From the human T2T-CHM13v2.0 reference genome, Homo sapiens, in assembly GCF_009914755.1 (NCBI RefSeq), contig NC_060927.1: 64,000 nucleotides of DNA. The stretch is one strand, 5' to 3'. Within the stretch, counting starts at the first letter, position 1. Every line of letters begins with the position of its first letter. Shown one piece after another: positions 1-64,000 of this stretch. A program made the position numbers and the translations under genes. The notes under the pieces are model-generated. The model made no database searches and was not told where the DNA came from. It was given only the letters and a program-made list of their open reading frames with translations.

Positions 1-135
1 ATACTACAGTATAGTGTAAACATTAATTTTTGTATGCACTGGGAAATAAGAGAAATTGTATGACTGACTTTATTGTGATATTCACTTTATTGTTGCAGTC
101 TGGAACCAAATACGCAATATCTCTGAGTATGCCTA
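1..135 (+). mobile_element. Tigger1 DNA transposon, 3' end with terminal inverted repeat (continues upstream of window)
   Basis: actacagtatagtgtaaaca...gcactgggaaa...ggaaccaaatacgcaatatctctgagtatgcct matches the recalled Tigger1 3' terminus; followed by TA. Confidence 0.8.
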
Positions 136-137
136 TA

Positions 138-427
138 TAAGGAATTGGACCACGTGATTATGTAGGCTCCAGAATCCAACATCTGCTGTGTGATTATCAG
201 GCTGCAAACCCCAAAACTCAGTGTTGCAGATAAAGTCTAAGCGCAGTGTGCTGGAGAACTTTCTCTTGCTCAAAGAGGCTAGTCTTTTTATCCTACTCAG
301 GCAATCAGCTGATTGAATAAGGCCCATCCACATTATAAAGGATAAAGTTTTACTCAAATTTCACTGACTTAAAGGTTGATCTCATCCAAAACACCTCCAA
401 GCTGACACATAAAATTAACCATCACAC
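138..427 (-). mobile_element. MLT2-family (ERVL) LTR fragment
   Basis: ends caagctgacacataaaattaaccatcaca (reverse complement of the MLT2 start tgtgatggttaattttatgtgtca); begins taaggaattgg..cacgtgattatg. Confidence 0.8.
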
Positions 428-769
428 ATAATAAATGTGACTATTACTGCTTTTTATTGATTTTTTCCCTTCAAGTAACAGTAGACGGCACTCAGGCTCT
501 GTTTAACAGCGATTAGTTAACAGCCCTGCATTGCAGGTGTTTGAGGAATATATTAGGCTGGCAAAAATAATTTTGCATGGCATAATAAAAATGTAATGGG
601 TTAATAAAAATTAATCTTTATGATTTTTTATATGCTACATCCTCAGAAATCAATGGGACTCACAAAAAATAATACATAAAACAACATCCCAGTTTCTTAG
701 GCTCAATGTCACATTTTTAGTATATATATATTTTTTTGGTAATTTGCAATTAAGGTATAGAGGAGGTTT

Positions 770-985
770 AGAATAGAGTCAGACTGCTTAGGATTAAATC
801 CTCATCTGATGTATTAGAAGCTGGGTTATTGCAGACAAGTCACTTAATCTCTGTTTCTTAATTTTCTCAGCTATAAAATAATATTAATAGAACCATCTTC
901 ATGGGTAGTTAGAAGAATTAAATAAGGCAATATTTGTAAAGTGCTTAGAAGAGTGCCTGGCTATTAGTAAGTGCTATATGTGTTT
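770..985 (+). mobile_element. MIR SINE
   Basis: gagtcagactgc...caagtcacttaatctctgtt...gtaaagtgcttagaagagtgcctggc core and tail. Confidence 0.8.
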
Positions 986-1938
986 ATTTTACATTAAGAA
1001 GAAATAAATAATTGTCCCACCTTAAGCAAGGGCCTTTTCATCTTCTGTGAATTGACTTTGAAGAAATGCAATATCACAGTGACCACTCTAACTAATTAAA
1101 ATTTTCAAGTTCGCTTAAACTTTTTACATAAGTAAAAAACAGTGGGCTTGAAAGTGTTTGGATAATATATGCTCTTCAATAGTTAGACTTGTTTGTATGA
1201 GCAGGATAATGGTAGTTCTCTCTAGTAGAGAAATAAAGTTGTCTGTGTCTTTAAGACACGTGAGTGTATAAACAATAAGCAGACAGTTTAATCTCTTTGT
1301 TAAGGAAAGAGTCAGCACATTAGGTGAAGTGGAGTTGGTGGGAGTTAATTCAGGTGTGTGGCATTGTGAACACAAAATAATTTTTTAACCAGTTTTTCTC
1401 TTTTTTTCAGTTTCCACCTGGTAGATGTAATGATACATAAGCCCATATCCATGGAAAATATTCCCAGAGGAAGGGCGGTGGTAAAGTTGGGTAATTTCTT
1501 CTTTAGCTGTGTTTGATACAGTATTGGATTATGATATTCAGTCTCTGGTTTACCAAAGACCATATATGCCATTTATGTGCCCTAGGATGAGCAATAAATC
1601 AGGCCATTTCCAAGCATTTAGTCTAATAATTGTATTATGCTGCCCTAAGAACTTCGAGATTGTTCAAAAATTTGAAATTTTTTTCTAGATTTTTGATATC
1701 AAATGTACTCTTTAAAGCAACTCCTACAGATAAATCACATCAACTGTGCTGGGTTAAAAGACAAGAAAACATATATCAATCTCCTTAGGCTTAGGTGGGC
1801 AAGCACAAGTTGACTAACCAAGGAGATTTATGTGGCTTCGATATTGCAGTTGCATTCAACCTCTGTTTCATCAGCAATAGATGTTGATGTTCATTTCTAA
1901 TTACTGACTGGCTCTCCAGCTCTTGTACTGCAAGAGAT

Positions 1939-1955
1939 TGGGTCAAAATGACCCA
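1939..1955. promoter_or_regulatory. Perfect palindromic estrogen response element (GGTCAnnnTGACC)
   Basis: TGGGTCA-AAA-TGACCCA; core 1941-1953; motif only, function untested. Confidence 0.45.
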
Positions 1956-4900
1956 GAAGAGTAAAAACCTGACAGTGAGGAAGGCCAGCATTTCCACAAA
2001 AGCGTATCCTTGTCATGTTTATATCAGAAATTTAAGGCCTGATTCCACACAAAGTAGAGAATGTATGGGTATCTTAATACACAGAAATAACAAGAAAAGA
2101 TCACAAGAGCATGATGTTAGACTTGAAGAACTTTATTTTTTAACTGTGGTGAAATAAAAATGTAAATAAGCTATACTTCCATGCTCATGAAATATATGAG
2201 GGTGTCATAACCCTGATATAGACAAGCATCATATGTCCCTGGGAATGTGAAGATAGTTCAGGCAATCATTACCAATGGCAATGATTCTACTCTTTCCTTA
2301 TTATTGATAGAAATTTAAAAGATATATTTTATATTAATTCATAACAGTGTATTAATATTTGATATTACTCTTAATTTATAGTTGCACCTGTAGGTTTGTA
2401 GTCTTTCTACCTTATTTTTGAGATATGCAGATATTAAATGTTTTCTTATTTTAATTCATGTTTAATTTGTGGTTAAATGACCCTTTCCTGCCCTAAAGTT
2501 ATAAATTATTTACCCAGGAGTCTTGCAGATAGTTACATGGTTGTATATTTTACATTTAAATCTAGTATTTGTTTTGGTGTAAACAATGAAAAAAGTCCAT
2601 ATTTATTTTTAACACCATTTATCATATGCCCCAATTTATCTTTACTAATTTTGTAAATAATTTTTATAATGTATTATATTTCCATTACACTTGAGTCTAA
2701 TATACAGTCTCTCAATCAATTCCTATGTCACTTCCACACTGCTTTTTAATTTATGAAACTTTATAGCACATTCACTATTGATAGAACTAGGCCTCATATT
2801 TTTGTTTTTCCTATTATTTTAATATTTTTTATATTTATTCCTACAGATGTTCTTTCAAGTCATTGTTTTTATAATGTTAAATATGTCATAATATTCAAGG
2901 TGTTAAAAAAAAGCACTTGGGTGAATTTGATTGAAATTGATTGCATAGCACTTACAGGTTAAGTAAGGGAGAACTGACAAATTTCAATTTTTTCCTATTT
3001 GAGAACTAAATATATCTATCTCTAGCAGTCTTTCATCCATAAAAAGTTTCAGAGTTTTAGATGTATTTTCTCATATTGTTCTAGCATGTTTTGTATTATT
3101 AATAATAGATTTTCTATTTTTATAATATTTTGATTGTGTTTATAGATAAAAAGCTACTGAATTTATGTCTCAAATCATTTAAATGAATTCATTAATAAAA
3201 ACCATCTTCATAGATTTATAAAGCAATAGTCCTGATATTTCATTTTCTCTGTGGATAATGCCTGGGGAATGTATACAGAAAGAATCCTCAGGTTCATTGC
3301 AATAGTTTCCAATTCCCCCAGCACTTAGATGTCTACATGTTTGTGAGCCACTAAATGATCAAATTATTTAAATTCACTCTTCCTAGATGCATCTGTATTT
3401 CACATTCACATTGAGTCTTTGTAAAGTTTGTCAAAGTATAATTCATATGAGTTGCAGAATTTGAGAGGTAGATGAAACTATAAACATTATTGAGTCTAAT
3501 CCATTAAATGTTTCCCATACTTCAAAATATATTGGTCTTTAAAAAATTGAAATATTTTAGTTTTTTAAATGAAATATGATCATCATTCTTCCATTGCTCC
3601 AATTACTGAACATTGGTTGATTGTATTATGCTATCACAATGTTGAGTAAATGGCCAGGGACCAACTGCAGTGGCAGCTGCTCATTTTACTGTAACTACAA
3701 AGCTGATATCCAGAAAAAAACTGCTATGTCCATAAGGCAACTGATCTTCTCAGTGGTAGATCAGGGTCTCTGATTCCCCTGAGGTTGGGCAGGGAGCCCA
3801 GAAGAATAATTTATTAGTGTCAAAAAAGAGATTACTTGGACAAGTATGGGTAACAAACACAGTCCCTGATGCAGCACAGTTCCTCTACCAAGTTTCATAG
3901 TGGCAAAAATCATAAATCTTTCTTGTTTAAGTAACAGATGTCTCACTATTTTTTATATTTGTTAAACCAGGAATGAGTCAATTCCTATAGGTCCATAATC
4001 AAGAAATAGGTTAAATACCAAGGATGAGATCTACTGCCTAGGCTGTTTGTCAGGAATCAGGGGAAAAGGCTCATGTTTTTGTCCCAGACTCCTTAATGGA
4101 ATATATTAATAGTATTCAACTACATTAAAAAATAAACAGATGATATGTCATAACATCAACTGAAAAAGTCTAAACCTTCTTACAGAAGTTCTTATCAACT
4201 GAAAATGGAGTATTATCTCTTGTTGGCAGCTTGAATGGAATGAGTCTATAAAAGTAACCTTCTCTTATCCTTACTAGTATCTAATTTTTCAGCATAGATT
4301 TATTTTAAGATTTGTCTTACGGTAAGAATCCCATGGGGTTAAAGTTAGCTATGTTACTATGTTTTTAACAGTGTCGTGAAGTTAATGTCGGCACCATTTA
4401 GTCAGTTACCTAAGCTTCCCAATTCGCTTCCTCAATGTGTGTTAAATTTTCAATCTCTTCAATGTCTTCTGTTCCAAAATGATAACGTAAGATCTGCATA
4501 TTTTAGCCCCTCTGATATCTAGCAGTTAACCTTATTCTGGCCTACCACTTGCTCGAGATGTGGCAGTCGTGTTTACTGACTATGGCAGGAAAAAAAGATG
4601 AACTTCCTTTAGGGACAGAATAGAGAGAAGTTCAAGATGTCTGATAAAATCCATGGAGGCGGTTAATTATAAATTGGAGGTGATTGCTAATAAAGGCCAT
4701 ATCAAAGGCTTATTCTATGTACGCAGGAGAATGAATAAAATCCAGGGTTAGGAAAGCAACGAGGAATCTCTGACTACACGTCCAGCCTATTGAGAGGCAC
4801 TCGTTCATATGCATCTGATGATCTAATAGGCTATTTTGTCTTGTGTCTTTGCAGATGTGGTTTTCCCACGGAAGGCTTTTTCTCTCTGGCCAGCATACTA

Positions 4901-5399
4901 AACTCCTTCTCATATTTAAAATTGAACTCTGATAAGGCCTTCACTAACTCTTCTATTACTCCTCTCACCCAAAAACCTGATACTCTCTTCCTGCCAGAAT
5001 GTTAGCTAATACCTATAGGTAGTTTATATAGGAGATGGAAGAATGACCCCAAGAACCTGAAGACAATAAAAATAAGAGCTCCCTTCAAGAGTTAGCTGCA
5101 TACACAGTCACAGTGAAGAGTTAGAATAACTTCTGGACTATGGTAATTCCATATGAATAGAAATGCTGATATTAGCATATCTAAAGGACACTTCCAAGAG
5201 TAAAATAGCTATTAAGTTCAGGAAAGAACAAGAAGTGTCTCTAAGGCATATGTTGGTAGTCTACATTTGGGTACTAACTGTTCGGTCAATACTTATTACT
5301 ACCTATCTTAGCAGCAGTTATAAAATGGTTGGTGATTTAATTCATTTCAAATAAGATTTAGATTTAGGAAGGAGAAGGGGATGTGACAGGGACTTGAGG

Positions 5400-5597
5400 T
5401 GCTGAGTTCCATTTGTGGAATTTTGTTTTTATGTGCCTATGTGCCTCCAGGCATGTAAACAGAGATACAAGATAGACTGCCAAGCCTAGAGGTATACATT
5501 TAGTGTTTATCAATGAACTGATGAATCTATAAGCCCTATGAGTAGGTGAGATTGCCAGGGTGAGAATAGAAAAAAACAAGTGGCAGGGACTAGGGTT
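5400..5597 (-). mobile_element. L2 LINE fragment (left half of a split element)
   Basis: gctgagttccattt...gccctatgagtaggtgagattgccagggtgag...agggactagggttctg resembles the purine-rich antisense L2 strand. Confidence 0.5.
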
Positions 5598-7518
5598 CTG
5601 ATTTTAAGGGAAAAGTGCTCAGCTTGTCACGATTGAGTATGTTAGCTGTTGGTTTGTCATATAAGCCTTTTGTTATTTTATTATATGTCAAGTTACATTT
5701 ATTCTATACCTATTTTGTTGATAACTTATTTCATGAAAGGATATTAAATTTTGTCAAATGCTTTGCCTGCATCTATTGACATGATCATATGATTTTTATT
5801 CTTCATTCTACTAATGTGGTATATCATATTCTTTGATTTGTGTGTGTTAAATCATCCTTGCATCCCACGAATAAATACCACTTGATCATGATGTATGATC
5901 CTTTCAGTGTGCTACTGTATTTAGTTTGAAAGTACTGTTTTAGTTTTCCCCATCTACGTTTTTCAGAGTTTTTGCCAGGCAATTTTCTCTTTTTGCAGTG
6001 TCCTTGTCTGGCTTTGGCAGCAGGGTAAGGCTGGTCCTGTGAAATGAGTTTGGAAATGTTCCCACCTTATCAATTTTTTGGAAGAGTTTGAGAAATAGTG
6101 ACATTATTTCTTCTTTAAGTGTTTTGTAGAATTTGGCAATGAACCCATCAGGTCCTAGCTTTTCCTCATTGGAAGGTTTTAGATGATTGATACAATCTCC
6201 TTGTCGTGATTGGTCTTTTTCACTTTTCTATTTTGTCATGATTCAATTCTAGTAGGTCATATGATTTAGAAATTATCTGTTTCTTCTAGTTTACTCAATT
6301 TGTTAGTGTATAATTGTTCACAGTAGTCTTTTCTGATCCTTTGTATTTATTTACATGGTATCAGTTGTAATATCTCCTCTTTCTTTTGTAATTTTATTTG
6401 AGTCCTCTTTATTTCTTGATTAATCTTGTTAAACGTTTGGCAATTTCATTTGCTTTTTCAAAAGTCACCCCAGTTTTATTGATTTTTGGTGTTTCTAGTT
6501 TGCGTTTTATTTATTTATTGTATGATTTTTAATATCCTTTTCCTTCTGTTGATTTTTAGGCTTAGTTTATTCTTTTTCTAGTTCTTTAAGGTATAAAGTT
6601 GGGTTGTTTATTTGAGACATTTCTCTTTTCTTAATGTGGGCATTTATTGCTGTTAACTTCCCTCTCAGAATTGCATTTGCTGCATCTCATAATTCTGGGT
6701 ATATTATGCTTTTATCTTGTCTCAAGATAATTGTTGACTTCTCCTTTCATTTCTTCTTTGATTCATCAGTTCTTCAGTAGTGTGTTGTTTAATTTCCACA
6801 TATTTGTGAATTTTTCAATTTTCTTCCTGTTATTGATTTCTAGTTTTATACTACTGTGGTCAGAAAAGATACTTATTATGATTTAATTATTTTTAATTCT
6901 CTTAAGATTTATTTTTTGTCCCAACAAAAAATTTGTTCTGAAGCATGTTCTGTATGTGCTTAAAAAGAATGTGAATTCTGCTCTCTTGGGTGAAATAGTG
7001 TTTTTTTCTGTTAGGTCCATTTGGTCTATAGTGTTATTCAAGTCTGCTTTTTTTCTATTTATTTTCTATATGGATCATCTGTCTATTATTGAAATTGGGG
7101 TGTTGAAGTCCCCTGCTATTTTTGTATTGCTGTCTATTTCTCCCTTCAGTTCTATTAATATTTGCTTTATATACTTAGGTGTTCCAATATTGTGTGCATA
7201 TATATATACAGTTGTTATATCTTCTTGATGAATTGACTTCTTTATCATTACATAATGACCTTTTTTGTCTCATGTCAGTTTTTGACTTACGGTCTATTTT
7301 GAGGTATAGGATATACATATAGCCACATTACCTTTCACTACTATTTGCATGGAATATCTTTTTTTATACCTTCGCTTTCAGCTTATGTGTGTCCTTAAAG
7401 CTAAAGTGAATCCCTTGTAGGTAGTATAAAATTGGATTTCTTTATCTATTCATCCCACCACTGTATGCATTTTGATTGGATAATTTAGGCCATTTACATA
7501 TTGTTAAGTAATCATATA
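5598..7518 (-). mobile_element. Old L1 (L1MA/L1MB-type) ORF2 region, degenerate
   Basis: T-rich antisense L1 motifs, e.g. tgcatctattgacatgatcatatgattttt, gtgttgaagtcccctgctatt, ccatttacat. Confidence 0.85.
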
Positions 7519-7522
7519 CTGT

Positions 7523-7750
7523 CAGTCATCTCTCAATGTGAATGAGGGATTGGTTCTAGAACCCTCCACAGATACCAAAATCCATGATACTCAAGTTTCT
7601 TATATTAAATGGCATAGCATTTGCATAGAACCTATGCACATCCTCTCATATACTTTAAATCATCTCTAGATTATTAAAATAGTTGATAGAATGTAAATGC
7701 TATGTAGTTGTTAAACTGTGCTATTTTTCTCGTTGTTTTTTATTATTTTT
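7523..7750 (+). mobile_element. MER2 DNA transposon, 5' part
   Basis: cagtcatc...gggattggttctagaaccc...gataccaaaatccatg...tactttaaatcatctctagatta matches MER2. Confidence 0.85.
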
Positions 7751-11656
<3,906 letters not shown>

Positions 11657-12117
11657 TACTCCTGTCATTATATTGATTTCTGACTGTTTTGTGCTTCCTT
11701 TTTTCTATTCTTCTATTGTAAATTAGGTGATTTTCTCTAATGTTTTGCATTGATTTATTTGTCTTTATCTTTTATGTATCTACTACAAGTTTTGTCTTTA
11801 TGGTTACCATAAAAAGTATATAAAACTCTTATAAATAAAACAACTTAATTTCAACTGTATACAAAAATTCTACACTTTTTCTCCTCTCCCATATTTTGTT
11901 ACTGTTGTAACCATGTTTGTCTTATATGTATTGTGCATATATTGACAGATTATTGTAGCTATAATTATTTTTAATGCTTTTGTCTTTTAACTTTTATGCT
12001 AGAATTAAAAGTGATTTATGTATTACCATTACAGTATTAGAGCAATATGAATTTGACCATATTCTAACCTTTATGGTAAGTTTTATATTTTTTTATGTTT
12101 TCATGGTGTTAGTTAGC
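11657..12117 (-). mobile_element. Old L1 continuation (ORF2 start/inter-ORF region)
   Basis: tcctgtcatt...ggttaccat...aaaagtgatttatgtattaccattacagtattag typical of L1M inter-ORF sequence. Confidence 0.7.
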
Positions 12118-12156
12118 AAGGGATGTCCTGCAGCCTAGGTCTGTGGGAGAGGAACC

Positions 12157-14437
12157 TGATATGATTTGGCTGCATCCCCACCCAAATCTCATCTTGAATT
12201 GTACTCCCATAATTCCCATGTGTTGTGTGAGGGACCCAGTGGGAGATAATTTGAATCATGGGGGCAGTTTCCCTCATACTGTTCTTTTGGTAGTGAGTAA
12301 GTTTCAAGAGATCTGATGATTCTATCAGGGGTTTCCACTTCTGCATCTTCCTCATATTACCTTGCTGCCACCATGTAAGAAGTGTGTTTTGCCTCCTACC
12401 ATTATTCTGAGGCATCCCCAGCCATGTGGAACTGTAAATCCAATTAAACCTCTTTTTCTTTCCAGTCTCAGGTATGTCTTTATCAGCAGCATGAAACGGA
12501 CTAGTTTGCTAAATTTGTACCAGTAGAGTGGGGCATTGATGAAAATATAACTGAAAATGTGGAAGCGACTTTGGAACTGGGTAACAGGCAGAGGTTGGAA
12601 TGGTTGGGAGGGCTCAGAAGAAGACAGGAAAGTGTGGGAAGGTTTGGAACTTCCTAGAGACTTATTGAATGACTTTGTCCAAAAGCCTGATAGCAATATG
12701 GACAGTAAGGTATAGGCTGAGGTGGTCTCAGATGGAGATGAGGAATTTGCTGGGAGCTGGAGCAAAGGTAACTCCTATTATGTTTTAACAAAGGGATTGG
12801 TGGCATTTTGCCCCTGCCCTAGAGATCTGTAGAACTTTGAACTTGACAGGATGATTTAGGGTATCTGACAGAAGAAATTTTTCTAAGCAGCAAAGCATTC
12901 AAGAGGTGACTTGGGTGCTGTTAAATGCATTCCATTTTGTAAGGGAAGCAGAGCACAAAAGTTTGGAAAATTTGCATCCTGACAATATGATAGAAAAGAA
13001 AAAACCCATTTTCTGAGGAGAAATTCAAGCCAGCTGCAGAAATTTGCATAACTAATGAGGAGCTAAATGTTAATCACCAAGACAGTGGGGAAAATGTCTC
13101 AGGGCACATCAGAGGTCTTCATAGCAGCCCCTCTCATTACAGATCTGGAGGCCTAGGAGAAAATGGTTTCATGAGCTGAGCCCAGGGTCCCCAGGCTATG
13201 TACAACCTAAGGACATGGTGCCATGTGTCACAGCTCCTCCAACTGTGGCTGAAAGGGGCCAACGTAGAGCTCGAGTTGTGACTTCAGAGGGTGCAAGCCT
13301 CAAGCCTTGGCAGCTTCCATGTGCTATTGAGACTGCAAGTACACAGAAGTAAAGAATTGGGGTTTGAGAACCTCTGCCTAGATTTCAGAAGATGTAGGAA
13401 AATACCTGGATGTCCAGGCAGAAGTTTGCTGCAGGAGTGGGGTGCTCAAGGAGAACCTCTGCTAGGGCAGTGTAGAAAGGAAATGTGGGGTCAAAGCCCC
13501 CACACAGAGACCCTACTGGGGCACCACCTAGTGGAGCTATGAGAAGAGGGCCACTGTCTTCCAGACCCCAGAATGGTAGATCCACCAACAGCTTTCAACA
13601 TTCATCTGGAAAAGCCACAGGCACTCAATACCAGCCTGTGAAAGCAGCTGGGAGGGACGCTGTGCCCTACAAACCCGCAGTGGTGGAGCTGTCCAAGACC
13701 ATGGGAACCCATCTCTTGCATCAACATGACCTGGATGTGAGACCCGAAGTCAAAGGAGATCATTTTGGAGCTTTAAAATTTGACTGCCCCACTGGATTTT
13801 GGACTTGCATGGGCTCTGTAACCCTTGTGTTTTGGCCAATTTCTCCCATTTGCAATGACTGTATTTACCCAATACCTGTACCCCAATTGTATCTAGGAAG
13901 TTACCAGTTTGCTTTTATTTTACAGGCCCATAGGCAGAAGGGACTTGCCTTGTCTCAGATGAGACTTTGGATTGTGGACTTTTTAGTTAATGTTGAAATG
14001 AGTCAAGATTTTGCAGAACTATTGGGAAGGCATGATTGGTTTTGCAATGTGAGGACAAGAGATTTGGAGGGGCCAGAGGCAGAATGATATGGTTTGGCTC
14101 TATCCCCATCCAAATCTCATCTTGAATTATACCTCCAGAATTCCCAAGTGTTGTGGGAAGAGCCCAGTGGGAAATAATTTGAATCATGGGGTCAGCTTCC
14201 CCCATTCTGCTCTCTGGGCAGTGATTAAGTCTCACAAGATCTGATGGTTTTATCAGAGTTTTCTGCTTTTGCATCTTCCTCATTTTCTCTTGCCACCACC
14301 ATGTAAGAAGTGCCTTCTACCTCCTGCAATGATTCTGAGGCCTGCCAAGCCATGCGGCACTGTAAGTCCCATTAAACCTCTTTTCCTTCCCAGTCTTGGG
14401 TATGCCTTTATCAGCAGTGTGAAAACAGACTAATATA
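12157..14437 (+). mobile_element. Complete THE1A-like MaLR provirus: 5' LTR ~12157-12508, internal ~12509-14084, 3' LTR 14085-14437
   Basis: Both LTRs begin tgatatg.tttggct..atcccca.ccaaatctcatcttgaatt; the 3' LTR ends cagactaatata; purine tract ggaggggccagaggcagaa precedes the 3' LTR; degenerate 5-bp TSD gaacc/gtact. Confidence 0.92.
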
Positions 14438-14680
14438 GTACTGTAGCTCATTACTGAGTTTCACTGAAGCAGAAGTGGCCCCTAGGTTGGCTAGAGGATG
14501 AAGCTGTGGGGGCCATCTTGGACCCTGGGTCTACTGAAGCATGGGACTACAGTGGCTAACTTGGAGCCTGGGGCCAAGGGGACCACTGTGATGACTGATG
14601 GTAAAGAAGTTGGCCTGACACTGTAATGAGCCTGGAGTCTGGGGCCAAAGGAGCCAGCCTAATGCTGGTGACAGACTGGG
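14438..14680 (-). mobile_element. GC-rich old L1 5'UTR-like sequence (with 12118-12156, host of the THE1 insertion)
   Basis: Repeated ggagcctggggcc/ggagtctggggcc motifs resembling L1M 5'UTR monomers. Confidence 0.5.
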
Positions 14681-15027
14681 ATGTTTATTTCTGTTGTTGA
14701 GTTGTAACAGTTCTTTACATGTTCTGGCTATTACATCCTCATCTGATATATAATTTGCAAATATTTTAATCCATCCTGTGGGTATTTTCACTCTCTTGGT
14801 AGTATTCTTTGATGCGCAAACTTTTTTTTTATTTTGGTGAAGAAAAACAATGTATTTAATTAATTTTTCTTTTGTTGCCTTGCTTTTAGTGACATATTTA
14901 AGAAACTATTGGTCAAATCTCTGGTCATGAAGATTTTCTCCCATGCTTTCTACTAACATCTTTATAGTTTTAGCTCTTAAATTTAGGTATGCTCTATTTT
15001 AAATTAAGTTTTGTACCTGGTGTGGGG
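14681..15027 (-). mobile_element. Old L1 ORF2 3' fragment
   Basis: ttgttgagttgtaacagttcttta...ttgcaaatatttt...ggtcatgaagattttctcc. Confidence 0.75.
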
Positions 15028-15226
15028 TCCTGTGTTCTCAATACTGAATATGTTTTGTATTCATGGCCCCAAGTGAAAATTTATGATTAGCTGAGTTAGA
15101 TTCACACTTCATCCTACTACCATCTCTCAGCCCCGGTGAATTTCCAGGAAAGTAGGTATGAAGGATACATGGCTTCTTATATATCTATGTCTGTATGTAT
15201 CTATATATCATATCATATATATATCC

Positions 15227-15352
15227 TATCAGTGGTCACCAGGGATTGAGGGGAAGAGGGGACGGAAGTATGTATAGGCAGAGCACAGAGCATTTCTAGA
15301 GCAGTCAAAACATTCTCTATGACTAGGATAGTGGATATCATTGTACATTTGT
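15227..15352 (+). mobile_element. L1MC/L1MB-type 3'UTR fragment
   Basis: atcagtggtcaccaggg...gagcacagagcatttctagagcagt...gtacatttgt. Confidence 0.6.
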
Positions 15353-15354
15353 TT

Positions 15355-15560
15355 TGCTGAAAGATCGAGTGAGATGAGAGCTAAAAATTTTCTTTAAATG
15401 CTATAGCATGAAATCACCGTGGACCTCACCAAGAGCTCTTGTGTTGAAGATACTCAATTAGAAAAAGTTGGGGAGTGAATAAGTAGTGCAGAAATGGAAA
15501 GAAAATGTATAGACAACACTTTCAAGATAATAAGGGGAAAAAGAAAGCAAATTATGAAAG
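15355..15560 (-). mobile_element. L2 LINE fragment (right half of the split element; degenerate L2-like sequence may extend to ~16400)
   Basis: gctgaaagatcgagtgagatgagagctaaaaa...gggagtgaat...tagacaacactttcaag. Confidence 0.5.
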
Positions 15561-16778
15561 GAGTAATTTTTGTTTTCTTTAAAGATGAGATTAGAAAGAA
15601 GGAATAATCTAAGTTTATTTTAAAAGTCAAAAGTATAAGAAACCACAGTACAGATAGTGAAAGGACTAGAACCAGAAAAAAAAGAAAAGGATGGGTATAT
15701 TTATATATACTTTTGTAGGTTTAGTGTCAGAAAATTGAGAGTTCCTATCCAATTACTTGCATTTTCTCAGGAAAGTAAGAAGCAATGTCTTCTGCTAATA
15801 GTGTATGTGAGTGTGAAAGCTGGTAGGAAGGAGTTTCGATAAGATGATGACCATTGCACAAAACAGACAAAATATCTTCCTTGGTATAATTTACAAATAT
15901 ATTTATTGAAACAATGAACAAGAGATTTTACATTGTATGACAAAAAAAGTGAAAATAGGAAAGAGTAATGCATCTATAATGAAAGAGTCATAGGGCTGGA
16001 ATTTCTGATTATGGGGATGAAAGTTTCTAGTGGGAATAGCGAGAAAGGAATTTGAGTGAAGAGGAATGCCATTAAATCTCTGCCAAATTCTTCAGAGAGT
16101 AGGGGACAGAGGGGAAGGACTGACCGAAGTATCAGGAGAAGAGAAAATAGATAAGAAGAGGTAAAAGGTAATTGAAGATAATGGTGTAAATCTTAATGAT
16201 GTAGGAAGTTTTATTAAACTCATCATAAATACAATGATTATGTAATAATCATCATGGAGCTGCAATGGAAAGGAAAAAAATGACACAATTCTGCCTCCTG
16301 ACCATCAGGGAAATAAGCTCAAAAGGAAAAGATGCAGAGGAAGTGGCATCCTCAAAGAGGAGGAAAGTGTAAGCTGGGGGAATGCAAGAAAAGTAGCTGG
16401 CACATGATTTGTGACTCTTCATTAAATTGAGTCCCAATGATTTCTTGGACAAAAATGAATATTGAGTCAGTGCACAGAGGACATATTTCAACCTGCTTGA
16501 GATGGCACTTGGCAAGCAATAGAGGTTCTATCAAAGACTAACTCGGCTGGCACTACATCAGCATATGGTCCATTAGGCTGTGTGAAAATTGACAAAATGG
16601 AGTCATGCAAATGAGGGCCACACAGCCATCTTTCCTTGCTCTGCTACTCTGCTAACATAGCAATATTCTAATTAGGTGGCTTCTCATACAGGTTTCTTAC
16701 AGAGAGGGAATATGCTTGGAAAACAAATATGAATGTCTAACCTTCATATAATTGTATTTCTTACTAGAAATTAATGAA

Positions 16779-16782
<4 letters not shown>

Positions 16783-16828
<46 letters not shown>
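16783..16828. repeat. (TA)23 microsatellite
   Basis: Pure TA run. Confidence 0.97.
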
Positions 16829-16830
<2 letters not shown>

Positions 16831-17084
16831 TTTTATACATTTTTTTCGTGAACATTGTGAGGGTAAATCAGAAACCTCAGGGGATCAATTCTGGAACACT
16901 GGAAGATTCAGACACAGCCAGAGTTTTAGCCAACTCTGGATTTACTTTTATTACTGAAAACAAGTCTATTAACACTGAATGTATCTATAGCCTGAGAGCC
17001 TCTATAATAATGGAGCCTGAGAGCCTCCATTGCCCTGAAAATAAACTATAGCTTCTATGTGTGTCTTGCCTACAAATCCATGTT

Positions 17085-17190
17085 TGGAAGACAGAAATGA
17101 TGTCTTATTTGCTTTATATCTGCAGTATCTAGAGCAGTGCCTAGTATGTGTGAAACAAATATGTAATAGTTTTTGAAATGAATTGAATAG
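17085..17190 (+). mobile_element. L2 3' end
   Basis: atctagagcagtgcctagta...ttgaaatgaattgaat. Confidence 0.55.
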
Positions 17191-18091
17191 TTACTCCAAC
17201 GGTGACATTGCAGGAAAAGAAAGATCTTTTCCACTGAACAAGATTATAATATTCATAGGCATCTAACAATTACTTTCTTTGAGATCTAAAGAGCAGGTTT
17301 CTTATGTGGCAGAATGCACTATGTGGAAGGACTATGTGGCATGTTCTTTTGTCTAACAGGTCTCTGTGGCAGGTTGTACTAAGTGGCTGATATATACAAC
17401 ATGTTGAACTATATGACAGATCATGTCATTATTCATTTTGCAGAATGGGGTCTTTAGATTTTTGAAACAGCTTGTCTTCTTGCCCCTTTAAATGGTGTGG
17501 TATGGGTGGGCACCATGACAATTTGCCCAGCTATTTCAATGGATATCCTAAAACTTTTTTTAAAGGTTTAAATGGCAGGTTTAACACAGGTTTTGTTTAT
17601 ATGTGTCTGATCTTATGTAGTATGTGCTTAGAACAGAATACTTAACACATAAATGATTTTGATACTCAAGCTGCAAGCATTAAATAATTCTGTCCAATAT
17701 TTTGGAGATTTCTCATCCGTATTATAGCAAATGAGCACTTTCCAAGGCAAGAAATTTAGTAGCGACCTTTTTAGATCAAAATACAAAATACTTTTTTTTT
17801 TCTGACTGCAAGTAAACTATGAAGAACATACAGTTTTTTCTAAAGCTAATTTATAGGTTATTGAATTTTTCTTAGTGTTTACTTCCATTGTTTATTTTAG
17901 CAAGTAAGTTTTAATAAGATGAAGAGAAATGCAAGAGTCAGGAAATTGGGCAGATAACTAAAATTATCTTCCTAAGACATAAGGCAATTGCTGACATTTG
18001 CCTTCCTCAAGGGCCAAACAGCCAACCAACAGTGTCCTTGGGAGCAGAGCTGAGTTTCTAAACCTACGGCTAGAAACATGGAGATCCAAAT

Positions 18092-18101
18092 CCATATATG
18101 G
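18092..18101. promoter_or_regulatory. Perfect CArG box (CC(A/T)6GG, SRF site)
   Basis: CCATATATGG inside the 12-bp palindrome TCCATATATGGA; motif only. Confidence 0.3.
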
Positions 18102-21100
18102 AGATACTTCACAGAAGGAAAAAAAGCAGAAATAAACTCTTGGGAAAGAAAGAATCAGACCCACTTGGACAAAACAAAGAACTTGGTCAATCAGACAAGA
18201 ATTGTGAGCCCCTCACACTTTGTGCCCAAATCTGAGCTACCATAAGATGCAGAGTTATAGAAGAAAAAAAAAAAAAAAGGCATTCTTATCTTTAGAAAAC
18301 ATGTTGTCCAGCATAGATGTAAGAGTGAAAGTCCAAAATTGAGCCATATACAACTACTAAGGAATAACCATGCACTAATCAATGAAATAATAAAAGAAAA
18401 TATAAAATGAGCTCAAAGAAGAGATAGAACTATATATAGACTGGAGATCAAGACAGTCAAGATTCCTAGCTACAGTTAAATACAGCTGTTGCACAGAGAA
18501 GCTTGCCAAGGCTAAACCACTGCTTTTACATGCTTTTGCAAGTTAATATTTTTTTTTGCCATTAGTTAACTCATTTCCCCTAAAGTTCTTAGAAAAATAA
18601 TAAACACAGTGGAATTGGCTGTCGTAACACGGACAGAGTTTTCTTTCAATGAAATTGTTTTCAGTTTTGTTTTTTCATTTTTTTTGTTTTGTTTTGTTTT
18701 TTAACAATCACCAAATCACCATCATTAAATCATTCTTTTCTTCTCCTTTTCTAGATGGGGCTATCATGTAGACATAATCCTAAATAAGATGAACTACTCA
18801 TTAGATGAATGGCAATTTGTCAGTGATTTATTAACTAAGAATTGTGCACGCTCACCTTAAAACATAAATTTAAGTCATTGTTATCTTTTTGCTTTACTTC
18901 ACTGTAAATTTCTTTACATTTTTTTTTGCTGGAAAATTTCTGAATTTGATTTATCCAGTACTTTCAGAAACTCATATTAAAGACAAATGAGTAGATACTG
19001 AGCATATCTCATAAAACATGTTTGAAAAATAATTTTTGAGAGATAGAAAACCTTTTTGGTCAACCCTGCAGTTGGTTTTCAAAGGTCATTTTTTTTCAAC
19101 CCAAATTCAATTAGTCTTATAAAATGTGAGTTAATCATGTCCATCCAATTCCCAACATATCCTGATCCAGAAGCATGTGGAGCTGGTGATAGGTACATGG
19201 AAAATAACAAATATGCCTTTAGTTTCCTCCTGGCCATTCCACTTGATGAAGTCCAATTAACTTAAGAAGAATTTGGTCTTCTAGAGAAAATTTCAGTGAC
19301 TATTGAAGTAAAAGACTATTGACTCTGAGAAGGCAGTTTAGGAGAATAATCAGTGTTTATTTATACCATAAGGTAGATTTTGTAATGTCCTTTTATTAGC
19401 GTTTTAAAAAATCATAAATGGATGAAAATGCATTTGAGAAATTTTAACAAAAAAAACCCAAATTCAAAATAATTATAATCATTTTGTATTTAGATACTTA
19501 AAAATTGCTCTTAATGTTTTTTCTTATATAGTAACTTTCATATCTTATATTCAGTCAGATATTCTTGGGAATACTGCAAAATCTCATGATTTATTTTGTT
19601 TTAACATTTTGAGATTAAAAACATTCAGATGAGAAAAAAAGCTATAAGTAGCATCATAAAATTTTCTGAAATACAAGATCCTTTGGGTGAAACTTGACTG
19701 ATATTAGTATTTTATAATAAAAACAGTATTTTTGCTACTTCATTGAATTGAATTCACCTCCATAAAGTTTATAGGAAGCTATAACTATTAAAAAATAGCA
19801 AAGAGGTCTTTATTACAGGAAAATGCAGATACCCACCCCCCCGTTTTTTTTTAATCAAATAAGTCAAGCTCATTAAGGAAGTTAAAAACAAAGTTTCTTT
19901 TTTATGGTTCCACTAACAGGTTTCTGTAGGCTGAAAATGGACTCTAATCCTGTTGACTGGCAGTGCATTTTTATTTTGCCCGGCTCTCCTGCCCCTGCCC
20001 TGCTGAAAACACACATGGCTGGACAAAACGCTTGAAAACAGTGATCTCATTGTGATGGTCCCTAACTCTGGCCTTAGTGCTGTTAGATGATTGAGAAGCA
20101 CAACTTGCTTCACAGATGTGGAAACCGTGTAATTCTGGGCTTCCTCCAGGAAAGAATGAGCTTTGATAGGCTGGAACTAAAGCTTTTCTAAAGGTACAAA
20201 ATAACCGTGAATTTCCTATTACTATGGACAACTATTTCAGATATTCACAGCCAATTTAAGCATGGTGGCTAACAGCTGTTCATGATATTGCTGCCTTAGA
20301 GTATATATACCTTCTAGTAAGAGTGAGAGGTACATTCCTCACTCTCTTTTTTTTTAGGAAATTATAACCATGTTATTTTCTTAAAAAATATCTAGTACAC
20401 TAGTTTACTTGTTTTGTTTAGTTCTGAACATTTATATAAAAGTTTTATAAGTAATGTGAGGAGACACTATATACTTCATTTATAAATGCTGGGATTTTGC
20501 CTCTAAATCACATCTAATATTTTAAGAATTTTTAAAAATTTAATACAAATTTGTCTTATTTACAAAGTTTGAGAAGTAGCTTTCTACTTTTTCTCAATTC
20601 AGCTAAGAAAACTCACTTTGATGCTATAGGTCCCTATACCTAGAGATGCAACCCATATAAACTAGGGTATTTTTTCAATTTCCTTTTAATTGTTATCATT
20701 AATAGAACTTTAGTTCACAGAGAAAATCAAATACAACAAAAAGGGAAAGAACTTTTATACGTACTGTTAAAAATTCTATTTTGTTTCATTGAATGTGTAA
20801 CATTTTGACTATCTACATTCAAGCTCGCTCTCCCTCTCTCAACCTAGAGAAAACTTTTATTATAATCATATAAAGTTTTAGCATTAATTTAGATCTGTGA
20901 AATTGGCTTCAACTTGTGAAATATTAATGCCATAGATAACAAAAGCATAGGATATAATGTTTTATACATATTATTCAATAACAGCAGAAGATGATGATGT
21001 TGGAGGAGCAGGTAAAATTTAGGTGCAAGCTAAACTCTAATGTGAACTTCTGGAAAAAGAAATCATGCAATAATAATTTTTTTTCCTCTTCAAACACAGA

Positions 21101-21759
21101 AGTCTTTCAATGTGAAAATGAATTGCCTTGGTTTCAGGGGACAATTTGTACCCATGGTTACTGTACATTGGAAAAGTGCTTGTATACTTAAATAGATGAC
21201 TAAGTCTACTTTTGTACCCTGCAAATCATTTTATATTCAGCACTTCAATTAATTATTGTTTACATCCAATTGAGGGAAACTTATGAGAATTGGAGTATTG
21301 AATATACTTAGGTCGTCTTGTACTTGCAAGACTTTTTCCTGGATTGCTTTGGGAACCCAGATTGATAAATTAAAAAATGTTATTGCATTTGTTTAAATGA
21401 TCATATTTCCATATCACAATCAAGGACTATTATTGTTTTATAAAATATATCTAATTATTAACTACATGATCTAACAAAATGTTCATGCAAGCTTAGATTA
21501 ACTATGCATGCATTTCCAATTCGTTTTAAAAGGTGTATTTGGTTTGGTCTTGTGTTGTTTCTTTATTTTTATTGTTATACTTTAAGTTCTGGGATACATG
21601 TGCAGAATGCACAGGTTTGTTACATAGGTATACATGTGCCATGGTGGATTGCTGCACCCATGAACCCGTCATCAACATTAGGTATTTCTCCTAATGCTAT
21701 CCCTCCCCTTGCTCCCCTTCCTCAACAGGACCTGATATGTGCCCATATGTTCTCATTGT

Positions 21760-25539
<3,780 letters not shown>

Positions 25540-25602
25540 TATGATGCTAACTGGTTATTTTGCCCATTAGTTGATGCAGTTTCTTCATGGCATTGATGGT
25601 CT

Positions 25603-26620
25603 TTACATTTTGGTTTGTTTTTGCAGTGGCTGGTACCAGTTTTTCCTTTCCATATTTAGTGTTTCCTTCAGGAGCTCTTGTAAGGCAGGCCTGGTGGTGA
25701 CAAAATTCCTCAGCATTGTCTGTAAAGGATTTTATTTCTCCTTCACTTATGATGCTTAGTTTGGCGAATATGAAATTCTGGGTTGAAAATTATTTTCCTT
25801 AAGAATGTTGAATATCGGCCCCCACTCTCTTCTTACTTGTAGGGTGTCTGCAGAGAGATCTGCTGTTGGTCTAATGGGCTTCCCTTTGTGGGTAACCCGA
25901 CTTTTCTCTCTGGCTGCCCTTAATATTTTTTCCGTCATTTCAACCTTGGTGAACCTGATGACTATGTGTCTTGGAGTTTCTCTTCTCAAGGAGTATCTTT
26001 GTGGTTTTCTCTGTATTTCCTGAATTTGAATGTTGGCCTGTTTTGCTAGGTTGGGGAAGTTCTTCTGGATAATATCCTAAAGTGTGTTTCCAAACTTGGT
26101 TCCATTCTCCCCATCACTTTCAGGTACACCAATCAAACATAGGTTTGGTCTTTTCACATAGTCCCTTATTTCTTGGAGGCTTTGTTCATTCCTTTTTATT
26201 CTTTTTTACCTAATCTTGTCTTCACACTTTATTTCATTAAGTTGATCTTCAATCTCTGATACCCTTTCTTCTGCTTGATCAATTTGGCTATTGATACTTG
26301 TGTATCCCTCACGAAGGTCTTATGCTGTGTTTTTCAGCTCCATCAGATCATTTATGTTCTTCTCTACATTGGTTATGCTAGTTAGCAATTCCTCTAACCT
26401 TTTATCAAGGTTCTTAGCTTCCTTGCATTGGGTTAGAACATGCTCCTTTAGCTCAGAAAAGTTTGTTATTACCTACCTTCTGAAGCCTACTACTGTCAAT
26501 TCGTCAAACGCATTCTCCATCAGTTTTTTCCCTTGGTGGCAAGGAATTGTGATCCTTTGGAGCAGAAGAGGCTTTCTGTTTTTTGGAATTTTCGGTCTTT
26601 TTTCACTGTTTTTTTCTCAA
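25603..26620 (-). pseudogene. Disrupted L1 ORF1
   Basis: TPRHIVIRFTKVEM..KILRAAREK..GKPIR..ADLS fragment; the start codon position reads TTG. Confidence 0.85.
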
Positions 26621-27605
26621 TTTTGTGGATGTATCTACCTTTGGTCTTTGATGTTGGTGACCTTAGTATGGAGTTTTTGTGGGGTCATCCTTTTTGTTGA
26701 TTTTGATGCTATTGCTTTCTATTGGTTAGTTTTCCTTCTAACAGTCAGGCCCCTCTTCTGCAGGTTTGCTAGAGTTTGCTAAGGCATCCACTCCAGATCC
26801 TCTTTGCCTGGGTATCACCAGCAGAGGCTGTAGAACAGCAAAGATTGCTGCCTGCTCCTTCCTCTGGAAACTTTGTCCCAGAGGGGCACCTGCCAGATGC
26901 CAGCCGGAGCTCTCCTGTATGAGGTGTCTGTCAACCTCTGCTGGGAGGTGTCTCCCTGTCAGGAGACATGGGGTCAGGGACCCACCTGAGAAGGCAGAAT
27001 GTCCCTTAGCAGAGCTTGAGCCGAGCATTGTGCTGGGAGATCCACTGCTCTCTTCAGAGCCAGCAGGCAGGAACATTTAAGTCTGCTGAAGCTGAGCCCA
27101 CAGCCGCCCCTTTCCCCAGGTGCTCTGTCTTTGAGAAATGGGAGTTTTATCAATAAGCCCCTGACTGGGGCTGCCGCCTTTCTTTCAGAGATTCCCTACC
27201 CAGAGAGGAGGAATCTAGAGAGGCAGTCTGGCTACAGAGGCTTTGCCCAGCTCTGGTAGGCTCCGCCCAATCCAAACTTCCAGGTGGCTTTGTTTACACT
27301 GAGCTAGAAATGCAGAAATCACCTGCCTTCTGCATTGTTCTCCCTGGGAGCTGCAGACAGGAGCTGTTCCTATTTGGCCATCTTGCCTGGGAATCCTCAT
27401 GTTGTTTCTTAAAGGAGAAGACCTAGTAATAAAAACAGAAATGCCTTTTAAATATTTTAACAATGATGGTTGATAGAAAAGGTAAGTTATTGAGAAATGT
27501 TTTTATATTTTAATTTTAAAAATCATTATTGTTGTAATCAATATAGAATTGTATATTTTACAGCAAAATGTTAATGCACATCAGTGTTATTAAAACTCAT
27601 TTGTA

Positions 27606-27751
27606 GTACAGCAAACCAACATGGCACATGTATACCTATGTTTCAAACCTGCATGTTGTGCACATATACCCTAGAACTTAAAGTATAATAATAAAAGTAA
27701 AATAAAATAAAAATAAAAATAAAAAATCTTGAAATAGAAAAACAAAAACGA
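27606..27751 (+). mobile_element. Severely 5'-truncated L1PA (3' tip plus tail)
   Basis: cagcaaaccaacatggcacatgtatacc...ccctagaacttaaagtataat; 14-bp TSD aaaactcatttgta at 27592-27605 and 27752-27765. Confidence 0.9.
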
Positions 27752-28227
27752 AAAACTCATTTGTACTTCTCCAAAAATAACTTTCTATTTGTCTTGAAGA
27801 GTATTTAACTTTATGGTATCTGATTTTTAACCCATCTCAAATTTAATATTAAATCTTGGAAATGACATTCGACTATATTTTTATAGTTCTAAAGTATATT
27901 AATGATTAACATTGCCTTATTTTGATATATTTTTTCATGATTATATTTACATACAAAATTCTAAAGCTACTTAAAACTACAAAAATATGTTTATTTCTTC
28001 AAATACATGGATTCATTTCTCTTCAAATACATTAAATTAATAAACAATAAGCAATCTCAAACTTTTTAAACATTTGTGACTGAGCCTAAATAAACATAGT
28101 TTTGTGTTTATGTTTTCTTTGGTAAATGAATAAAATAATGCCTTCACAAAGTTATAAATTCAAATACTACAAAAGGGATCATAATGGAAAATGCTACCTT
28201 CCCACACCAATAAGAACAACTAATCTT

Positions 28228-28468
28228 TATATAGTATAGTGTTTCCTATGGACCAGATATTAGTCTAAGTCTTCTGTGTGTAGACATATGTACATTAATT
28301 TTCACCACATCCTCATGTGGCAGGTAGTATTGTTTTCATGTTACAGATGATGAAACTGAAGCAAAAAGTATTAGGTAACTTGTCCAAAGTTGCATGGTTA
28401 GTAAGGGTCAGGGTCAGAATTTATAATCAGTATTTTTACTCCAGAGGCCATGGTCTTAGTCACTACTC
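28228..28468 (-). mobile_element. MIR SINE
   Basis: ttacagatgatgaaactgaagc...taacttgtccaaagtt. Confidence 0.75.
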
Positions 28469-29782
28469 TGTTCTCTTTCTCTCTGAGCATTATATTCCTG
28501 ATGTGACTAGTGAATTTCTTCAACAGAAAATAATCACTGTATCCTTCATAAATCAGATGGGTAAAAAAAATATGGATATTTTTGGCCACGTTTTTTATTA
28601 GAGAACAAGTCAGTGGAAGGTCATGCTATAAAGGATGGATGTGTGTCTGCGCATTTGTCTGCATTTCACTGTAATAAGATTTGTTTGCTCATGGTAGTTA
28701 CCTTTCTCTTTATGTTAATTATTCTAACAAAAGTAAAGGGGATTAAAACATTAAACGGTCACCAAATTCTCTTGCACGGCCCTTTCAAATGTGTCTCTCA
28801 GGGCTTGGATTAAGACCTTCTCCTGCTCTGCTGTGACAATATTCTTCAAGACAGATTTCACAGTAAGGAGAAGAAGCATTTAAAAACTGAGGCATGGTGG
28901 ATATTTGTGTGTGGAGAAAGGGAAGGAATAAAAGGAGACAGATCCAGGGGAACAAGGAGCAAAACATTGCAGTGGTTGTTTAAATAATCTGAATTCCACT
29001 AATAACCAAGCATTGTAGAAATAAAATGCTTTAGAATGTGGACTTGGCATTGATTTATTTGTTAACTAACAAGTTGAACATAGCTTTCACATGGGGGCCC
29101 TTTCAATTTCCCTCCTAATTTAAATTGAAGCTGTGACACATGGTTCAGTTCCAACAAATGTGACTTTCCCCCAGCCCTCAGAATCTAAGCAATGCATCTC
29201 TCAGTTTAAAAAGAAGAAAAGTAATAATAAAATCTTTATAAGATATTATAATCTATTTGCTCCTTTGTTGAGGAATAGTGACAGTCATTTTACAGATTGG
29301 ATACCGATTAGAAAATTTTTCAAATTTGCTTTGCATTCAGTTTCAGACCTGGACCACAGCTATCGATTATTAATTTGATTGGCGTGCACTTCATCTGATA
29401 TAAATCTAAAATGTTGATTTAGACTGCATTTTGAATATCTCAATACATCTCTAAAATATGGAAACTCACCTAATAGCTAAACACTGCCTATTGAGGTGGG
29501 CTAAAATGTATATTTCTATTTAAGCTCATTTTTCTTATTAACATAGGAACCAGGGCTGTGTGAGTGTTGTGCTAGTAAAATCAAGTCAACCGATAGTCAT
29601 TTCATACATTGTAGGCATTGTAGGGAATACTAGAGGAAAAAAAAAAAAAAGACACCTGCACAATCTAATTAGAAAGGCAAGATAAATGTTCCTCTAAATT
29701 TTAAGACAATACATTATAAATTAATAGATTGTTTTATACAAATATAAGTACTACTGGAAATTGAATGTTTGAAATACCTGTG

Positions 29783-30010
29783 TTTTTTTTTTTTTAATTT
29801 AGCCTGAGTTTCGCTTCCCAAGTTCAAGCGATTCTCCCGAATAGCTGGGACTACAGGTGTGCGCCACAATGCCTGGCTAACTTTTGTATTTTTAGTAGAG
29901 AAGGGGTTTCACCAGGTTGGCCAGGCTGGTCTCAAACTCCTGACAGGTGATCCTCCTGCTTCGGCCTCCCAAAGTGCTGGGATTACAAGAGTGAGCCACC
30001 ATGCCTGGCC
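29783..30010 (-). mobile_element. AluS with internal right-arm deletions
   Basis: Alu left arm largely intact; TSD ttgaaatacctgtg (29769-29782) / ttgaaatatctctg (30011-30024). Confidence 0.9.
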
Positions 30011-30218
30011 TTGAAATATCTCTGAGGTTGAATGATTAATAAAGTTTTTGTGAAGAAAATTGTTCTAAAAAATTGCATATGGTATTATGTTGCAGAAAAA
30101 TAAGGAAGAGACTACAAGGGTGCAGTGGAAAATGTAGCTCTGGGATAGTGGAAGAAGAAAGCAAGGGAGAAGGGGCAATGACAGAAGTTAACTTACATTG
30201 TAGTATGATACAAAGCAT

Positions 30219-30595
30219 TGCTAATGACGGAAGGTTTGTTTCCAGCCTCCCACTCTGCCCCAATTCATATGTTGGAGCTTAATTCCCGATGCCATAGTAT
30301 TTGGAGATAGGGCTTTTGGGGGTGATTAGGTCATGAGGGTGGAGTCCTCATGGTGAAATTAGTGCTCTTATAAAAAGAGACACAAGAGAGTTTGCTTCCT
30401 CTCCCTGCTCTCCACCAGGTGAGGCTACACGGAACGGGGAGCTGGCTACAAATCAAGAAGCGGGCCCTCACCAGACACTGCATCTGCTGCCACCTTGATC
30501 TTCAACTTCCCAGCTTCTAGACTGTGAGAAATACATATGTGTTGTTTAAACTGCACCATTTATGGTAGTTTACTATGGAAGCCAAAACTAAGATA
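30219..30595 (+). mobile_element. MLT1A-type MaLR solo LTR
   Basis: aattcatatgttg...gattaggtcatgagggtggagtcctcatgg...ccctcaccagacac...caccttgatctt...actaagata. Confidence 0.85.
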
Positions 30596-32326
30596 AATAT
30601 GTTGAGTCACCCGTCGATGATGTGGACTGGCTGATGGTGCTAAGAATCTACCTCTCAAAAAGCTTTTACTCCTAACCTCCCAAGTAAAGACATGCTATTT
30701 TCAAGTTCTTTGTTTGGGTATTTCAGGGAAGATTACTCTCTTTACTGCCTTAGAGATTCCCCTTTTTCAGATCACCAGCGGCATCATGTTTTTCCTACTC
30801 TGCTATACTTCTGAGCCTCTCACTGTTTGATGGGCGGACCCAGTCCATGAGACTGCCCTTGTCTTAGGCTGGACAGAGCCATGCTTTCCATGTGACAGTG
30901 TATCATGTAGACCAAGCAGTATGTCGACACTTACCTGAGGTTCAGGTGTTTCCATGGAAGCTAGGGCCACTCATTCAGGTTACATGCTTAAGGACAACAG
31001 GTGCAGTCTCTTGATATGTAGTCTTATTACGATCTTCCTACCACAATCTCATCCCCTATCCAAGTCCCCTTATCTCTCACGGACCACACAACTTTAATTC
31101 TGCTTCCCAGACAACTATGAGGAAAAGTTTAAGCTGTTAAAAAAAAGGAGTTGAGCTGCTGTATCTTTGTATTGAAATATAAACAATTCAAAACTCAAAC
31201 AGGAAAAAAAAGTTTTTTCTTTATATTTTGTAATTGATTAATTCTGGGAAGGGAGCAAGCATTATTCAGTGTAAAAGGAGATGTTCCACCTGTGCCTCCA
31301 ATATTTCTCTACTTGTGGCTTTTGTGATCTGTAAATCCCATCCCTCCTAGATAAGCCATAACTCTTTTGCTGCCCCATCTCCAAGATCCTAGAAGAAACT
31401 AATCTGATACAATTGTAAACTTAAATGTATATGTCCTTGGAGTACAGTGTAACCCAGATATAAAATATCCTTATGATTTTCTAAACTCCAAAATACCACC
31501 CAGAGCAAGACATAAATAATGAAATTTAAGTGAGAATATTGCTCAGATATTTATCTTGAGTGGTTACCTGGGCGCGTGCTCTCTCTCTCTCTCATTGTTT
31601 TAAGTATTTTTTTTTTCTGGTTGCATAATACAGAGTCATGTATTAACAAAATGTCAAATTGCCACAGGTTTTGGAATCTTGTAGTAGCTTGTTGGCAAAG
31701 AGATACAGCAGAGAGGCTACTGTGTTTTCATTGTAAAAAGGATATCTGAAGAGGGAATATTAACCAAAAGGGAAATATAATAACAGTGTGGGAATAAAAG
31801 AAATTTTTGTTATCTTCCCTTAAAAATAATTGTTATTATGTTGAATTATAAGATATCTTTCACCGTAGCTTTGTGGGTGTTATCACAGGAGAGGGAAAAG
31901 GCTTAATAGCAAGTAAACAAAATTTATATTTTTAGGAGAGCATTTATTTAGATCACACCACATATTGGCATATAAACCAGTTCCTACCAAATGAGTCCAT
32001 TGAGATGACATACTTATTTGTTGAAATCAGTGTTGTTTTGAAAATCAATGTTGCATTTACAGTCCACTTAAAAAGTAGAATAATTTATTAGTCCTACTTT
32101 TATACCCTAAACAAACACTTAAAAAAACAACACTTAAACACTTAAAAAAATCCATAGTATTAATTCTATTTATATGTTAGTCTACTTTAAGAATGTGCAC
32201 AAATGGGAGGAAAAACCAATGGTAGAGACAGGGCAATGAAACCCAAGTCTACCCCTCACTTTATTACACTAGAGCTTCAACAAAATTGTATGAGCAATTC
32301 TCATTTTTCAGAAATGTTTGACAATC

Positions 32327-33006
32327 TTTTTGTTTGTTTGTTTTGTTTTTGGACACAGGGTCTCGCTCTGTTACCCAGGCTGGAGCGCAGTGGCGTGATT
32401 ACAGCTCACTGCAGCCACAATTTCCTGGACTTAAGTCCTCAGCCTCCTGAATAGCTGGGACTACAGGCATGCACCACCACGCTTGGCTATTGTTTTTTTT
32501 TATTTTTTTGTAGAGATGGTGTATTAGTCCAATCTTGTATTTCTATAAAGAAATACCTGAGGCTGTGTAATTTATAGATAAAAAAGTTTTAATTGGCTCA
32601 TGGTTCTGCAGGCTATACAGGAAACATAGCAGCTTCTGCTTTTGGGGAGGCCTCAAGCAGCTTCCAATCATGGCAGAAAGCAAAGGGAGAATGAGTCATC
32701 TCACATGGCCAAAGCAGGAGGAAAAGAGAGGGGCAGGCACTGCGCACTTTTAAACAATCAGATCTCATGAGAACTCACTATTGATGACAGCACCAAGGGG
32801 ATGGGTGTTAAACCATAAGAAACTGCTCCCATGACCCAATCACCTCTCACCAAGCCCCACTTCCAACATCGGGAATTACAGTTTTACATAAGATTTGGAT
32901 CGGGACACAGATCCAAACCATAGTAGACAGGAACTCACTGTGTTAAACAGGCTGGTCCTGAAATCTTGGGCTTAAGCAATCCTCCCATCTCAGCCTCCCA
33001 AAGCAT
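32327..33006 (-). mobile_element. AluJ split by an MSTA insertion (parts 32327-32519 and 32926-33006)
   Basis: cagggtctcgctctg...ttgtagagatgg | gacagg...gggcttaagcaatcctccc. Confidence 0.85.
32520..32925 (-). mobile_element. MSTA-type MaLR solo LTR
   Basis: tgtattagtcc...ctataaagaaatacctgag...gacacagatccaaaccata; 5-bp TSD gatgg/gacag. Confidence 0.9.
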
Positions 33007-33007
33007 T

Positions 33008-33388
33008 CTCCAAAAGTGTATATGTTGAAGTCTTAAACCCCAATCCCTCAGAATATGACTGAATTTGAAGATAGGGCCATACAAAAAGTGACTAAGTTAA
33101 GATGAGACAGGTTGAGTCCAAATCCAATATGATTTGTGTCTGTAGAAAGAGGAAATCTGGACACATGCAAGAAACACCAGGGATGCATGTGCACAGAGGA
33201 ATGACCATGTGAGCACATAGTGGAGGGCAACCAACTACAAGCCAAGGAGAGAGACCTCAGAAGCAACCAATCCCCCTGACACCTTGATCTTGGACTTCTC
33301 AGCCTGTAGAACTGTGAAAAAATAAATTTTTGTTGTTTAAGACACTCAGTCTTGGTACTTTTTTATGGCAGCCCAAGTAAACTAATAT
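33008..33388 (+). mobile_element. MLT1B-type MaLR LTR
   Basis: tatgttgaagtc...gaagatagggcc...aagccaaggagagag...acaccttgatcttggacttc...aaactaata. Confidence 0.85.
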
Positions 33389-33459
33389 GTATGCATATGC
33401 AGACATAGCAAATCCTTATATAGGTATAAATTCATTGCTATGTCATAGTTGTTAGAAAC

Positions 33460-33635
33460 ATGCATCAGAAAATGTTCTACAACTTTACATGCATTATTTC
33501 ATTTAATCCTCAAAATATAGCAACAATGAGTTAGGTGCTATTTTAATGTCCATTTTACAAAGAAGAAATTGAGTCACAGGAGGTTTTAATAACTAATGTC
33601 TCACAGTCAGTCCAAAATCAGAGTTCAAACTCATA
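33460..33635 (-). mobile_element. MIR SINE
   Basis: tttcatttaatcctca...ccattttacaaagaagaaattgag. Confidence 0.7.
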
Positions 33636-34877
33636 ACCACTATTCTCCAAAAGAAACTTTTAAAATTAAAAAAATAAACAAATAAATAAAAATTTAGTTT
33701 TGTAGGCATGTAATGCAAATTGTACACCAATAAACCAAAAGCATGAAGCCCCAAAACTTTTGTTAAAAACAGGGAAAATTCAAGTGACTTTAAACCTAAT
33801 TTAGGCATACGTGAGTGCATGTTACCAGATGTATTTTTATAAGAACATTTCAATGTTCATTTTCATGAGGAATGTGGATGACATGCAATTTTTAAAGCAC
33901 TAAGAGTTGTTTTTAATGCAGCCTAGCCTATAATTTTAGAGTCCCTTAGCACATTAGTTTCAAGTATCCATTGGGCAATTCCATGATCACAGACACAAAG
34001 TAGATGTAACTCAGAAGAAAATGAAAGCTAATAACTCCCTTGTCTGGTCCGTGGCTAAAATGCTCATATTTTCAACTTGAAAAGTATTTCATTTTGCCCA
34101 CATCATTTTGCGTAAAGATTTCAATAGGTCAAATATCTAGATTATATTGTTTTAACAGAAACACAATTTGATAATTTGAAATGTGTTATTAAGTATTGAT
34201 AGGAGAGGCCCCCAGGGTATATAAGAATTTAGAATGTTTAGCATCAATTACTTCTAAATAATTATATCTAATAAGATAGAAATAGCATTTGAAGTTATGA
34301 AAAATAGTTATTACCACATGCCAGTTACTTTCCTAGATTATAAATGTAGAAATCAACAAGATAAAATCATTTCCTGTATTTGTCATAAATATGAGAAAAA
34401 GCCATCTCAAATTCATTTAATATTATGACTTTTCCTTGAAATGACTTTTTTGATGAAGCAGAAGGAAATGTTACCTGATGACCCAATAAATATAATCATA
34501 AATTGTAATTATTTAATTCTGTGAGTGGCAGTATTTTCTCTTATTTATACAATCTTATTCTTTGTGTGTCTTAAAATCTAAAAAATTGTACTTAGCACTT
34601 AATTATTTTCTCTAGCTATAACACTAATACATAACCATCATGGAAAATTCCCACATATTCTCCCTCCACCGCTGAAGATTAGTATCAGATATTGATATAT
34701 TGCATTTCAGTTTCATATTTGTATACATGAGTATGTGCTCTCAAAGTTTGCTGCATGTATTCATTTATTCTTTTGTTTAGTTACTATAGTCAATGTGCAT
34801 GGATAACAATTCTGTTTCAGAGCAACGGAAGGCAGAAACCATAAACTCTGTATTCAGAGATTTTAAAAAAATGTCTA

Positions 34878-35900
34878 TTGATGGAGAGATCAGGAATCCA
34901 GATTTGGACATGCTAAGTTTGAGATGTGTATGAAACCCTCAAATGGAAATATGTTAAGCAGGGAGCCAGATATTGAGTTGTGCAGTTCAGAACAGAAGTC
35001 TTGTCCAGCTTTACTACATTTGGGAGTCAAAGGTATTTAAGACCATGCGGCCACATAAAGCAGAAAGACATCAGTGTGGCTGGAAAACAGAAGACACCAG
35101 GGATGAGCCCTGAAGCACTTCAATAATAAAAGCATGAAAAGAAAAGGAAGGGCCAGCAAATCTGACAGAGAAGAAGCAACTAGTGAGAGAGGAGAAAAAG
35201 AGAGTGAGTTTGGAAAACCAAGTAAAAAATTTTTTTCTAAATTGTACGACTAGAAGAGATAGTTTCAGCTTCGTTAAATAGTGCTGATAGACCAAGTGAG
35301 GCGACGAGTGGGAACAGACTGCTGGATTTAAAATGAGGAGGACAGTTTCTCTATCCACTTGTAGATGGATGGGCATTTGGTTTGGTTCCACATTTTTGCA
35401 ATTGTGAATTGTGCTGCTATACACATGCGTGTGCAAGTATCTTTTTCGTATAATGACTTCTTTTCCTCTGGGTAGATACCCAGTAGGGGGATTGCTGGAT
35501 CAAGTGGTAGTTCCACTTTTAGTTATTTAAGGAATCTCCAAACTGTTTTCCATAGTGATTGTACTAGTTTACATTCCCACCAGCAGTGTAGAAGTGTTCT
35601 CTGTTCACTGAATGCATGATGCACCAAAATCTCAAAATCACCACTAAAGAACTTACTCATATAGCAAAACACAACCTGTTCTCCAATAATCTATGGAAAT
35701 AAAAAAAAACTAATAAATATAAATAAATAAATACAATGGGGAGGACATTGTAATCTTGATAAAAGCAGCTTCTATGGAGTATTGGAAAAGAAAAACCAAC
35801 TGGAGTGGAATTAAGAAAAAAGGGGATAAGAACTGGAGAGTGTACAAGCAAGTCTTTCCTGGAGTTTTGAATGAGGAAACTAAAGAAATAAAAGCAAATG
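34878..35900 (-). mobile_element. L2 LINE interrupted by the L1PB insertion
   Basis: gatttggacatgctaagtttgagatg...tgagccctgaagcac...; resumes after 35747 with gcagcttctatggagt. Confidence 0.7.
35345..35734 (+). mobile_element. 5'-inverted (twin-primed) L1PB insertion: antisense ORF2 piece ~35345-35618, sense 3' tail ~35619-35734
   Basis: tgcaccaaaatctcaaaatcaccactaaagaactta is the L1PB tail; 13-bp TSD aatgaggaggaca (35332-35344) / aatggggaggaca (35735-35747). Confidence 0.85.
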
Positions 35901-36914
35901 GTGTGTCAGAAGGAGGTAAGAAATTGAGCCAAAATAATGATTTTTTTCTTTTAAAATGAGAAAAATAATATCTGGCCTAAATGCTAATTGAAATGATCCA
36001 AAGGGGAATAAAAACTTGATGATGTAAGAAAAGGGAGAGAACTGTGATGCCGATGAGAAGAAAGGAGAATGGGGCATCCTGTCATCAGTACATGAGGAGT
36101 TGAACTGTAATGATATGCAAGGGTGCAGAGCATGTGAGGGCAGGCAAGGATAGGTAGCTGGTCATGATTAGTGACAGCCTGAAATAATCCCTTAGATGTG
36201 AATCCACTAGAGATAGGATAGGATAGGTTCAGAAAGATCAAGGCTAATAATCATGAATTTAAAGTGAGAACAATCAAGGGGCTTGTTTTCTCCACTAAGG
36301 TTTAGCTGATTAAGTGCAAAATAAATGTAGGATAAATTTTGAATTTAGATAGTATTGGCTAGTTTATCAAGTGTGCAAGAAAGTAAAATGAAGATTTTTA
36401 ACACGAAGTCATAAGCCTCTTTCCTGTATTGTTGAATATCTTTAAACTTATTATTTTAAAGTTAATAAATAAATATGAACAAAATATATTGAAGTATTTT
36501 CCAATTGTTGGAATATTTGTTTTCACTCATTATATATAATATTTCAATAATTATTGAATTAAGAGCCAAAATTGAAAATCAATTGAAAAAAAATCAAAAA
36601 AATAATAAATTACAAAGAGCTTCCAAAAGAATAACTCTCTTAATTATGATCTATTGCTATATAGCAGTTCATTCTCAACATTCAGTTCGTTTAAGAAACA
36701 ACAGACGTTAATTTGTTTACACTGCTACAGTTTAGGAAGGACCTGTTGGATATAGTTTATTTTGTACATGAACGTGCATTAGCTAAAGTAACCTGGCTAA
36801 AAAAATTACTTCCATAATGGTGTCACTCACATGGCTGTTGGTGCTGGTTGCTGATTGTGAGTAAAGCCGGAGATATTTGAAAGATCAAAATATATCTTAG
36901 AAATCAATATTTCT

Positions 36915-37298
36915 TGTGGCACATATACTCCATGGAATACTATACAGCCATAGAAAAGAATGAATTTATGTCCTTTGCAGGGACATGGATGAAGCTGGAA
37001 ACCATCATTCTCAGCAAAATAACACAGAAACAGAAAACCAAACCCACATATTCTCCCTCATAGGTGGGAGATGAACAATAACACATGGACACAGGGAGGG
37101 GAACATCACACACTGGGGCCTGTCGGAGGGTGGGGGGCAAGGGGAGGTAGAGCATTAGGACAAATACCTAATGCATGGTGGGCTTAAAACCTAGATGACG
37201 GGTTAATGGGTGCAGCAAACCACCATGACACATGTATACCTATGCAACAAATCTGCACATGTATCCCAGAAATTAAAGAATAATAAAGAAAGAAAGAA
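36915..37298 (+). mobile_element. 5'-truncated L1PA (PA7/8-like) 3' end with (GAAA)n tail
   Basis: gtggcacatatac..catggaatac...; perfect 16-bp TSD agaaatcaatatttct at 36899-36914 and 37299-37314. Confidence 0.92.
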
Positions 37299-37542
37299 AG
37301 AAATCAATATTTCTATGATGGATATAAACTTAGATTAGATTGGGAGAATTTTTATATATTTCATTATTTTTCACCCAAATTTTGTTGAAACTTATGAATT
37401 AAACTTTTTTAATAATTAAGTTTTGCTTAAAGTTTTTTGAAATTACTTTTCTATTTCTTTTAAGTTTACATTGTTCTTTGGCCAATTGATGAAAAGTTTT
37501 ATTTAATTTAGTTTCATTCTACTTTGTTAATCTATAATTTTT

Positions 37543-38005
37543 TTGGCATTTATCAGTCTCAATTTTTGTATTTATTTATTTATTTTTTGAAATCAATAGG
37601 TACTTTCATGAGGGTATATGTGAAACATAGTCGGGACATTTTATAGACAATGAAACCAAAGCCCCCCAACAAAAGGTGGGCGAAGGATATGAACAGACAC
37701 TTCTCAAAAGAAGACATTTATGCAGCCCACAAACATGAAAAAATCTCATCATCACTGTTCTTTAGAGAAATGCAAATCAAAACCACGATGAGATACCATC
37801 TCATGCCAATCAGAATGGCGATCATTAAAAAGTTAGGAAACAACAGATGCTGGAGAGGATGTGGAGAAATAGGAATGCTTTTACACTGTTGGTGGGAGTG
37901 TAAATTATTTCAACTATTGTGGAAGACAGTGTGGTGATTCCTCAGGGATCTAGAACTAGAAATACAATTTGACCCAGCAATCCCATTACTGAGCATATAC
38001 CCAAA
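37543..38005 (-). mobile_element. L1PA insertion with inverted ORF2 segment (37661-38005) and non-L1 3' segment (37543-37660)
   Basis: 18-bp TSD tgttaatctataattttt at 37525-37542 and 38006-38023; [25 protein letters not shown]2 peptide on the + strand. Confidence 0.8.
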
Positions 38006-38431
38006 TGTTAATCTATAATTTTTAAATTTAAGTTTTAAATAATTTTTAATTATTAAAATGTTTAAAACTATGCTTGTGCCTCTGGATATATTTTTGGACA
38101 CACCTTAAATCACACCTAAGGTGTGTCCTAGTTGTTCACTTTTGCTATTAACTTCTATTTTGTTGATTTAAAAAATGAGAACTTTAAAATTTCTTCTTTG
38201 AGAAATACATTGAGGTTTTCTTTGTGACATAATCTAAATTCACTTTTTTTGATGAATTTTTAATGAACTCTTAAATAGTTCTTATTCTAAGTTTTAGGTT
38301 GTTAGGTTCAATACATGCCTTTAATTTAACCTAGTGATTCATCACTCAAGCATTTTCTTTTATGATATTATGCCAGTTACTTGATTGGCTACAGTTTTTA
38401 ATGTGTAACAAAAATATCATGCCAGATTTAT

Positions 38432-38852
38432 GACTGAGAACTGATGTATATAGCATTAAGGAAAAAAATGTTTATGACACTTGTTAAAGATGGTAAGGAA
38501 GAATCTAGGGGAATACAAGGGATTACTACAGTGGGGTTTTACAGTAGGGGAAACAAATTAGGCTCAATTCTGAATACCACATAGGGATTTACAGCTAAGA
38601 AGTAGGGTGAAAAGATTGGTGGATGGAAAATTACTAAGAGAGTAAGGTAATTCTCTGCTAAACTTACCTGCCAAGATTCTTGCTAAAGGTAATCAGACAT
38701 CATGAAGGGGATGGTAGAAAGGAGGAAATTGTCCAGATATTAAGGTTGATTAGACTCTACAAGAACTAAGACCAAAGCCCAAGTTTGAGCTACTTGAGTG
38801 GAGGGCTTAGGGGAACTTGACTGAAGTTTGGCCAGGTACAGTATCTTTGACA
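38432..38852 (-). mobile_element. MER31-family (ERV1) solo LTR
   Basis: Reverse complement begins tgtcaaaga...ccaaacttcagtcaagttcccctaagccctc; internal ggtggatggaaaattactaag motif. Confidence 0.7.
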
Positions 38853-40339
38853 ACAGCATCTCATTGGTAGAAATGTAATATTTTCAGTTAAAGTAATGTC
38901 CTGTCACTATACAATTAATTGTATTTGCCAAAATGTAATCTGAATAATTGATTCACTGTAAAGCCATACAAACAACCCATAAGGCCATTCTACGATTTCA
39001 ACCCAAAAGACCATTCTAAGATTTTCCTGTAAGTATAATGTTGACAAAGTATTAGCCTCTTACATTTAGAATCACTCTGTGATCTAATTCTAAATTATAT
39101 ATTAAGTTACTAGGTATTAAAAGTTATGTTGCTGAATCCAATTTATCTCTTCCTAATACTTAAAAAAATATTAAAATTTATAAAACCTAAAAAGAAGTTT
39201 CCATATTATTCACAGGATGTCTCTTCCTACACTCGCATCTTTAACAATGTAAGTCTTCCCATAAGAAAATGCATCTTATATATTCATGTTTTATGACCTC
39301 ATCAATTGTAATCATTTTATCCACCTGGATGAAGCATGTAAATAACTATATTAATCATGTTAACAGCATTGCAGTCTGAGGGTACTTACTGAAATCACAT
39401 ATCCTCGCTTTTGACTTTTCTTTTTTTGCAGAATTGATCTCATGATTTATTTTACACTGCTATCATATGTTTCATTGACATATATGATTTAATGCAGTTA
39501 ATATTTCAGCACAGCAATAATATTTCCTAAGGTTCTTATGGGTAAGTTAAAAAGTGTTCATGAGATCTCCATATGCAATGTAACAAACTTACAACAATAT
39601 TTGACTTTCATCATTTGCATACTAAGAAAATGACTTATAACTTATTTCTATGTAACAGAGTATTTTCTCTGTGAACTTCATTAACATGGGTATTTTTCCA
39701 TCTTCTTGATTTGGAATTACACTTCAAATCATCACATGGACAAATTCAGTGTGTAATATAAATAAATAATATATTTTTGCACACAAGGTTGACTAATAGC
39801 TAATTATTCTTACAGACAAGCCTCTGTAGTAGAATTTGTGAGGTTTGTAGGTGTATTATAATGCCATTCCAACAAATGTACCTCTGTAACAAGAGAATGA
39901 GCCTAGATTTTAGAGATGGTTTGCTGGGGTTCCAGAACTATTTGAAAAGTATAGGATACTTTGATTTTTTTTCTATGAAATATGTTCATATTTCAAGTTT
40001 ACTATTACACTTTTATTCATAATTTTACTTCTCTTTTATTCTGACTCTAAATATAATTTTCATCTTCAATCTTGAGCAGAAAATTTTTTCCTCAAAAAGT
40101 AACTAAGTACTATATCAGAGTGAATTGTCTGTATTGCCATCTATAGGAAAATAATGCACTACAGTTAATTTCCCTAAGTAAATAAGTCATATAGAAAATA
40201 TACATTTTATAAAATCCATATGGAATATTTTAATGTTATCCTTACATTCCTTTCAAAAGTATCTACACATCTTGAAGGAGAATAAACACATGCACACACA
40301 TACACACACACGCAGTGTCTCAGCAAATATATGTCAGTA

Positions 40340-40566
40340 TGTACAGTGTTATGAACTAGACCTGTGATATTAGATCTCGAATAAAATTCTGTGTTCTCCA
40401 TTTACTACCTGTTCATCCTTTTGTAAGCTACTCAGTCTAAGTTTTGAAATTCTTATCTGTAAAATGAGATTTTACTTAGGACTGTTGTGAAGATTTAGAG
40501 TGATCATGTACCTAAAGGGTAGTATATTCCTGGTACATATTAAGCACTGACCATATGTTGACTACT
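40340..40566 (+). mobile_element. MIR SINE
   Basis: tcttatctgtaaaatgag...ttgtgaagatt...cctggtacatattaagcact. Confidence 0.7.
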
Positions 40567-42285
40567 ATCTTTTTTGTGGTATCTTTTTCGTATCAATATA
40601 ATTTTAAATGACAGATAATAATATGCATAAATGTATGTATGTCTGTTAAAAAGCAGTTTAAGCTGGCATATGATGGATTTCACAAGGAAATCTATACAGG
40701 CTCAAAGACTCAGAAGGAAGAAAGAATATTTAATTAATGTTTTTTGAAAAGATTCCATGAATGAATAACACCCTTCCCAGTCACTGACACAGATATCTAT
40801 AACATGTTATTAATTTACAAGTTTTTATTTTTTATTGCTATAAATTATGTAAACAATTGTCTGGATGACACAGATGCATTATTATTCAACAATAATAGAA
40901 TTAGTACATGTTTTTGAATAAAAAACAGATCTAATTAATGTATATGAAGTTGATAATTTATTCTTTATTAGATTTGAGTTCTTCTAGTGTGTTTGAGAAG
41001 CAAAGTACAATTGTTTTTAAAAGTCGCAGGTTAAAAAGTATGTGAAATACTTTTCAGAAAATATTTCAATTGGTTGCTGCACAGATAATAACCTACAGCA
41101 TGTGGTCGTGAATTAAATGCAAAATAACATCAGGAGCCCTGCTTCAAGAAATAATTAGGCTTTCTGCAGAGTCATTCAGTAAAATTACATTATTGTGTTC
41201 AACTGAGAGGAGCTGTGTAGAATTGTATTTGTAAAATATAATTGCAGGGACAGCTGGCCTGAAAAAAGAAGAATCTTAATAATATATGTTGCTGAGATGG
41301 TTGTTTACTCCCCATTATGAAAGTGGTTGATAAGAAGAACAGTTACTGTTGCATGGGAAAGAGAAATTAATTCAGGAAAATAATGATGCAGCTTCTCATG
41401 TCATTTAACTGAATTTTAAAGTGAAATGTATTGTTAGGCATGCAAGCAGCATGCCTGGAGAATTTGTGCTCCTTGCTCCTACTCCCAAAGCCTCAAATCT
41501 GCTATGTGGCCTTTCCCAGTTGGCTTCTTTTATTTTCTTAACTTCTCCCTTGTAATGTAAACATGGGAAAGAGAAAGTGGTAGAAGAACAAAGAATAAGC
41601 ATACAAAGTAGCTCCACTCCTTCTGCATAGAGCTTTAATAAGGAAATGGTGCCACACTGAGACTATATGAATAGATTGATAATAGTGTGTTCATTTAAAC
41701 CAAATAAGGAACCACTATATATTGTGCCACTTTAAAGTTAATTTCTCTTTTACTTAAAGGTCTTCTGGATTTTTTTCCACTCTTTGTCAAATAGTACAAT
41801 TAGTTGTATCAACATAACCTTTCAATGGTGTTATAAACTCACATGTGCTAAAATAAATGTCTTAACACCCTCATGATCATGACTTATACAGATTATCACA
41901 CAAAATATGGGTGCTAGTATTTCATATACAATTCAGTCATGTAAATTAAACATAAATCAAGGGAAGACAAGGAAAAATGTTTAGCTGATTATTAACTCTG
42001 GAAAGAACCACATTTTAATGTTGAATGATTATTTAAATGCAGGTTAGTTTTTAAGTGGCTTTTCATTATTCAAATGAATATTAAGTAAATATTTGTTATA
42101 ATCATCCCGCAAAACAAAAACATTGATAAATGAATATATTTATCATTTCCTGGAAACTGTAAGTTTCTATTTTTAGACAATGTCAGAATAATGTTCTCTT
42201 TAAAATTATTGGGATGACCTGTATTTTCATTTGTAAAAGCAAAGTTTGTAATTTACAGGCAAAATATCTGAAGGCCAAGTTTTAC

Positions 42286-42538
42286 TTATTCAACAAATAT
42301 ATATTAAGGCTACTATGTGCCAGTCACTATTCTATACAGTAAACAAAATAGAGAAACTACTTTCAGGGAAGGGATATGCAAAAGTGAAGGTGGACATTAC
42401 TCATTTAATGTCATGTCAATAGTAATAAATACAGTGAAGAGACAAAAAGCGGAGTAAGGGTATCAATGAAGGATGTGCTATTTTAAGTCGGTTAGTCAGG
42501 GAAGGCCTTTCTGAGGCGGTGACATTTGAGCAGAGTCC
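42286..42538 (-). mobile_element. L2 3' end
   Basis: attcaacaaatat...ctactatgtgccag...gtcagggaaggcctttctgaggcggtgacatttgagcagag. Confidence 0.75.
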
Positions 42539-42544
42539 AGTCTC

Positions 42545-42545
42545 T

Positions 42546-42580
<35 letters not shown>
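42545..42580. repeat. (TTTA)n tetranucleotide repeat
   Basis: About 9 copies visible. Confidence 0.9.
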
Positions 42581-42804
42581 CTTATTGAGAATCCTTTAAT
42601 ATTTTTATCATTCTGAAATTGAGGACAAACAACACTACTTGAAAACTGTAGGATATAATTGAAGCAATCCTGTTCTATTTATCACAGGAAACCAAATCAG
42701 GTCTCTCAGCTATGCACAGCTGAGGTTGACAGAAATGCTTTTATTGGCTTCATTTGTGAAGAAAACATGGATTTAAGTAAATCAGTAGGCGATATTTAGA
42801 GCCG

Positions 42805-43288
42805 TTTTTAATTTGTAGTATCTCATGGTCTTATGGGTCAAGAATTGAGCCAGAGCTTGGCTTCCTATTTTGTTACACATGGTTTTGACTAAGGCCATTC
42901 TGATATTCAGCAGCGCATAGGTTGGTGTAAGGGTCCAAGGCGGCTTCTCTCACACATTGAGTCCTTGGTGGGGAAGACTGAGAGACCAAGTTTGGCCAGG
43001 GGTTGTCAATCAGGGCGCTTATATGTGCAGCTCCAGTGCAGCAGTCTTCCGGTCATCAGAATTCTAACGTGGTTGTTCAGGGATGCCAGAGGGAGTACTC
43101 CTAGAGAAGAAACATGGACGCTCCCAGTCTCTTAAGGCACAGCCCTAACATCTGTCACAACATCATTTTGGCTTATGTTATTGAGTAAAGCAGTCACGGA
43201 GCTCACCCAGATGAAGAAGGGTGACATGGACTCCTTGTTTTCATGGAAGTAAAGGCAAAGAGATGGTGACCATCTTTAATTGGCCATA
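42805..43288 (-). mobile_element. Old MLT1 (G/H-like) MaLR LTR
   Basis: atctcatggtcttatgggtcaagaatt...aaagcagtcac...gccc-like cccagat...gaccatctttaat. Confidence 0.65.
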
Positions 43289-43620
43289 CTATTCATATAA
43301 AAACTTACAAAACGTATTGAAATACAGTGACCAGAAAGCGAATTTGCCTAAGGTTCTTGGATGGTTCTATAGACTCTGTTACGTGTGTGTGTTTGTGTGC
43401 ATAGTAAACCTAAAATTATATAGCTATCAATAGAATATGTCATTTCTCCAATTTTGTACTGTAGAACTCATAAATTAAAATCCAGCCAGAGAAACTTGTT
43501 TATTTGCATGTTCTAGGTGATAACCCAAGTCCAAAATGCAGGAAAAGCTAATTCACTGTTGGTATTTGTCTTATAGAAAGGATTTCATTCGATGGCTTAT
43601 TTTTATGTCAATATTTATTT

Positions 43621-43845
43621 TATACAACATAGTGGCTATAATTAATAGCTTACAGTTAATATGTTATAGTCTTAAAAATTGCTAAGAGAATGTATTTTAA
43701 ATGTTCTTACCACAAAACAATAAGTATGTGAGGTAATACATATGTTAATTAGCTCGATTTTGGCCATTCCACAATTTATCCATTATTCCAAACATCATGT
43801 TGTACAAAATAAATACATACAACTTTTGGTTGTCTATTTAAAAAG
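43621..43845 (+). mobile_element. L1MA 3' end
   Basis: aaattgctaagaga...tgttcttaccacaaa...taagtatgtgaggtaat...gccattccacaat. Confidence 0.8.
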
Positions 43846-45364
43846 TATATTTATTTTAGCATCTTTTAATTCTTACATAAAGGGTATAACAGCAACTAAC
43901 TACAACATAATGATCTCCTGTATGTTTAAATTCCCACTGAAAACCATTAAAACAGGTATTTGTGCAATGCCAACATTATGATGGAGATTGTTTCACCTGT
44001 CCCTATTTAACTCAAAGGCAATTTTGTGTCTCCTTGAGAATAAATTTTGAAAGCTCTGTGCTGTCAATCCAATCATTATGGCCTCTGCTTCTGATGTTTC
44101 CTTTGGCAGGTACCTTTAAGTTACAAGTGAAATATTCACCCAATCAGTTTCAGCCACAGTAGCAACAAACTCATTCTAGCATTCTCCTTAACTGTGGTTA
44201 TTCATTTACTAGATCAACTTTGAAATGACAGATAATATCATTTAGAATAATTCCTACAGCCATGAAAATTCTTAATTTGGGAAACTATAAGAACTTTTAA
44301 TTTGGTATCTAATAGTAGCTCTGAGGTATTATTTTAAGATAATTTTATTTTTTATGAAAAATGCTGTCTATGATATTTAAATTGCCGATATTTTACTATG
44401 ACACTTTAAATGAGAACATGTAAAATTCTAGGAATGGCATTGCATCCATTGTAGCAGTTTGTTTGAATTATCCAAATTTCTGGTCTGTGTGGACAGCAAG
44501 GAACTATACATTCCAGAATTCACTTGACTTTTAACAGGAATTCTTCTTTCTGTTTATGCCAGTTTGAGGATAGCTATGTGCAACTGGATACTTACTTTTC
44601 TTTTCTTTTACCTATGTCTCCCAGACACTAGGTACGACTATGCCCTATATTAATTAGATAAGATTTCTCAATACCTAAATTCTAATTATTCTTAACATCT
44701 GCATGAGTTAGAAAACAAAAATTCTTCTTGCAGTTTTGCTCATTAAACAAATGGAAGCTACTCAGAAATTGCCAAGTGGAAATAAATTAAGAAGAAAACT
44801 ACTTTCCACTCACCTTGTGCTGATCTTATGAAATAGTCTCATTCACTCTTTAAATATGTCTCTAAAGTTTGACCTTGGCCAGAAAGTTATGAGGACAGAA
44901 TTACAGTCTCTTCTCTTTGAAATGGGTGGTTCTGCTGGGCAATTTTCCTTTTGGCATTCACAGTCTCAAATTAGTTGTGCACTTAATTAATAGCTACTTT
45001 AGTTCCTTTTTTGAAAGTGTAATAAAAATTATATGCCAACATTTAAATGTCTATCCATATAATCACCCAGAAATGGTTTGATATTGCTGTTGTGGGAATA
45101 TCTGGGTCTAGATATTTGGGGATATCTGAAAGTTTAATTTTTTTTCTTCTTTCGAATGCTTTATTTTCTTTGCCTTTAGCATTATAGAAGCCTAACTATA
45201 AACTACTTAATAACAAATAATGTTTGTAGGAAGCACTCATACCACTGAGCAATTCACAGGCAACACTTACAGCACTGAATATTCACTTAAATTTATTAAT
45301 TTTATTTTCTAGAAACCAGGTGTCCTTTTCATAGCTGTGGACTCATGAGCTTTAAAAAATAAGA

Positions 45365-45600
45365 ACTAATGCTTCCTGAGCACTAATTCAAATCCAAGTG
45401 TTTCTCTAGCGCTTCTTTGTATATTGGGTTATTTAATCCTCATTACATTTCTACAAAAAAAGATACTGGTTTTGAAGGAGAGAGAATCATACCCATTTCT
45501 ACATGGACATTCTGTCCCAGAGAAGATCACAAAGCTTTTATATGGCAGAATCAGGATTTGAAGTCAGCCTGTTTGTTTTGCCTGTTTTTTAACCGCTATA
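45365..45600 (-). mobile_element. MIR SINE (degenerate)
   Basis: atttaatcctca...ggcagaatcaggatttgaa. Confidence 0.55.
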
Positions 45601-46825
45601 TTGTTTTTGCTCTCTATATAAATTTAGGAAATTATTTGTAAAGACTCAGTGGCCTTAAGATAAGTCATGGCAGAACCTATATATTCAAAATTGCTTGGTG
45701 TGAGTCATTTGGAGTTTTCAAGTGTTCAGGCCTATGAACTCACCACCTCAGACCATGTAGAAATATCTGATTCTAACATTTTTTAGCAATTGACACATCC
45801 CTTGATCACTTTTTATATACAACTTATGATTACCACTTGGAGATACAAATATATATACATATATATACAAATGTTTGGGGGTAATATTGTCACTATTATT
45901 ACATTTTAAAACATAATTTTTCTTCTAATTTTACCTTATTCTTAGGAGTGTCTAGAAAGACATAATGAGACAAATTACATTTTGGGATTTATTTTTTTTC
46001 TAAAGTAATGTTCTACTTTTGGTGACCTCAAGTAGATATCTCAGAAAGTGAGAGAGAGGGACATATTTAAAAGGCAGAAGCATTCATGTATTTTGATACA
46101 CTGCCTAAGAAAAGTGAAAGTATAATGTTAAAACAGTAATTGTTTCTCTTATACATACAACTAGTCATAGTCTTTAAGTAAATTTTTACTTCGTGGATGT
46201 ATCAAATATATATTCTTAGATATAATTGACACTATAATTTCAGAAGAGCTGTTTATCAGGTTCAACAAAATTCACATTCTTGAATTTTTATAATGATTTA
46301 AAAAATTATTCAGTTTTGAGAAAAGTTTTAAAATAACAAGTCTCTATAGACCATGGAAATACTTCTCAAAGAAAATAAAATAGAAATATTAAGATAAAAT
46401 ATTTCAGGATAGCTATTTGTTGTGACTTGGTAAGACAGAGCCTTTCTTGTGGAATTAAAAATTTAACACATCAACCAAATATGTTTGCTAACTTATAGTG
46501 TGTGGGAAATAACTCACATATTTTATTTAAATCACTATTATGCTGTATGATTTTTTTCTGCTCTGACTATTCAAGGCTTACTCTCATTAAAGTATAAATT
46601 CAAAAAATTTTATTTGAAAAACATTACTACTAGATCTCATAATATGTTTTCCTTATGATCTCCTCAGAAGTGAAGCATTTTTTCCAGATATTGTTTAGCT
46701 TTAGCGTTTGGCCAGTGAATCAATAAATATAAACGTTATAATCTATATGGATAGATTTGGTGCTAGGTATGGAAGTAAAAGAGCAAGAATTTTTGAGTCA
46801 TTATGTTGGCTGTGCCTTGTGACAA

Positions 46826-46938
46826 CGTTCCCTGAGGCTAAGACCATATGTTTTTCATCTTGAGTCTAGCACAATTTCTGACACATAGTAGGCAGTTAAA
46901 AAATATTTGCTGAATGAAAAATGACTGAATGGCTGAAT
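46826..46938 (+). mobile_element. L2 3' end
   Basis: tctagcacaatttctgacacatagtaggcag...aatatttgctgaatgaa. Confidence 0.7.
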
Positions 46939-47290
46939 GTACTTAACTGTTCCAGTTTAGCATTTAGAAGTTATTTTTAAAACTGTTAGAGTGACGAATA
47001 TACTCATCGAATATGGCAGCAAATATTTTCCTTTCACAAATATCCAAGGATTTTTTGGTAGGTATGTCAGTTTCCCATTGTGCCAAAAGCTCTAGTAATT
47101 TTTATTTTATGTTATTTTTTTTAATGTAAGTACACCTTAGAAGTCTTTGGTTAAATTGCAAAAGACTTAAGTTTGCATTTTCAGTTTTTCTCTTTGTAAA
47201 AATGTTAATTTTCGTGTTGAATTTTCCTTTTGATAAAGTATCATTAATAGTTTTTATATTGTATGCCTATGATTATAAGCAGTTTTTCTT

Positions 47291-47654
<364 letters not shown>

Positions 47655-47995
47655 TAGCAATTTTGAAAATTGTGCATAAACCTCACAACAATCCTAAGAT
47701 ATAGGTATTATGGTTATCATTCCTATTTAATTAGGTCTGGAGATGTTAAAAGAGTTTGTCCCAGTTCATTCAACTAATAGCGGGGCCAAACATGACAGAT
47801 CCTAACTTGTTGCCTTTATTACGGTCTTTGGCAAAGCTACTTTTTGTTGGCATTGTAGTGTGTGTACCACATTCGTTTCTCACTGTGTGTCTGTGTGTGT
47901 GTATATTTTTCTAATATATATCAGACTATTTAGAGTCCTTACCTCAGCATGTTAAGTTCTTCAACTAAGTCTAGAATCAAAAGTGCATGGCTAAG

Positions 47996-48280
47996 GTGGG
48001 CATAGTGATGCACGTCTGCAGTTCCGACTACTTGGGAGGCTGAAGCGGGAGGATTGCTTGAGCCCAGGAGTTCCAGACCAGGCTGGGCAACATGGCAAAA
48101 CCGTGTGTCTACAAAAAAATACAAAAATTAGGCAGGAGTAGTGGCACACGCCTGTAGTCCCAGCTTCTCAGGAGGCTGAGGAAGGAGAATGACCTGAGCC
48201 TGGGAGGTAGAGGTTGCAGTGAGCCAACTGCACTCCAGCCTGGGTGACAGAGTGAGACCCTCTCTCAAAAAAGTAAAAAT
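47996..48280 (+). mobile_element. AluJ
   Basis: gggaggattgcttgagcccaggagttc; possible TSD aaaagtgcatggct / aaaggtacatggct. Confidence 0.88.
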
Positions 48281-49274
48281 TGTGTTTAAAAAGGTACATG
48301 GCTGGAAATGTCAATTTTTCAAAGTATTTTATATCAAAAATATAATTTATTTTAATGTTTTAAATATGAAATTATTTAAAAACTTTTCCACATTATTAAT
48401 GGTGAAATATAAAAACCTAAAAAAAAGACAGAACTTGTTCATTTTTAAGCACCAGATCTGTTTCCCTTACAGTAATTACTTTGATTTGTCTTATTTTGTC
48501 CTCCTGTTTCCCAAAATGCTTACATAGGTGTGCCTGGTTACAAGTCAAGTTGTTTATGTTATTCTAGTTTTTCAGACAAAGAGAAGTTTCTTTTATTTTT
48601 CATACTTTTATTAATATGTCAATGTACCACTAAAAATTCTAAAGAAAGACTGAACTAGAAAACAAATCTGAACCCATTATTGTCTGCAAATGAGAAAAAA
48701 ACACATGTATTTAAATTACCCGAAAAAGTGCTCATTTTGCTTCTTCAATTGGTATGATTCAGATATAGTGACGGAAGAAACTCTCTAAGAGCCATAATTG
48801 TATTTCTATTATACCATTTGGATGCTCTTAGCTGGTTGTATCTCAGGAGCCGCATCATGGCCATAGAACAGACTGTTTCCTGTGGAAAGCAGCATCACTG
48901 CAACATAGTTCTCCATAAAAAAAAAGAGACAAAGCACTGCCATGTTCACATTTTTGACATTTTCATTATTATCATAAGTTGCTTCCATTTTCAAAGTTGA
49001 ACATTCATCAGCGTAATCGTTATATCCAAAGCAAAAGAAATAACTATAGAACTCAAAATTTATTGTAGACATGTAACAACTGATTTAGGGGAGTCAGTAT
49101 TAAACCCAATTCTATTATCATACTTTTAGTTCCCATATTTTTGGTTTATACTGTATAGATGGGCAAATAAATTGACTAATTTTATCAACATGTAGCTTAT
49201 TGACTTATAAGTCAATAAATCCAAAAATTTAGATGAAAAGATATTCCTGAATGTGTATAGAAATTACAATTTCT

Positions 49275-49575
49275 GACTAGGCGCAGTGGCTTACGCCTGT
49301 AATCCCAGCACTTTCGAAGGCTGAGGCGGGCGGATCACGAGGTCAGGAGATGGAGACCATCCTGGCTAACACGGTGAAACCCCGTCTCTACTAAAAATAC
49401 AAAAAATTAGCCGGGCGTGGTGGCTGGCGCCTGCAGTCCCAGCGACTCGGGAGGCTGAGGCAGGAGAATGGGTGCGAACCCCAGAGGAGGAGCTTGCAGT
49501 GAGCCGAGATCGCGCCACTGCCCTCCAGCCTGGGGACAGAGCGAGACTCCGTCTCAGAAAAAAAAAAGAAAAGAA
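49275..49575 (+). mobile_element. AluY
   Basis: gatcacgaggtcaggagat..accatcctggctaacacgg; perfect 16-bp TSD agaaattacaatttct (49259-49274 / 49576-49591). Confidence 0.95.
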
Positions 49576-51530
49576 AGAAATTACAATTTCTATAGTAATC
49601 CATTCACATATTCGTTGAGTAAATTAGAGAACAAATGAATAAACTGAGTCCATCCCAGCTGTTTTGGGGGGAAACCAAACCAATGAGGAAGTAAGGCCTT
49701 AGTGAAGGATCATGGATGCCTATTTCAATATTACAGGTACTGAGAGAGAGAGAATATTCTTCCTTTATTTTAACTGTTGATATTTGTTGGTAGTATAATT
49801 TGAAGATGACTGATTTAAGAGTCAGAGACCTGGATGCCTATTGATTCAGCCATGTAATGCTGTGTAACCTGTTGCCATGTATTTAACCATTTTGGGTTCA
49901 AATTTCTTCATGGAAACTGTCCAACTTTCCTTGACTTACAACTTTATGGTGATTACCAAAAGCTGTAAGACACTGTTTTTTAAAAGCCACATTATAAACT
50001 AAAGAGCCTTATAAACAGATTTTTCTTATAAATATAAAGTTGAAGATTTTCTGGAGTTTGCCTCATTTGGATAAAATCTTATCCCCCAGTAGCTTGCTCC
50101 TTTTTGAATCTCTGGAATTTTCCATGTCTACACTCAAGAATAGTGAGTGGGAAATTTCCTTGAAGGGTTTAGAGATAACAGAGATAAAGAAGGAAAGTGT
50201 GCACCTGTCATAAGATCAGATGACTAAACTAAAACCATCATTCCAGATTGCCTATGGTCTCATGTACCCAAACCGGCATCAATAATATTCTGTGTATGTG
50301 TGTGTGTTTGTGCTCATGTGTGCTTCTATGCATATTTGTCTGAATTTTTGCCTTTATAATAAATGCTTATTATCCATTCACCAAAATATGCAAATCTTTA
50401 ACTCCCGAATAATCTACTACACGTAGAAACTATTCTGAGCCAATAGTGTATGTCTTAAAGAAAACTCCTCAAACAAAGAAAATAGATTTATGTTTACCCA
50501 CAGGACTGAAGAGCAGGAAGACATTATACCGGAGAAATAACCACCTTGTCCAAAGAACCAGTCTTAAAACGATACACGTTTTATGTTCTCATGTAGAAAT
50601 GATGGATGGTCCTCATTGTAAATGGGATCAGATGGCAATAAAAGGAAGCATATCTGATGGCTACAATATCAGGACCAATTAGATAAAATGAGACAGCAGT
50701 GCATAATGGACAGCACATATCTGTTGTTACAATACAAAGTGCTCCAAGGAGTTCAAGGACTACACAAGAAAGAGTAGGGGAATTTCACACTCATTGACTT
50801 TGCCTCTAATTGATATTTCAGCTGCAGAGATAGATAAACCTGCTTTCATGCTTAAGTAACAACACTCTCCAAAATATCTAAGTATCATGAGCAATTATGA
50901 TATACAAAGAAAGCAAATGTTATAATATCCGACTTTGTTTTCCAATGGTTAATTAAAAGAATACATGCTATTTCTTTTGCTGCGAAAGTACATTCAGTCT
51001 TGAAATATAAAATCAAATTTAGCAATACAAGTGGCAAGGAACTAATTTATGAACACCACATATAGGCACTCTTTTTATCTATTAAGAAATTGAGGACGTC
51101 AATGTTTAAGTACTACTGGGCTCCAGCAGCTGTGATTGTCTGTTAGTGTAATCAGCTATCTAATTATATTGGAATGGTGCAAAATTTTTTGTGTATTTCA
51201 CAGCTCAGTGATCAAGATACTCAAAATTAGACAGCACATTAGGGCTCTGATAATGAAAGTAATGTACTGTAATATTTTTGAAGGTAAGGGATTTTTTGGA
51301 AACTGATGTTAACTGATTTTAGTGTTAATCCATTTTTAGTTTCAAATATACCTATCTACTTTGCTATTGGAGAATTACAACTAAAAATAAATTAATGATC
51401 CTTTTTCAGTCAGCACATTTATTCCAACAGACTTTTCACTCTTAGTGTCTGCTTTTATAATTAGCCACAACACAATTAATAATACAATAACAAATTTTAT
51501 TGTATATATGGGGGAGGGAGAGAGAGAGAC

Positions 51531-51662
51531 TTTACTGCAATCTATATGAGATAAATACTACTATCACCTCGATTTCACAAATGAGAAACTGACACCAATA
51601 ATTTAATTAACTTTTCAAAGACCAAAAGCAAGTAAATTGTGAAGACATGATTCAAATGTAGG
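51531..51662 (-). mobile_element. MIR fragment
   Basis: atttcacaaatgagaaactgac...gattcaaat. Confidence 0.55.
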
Positions 51663-51840
51663 AAGGTTTTGCTACACACTAAACTTCTACAGGAACCTGG
51701 ATTTCACTGTTCATTAAAGCTCCAAATTTATATAAAGAAGAAAAATGTTGAATTGTACCCCTAAGTCTGCTTTCAAGTAAGTAATTTATCATCAAATTGT
51801 TATTTATTGTGCCTAATTTCAAAGAAGTTTTGAAATTTGA

Positions 51841-52085
51841 TAGACTTCAAAGTCTGTTGTACTTGAGTTTGAATTCTGACCTATCCTTGTCACTTACTGG
51901 ATGTGTGATTTGGGGTTAGTCACAGTTTCTTAGCCTCATTTCCTTATGTGTAAACAATAAGAAAAAATAACACTGTCCTTTCACCATTGTACGCATAATT
52001 AAGCAAAGATTAGTCTTATTATTTGCGATGTTCTTGGCAAAGAGACTGGAAAAATAGAAAAGGCCTAGTATATGGAACTATTAAC
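51841..52085 (+). mobile_element. MIR SINE
   Basis: gagtttgaattctgac...cacttactggatgtgtgatttggg...gcctcatttccttatgtgtaaa. Confidence 0.65.
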
Positions 52086-53014
52086 ATTAATATCATTGTT
52101 GCCATCATTATCACCCTCCTTTAACATGTATTCATTTAAAATAATTTGATAACTTTCCATAAGCATTTCATAAATATATAATGAATTGCTACTTTTATTG
52201 CTTTAGAGACTATAAGCCCTATCTGTTACATTGAGAAATATACTTTTAACCTGGCTTCTAAACAGTAGAATTTCATGATCCATTTGTAGAGAGGGACTAG
52301 AAACAAAGAATAAGTTATTTCTTCAGATATTTTATTTACATTAAAACTGTATATACACACAACCATCTATTCTTCAAGTGAGCTCAAAGCTGTGTAACAT
52401 GTTGTTATCTATTTGAATTCAATTCAACCCCTGATCAACTTTTGTGGTTGAGCTCATTAGTTGATCTGATCCTTTGGCTCCACCATCTTCTACAATAAGA
52501 AATCTAACAGCTTCTGCAATTAACCGTGCCTAAATATATTTAAGACAAACTGACATCTAGCAAAGAAACACTTTGTCTTTCATCCATCTTTGAGGAGTGA
52601 AGACTTGTGTGCAGGTATGCCCAACTCTACTTAACACCTTTAAAGAATATAATGCTTTATATGTAAAAAATATAATGCACCATGTTGCAGAGATCCTATT
52701 TAAAACAGAATTAATATTGAGATTACATTGTAAATATAGTAACAAAAGGCTAATTTCTTCTATTATTTAAAAAGTTTTTGCACAGACTCCTTTCACTTTA
52801 TTTTTTTCTTTTCTTCCTCTTTTTGTGAGGATACTTTATGTGCAAACTAGAGTCCTAAAAGTCCATTTACTTCAACAAACACTTACATAGTACCTGCTAA
52901 TAATATTAGCTACTACTAGTATCTATTCTGCATTAATTATACATTTCCATTTTCAAAGGATCCAGTAAGCTAAATATTATCTCCATTTAATAAACAAGGA
53001 AACTAAGACTAAAG

Positions 53015-53400
53015 ATATACAGTAAAAAAAGAGATAGAGCTTGCACTCAATAAAGCTTGCAATCTACTATGTTAGAAGATAGCCGTGAACACAAAGAGCT
53101 TAACACAAACCATGGCATAAGTACAAGTCATCTAAGTATGCTCAATGTACAAAAATCATTGAATGCACAGAAAGAAGAGCACATGATACAAGTTGGATAA
53201 AGCTGGGAGGAGCTGGCATTAGATGTAACTTGAAGAAGAACCAGTGAATATCTGAAAATGGGGAAAGGACTATTGAGGCAGAAGAAACAATTTGAGAAAA
53301 GGCACAAAGGTGTGAAAGTGTGTGGCATATTTGGAAATGAGTGTGTCATCTTGTGTGATTGTAGTACAGAATATTCGAGGAAGAAAACAGGTGAGACATC
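53015..53400 (-). mobile_element. L2 fragment
   Basis: gcttgcaatcta...gaggcagaagaaaca...aaaggcacaaaggtgtgaaagtgtgtggcatatttgg. Confidence 0.6.
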
Positions 53401-53410
53401 ATGGTTTAGA

Positions 53411-53538
53411 TCCGTTGCTCTCAAATTTTAGTACCACTCAGTAGTGACTCCCAGGTGGGCCCAAGAATTTTCACTTCTGACAAGTGCCCAGGTAACCCTA
53501 GCTCTTCTGTCTCAGAAAACACACTTAGAGAACTACTA
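53411..53538. mobile_element. MER5-type hAT fragment
   Basis: ctctcaaatttt...ggtgggcccaagaattt..acttctgacaagtgcccagg...cacacttagagaactactag. Confidence 0.6.
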
Positions 53539-54054
53539 GTTTAGAGGCATGTGAGTTGCTGATTTTCAATGTGGAACGTAAAAAGGTTTTATTGTTTGTA
53601 ATTCATAAAATGAGATGTTTAGTGTTGGCCTACAATGTTAAAATCATGTGATTTAAAAGGTAATTAACTATAGGCTTGAAGGGCCTGCCAAGAAAGGACT
53701 TTTTACAATGAAGTCTGGAGTTCATTTGACAATCTAACAGGATGCTTGCTCATAGCCCTCAGGATGAAAGCCCTGTTGAAATTGACATAAGAACAGGCTG
53801 TGGCTAGGAGCAATAGTTAAAGAAACCGTTGGAACCTTAGTTGTGGTAATACAACAACAATCCCCCCAAAATGAAGACTGGGGTAACAAAGCAACATTAG
53901 GTCACATATATGAAAGAAGACACCACTTAAGAAGAGACCAAAGAACTGTCTTTGAAGTGTCTCTCTTTGAAGACTACTGCAAAAGGTCATGAATTGGTAC
54001 ACAGCACAAGGGTATTGAGCAGAAGCTGACAGAGGGAGTTAAAATCTACCTCCA

Positions 54055-54367
<313 letters not shown>

Positions 54368-55062
54368 AAATCTACCTCTAATACTTTCACTCTCATATCT
54401 GATGCTGAAGCAGGGGTGTAGTTTTGCTGGCACAAAATAATAATTTGTCTGGACTGCACAACCCTTTCTAATTTATCTCCTCACTTCAGGAGTCTATATT
54501 TTTTCATTCAAACCTAGTAAGCCAAAGAATTGGGCAAAATTAGTTAGTTCTAAAATGTGGAGAAAAAGCAATCACCTTCATATTGATGGTACTGTAGAAG
54601 TAGGTTGCATGATCTTAAGGAAGTGGCCTAACTCTTCTGGGATATAGTTTCCTAAAACATGAATTAAAATAGTCAAAATAAGTAATTTCAAATACACTTT
54701 CATATCTGAAATCTGTCTTTTAGAATAAAGAAAAAACAATGTGAGTAATCATGAGTATTGACACAGGGAAGATCTGGGTTGAAAACCACTCACTTTCAGA
54801 ATGCTCACTTATTGAATGATTTTGGGTACACTATTTAATCTTTCAAAGTTTCAGGTGACTTTATTTGCAAAAAGAGAACAATAATCCTTACTTCATAAAA
54901 ACAGATAAAACTGAAGAACAAATTCCAATATAAATTTTTTTCAAGCCACTGAAGCAAAGCATTTTGCCCATTTTTTTTCGTTGTAAGGTAAATAACCCTA
55001 CAGAATGAAAATCCATACCAACTTCCATTTCAAATCTTCCCTTACCCAACCCTAAAAGGTGT

Positions 55063-55132
55063 AAATTGTTTTAAAAAGAAAGGTAAATGAAATTGCTTTA
55101 AAAAGAAAAGTAAGTGAAATTGCTTTAAAAAG
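55063..55132. repeat. 27-bp tandem repeat, ~2.6 copies
   Basis: aaattg(t/c)tttaaaaagaaa(g/a)gtaa(a/g)tg units at 55063, 55090, 55117. Confidence 0.8.
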
Positions 55133-55509
55133 GAAGGAAAGAAGAAATGAACGATGGAAAGAGATGGAAAAAACGAAGGAAGAAGGGAGGTAGGAATGAA
55201 AAGACACGTTTTAATTCTAGAAAAGAATTACTTTTCTTTAATCCAAAATGACTAAATCAAATAATGGCAGTACAAGAATATATAGAACATATGAAAAGTT
55301 ACATACTATAAAAATTACATTGTCAACAGTTCTATATGAAAAGTATGACTACAGAGGGAACAAACATTAAGCAGTACAAGAAATATTAATATTTAACAGC
55401 TATCTATATTTTTACATGTGCACTTTATAAAGAAGAAATTAATCATTAAGATGTCAAATTCTCCAGTGTCTTTAAAGGATGTGAAGCACCATACTGTTTT
55501 CTAAGAATG

Positions 55510-55660
55510 CAGATACAGTGTGGGTATTGAGGCTTAAAGCAAATTTTATTTGAATCTTGATTCCGGCACTTGTGTATTCCAGTAATGTGACTTTGAGCCA
55601 GGTATTTACACTCTCTCAACCTTAATTCCCTCATTTACCAAATGTAAATAATACTACCTG
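55510..55660 (+). mobile_element. MIR SINE
   Basis: tttgaatcttgattcc..cactt...tgtgactttgagc...ccctcatttaccaaatg. Confidence 0.6.
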
Positions 55661-57299
55661 CTTCTCTAATGGATCTGTGCTCACTACTCAAGTGACCACA
55701 TAACCAAGCATTTAAATACTTCAAGCCCAATTTCTGAGCTATCTCTGAGTGTTGTTTATTTTGGGGATTAACTGGGACAATGTATTTAAAATATCCGCAT
55801 ATATTAGTCTTTCAGTAAATATTAGCTTCATTAATACTAAAGAATTAACATGCAAGTGTGCAATTGACATGCAGTTAAAAATATTCCTATTTGAATACCA
55901 TAATTTGAGTCATTTTAGCACCCTAGGATTTTTGAATCTATCAAATTAATCTAAAATAGCTATTTTTTTCTTCAACAACTGATTAAGGTTGAGACATAAT
56001 AACAAATTAATTTTCTAGAAATTCTGTTACTTTCATGGGACAAAACAGAAAACATGATTACCTCAAGCATCACATTTTTTATAGAAGTCAACTCATATCA
56101 CCAGGCACTTCTGAATGCTTATCAATTTATCTCAGAAACTAAACACAATAACACAGGTAGTACCTACCTAAAATTCAAATGAAGGAGTCAGTTATCTATG
56201 TCTGGGTCCTGAACATGGTTTTTCAGAAATTCCAAGAAGGTGGTAATACCATACCACGTATCTTTTTATCATCTCACTCTCTAAAATTCCAAATTTTAAT
56301 GCTTCTTTCTTTAAGTGAAGAGCTAAGATTCCTACTATCATATTCACATACCCATGAAGGACATTGTGAAATGTAATCATTGGCTCTCCATGCTTATCCT
56401 CATTTTCAAACACGATTGTGACGAATTGCCTCCCCTGACATAGTCAATTTCATGATCTAGGTGACTTTTGCAGGCCTTGTTGGCTTCCTGTTTGAAATGA
56501 ATAAAAGGCAATAACACTGCTCAGGTTACAAATGAAATGTTTTTTTATTGACATATTTTATAACTAATATGTAGGTACATTACATAGATTTCAAAATGTA
56601 CAAAACAAAGTCAAAGAAGAAAATCAGTATCACCTTGTCCTACATGCATACAAGAAAGAAAAATAAATACCCTGCCATTTCCATATATCACAAATATTTT
56701 TTCTGGTAACTAAATACTTTTGTAAATAACTATTCTAATGAGTAATATATATTAACACATTCATCCTATAATTCATTTCAATAACCCAATTGTTGATGCC
56801 AATTTTTCAGTATTATAAATGTCATAACAATAAAGATATTTATAGACAAATAGATGGCAATTATGTAAAACCTTAAATAGCTTCCTAAGAAGAGAATTTC
56901 TGATCTAAAGTTAATAAAGCATTTATTTTTGGTAAGTGCTGTATTTTGTTTTTCAGGAAGTTTATACCAGGCAACAGTAAGTAACATCACTGTTTAAAAT
57001 ATTTCCAGTAATCTTGTTGTATACCTTAAAAAAATTCAATTTTTGTCAGTTGTAACTCAATAAAGCTGATGGAAAAAATAAAAATAGAAGACTTCTGATA
57101 AAATTTAATTTTAGTTCAATAGAAATATAATTAATGCATAGTCATTACAGAAAATTTAGAAAATACAGATGAAAATTAAAAATTTGAATAAATTTTGCCA
57201 TTCACAATTAGTGGCTGTATGTTTTTTCAGCAGAGCTTATGTATATATTAAATACACATTTTTAAAAAGGTAATACAAAGTTTCAAACTCCTCTCTTGA

Positions 57300-57629
<330 letters not shown>

Positions 57630-57769
57630 GCATTTTCTAATTTCTGAGTCTCTTTTTCTTCTTCCTTATTTCAGAGATTGGCTACTATCGACAATGTTGC
57701 TGTCATCAGAAACTCATGGGTATCACTCCAGACATTACCTTCTTTCTTTTGTCCAGCACCAGCAGCTTA

Positions 57770-58955
57770 CCAAGTCCTAAAAGATTCACTTGTAGAATAA
57801 TACTTGTAAGTTTCAGCTCCCCTCCAATCGTATTTCCTCTCTTGTTCACTTGTATTACCACAAATACCTTTCAGCAGGTCTTTTGACCGTCAATTTAGCC
57901 ATTTTATATTCCACATCCCAAGATCCTGTCAGAATTTTCTTCCCAATATTGAAATAACACCCTGTCACTCCTAGGATTATAATGACTCATTTAAGATAAA
58001 ATCCTAGTTTTTCTGTATAACACTGTTCCCCTTTACTTTTTCAGCTTCATTCATCTCTTGACATTATCTCAGATGTAGCTTGCCCTGAGGCAATGCCAAA
58101 CACTTGCTGTTCCTTGACTGTTTGCTGCTTTTCCATGAGTGGGTAAGTTCCATATTGGAAGCTTCATGTAGGGGCTCAGAGCTGGGGCTCTGGGTGAATA
58201 CTGCATATAGTTAATTCTTAGCTGTGTCAGCTGTTGGCTGTTGTCCTTGGGCAATTCACTTAACTTTTTTTTTTTTTTTTTTTTTTTCTGAGATGATAGA
58301 CTCTTGTTCTGTGGCCCTGGTTGGGCAGGTTCCAGAGATTCTCCCATCTCAGCCTCCCGAGTAGCTGGGACTACAGGTGTGCACCACCATGCCCAACTAA
58401 TTTTTGTATTTTTAGTAGAGGCGGGGTTTCACTATGTTAGCCAGGCTGGTCTTAAACCCCTGGCCTCAAGTGATCCACCCACTTCGGCCTCCCAAAGTGT
58501 TAGGATTACAGGCATGAGACACCACACCCGGCCTCACTTAAATGTTATATGTAACTTACGTTTTCTCACTTGTAAAATTAGGATAATAACAGTATTTGCC
58601 TCTACAATCATTAGAAGGATTCATTGTTATTGTTATTAACTAATAACTATGTCTATTAAATAAAGGCTTTCTGTTTTGCCTGCACGTTATATTGATTAAC
58701 TTGCACAGCTTACCTAACATTGAGATCTCTTCAAAACTTTTTTTTTTTCTGAAACTCAGCTGAGATGCATTCCTCTCTCCTTTTACCTTTGTCCCATCAT
58801 TTTCATCCAGTGTTGAAATTGTCTGTGTTTGTAACTCCTAAAGCAGACTAAGTTGTCTGAGAGTAGAAGTTGTCTTTCTCCTCTTTGTCGCCAGCATCGA
58901 GCAGAAAGCTTAAGCTATGTCCCAAATTGTTGTGCACTGGTATCTGTTTTATGAA
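57770..58955 (+). mobile_element. L2 fragments (~57770-58140 and ~58725-58955) flanking a MIR (~58170-58630)
   Basis: Pyrimidine-rich L2 motifs on both sides; MIR core ccttgggcaattcacttaa...ttctcacttgtaaaat. Confidence 0.5.
58265..58533 (-). mobile_element. Old Alu (Jb/Sz-like) with right-arm deletion, inserted in a MIR
   Basis: cctggcctcaagtgatcc; TSD tcacttaa (58256-58263 / 58534-58541). Confidence 0.88.
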
Positions 58956-61064
58956 TGAACAATATTTGATAAATGGTAATTTTGATTAAGATCTTATTCA
59001 CCACTTTTCTTTTTCTGTGCAATGTTTTCAAGACCTTAGTTAAATTTAAAATATATATATATAAATATATATATATAATATATAAAGGCCTAAGCTTCAC
59101 ATATTAAATTAAAAACATGTAATCTAATTTTAAAGGGAGACAGGGTCAAAATTTACTTTTATCTAGTATTTTATTGTAATATTTTCATGGAGAAAACAAA
59201 TAGCACATGTCATATAACAAATACAGTGCCAAGCAGGCACATTGACTGATTTTGTATGTTGTAACAATTGCAAGTAAACGCCATGAGAAGACGTGAAGAA
59301 AAAAGACATAGAACTTACTTTGCAGGATGCTTAGGGGTCTCTTTAGCTTCAGAAGACACATCCCCAAGATTCTTTAGGCACACCTGGAGATCTGTAACAA
59401 TGTATAATTCAGAGAATAAGCAAATTAAAACAATGTTGCATCCACTGTTATAAAGAAGACATAAATGGAAGCGTTATGACAGGAACTTTCAGCTCAGCAA
59501 TGAAATATTTTAGGATGATATTAGTCTTAATTCAAATTATAAAGACAGAGACAAACAAGGCTCTGAAAAGAGAAGGTGAAAAAAGTTAAGGGAGATGAAG
59601 AGAACACTCAAAGTCATAAAAGTAGAAATGAGATTGATATCACCAAAAAGAGGCTTTGTGGAGGACGTAAAGCAATTGGCAAATTCTTTTTCTCAGTCTG
59701 ATGGCGCAACAGGAAATGAAAAAAGGTATATACTACAGAGCATGGAAGGCTTTCACTACTGAAGTATTTAAGAATGAGTGAGGTAAAAGTACTTCATAAA
59801 TGAAGAAGTTACAAAATGCACTTATGCTTATAATACCACCAATGTTCCTATTAAGTTTCTAACAACAATAATAGTAAATGATAACATAATAGCATTACGA
59901 CTGATGATGATGAAAAATGATGAATATTATCATTATATTAGTAATCAAGGGGAAGCAAGATGAACAGACAAATGTAGATTTTTCTAGATTATGTTATTTA
60001 AATATTTCAGGTTTACTGAACACCTGGTTGTCTAATGTGAATTATTCCAAAGAACACGCTGTTCCTTTCCTAACAAAAAAAGCTTCAAAGGCAAATAAAT
60101 AATTTCCAATTCCTTTTTGGTCTCCAAGTCACTCTTTACACAAGAGGAATTTGATGAGTTAAGTGTAAATGTGTAAGAAACATGTGGATTGCATTTTGTT
60201 TAAAAACATACAAGGGTTTAAAAATTAAGGACGAAAAGTGTTTGGCATAATGCATTTTTGGTGAAGCCAAACCAGAAACATTTGAGACAGTTTCAGATTG
60301 TAGTGTGACCTTCAGCATTGCTTGTGTTTCTGGGTATTAAATGAATCTAAAAATAAACACTATCCTTAACTAGAACTGAAGCAATAAAACCTGTAGCAAG
60401 GTATGGACCTGAATGAAAAATTTTTTGAGGATTTACTGAATTTTTTTCTTTTTTCTAAAAAAAAATCTTCCAGTCTGAGAGTTCAAGCAAATGCCCACCA
60501 TATGTGTCATGCTTTGTGTCTATTGCCTTATTTCTTCCTAAGGTTTCTGGTTCACATAGAAGAGGAGACATCTGAATATGTATAAGAAAAATGTCAACCC
60601 TCCCCTAGTGGTAAGATTAATTTAACTACAACTTGTACTCTTCAGTGGGTTCAAATGTGTTCTGAGCTTGAGTCATTTTTGAATGCTTTTGGTCCATACT
60701 TTGTTCTAATTTCTCCCTATGTATTTGTTGAAAAGACACTTTTGGAGAATGACATTTTGTTTCTGTCCATAGGCAAGAATTATAAAACATAAATAGCTGG
60801 GTTATGTTGAGATTTATTGGTGGGTAAGTTAAGGTGATATGCACTATAACAGGCAACTGCCACTTTAACAGCCTGTAACAAGTGGAAAAAACAAGAAAAT
60901 GGAAATGCAAAATTATTGTTTTTATTTTTGTTGTGTGCTGCTGGCTTACCTGGTGCCTCTATTGAAGAATGGCATTTCAGTGGTTTTTGCTGTTCTACAA
61001 ATTCTCTCAGTCATCGCACATTACCTCCATCTCCTTCATGCCGTTTTCCAAGCACAAAGCACTG

Positions 61065-61108
61065 TGTATTAGTCCGTTTTCACACTGCTATAAAGAACTG
61101 CCTGAGAA
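61065..61108 (-). mobile_element. THE1D/MST LTR terminal stub
   Basis: tgtattagtccgttttcacactgctataaagaactgcctgaga. Confidence 0.75.
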
Positions 61109-61109
61109 T

Positions 61110-61942
<833 letters not shown>

Positions 61943-62260
61943 CTCTCAAATATGTTGTTCCTGAGTTATGCCCATTGCCTCCTCAGCTCCACCTGGCATG
62001 CTACTTACCTATGGCAATAGTGTACCTTCTGTATCACCTTCCAGTCCCTCCCTAATCCACACAAACATCTTGAAAAAAATTGCATTGTGTTCCTTACAGC
62101 CAAATACTCTTAATTAATTAATGTTTGAAAAAGAGAATACCTGGGAGAATCTCTTTGGTTTGACTGGAAAGAGCAATGTATCTTTTGGATAACTTGCCGT
62201 TATATATAAGATGTTCTTGTTTGATTTATGGCTATGGACATTTAAGAACAACATTTTAAA

Positions 62261-62378
62261 CTAGTGCATAGCAAACCTAAATATGCATATGTCACACCTA
62301 AGGTTCCTGTGAAATTGCAAATTCCGGTTCACTAGGTCTGGATTTGGGCTAAAAAGTCTTCATTTCTAGTAAGCTTTA
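62261..62378. mobile_element. MER5A fragment
   Basis: gtgaaattgcaaattcc..ttcactaggtctgg...catttctagtaagct. Confidence 0.5.
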
Positions 62379-62646
62379 ATTGCATTGTCATTTACTTTTT
62401 GTGTGACCTTGAGTAAATTACTTCGGTGTCCAAACCTAATTTTTTTCACCTGTAAAATTGATATTGTGCATATAAATGAGAACATGGATATAAGGGAAAC
62501 ACTGCTTTTTATGCTTTTCTATTACTGCAACTCAGATAACACCAACAAAGCAGCCCAGAAATGCAGGGACGAGCCACGGACAAATCACTCAATTAGCAGA
62601 TCTCAAGAACTGGTAGAAAGGTCTTAGGCTCTCGTTCTTTATTTAA

Positions 62647-62981
<335 letters not shown>

Positions 62982-62989
62982 ATCAACAT

Positions 62990-63150
62990 AGTTCTTTAGA
63001 GGGACTGAGGCCCATAGCAGATGGAATTCCAGTTGTTCTCAGTGGTAACAAGCTTTCCTCTTTTCTTAGTTTACTTTCCCCACCCCTCTGCTTCTGTTTC
63101 TTGGATGCTTTCAAATAAACTACCTTTTCATAAGTCCTTTTCTCAAACTA
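62990..63150 (+). mobile_element. LTR16-like ERVL LTR 3' part
   Basis: ccagttgttctcagtggtaac...actttccccaccc...caaataaactac. Confidence 0.45.
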
Positions 63151-64000
63151 GTTTGGCATCACAATTACTGATACTGTTACCTATTTTGAAATGTGATAAA
63201 AGGTAGAAAAGAGGGAAACATTGGCTTATGCAGTAGCTCTGATACTTGAACTTTGTGGGGGCAATGATAATTTAAAATATTGTAAAATTAGTTGACATTT
63301 AATTTGCATTGAAAACCTTGGAGAAACAGAATGACACTGGCCAGAAGACCTTCATGGAAGTTTTTAAAAGACTTTTATTTTCTATAGCTCTGGGTAGACT
63401 TTGCTGAAATTCAAGCCCAAGATTTAATAGTAAAGGTAACAAAACTGCAAAGGAGACAATGTTCAGCCTTAGTGCGTCTTTTAAGCTAAAATCATGGCCA
63501 AGATACAAAAGAAGTAAGAGACTGATATATCTGGGATAGGAATACCTGGGTTTCTGCATCCAAGGAGGCATGCATTATTGAAGAAAACACTAACGTTTTT
63601 GAGAAGTGCAGTATGGCTATCCTCTGCTGTACAGAATTGACAGAAGGAGACAGTTCCATGAGACAAAGGCCCCTAGTGTCAATGAAGCTGACAGAGTTCC
63701 GGAATAGCAGAAAACAAAGTGGTGGCGCTTAGCCATCAGAAGCAATACTAGAAGGCACAGACATATCTGTATGGCAAAAAAAGGGTTCCTTAACCTACAG
63801 AGAACTCTGGCAATGGTTAAAAGACTGTAGTGTATATCTGGAAGTGAAATAAATGTGCAGCCATCAAAGATGTTGCTTGACATGTATAAAACCAAGAAAA
63901 AACTCAAAAGGTAGTAGGCCAAGAGTTCTATCAGATTCTGCAGTAAAAATTTACTACTCCTGGCCCAGTTTTCAGATCTGAGATAGCCTCAGATAGGATC

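What the first reader, a model, noticed from the sequence alone, without database searches (positions are those of the whole stretch)
27240..27410. Full-span L1PA7-like element looks like a spliced integrant (SpIRE): its 5'UTR deletion sits on splice sites
Seen: the 15-bp TSD fixes the element's 5' end at 27395. On the L1 sense strand the 5'UTR reads ...GGTGATTTCTGCATTTCTAGCTCAG|TGTAAACAAAGCC..., with the junction between 27299 and 27298. The retained first segment is therefore exactly 97 nt. Established: L1 has a splice donor after nt 97 (CTGAG|GTACC), and SpIRE97/622 elements join it to an acceptor just before GTAAACAAAG. From my recall of the L1PA7 consensus, the missing ~0.5-0.6 kb starts at that GT and ends in a polypyrimidine tract, TTTTCCCCTCACAG. 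Inference: this copy was reverse-transcribed from a spliced L1 mRNA, losing most of the internal promoter and the antisense-promoter/ORF0 region while keeping ORF1 and ORF2. It would be a dead-on-arrival integrant. As I recall, SpIREs were catalogued mainly in younger L1PA subfamilies, so an L1PA7-age example would push the phenomenon back in time.
Basis: partly seen in the sequence, partly recalled or inferred. Interest (0 to 1): 0.8.

Follow-up and report, generated by a model that had tools for sequence, protein, structure and literature searches.

The report
Old spliced L1 insertion, uncatalogued acceptor
This decayed human L1 retrotransposon was copied from a spliced L1 RNA, using a splice acceptor that belongs to older L1 families and is absent from the published catalogue of such spliced copies.

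Summary
A minus-strand L1 (21564-27395) with a 15-bp target-site duplication (13/15 identical) joins its first 97 nt directly to TGTAAACAAAG at 27299|27298.

Unspliced relatives in the same genome carry about 572 nt between these points. That stretch begins with GT (58 of 70) and ends with a pyrimidine tract plus CAG (42 of 45).

Two independent pattern searches find the same 8 copies of this junction genome-wide, against 1,669 copies of the unspliced acceptor. Diagnostic positions place the 8 copies in at least three L1 sub-lineages, so splicing was recurrent.

This is not the published SpIRE97/622 junction, which reads CTGAG|CTTTGAAGAG; that site lies 239 nt further downstream here and is retained without an AG.

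In trees, the window copy sits two to three well-supported branches deeper than Larson's labelled L1PA6 copy. It is therefore pre-L1PA6, but the name "L1PA7" could not be verified.

L1PA6-like unspliced copies lack exactly the 19 nt that hold this acceptor. A second old junction class (15 copies) also exists.

Verdict: a real SpIRE-type element of an uncatalogued acceptor class, and an incremental extension of known biology.

The parts
21549..21563 (.). 3' copy of the target-site duplication (AAGAAACAACACAAG on the L1 sense strand)
   Evidence: 13 of 15 identical to 27396-27410, first 11 exact
21564..27395 (-). L1 element, 5,832 bp, full span except for the spliced-out part of the 5'UTR; coding regions decayed
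   Evidence: co-linear over 1.6 kb with other L1 copies; 11 ORFs of 80 aa or more in the span; longest on the minus strand 194 aa
21564..21573 (-). short degenerate A-rich tail (AATAAAAATA) at the L1 3' end
   Evidence: read directly
26619..26621 (-). position of the ORF1 start codon, now ATT
   Evidence: placement by likeness to the ...ACAAAGATGGGGA... stretch in Larson S1 Data sequences; inference
27050..27070 (-). equivalent of the published 97/622 acceptor site, retained and without an AG (CTGCCTGCTGG|CTCTGAAGAG; boundary 27060|27059)
27288..27298 (-). first bases downstream of the junction (TGTAAACAAAG), i.e. the start of 'exon 2'
27299..27395 (-). first 97 nt of the L1 5'UTR ('exon 1'), ending ...GCATTTCTAGCTCAG
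   Evidence: 5 of 6 lineage-A states
27396..27410 (.). 5' copy of the target-site duplication (AAGAAACAACATGAG); with the upstream TTT it gives a bottom-strand TTTCTT/AAA site
   Evidence: endonuclease consensus as quoted in Larson 2018

Best explanation

Proposed sequence of events:
1. A full-length transcript of an old (pre-L1PA6) L1 source element was spliced within its own 5'UTR. The donor was the conserved one after nt 97 (CTGAG|GTACC). The acceptor, about 572 nt downstream, consists of a pyrimidine tract plus CAG directly before TGTAAACAAAG.
2. The spliced RNA was reverse-transcribed and inserted by the normal L1 endonuclease/target-primed route. This left a 15-bp target-site duplication and a short A-rich tail.
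3. The copy then decayed.

Shown here: the junction, the GT..AG borders in unspliced relatives, recurrence in other loci and lineages, and the hallmarks of L1 insertion.

Inferred, not shown: that the spliceosome made the junction, and that the copy arrived with a crippled promoter.
For: 1. Junction and hallmarks: (97-nt first segment; TSD 13/15; bottom-strand site TTTCTT/AAA).

2. The parental sequence contains the intron. Donor GT is present in 58 of 70 anchored relatives, acceptor AG in 42 of 45, and the median length is 572 nt. The unspliced acceptor motif occurs 1,669 times at up to 3 mismatches.

3. The endpoint is one of very few good acceptor candidates. In 22 unspliced relatives, a scan for AG preceded by at least 10 of 12 pyrimidines over about 1.15 kb gives only three recurrent sites: about nt 222, 430 and 670. 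Two of these are found joined to the donor in the genome: 8 copies at about 670 and 15 copies at about 430.

4. Recurrence at unrelated loci. The 8 copies have different flanks. The only flank similarity is 76-86% among four flanks, at least two of which (L005, L091) read as Alu 3' ends (my reading).

5. Several origins. The spliced copies are scattered in the tree (8 label changes for 8 rows; well-supported branches force at least 3). Diagnostic columns computed from unspliced rows only put the window and L003 in lineage A (6/6 and 5/6). L002, L004, L005 and L063 fall in lineage B (5-6 of 6). L091 falls with lineage C (7 of 12, against at most 1 in the others). The separate exon-1 data agree for the window (A, 5/6) and for L004 and L005 (B, 5/6 and 6/6).

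6. The same donor is experimentally established as a splice donor in younger L1s (Larson 2018 main text).
Against: - No RNA evidence for this splice event, and no orthologous loci could be inspected.
- The AU test does not reject a tree holding all 8 spliced copies together (p = 0.208, lnL difference 24.2). A single origin is therefore argued against only by the diagnostic columns and by well-supported branches.
- The lineage groups were read off a tree that included the spliced rows.
- Exon-1 and exon-2 assignments disagree or are mixed for L008, L002 and L003.
- The breakpoint is ambiguous by 2 nt (shared AG).
- The window copy reads CTCAG rather than CTGAG at the end of exon 1.
Confidence: 0.88

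Rival explanations
1. The window copy, and perhaps all 8 copies, descend from one progenitor that already lacked the segment and then amplified. That progenitor could be a SpIRE placed near a host promoter, or a master element with a deletion. On this reading the window element is a secondary copy and not a fresh splicing event.
For: The AU test does not reject monophyly of the 8 copies (p = 0.208). L003 shares lineage-A states with the window (5 of 6). A SpIRE that regained mobility through a host promoter is described in bioRxiv 10.1101/2025.02.02.635956 (passages read).
Against: The spliced copies carry the diagnostic states of at least three different lineages. Their 5' termini are also of different types: the window reads GATTCCCAGGCAAGATGG, L004 and L005 read GGCTGGCAAGATGG, and L091 reads GTTCCAAGATGGCCGAAT. 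In the careful tree L091 sits next to the L1PA6-labelled copy across a 100/100 branch from the other seven. There are 8 spliced copies against 1,669 unspliced, so the subfamily does not natively lack the segment.
Confidence: 0.07
2. A genomic deletion occurred in this copy after a normal full-length insertion.
For: Old L1s often carry internal deletions. A 2-nt microhomology (AG) sits at the two borders. The ortholog test could not be run.
Against: The identical junction is present at 7 other loci with unrelated flanks. The borders fall exactly on a conserved GT and on one of only three strong acceptor-like sites in the 5'UTR.
Confidence: 0.03
3. The L1 reverse transcriptase jumped within the template during target-primed reverse transcription, skipping about 572 nt.
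For: Template switching by L1 ORF2p is known (my own knowledge; no call).
Against: A jump has no reason to recur at GT..AG borders in at least three lineages, or to land on pyrimidine-tract/AG sites in two separate junction classes. Microhomology is only 2 nt.
Confidence: 0.02

Closest known systems
SpIRE97/622 (Larson et al. 2018, PLoS Biol, PMC5860796; main-text passages and S1 Data read)
   Same: It uses the same donor after nt 97 and is an intra-5'UTR splice. It has the L1 insertion hallmarks (TSD, A-tail, endonuclease-type site) and the coding parts are retained. It is a small fraction of full-length copies: about 0.5% here (8 against 1,669), compared with 1.8% overall and 0.1% in L1PA6 in Larson.
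   Different: The acceptor differs. Here it is CAG|TGTAAACAAAG; in 97/622 it is ...GACAG|CTTTGAAGAG, which lies 239 nt further downstream in this element. Lineages A and B show TGCTGG, TGCCAG and TGCCGG at the 622-equivalent site (16, 12 and 4 of 47). That is the pattern of a decayed CpG in an ancestral TGCCGG, so there was no AG. The host lineage is pre-L1PA6, whereas Larson reports none in L1PA7-17.
SpIRE97/853, 97/790 and 97/976 (Larson 2018; Belancio 2006 and 2008 as cited there, not readable here)
   Same: They use the same donor. They show that changes in the 5'UTR shift which acceptor is used, which is the main thesis of Larson 2018 (abstract).
   Different: The acceptors differ. Those classes are catalogued in L1PA1-L1PA6 only. 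97/976 removes the ORF1 start, which the window element keeps.
Processed pseudogenes (retrocopies of spliced cellular mRNAs)
   Same: Intron loss is recorded in DNA because a spliced RNA was reverse-transcribed by the L1 machinery.
   Different: Here the template is L1's own RNA and the 'intron' is part of its internal promoter.

Membership tests
SpIRE (spliced integrated retrotransposed element, Larson 2018) | The internal deletion starts at the L1 5'UTR splice donor (GU right after nt 97) | tested here: met
   The window's first segment is 97 nt. Of 70 anchored unspliced relatives, 58 have GT at that point.
SpIRE (spliced integrated retrotransposed element, Larson 2018) | The deletion ends directly after an AG acceptor in the parental sequence | tested here: met
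   Of 45 relatives, 42 have AG before T(G)TAAACAAAG, with a median of 10 of 12 pyrimidines upstream. It is one of three recurrent strong sites.
SpIRE (spliced integrated retrotransposed element, Larson 2018) | L1 insertion hallmarks: TSD, 3' A-tract, endonuclease-type target | tested here: met
   15-bp TSD, 13/15 identical; tail AATAAAAATA; bottom-strand TTTCTT/AAA. Tested for the window copy only, not for the other 7.
SpIRE (spliced integrated retrotransposed element, Larson 2018) | The spliced RNA is actually produced (RT-PCR), and the spliced 5'UTR has reduced promoter activity | not testable with these tools
   No expression data or assays were available. This is inferred by analogy with Larson 2018.
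SpIRE97/622 class | Junction CTGAG|CTTTGAAGAGAGCAGTGG (nt 97 joined to nt 622 of L1.3) | tested here: not met
   The window joins to TGTAAACAAAG and keeps the 622-equivalent site at 27060|27059.
L1PA7 subfamily (RepeatMasker/Dfam sense) | Diagnostic positions of the subfamily consensus (3' end and ORF2) | not testable with these tools
   No repeat library was available, and Khan et al. 2006 is not held.
L1PA7 subfamily (RepeatMasker/Dfam sense) | Older than L1PA6 on the single L1PA lineage | tested here: met
   In the careful tree the window is separated from Larson's labelled PA6-50 copy (L099) by branches with support 100/100, 100/99 and 98/86. Distances are less clear. CpG-masked half-distances are PA5 0.046, A 0.050, B 0.054, C 0.058. 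The data allow L1PA7 or L1PA8 grade.

The most novel reading that the evidence does not exclude
Splice-acceptor turnover in the L1 5'UTR. Pre-L1PA6 lineages carried two strong internal acceptors (about nt 430 and 670) that bled off transcripts into dead SpIREs. The lineage leading to L1PA6 then lost the 670 acceptor through a 19-nt deletion that removes exactly the pyrimidine tract and the AG. This loss may have been selected as an escape from self-splicing. The later 622 acceptor may then have been created by a CpG-to-CpA change at a site that read TGCCGG in the older lineages. On this reading SpIRE classes are time-stamped markers of a running conflict between L1 promoter evolution and the host spliceosome, reaching back well before the 27 My covered by the published catalogue.
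Probability: 0.3. Interest if true: 0.6.

Novelty: new variant of a known kind. Interest (0 to 1): 0.45.

Why it matters
SpIREs record splicing of L1's own RNA. The published catalogue used junction probes taken from a modern L1 and concluded there were none in L1PA7 and older families.

This element, 7 sister copies and a second class of 15 copies show that older L1 families did form SpIREs, through acceptors that no longer exist in younger L1s. This supports Larson's idea that 5'UTR change reshuffles L1 splicing and extends it further back in time.

It also offers a concrete reason for the earlier negative result. The 622-equivalent site has no AG in lineages A and B (it is unresolved in lineage C), and the older acceptor was deleted in L1PA6-like copies.

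For genome annotation, some 'full-length' old L1s are in fact spliced copies. The locus itself has no shown function.

Tried and rejected
- my probe was mis-set. It covered only exon 1, so it returned ordinary L1 5' ends. The loci were reused as unspliced relatives.
- the AU test for monophyly of the spliced copies was not significant (p = 0.208), so it settles nothing.
- an exact-match pattern for the same junction without the extra T (the form expected in younger L1s) found only the 3 known copies. This is a weak negative because no mismatches were allowed.
- I tried to anchor subfamily names through the LINE-1 ribozyme, reported as abundant in L1PA7, L1PA8 and L1P3. The papers' text gives no sequence.
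- Rfam has no such family. The 11 matches at E up to 1 are SRP/Alu-like and miRNA-like hits in L071, plus two weak bacterial sRNA hits.
- Khan 2006 and Belancio 2006 and 2008 are not held. I cannot exclude that this acceptor is listed there.
Whole-element comparison and TSDs of the other copies were therefore left out.
- distance-based dating separates the groups only weakly, so I rely on tree position for 'pre-L1PA6'.
- Literature searches for an existing description of older-family SpIREs (listings read, plus passages of PMC5860796, PMC5860798, 10.1101/429613 and 10.1101/2025.02.02.635956) found none.

Full report
**What is in the window**

On the minus strand an L1 runs from 27395 to 21564 (5,832 bp).

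- Its 5' end reads (G)GATTCCCAGGCAAGATGGCC.
- Its 3' end is ...AACTTAAAGTATAACAATAAAAATA, followed by AAGAAACAACACAAG.
- The 15 bases 27396-27410 (AAGAAACAACATGAG) and 21549-21563 match at 13 of 15 positions, the first 11 exactly. This is a target-site duplication.
- With the TTT upstream, the bottom strand reads TTTCTT/AAA, close to the TTTT/A endonuclease consensus quoted by Larson et al..
- The coding regions are decayed. There are 11 ORFs of 80 aa or more in the span, and the longest on the L1 strand is 194 aa.
- The position of the ORF1 start codon reads ATT (26619-26621). This placement is my own.

The first segment is 97 nt.

**Is a piece missing, and what are its borders?**

The assembly that holds the window can be searched. 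A 161-nt probe across the junction gave 40 scored matches out of 1,785 first-look candidates. Most matches stop at the junction. Five others run through it.

In the unspliced relatives the two halves lie about 570 nt apart. Over all 76 unspliced loci fetched (duplicates removed), 70 could be anchored on exon 1:

- 58 of the 70 have GT directly after the CTGAG-equivalent.
- The acceptor motif was located in 45, and 42 of those 45 have AG directly before T(G)TAAACAAAG.
- Median intron length is 572 nt (531-583).
- The 12 bases at -15..-4 hold a median of 10 pyrimidines.

The usual parental reading is ...CCAACTGAG|GTACCC...GGTTTTCCCCTCACAG|TGTAAACAAAG. Because both ends share AG, the breakpoint can be slid by 2 nt, and GT..AG is one of the equivalent placements.

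**How many such copies, against how many unspliced?**

- The 26-nt junction pattern with up to 3 mismatches occurs 8 times in the 3.1-Gb assembly. The reversed control occurs 0 times.
- A different pattern (two 11-nt anchors with a free 8-10-nt gap over the donor) returns the same 8 places.
- The places are C3:86951288 (the window), C5:132249443, C7:85496106, C12:58404029, C2:99594230, C2:177856253, C7:110408147 and C12:42212513.
- The unspliced acceptor motif occurs 1,669 times with up to 3 mismatches.

The spliced form is therefore about 0.5%, and the family does not natively lack the segment.

The 8 copies lie in different flanks. The only flank similarity is 76-86% among four flanks, and at least two of these (L005, L091) read as Alu 3' ends by my reading.

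**One origin or several?**

- A tree of about 900 columns downstream of the junction (71 rows) is star-like. The 8 spliced rows are scattered: 8 label changes, a shuffled mean of 7.7, and well-supported branches forcing at least 3 changes.
- The AU test does not reject holding them together (p = 0.208), so the tree alone does not settle the question.
- Diagnostic columns computed from unspliced rows only: the window and L003 carry lineage-A states (6/6 and 5/6). L002, L004, L005 and L063 carry lineage-B states (5-6 of 6). L008 is unclear (3 B, 1 A, 2 other). L091 carries 7 of 12 states special to lineage C, against at most 1 in the others.
- Exon 1 and the 5' terminus were not used for the tree. 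They agree for the window (A, 5/6) and for L004 and L005 (B, 5/6 and 6/6). They are mixed for L002 and L003, and they put L008 with A.
- L091 has the GTTCCAAGATGGCCGAAT type of 5' terminus seen in the L1PA5 and L1PA6 copies.

I conclude that at least three source lineages produced this junction. The caveat is that the groups were read from a tree that contained the spliced rows.

**Do the endpoints look like acceptors?**

I ran a naive scan of 22 unspliced relatives for AG preceded by at least 10 of 12 pyrimidines, with no AG in the 12 bases before it, over about 1.15 kb downstream of the donor. It finds only three recurrent sites:

| Site | Relatives with it (of 22) |
|---|---|
| about nt 222 | 18-19 |
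| about nt 430 | 13 |
| about nt 670 | 19 |

The window's junction uses the 670 site. One fetched locus (L084) joins the same donor to the 430 site, where relatives read TTTTTTTCATACCCCAG|TGG. That junction occurs 15 times genome-wide with up to 3 mismatches, and its control occurs 0 times. Two of the three best candidate acceptors are thus found joined to the donor. This is what splicing predicts, and what random deletion or template jumping does not.

**Comparison with the published catalogue**

Larson et al. 2018 (PMC5860796; passages of the main text, S1 Data searched) screened hg38 by BLAT with 100-nt junction probes taken from L1.3. They report 116 SpIRE97/622 in L1PA1-L1PA6, one of them in L1PA6, and 'none in older (L1PA7-L1PA17, L1PB, and L1MA)' subfamilies.

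In the window the 622-equivalent site is retained 239 nt downstream of the junction and reads ...CTGCTGG|CTCTGAAGAG (27060|27059).

None of the 8 loci is in S1 Data. All entries on chr3 (12), chr2 (12), chr5 (8), chr7 (10) and chr12 (13) lie elsewhere, after allowing for the hg38-to-T2T offsets seen at loci I could match.

Five literature searches found no description of older-family SpIREs. Belancio 2006 and 2008 and Khan 2006 could not be read.

**Age and subfamily**

No repeat library was available, so I anchored on Larson's labelled copies:

- Four L1PA5 copies and one L1PA4 copy were found by coordinates.
- Their single L1PA6 copy, SpIRE(97/622)-50, was found at C5:126603057. Its fetched sequence reads the same as the supplement text over the stretch shown.

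In the careful tree (80 rows) the order is a ladder:

L1PA4/5 copies, then L098, then L100, then the L1PA6 copy, then L091 (spliced), then a 100/100 branch (0.078 + 0.021), then lineage C, then a 100/99 branch, then lineage B, then a 98/86 branch, then lineage A (with the window) together with a seven-row group on its own 100/99 branch.

The window is therefore two to three well-supported steps deeper than L1PA6.

Distances are less decisive:

- End branches are 0.075-0.092 for the three L1PA6-like rows, about 0.11 for lineage A and 0.14 for the window.
- CpG-masked within-group half-distances are 0.046 (PA5), 0.050 (A), 0.054 (B), 0.058 (C) and 0.075 (the seven-row group).
- Scaling the end branches to Larson's '27 MYA' for L1PA6 gives roughly 35 My for lineage A. 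I treat this as a rough figure only.

'L1PA7-like' is thus plausible, L1PA8 grade is equally possible, and 'pre-L1PA6' is the claim I can support.

**Why the classes differ with age**

- At the 622-equivalent site, lineages A and B show TGCTGG (16), TGCCAG (12) and TGCCGG (4) among 47 rows. This is the signature of a decayed CpG in an ancestral TGCCGG, so these sources had no AG there. The inference is mine.
- Two unspliced copies chosen as the best matches to exon 1 of the L1PA6-labelled copy (L101, L102) keep the donor and have TGACAG|CTCTGAAGAG at the 622 site.
- Relative to three old copies, both lack a 19-nt piece that comprises the pyrimidine tract, the CAG and the following T. They read ...GCTTGAGTAG|GTAAACAAAG.
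- Their donor-to-TAAACAAAG distance is 353-356 nt instead of about 572.

The old acceptor is physically gone in the L1PA6-like form, and the younger acceptor lacks its AG in lineages A and B (lineage C shows a mix of states, so its ancestral state is unresolved). Together with probe divergence, this accounts for the negative result in the published screen. Only two L1PA6-like copies were seen, so the timing is provisional.

**Mechanism and consequences**

Shown: the junction, the borders, the recurrence, the insertion hallmarks and the lineage spread.

Inferred:
- The spliceosome removed nt 98 to about 669 from a full-length L1 RNA.
- The spliced RNA was inserted by target-primed reverse transcription.
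- The copy arrived with most of its internal promoter missing. This is by analogy with Larson's assays on 97/622, which found reduced promoter activity and retrotransposition (abstract).
- Whether an antisense promoter or ORF0 equivalent existed in this old 5'UTR was not tested.

**Verdict**

This is a real feature, correctly spotted. It is a SpIRE-type element, but of an acceptor class not in the published catalogue and from a pre-L1PA6 lineage. It extends a known phenomenon and does not establish a new one.

Noticed in passing
L084 (G000 C1:177605305-177605330) and 14 further places listed: A second old junction class. The same donor is joined to TGGYRCCTGGAACC. In unspliced relatives this site is preceded by TTTTTTTCATACCCCAG at about nt 430. 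There are 15 copies at up to 3 mismatches, and the reversed control gives 0.
   Followed up: partly
L056 (G000 C23:76260769-76260864 region): A copy whose exon 1 has the GGCTGGCAAGATGG-type 5' terminus of lineage B joins CTGAG directly to CCTCCTCTAGTGATACCCAGG. This is the 97/853-type acceptor that Larson catalogued only in L1PA4-6.
   Followed up: partly
genome-wide: The 97/622 junction motif (24 nt, up to 3 mismatches) occurs 200 times in this T2T assembly, against 116 SpIRE97/622 reported from hg38 by BLAT. L097 and L098 (C2:8991778 and C2:149155836) are not among Larson's 12 chr2 entries. L098 and L100 group with the L1PA6-labelled copy.
   Followed up: partly
L101 (C5:54627160-54628010), L102 (C4:112641725-112642575): L1PA6-like unspliced 5'UTRs lack a 19-nt piece that is exactly the pyrimidine tract plus CAG(T) of the old acceptor. 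They are also about 215 nt shorter between the donor and TAAACAAAG.
   Followed up: yes
window 26458-26958: The RefSeq 'enhancer' feature given in the hub's annotation lies wholly inside this L1, over the 3' part of the remaining 5'UTR and the start of ORF1.
   Followed up: no
unspliced relatives, about nt 222 of the 5'UTR: A third recurrent acceptor-like site (pyrimidine tract + TAG|CCAAGGGA) is present in 18-19 of 22 relatives. Whether copies spliced to it exist was not searched.
   Followed up: no
L005 and L091 5' flanks: Two of the 8 spliced copies sit directly after the A-rich end of what reads as an Alu 3' end (my reading). This is a typical L1 endonuclease target.
   Followed up: no
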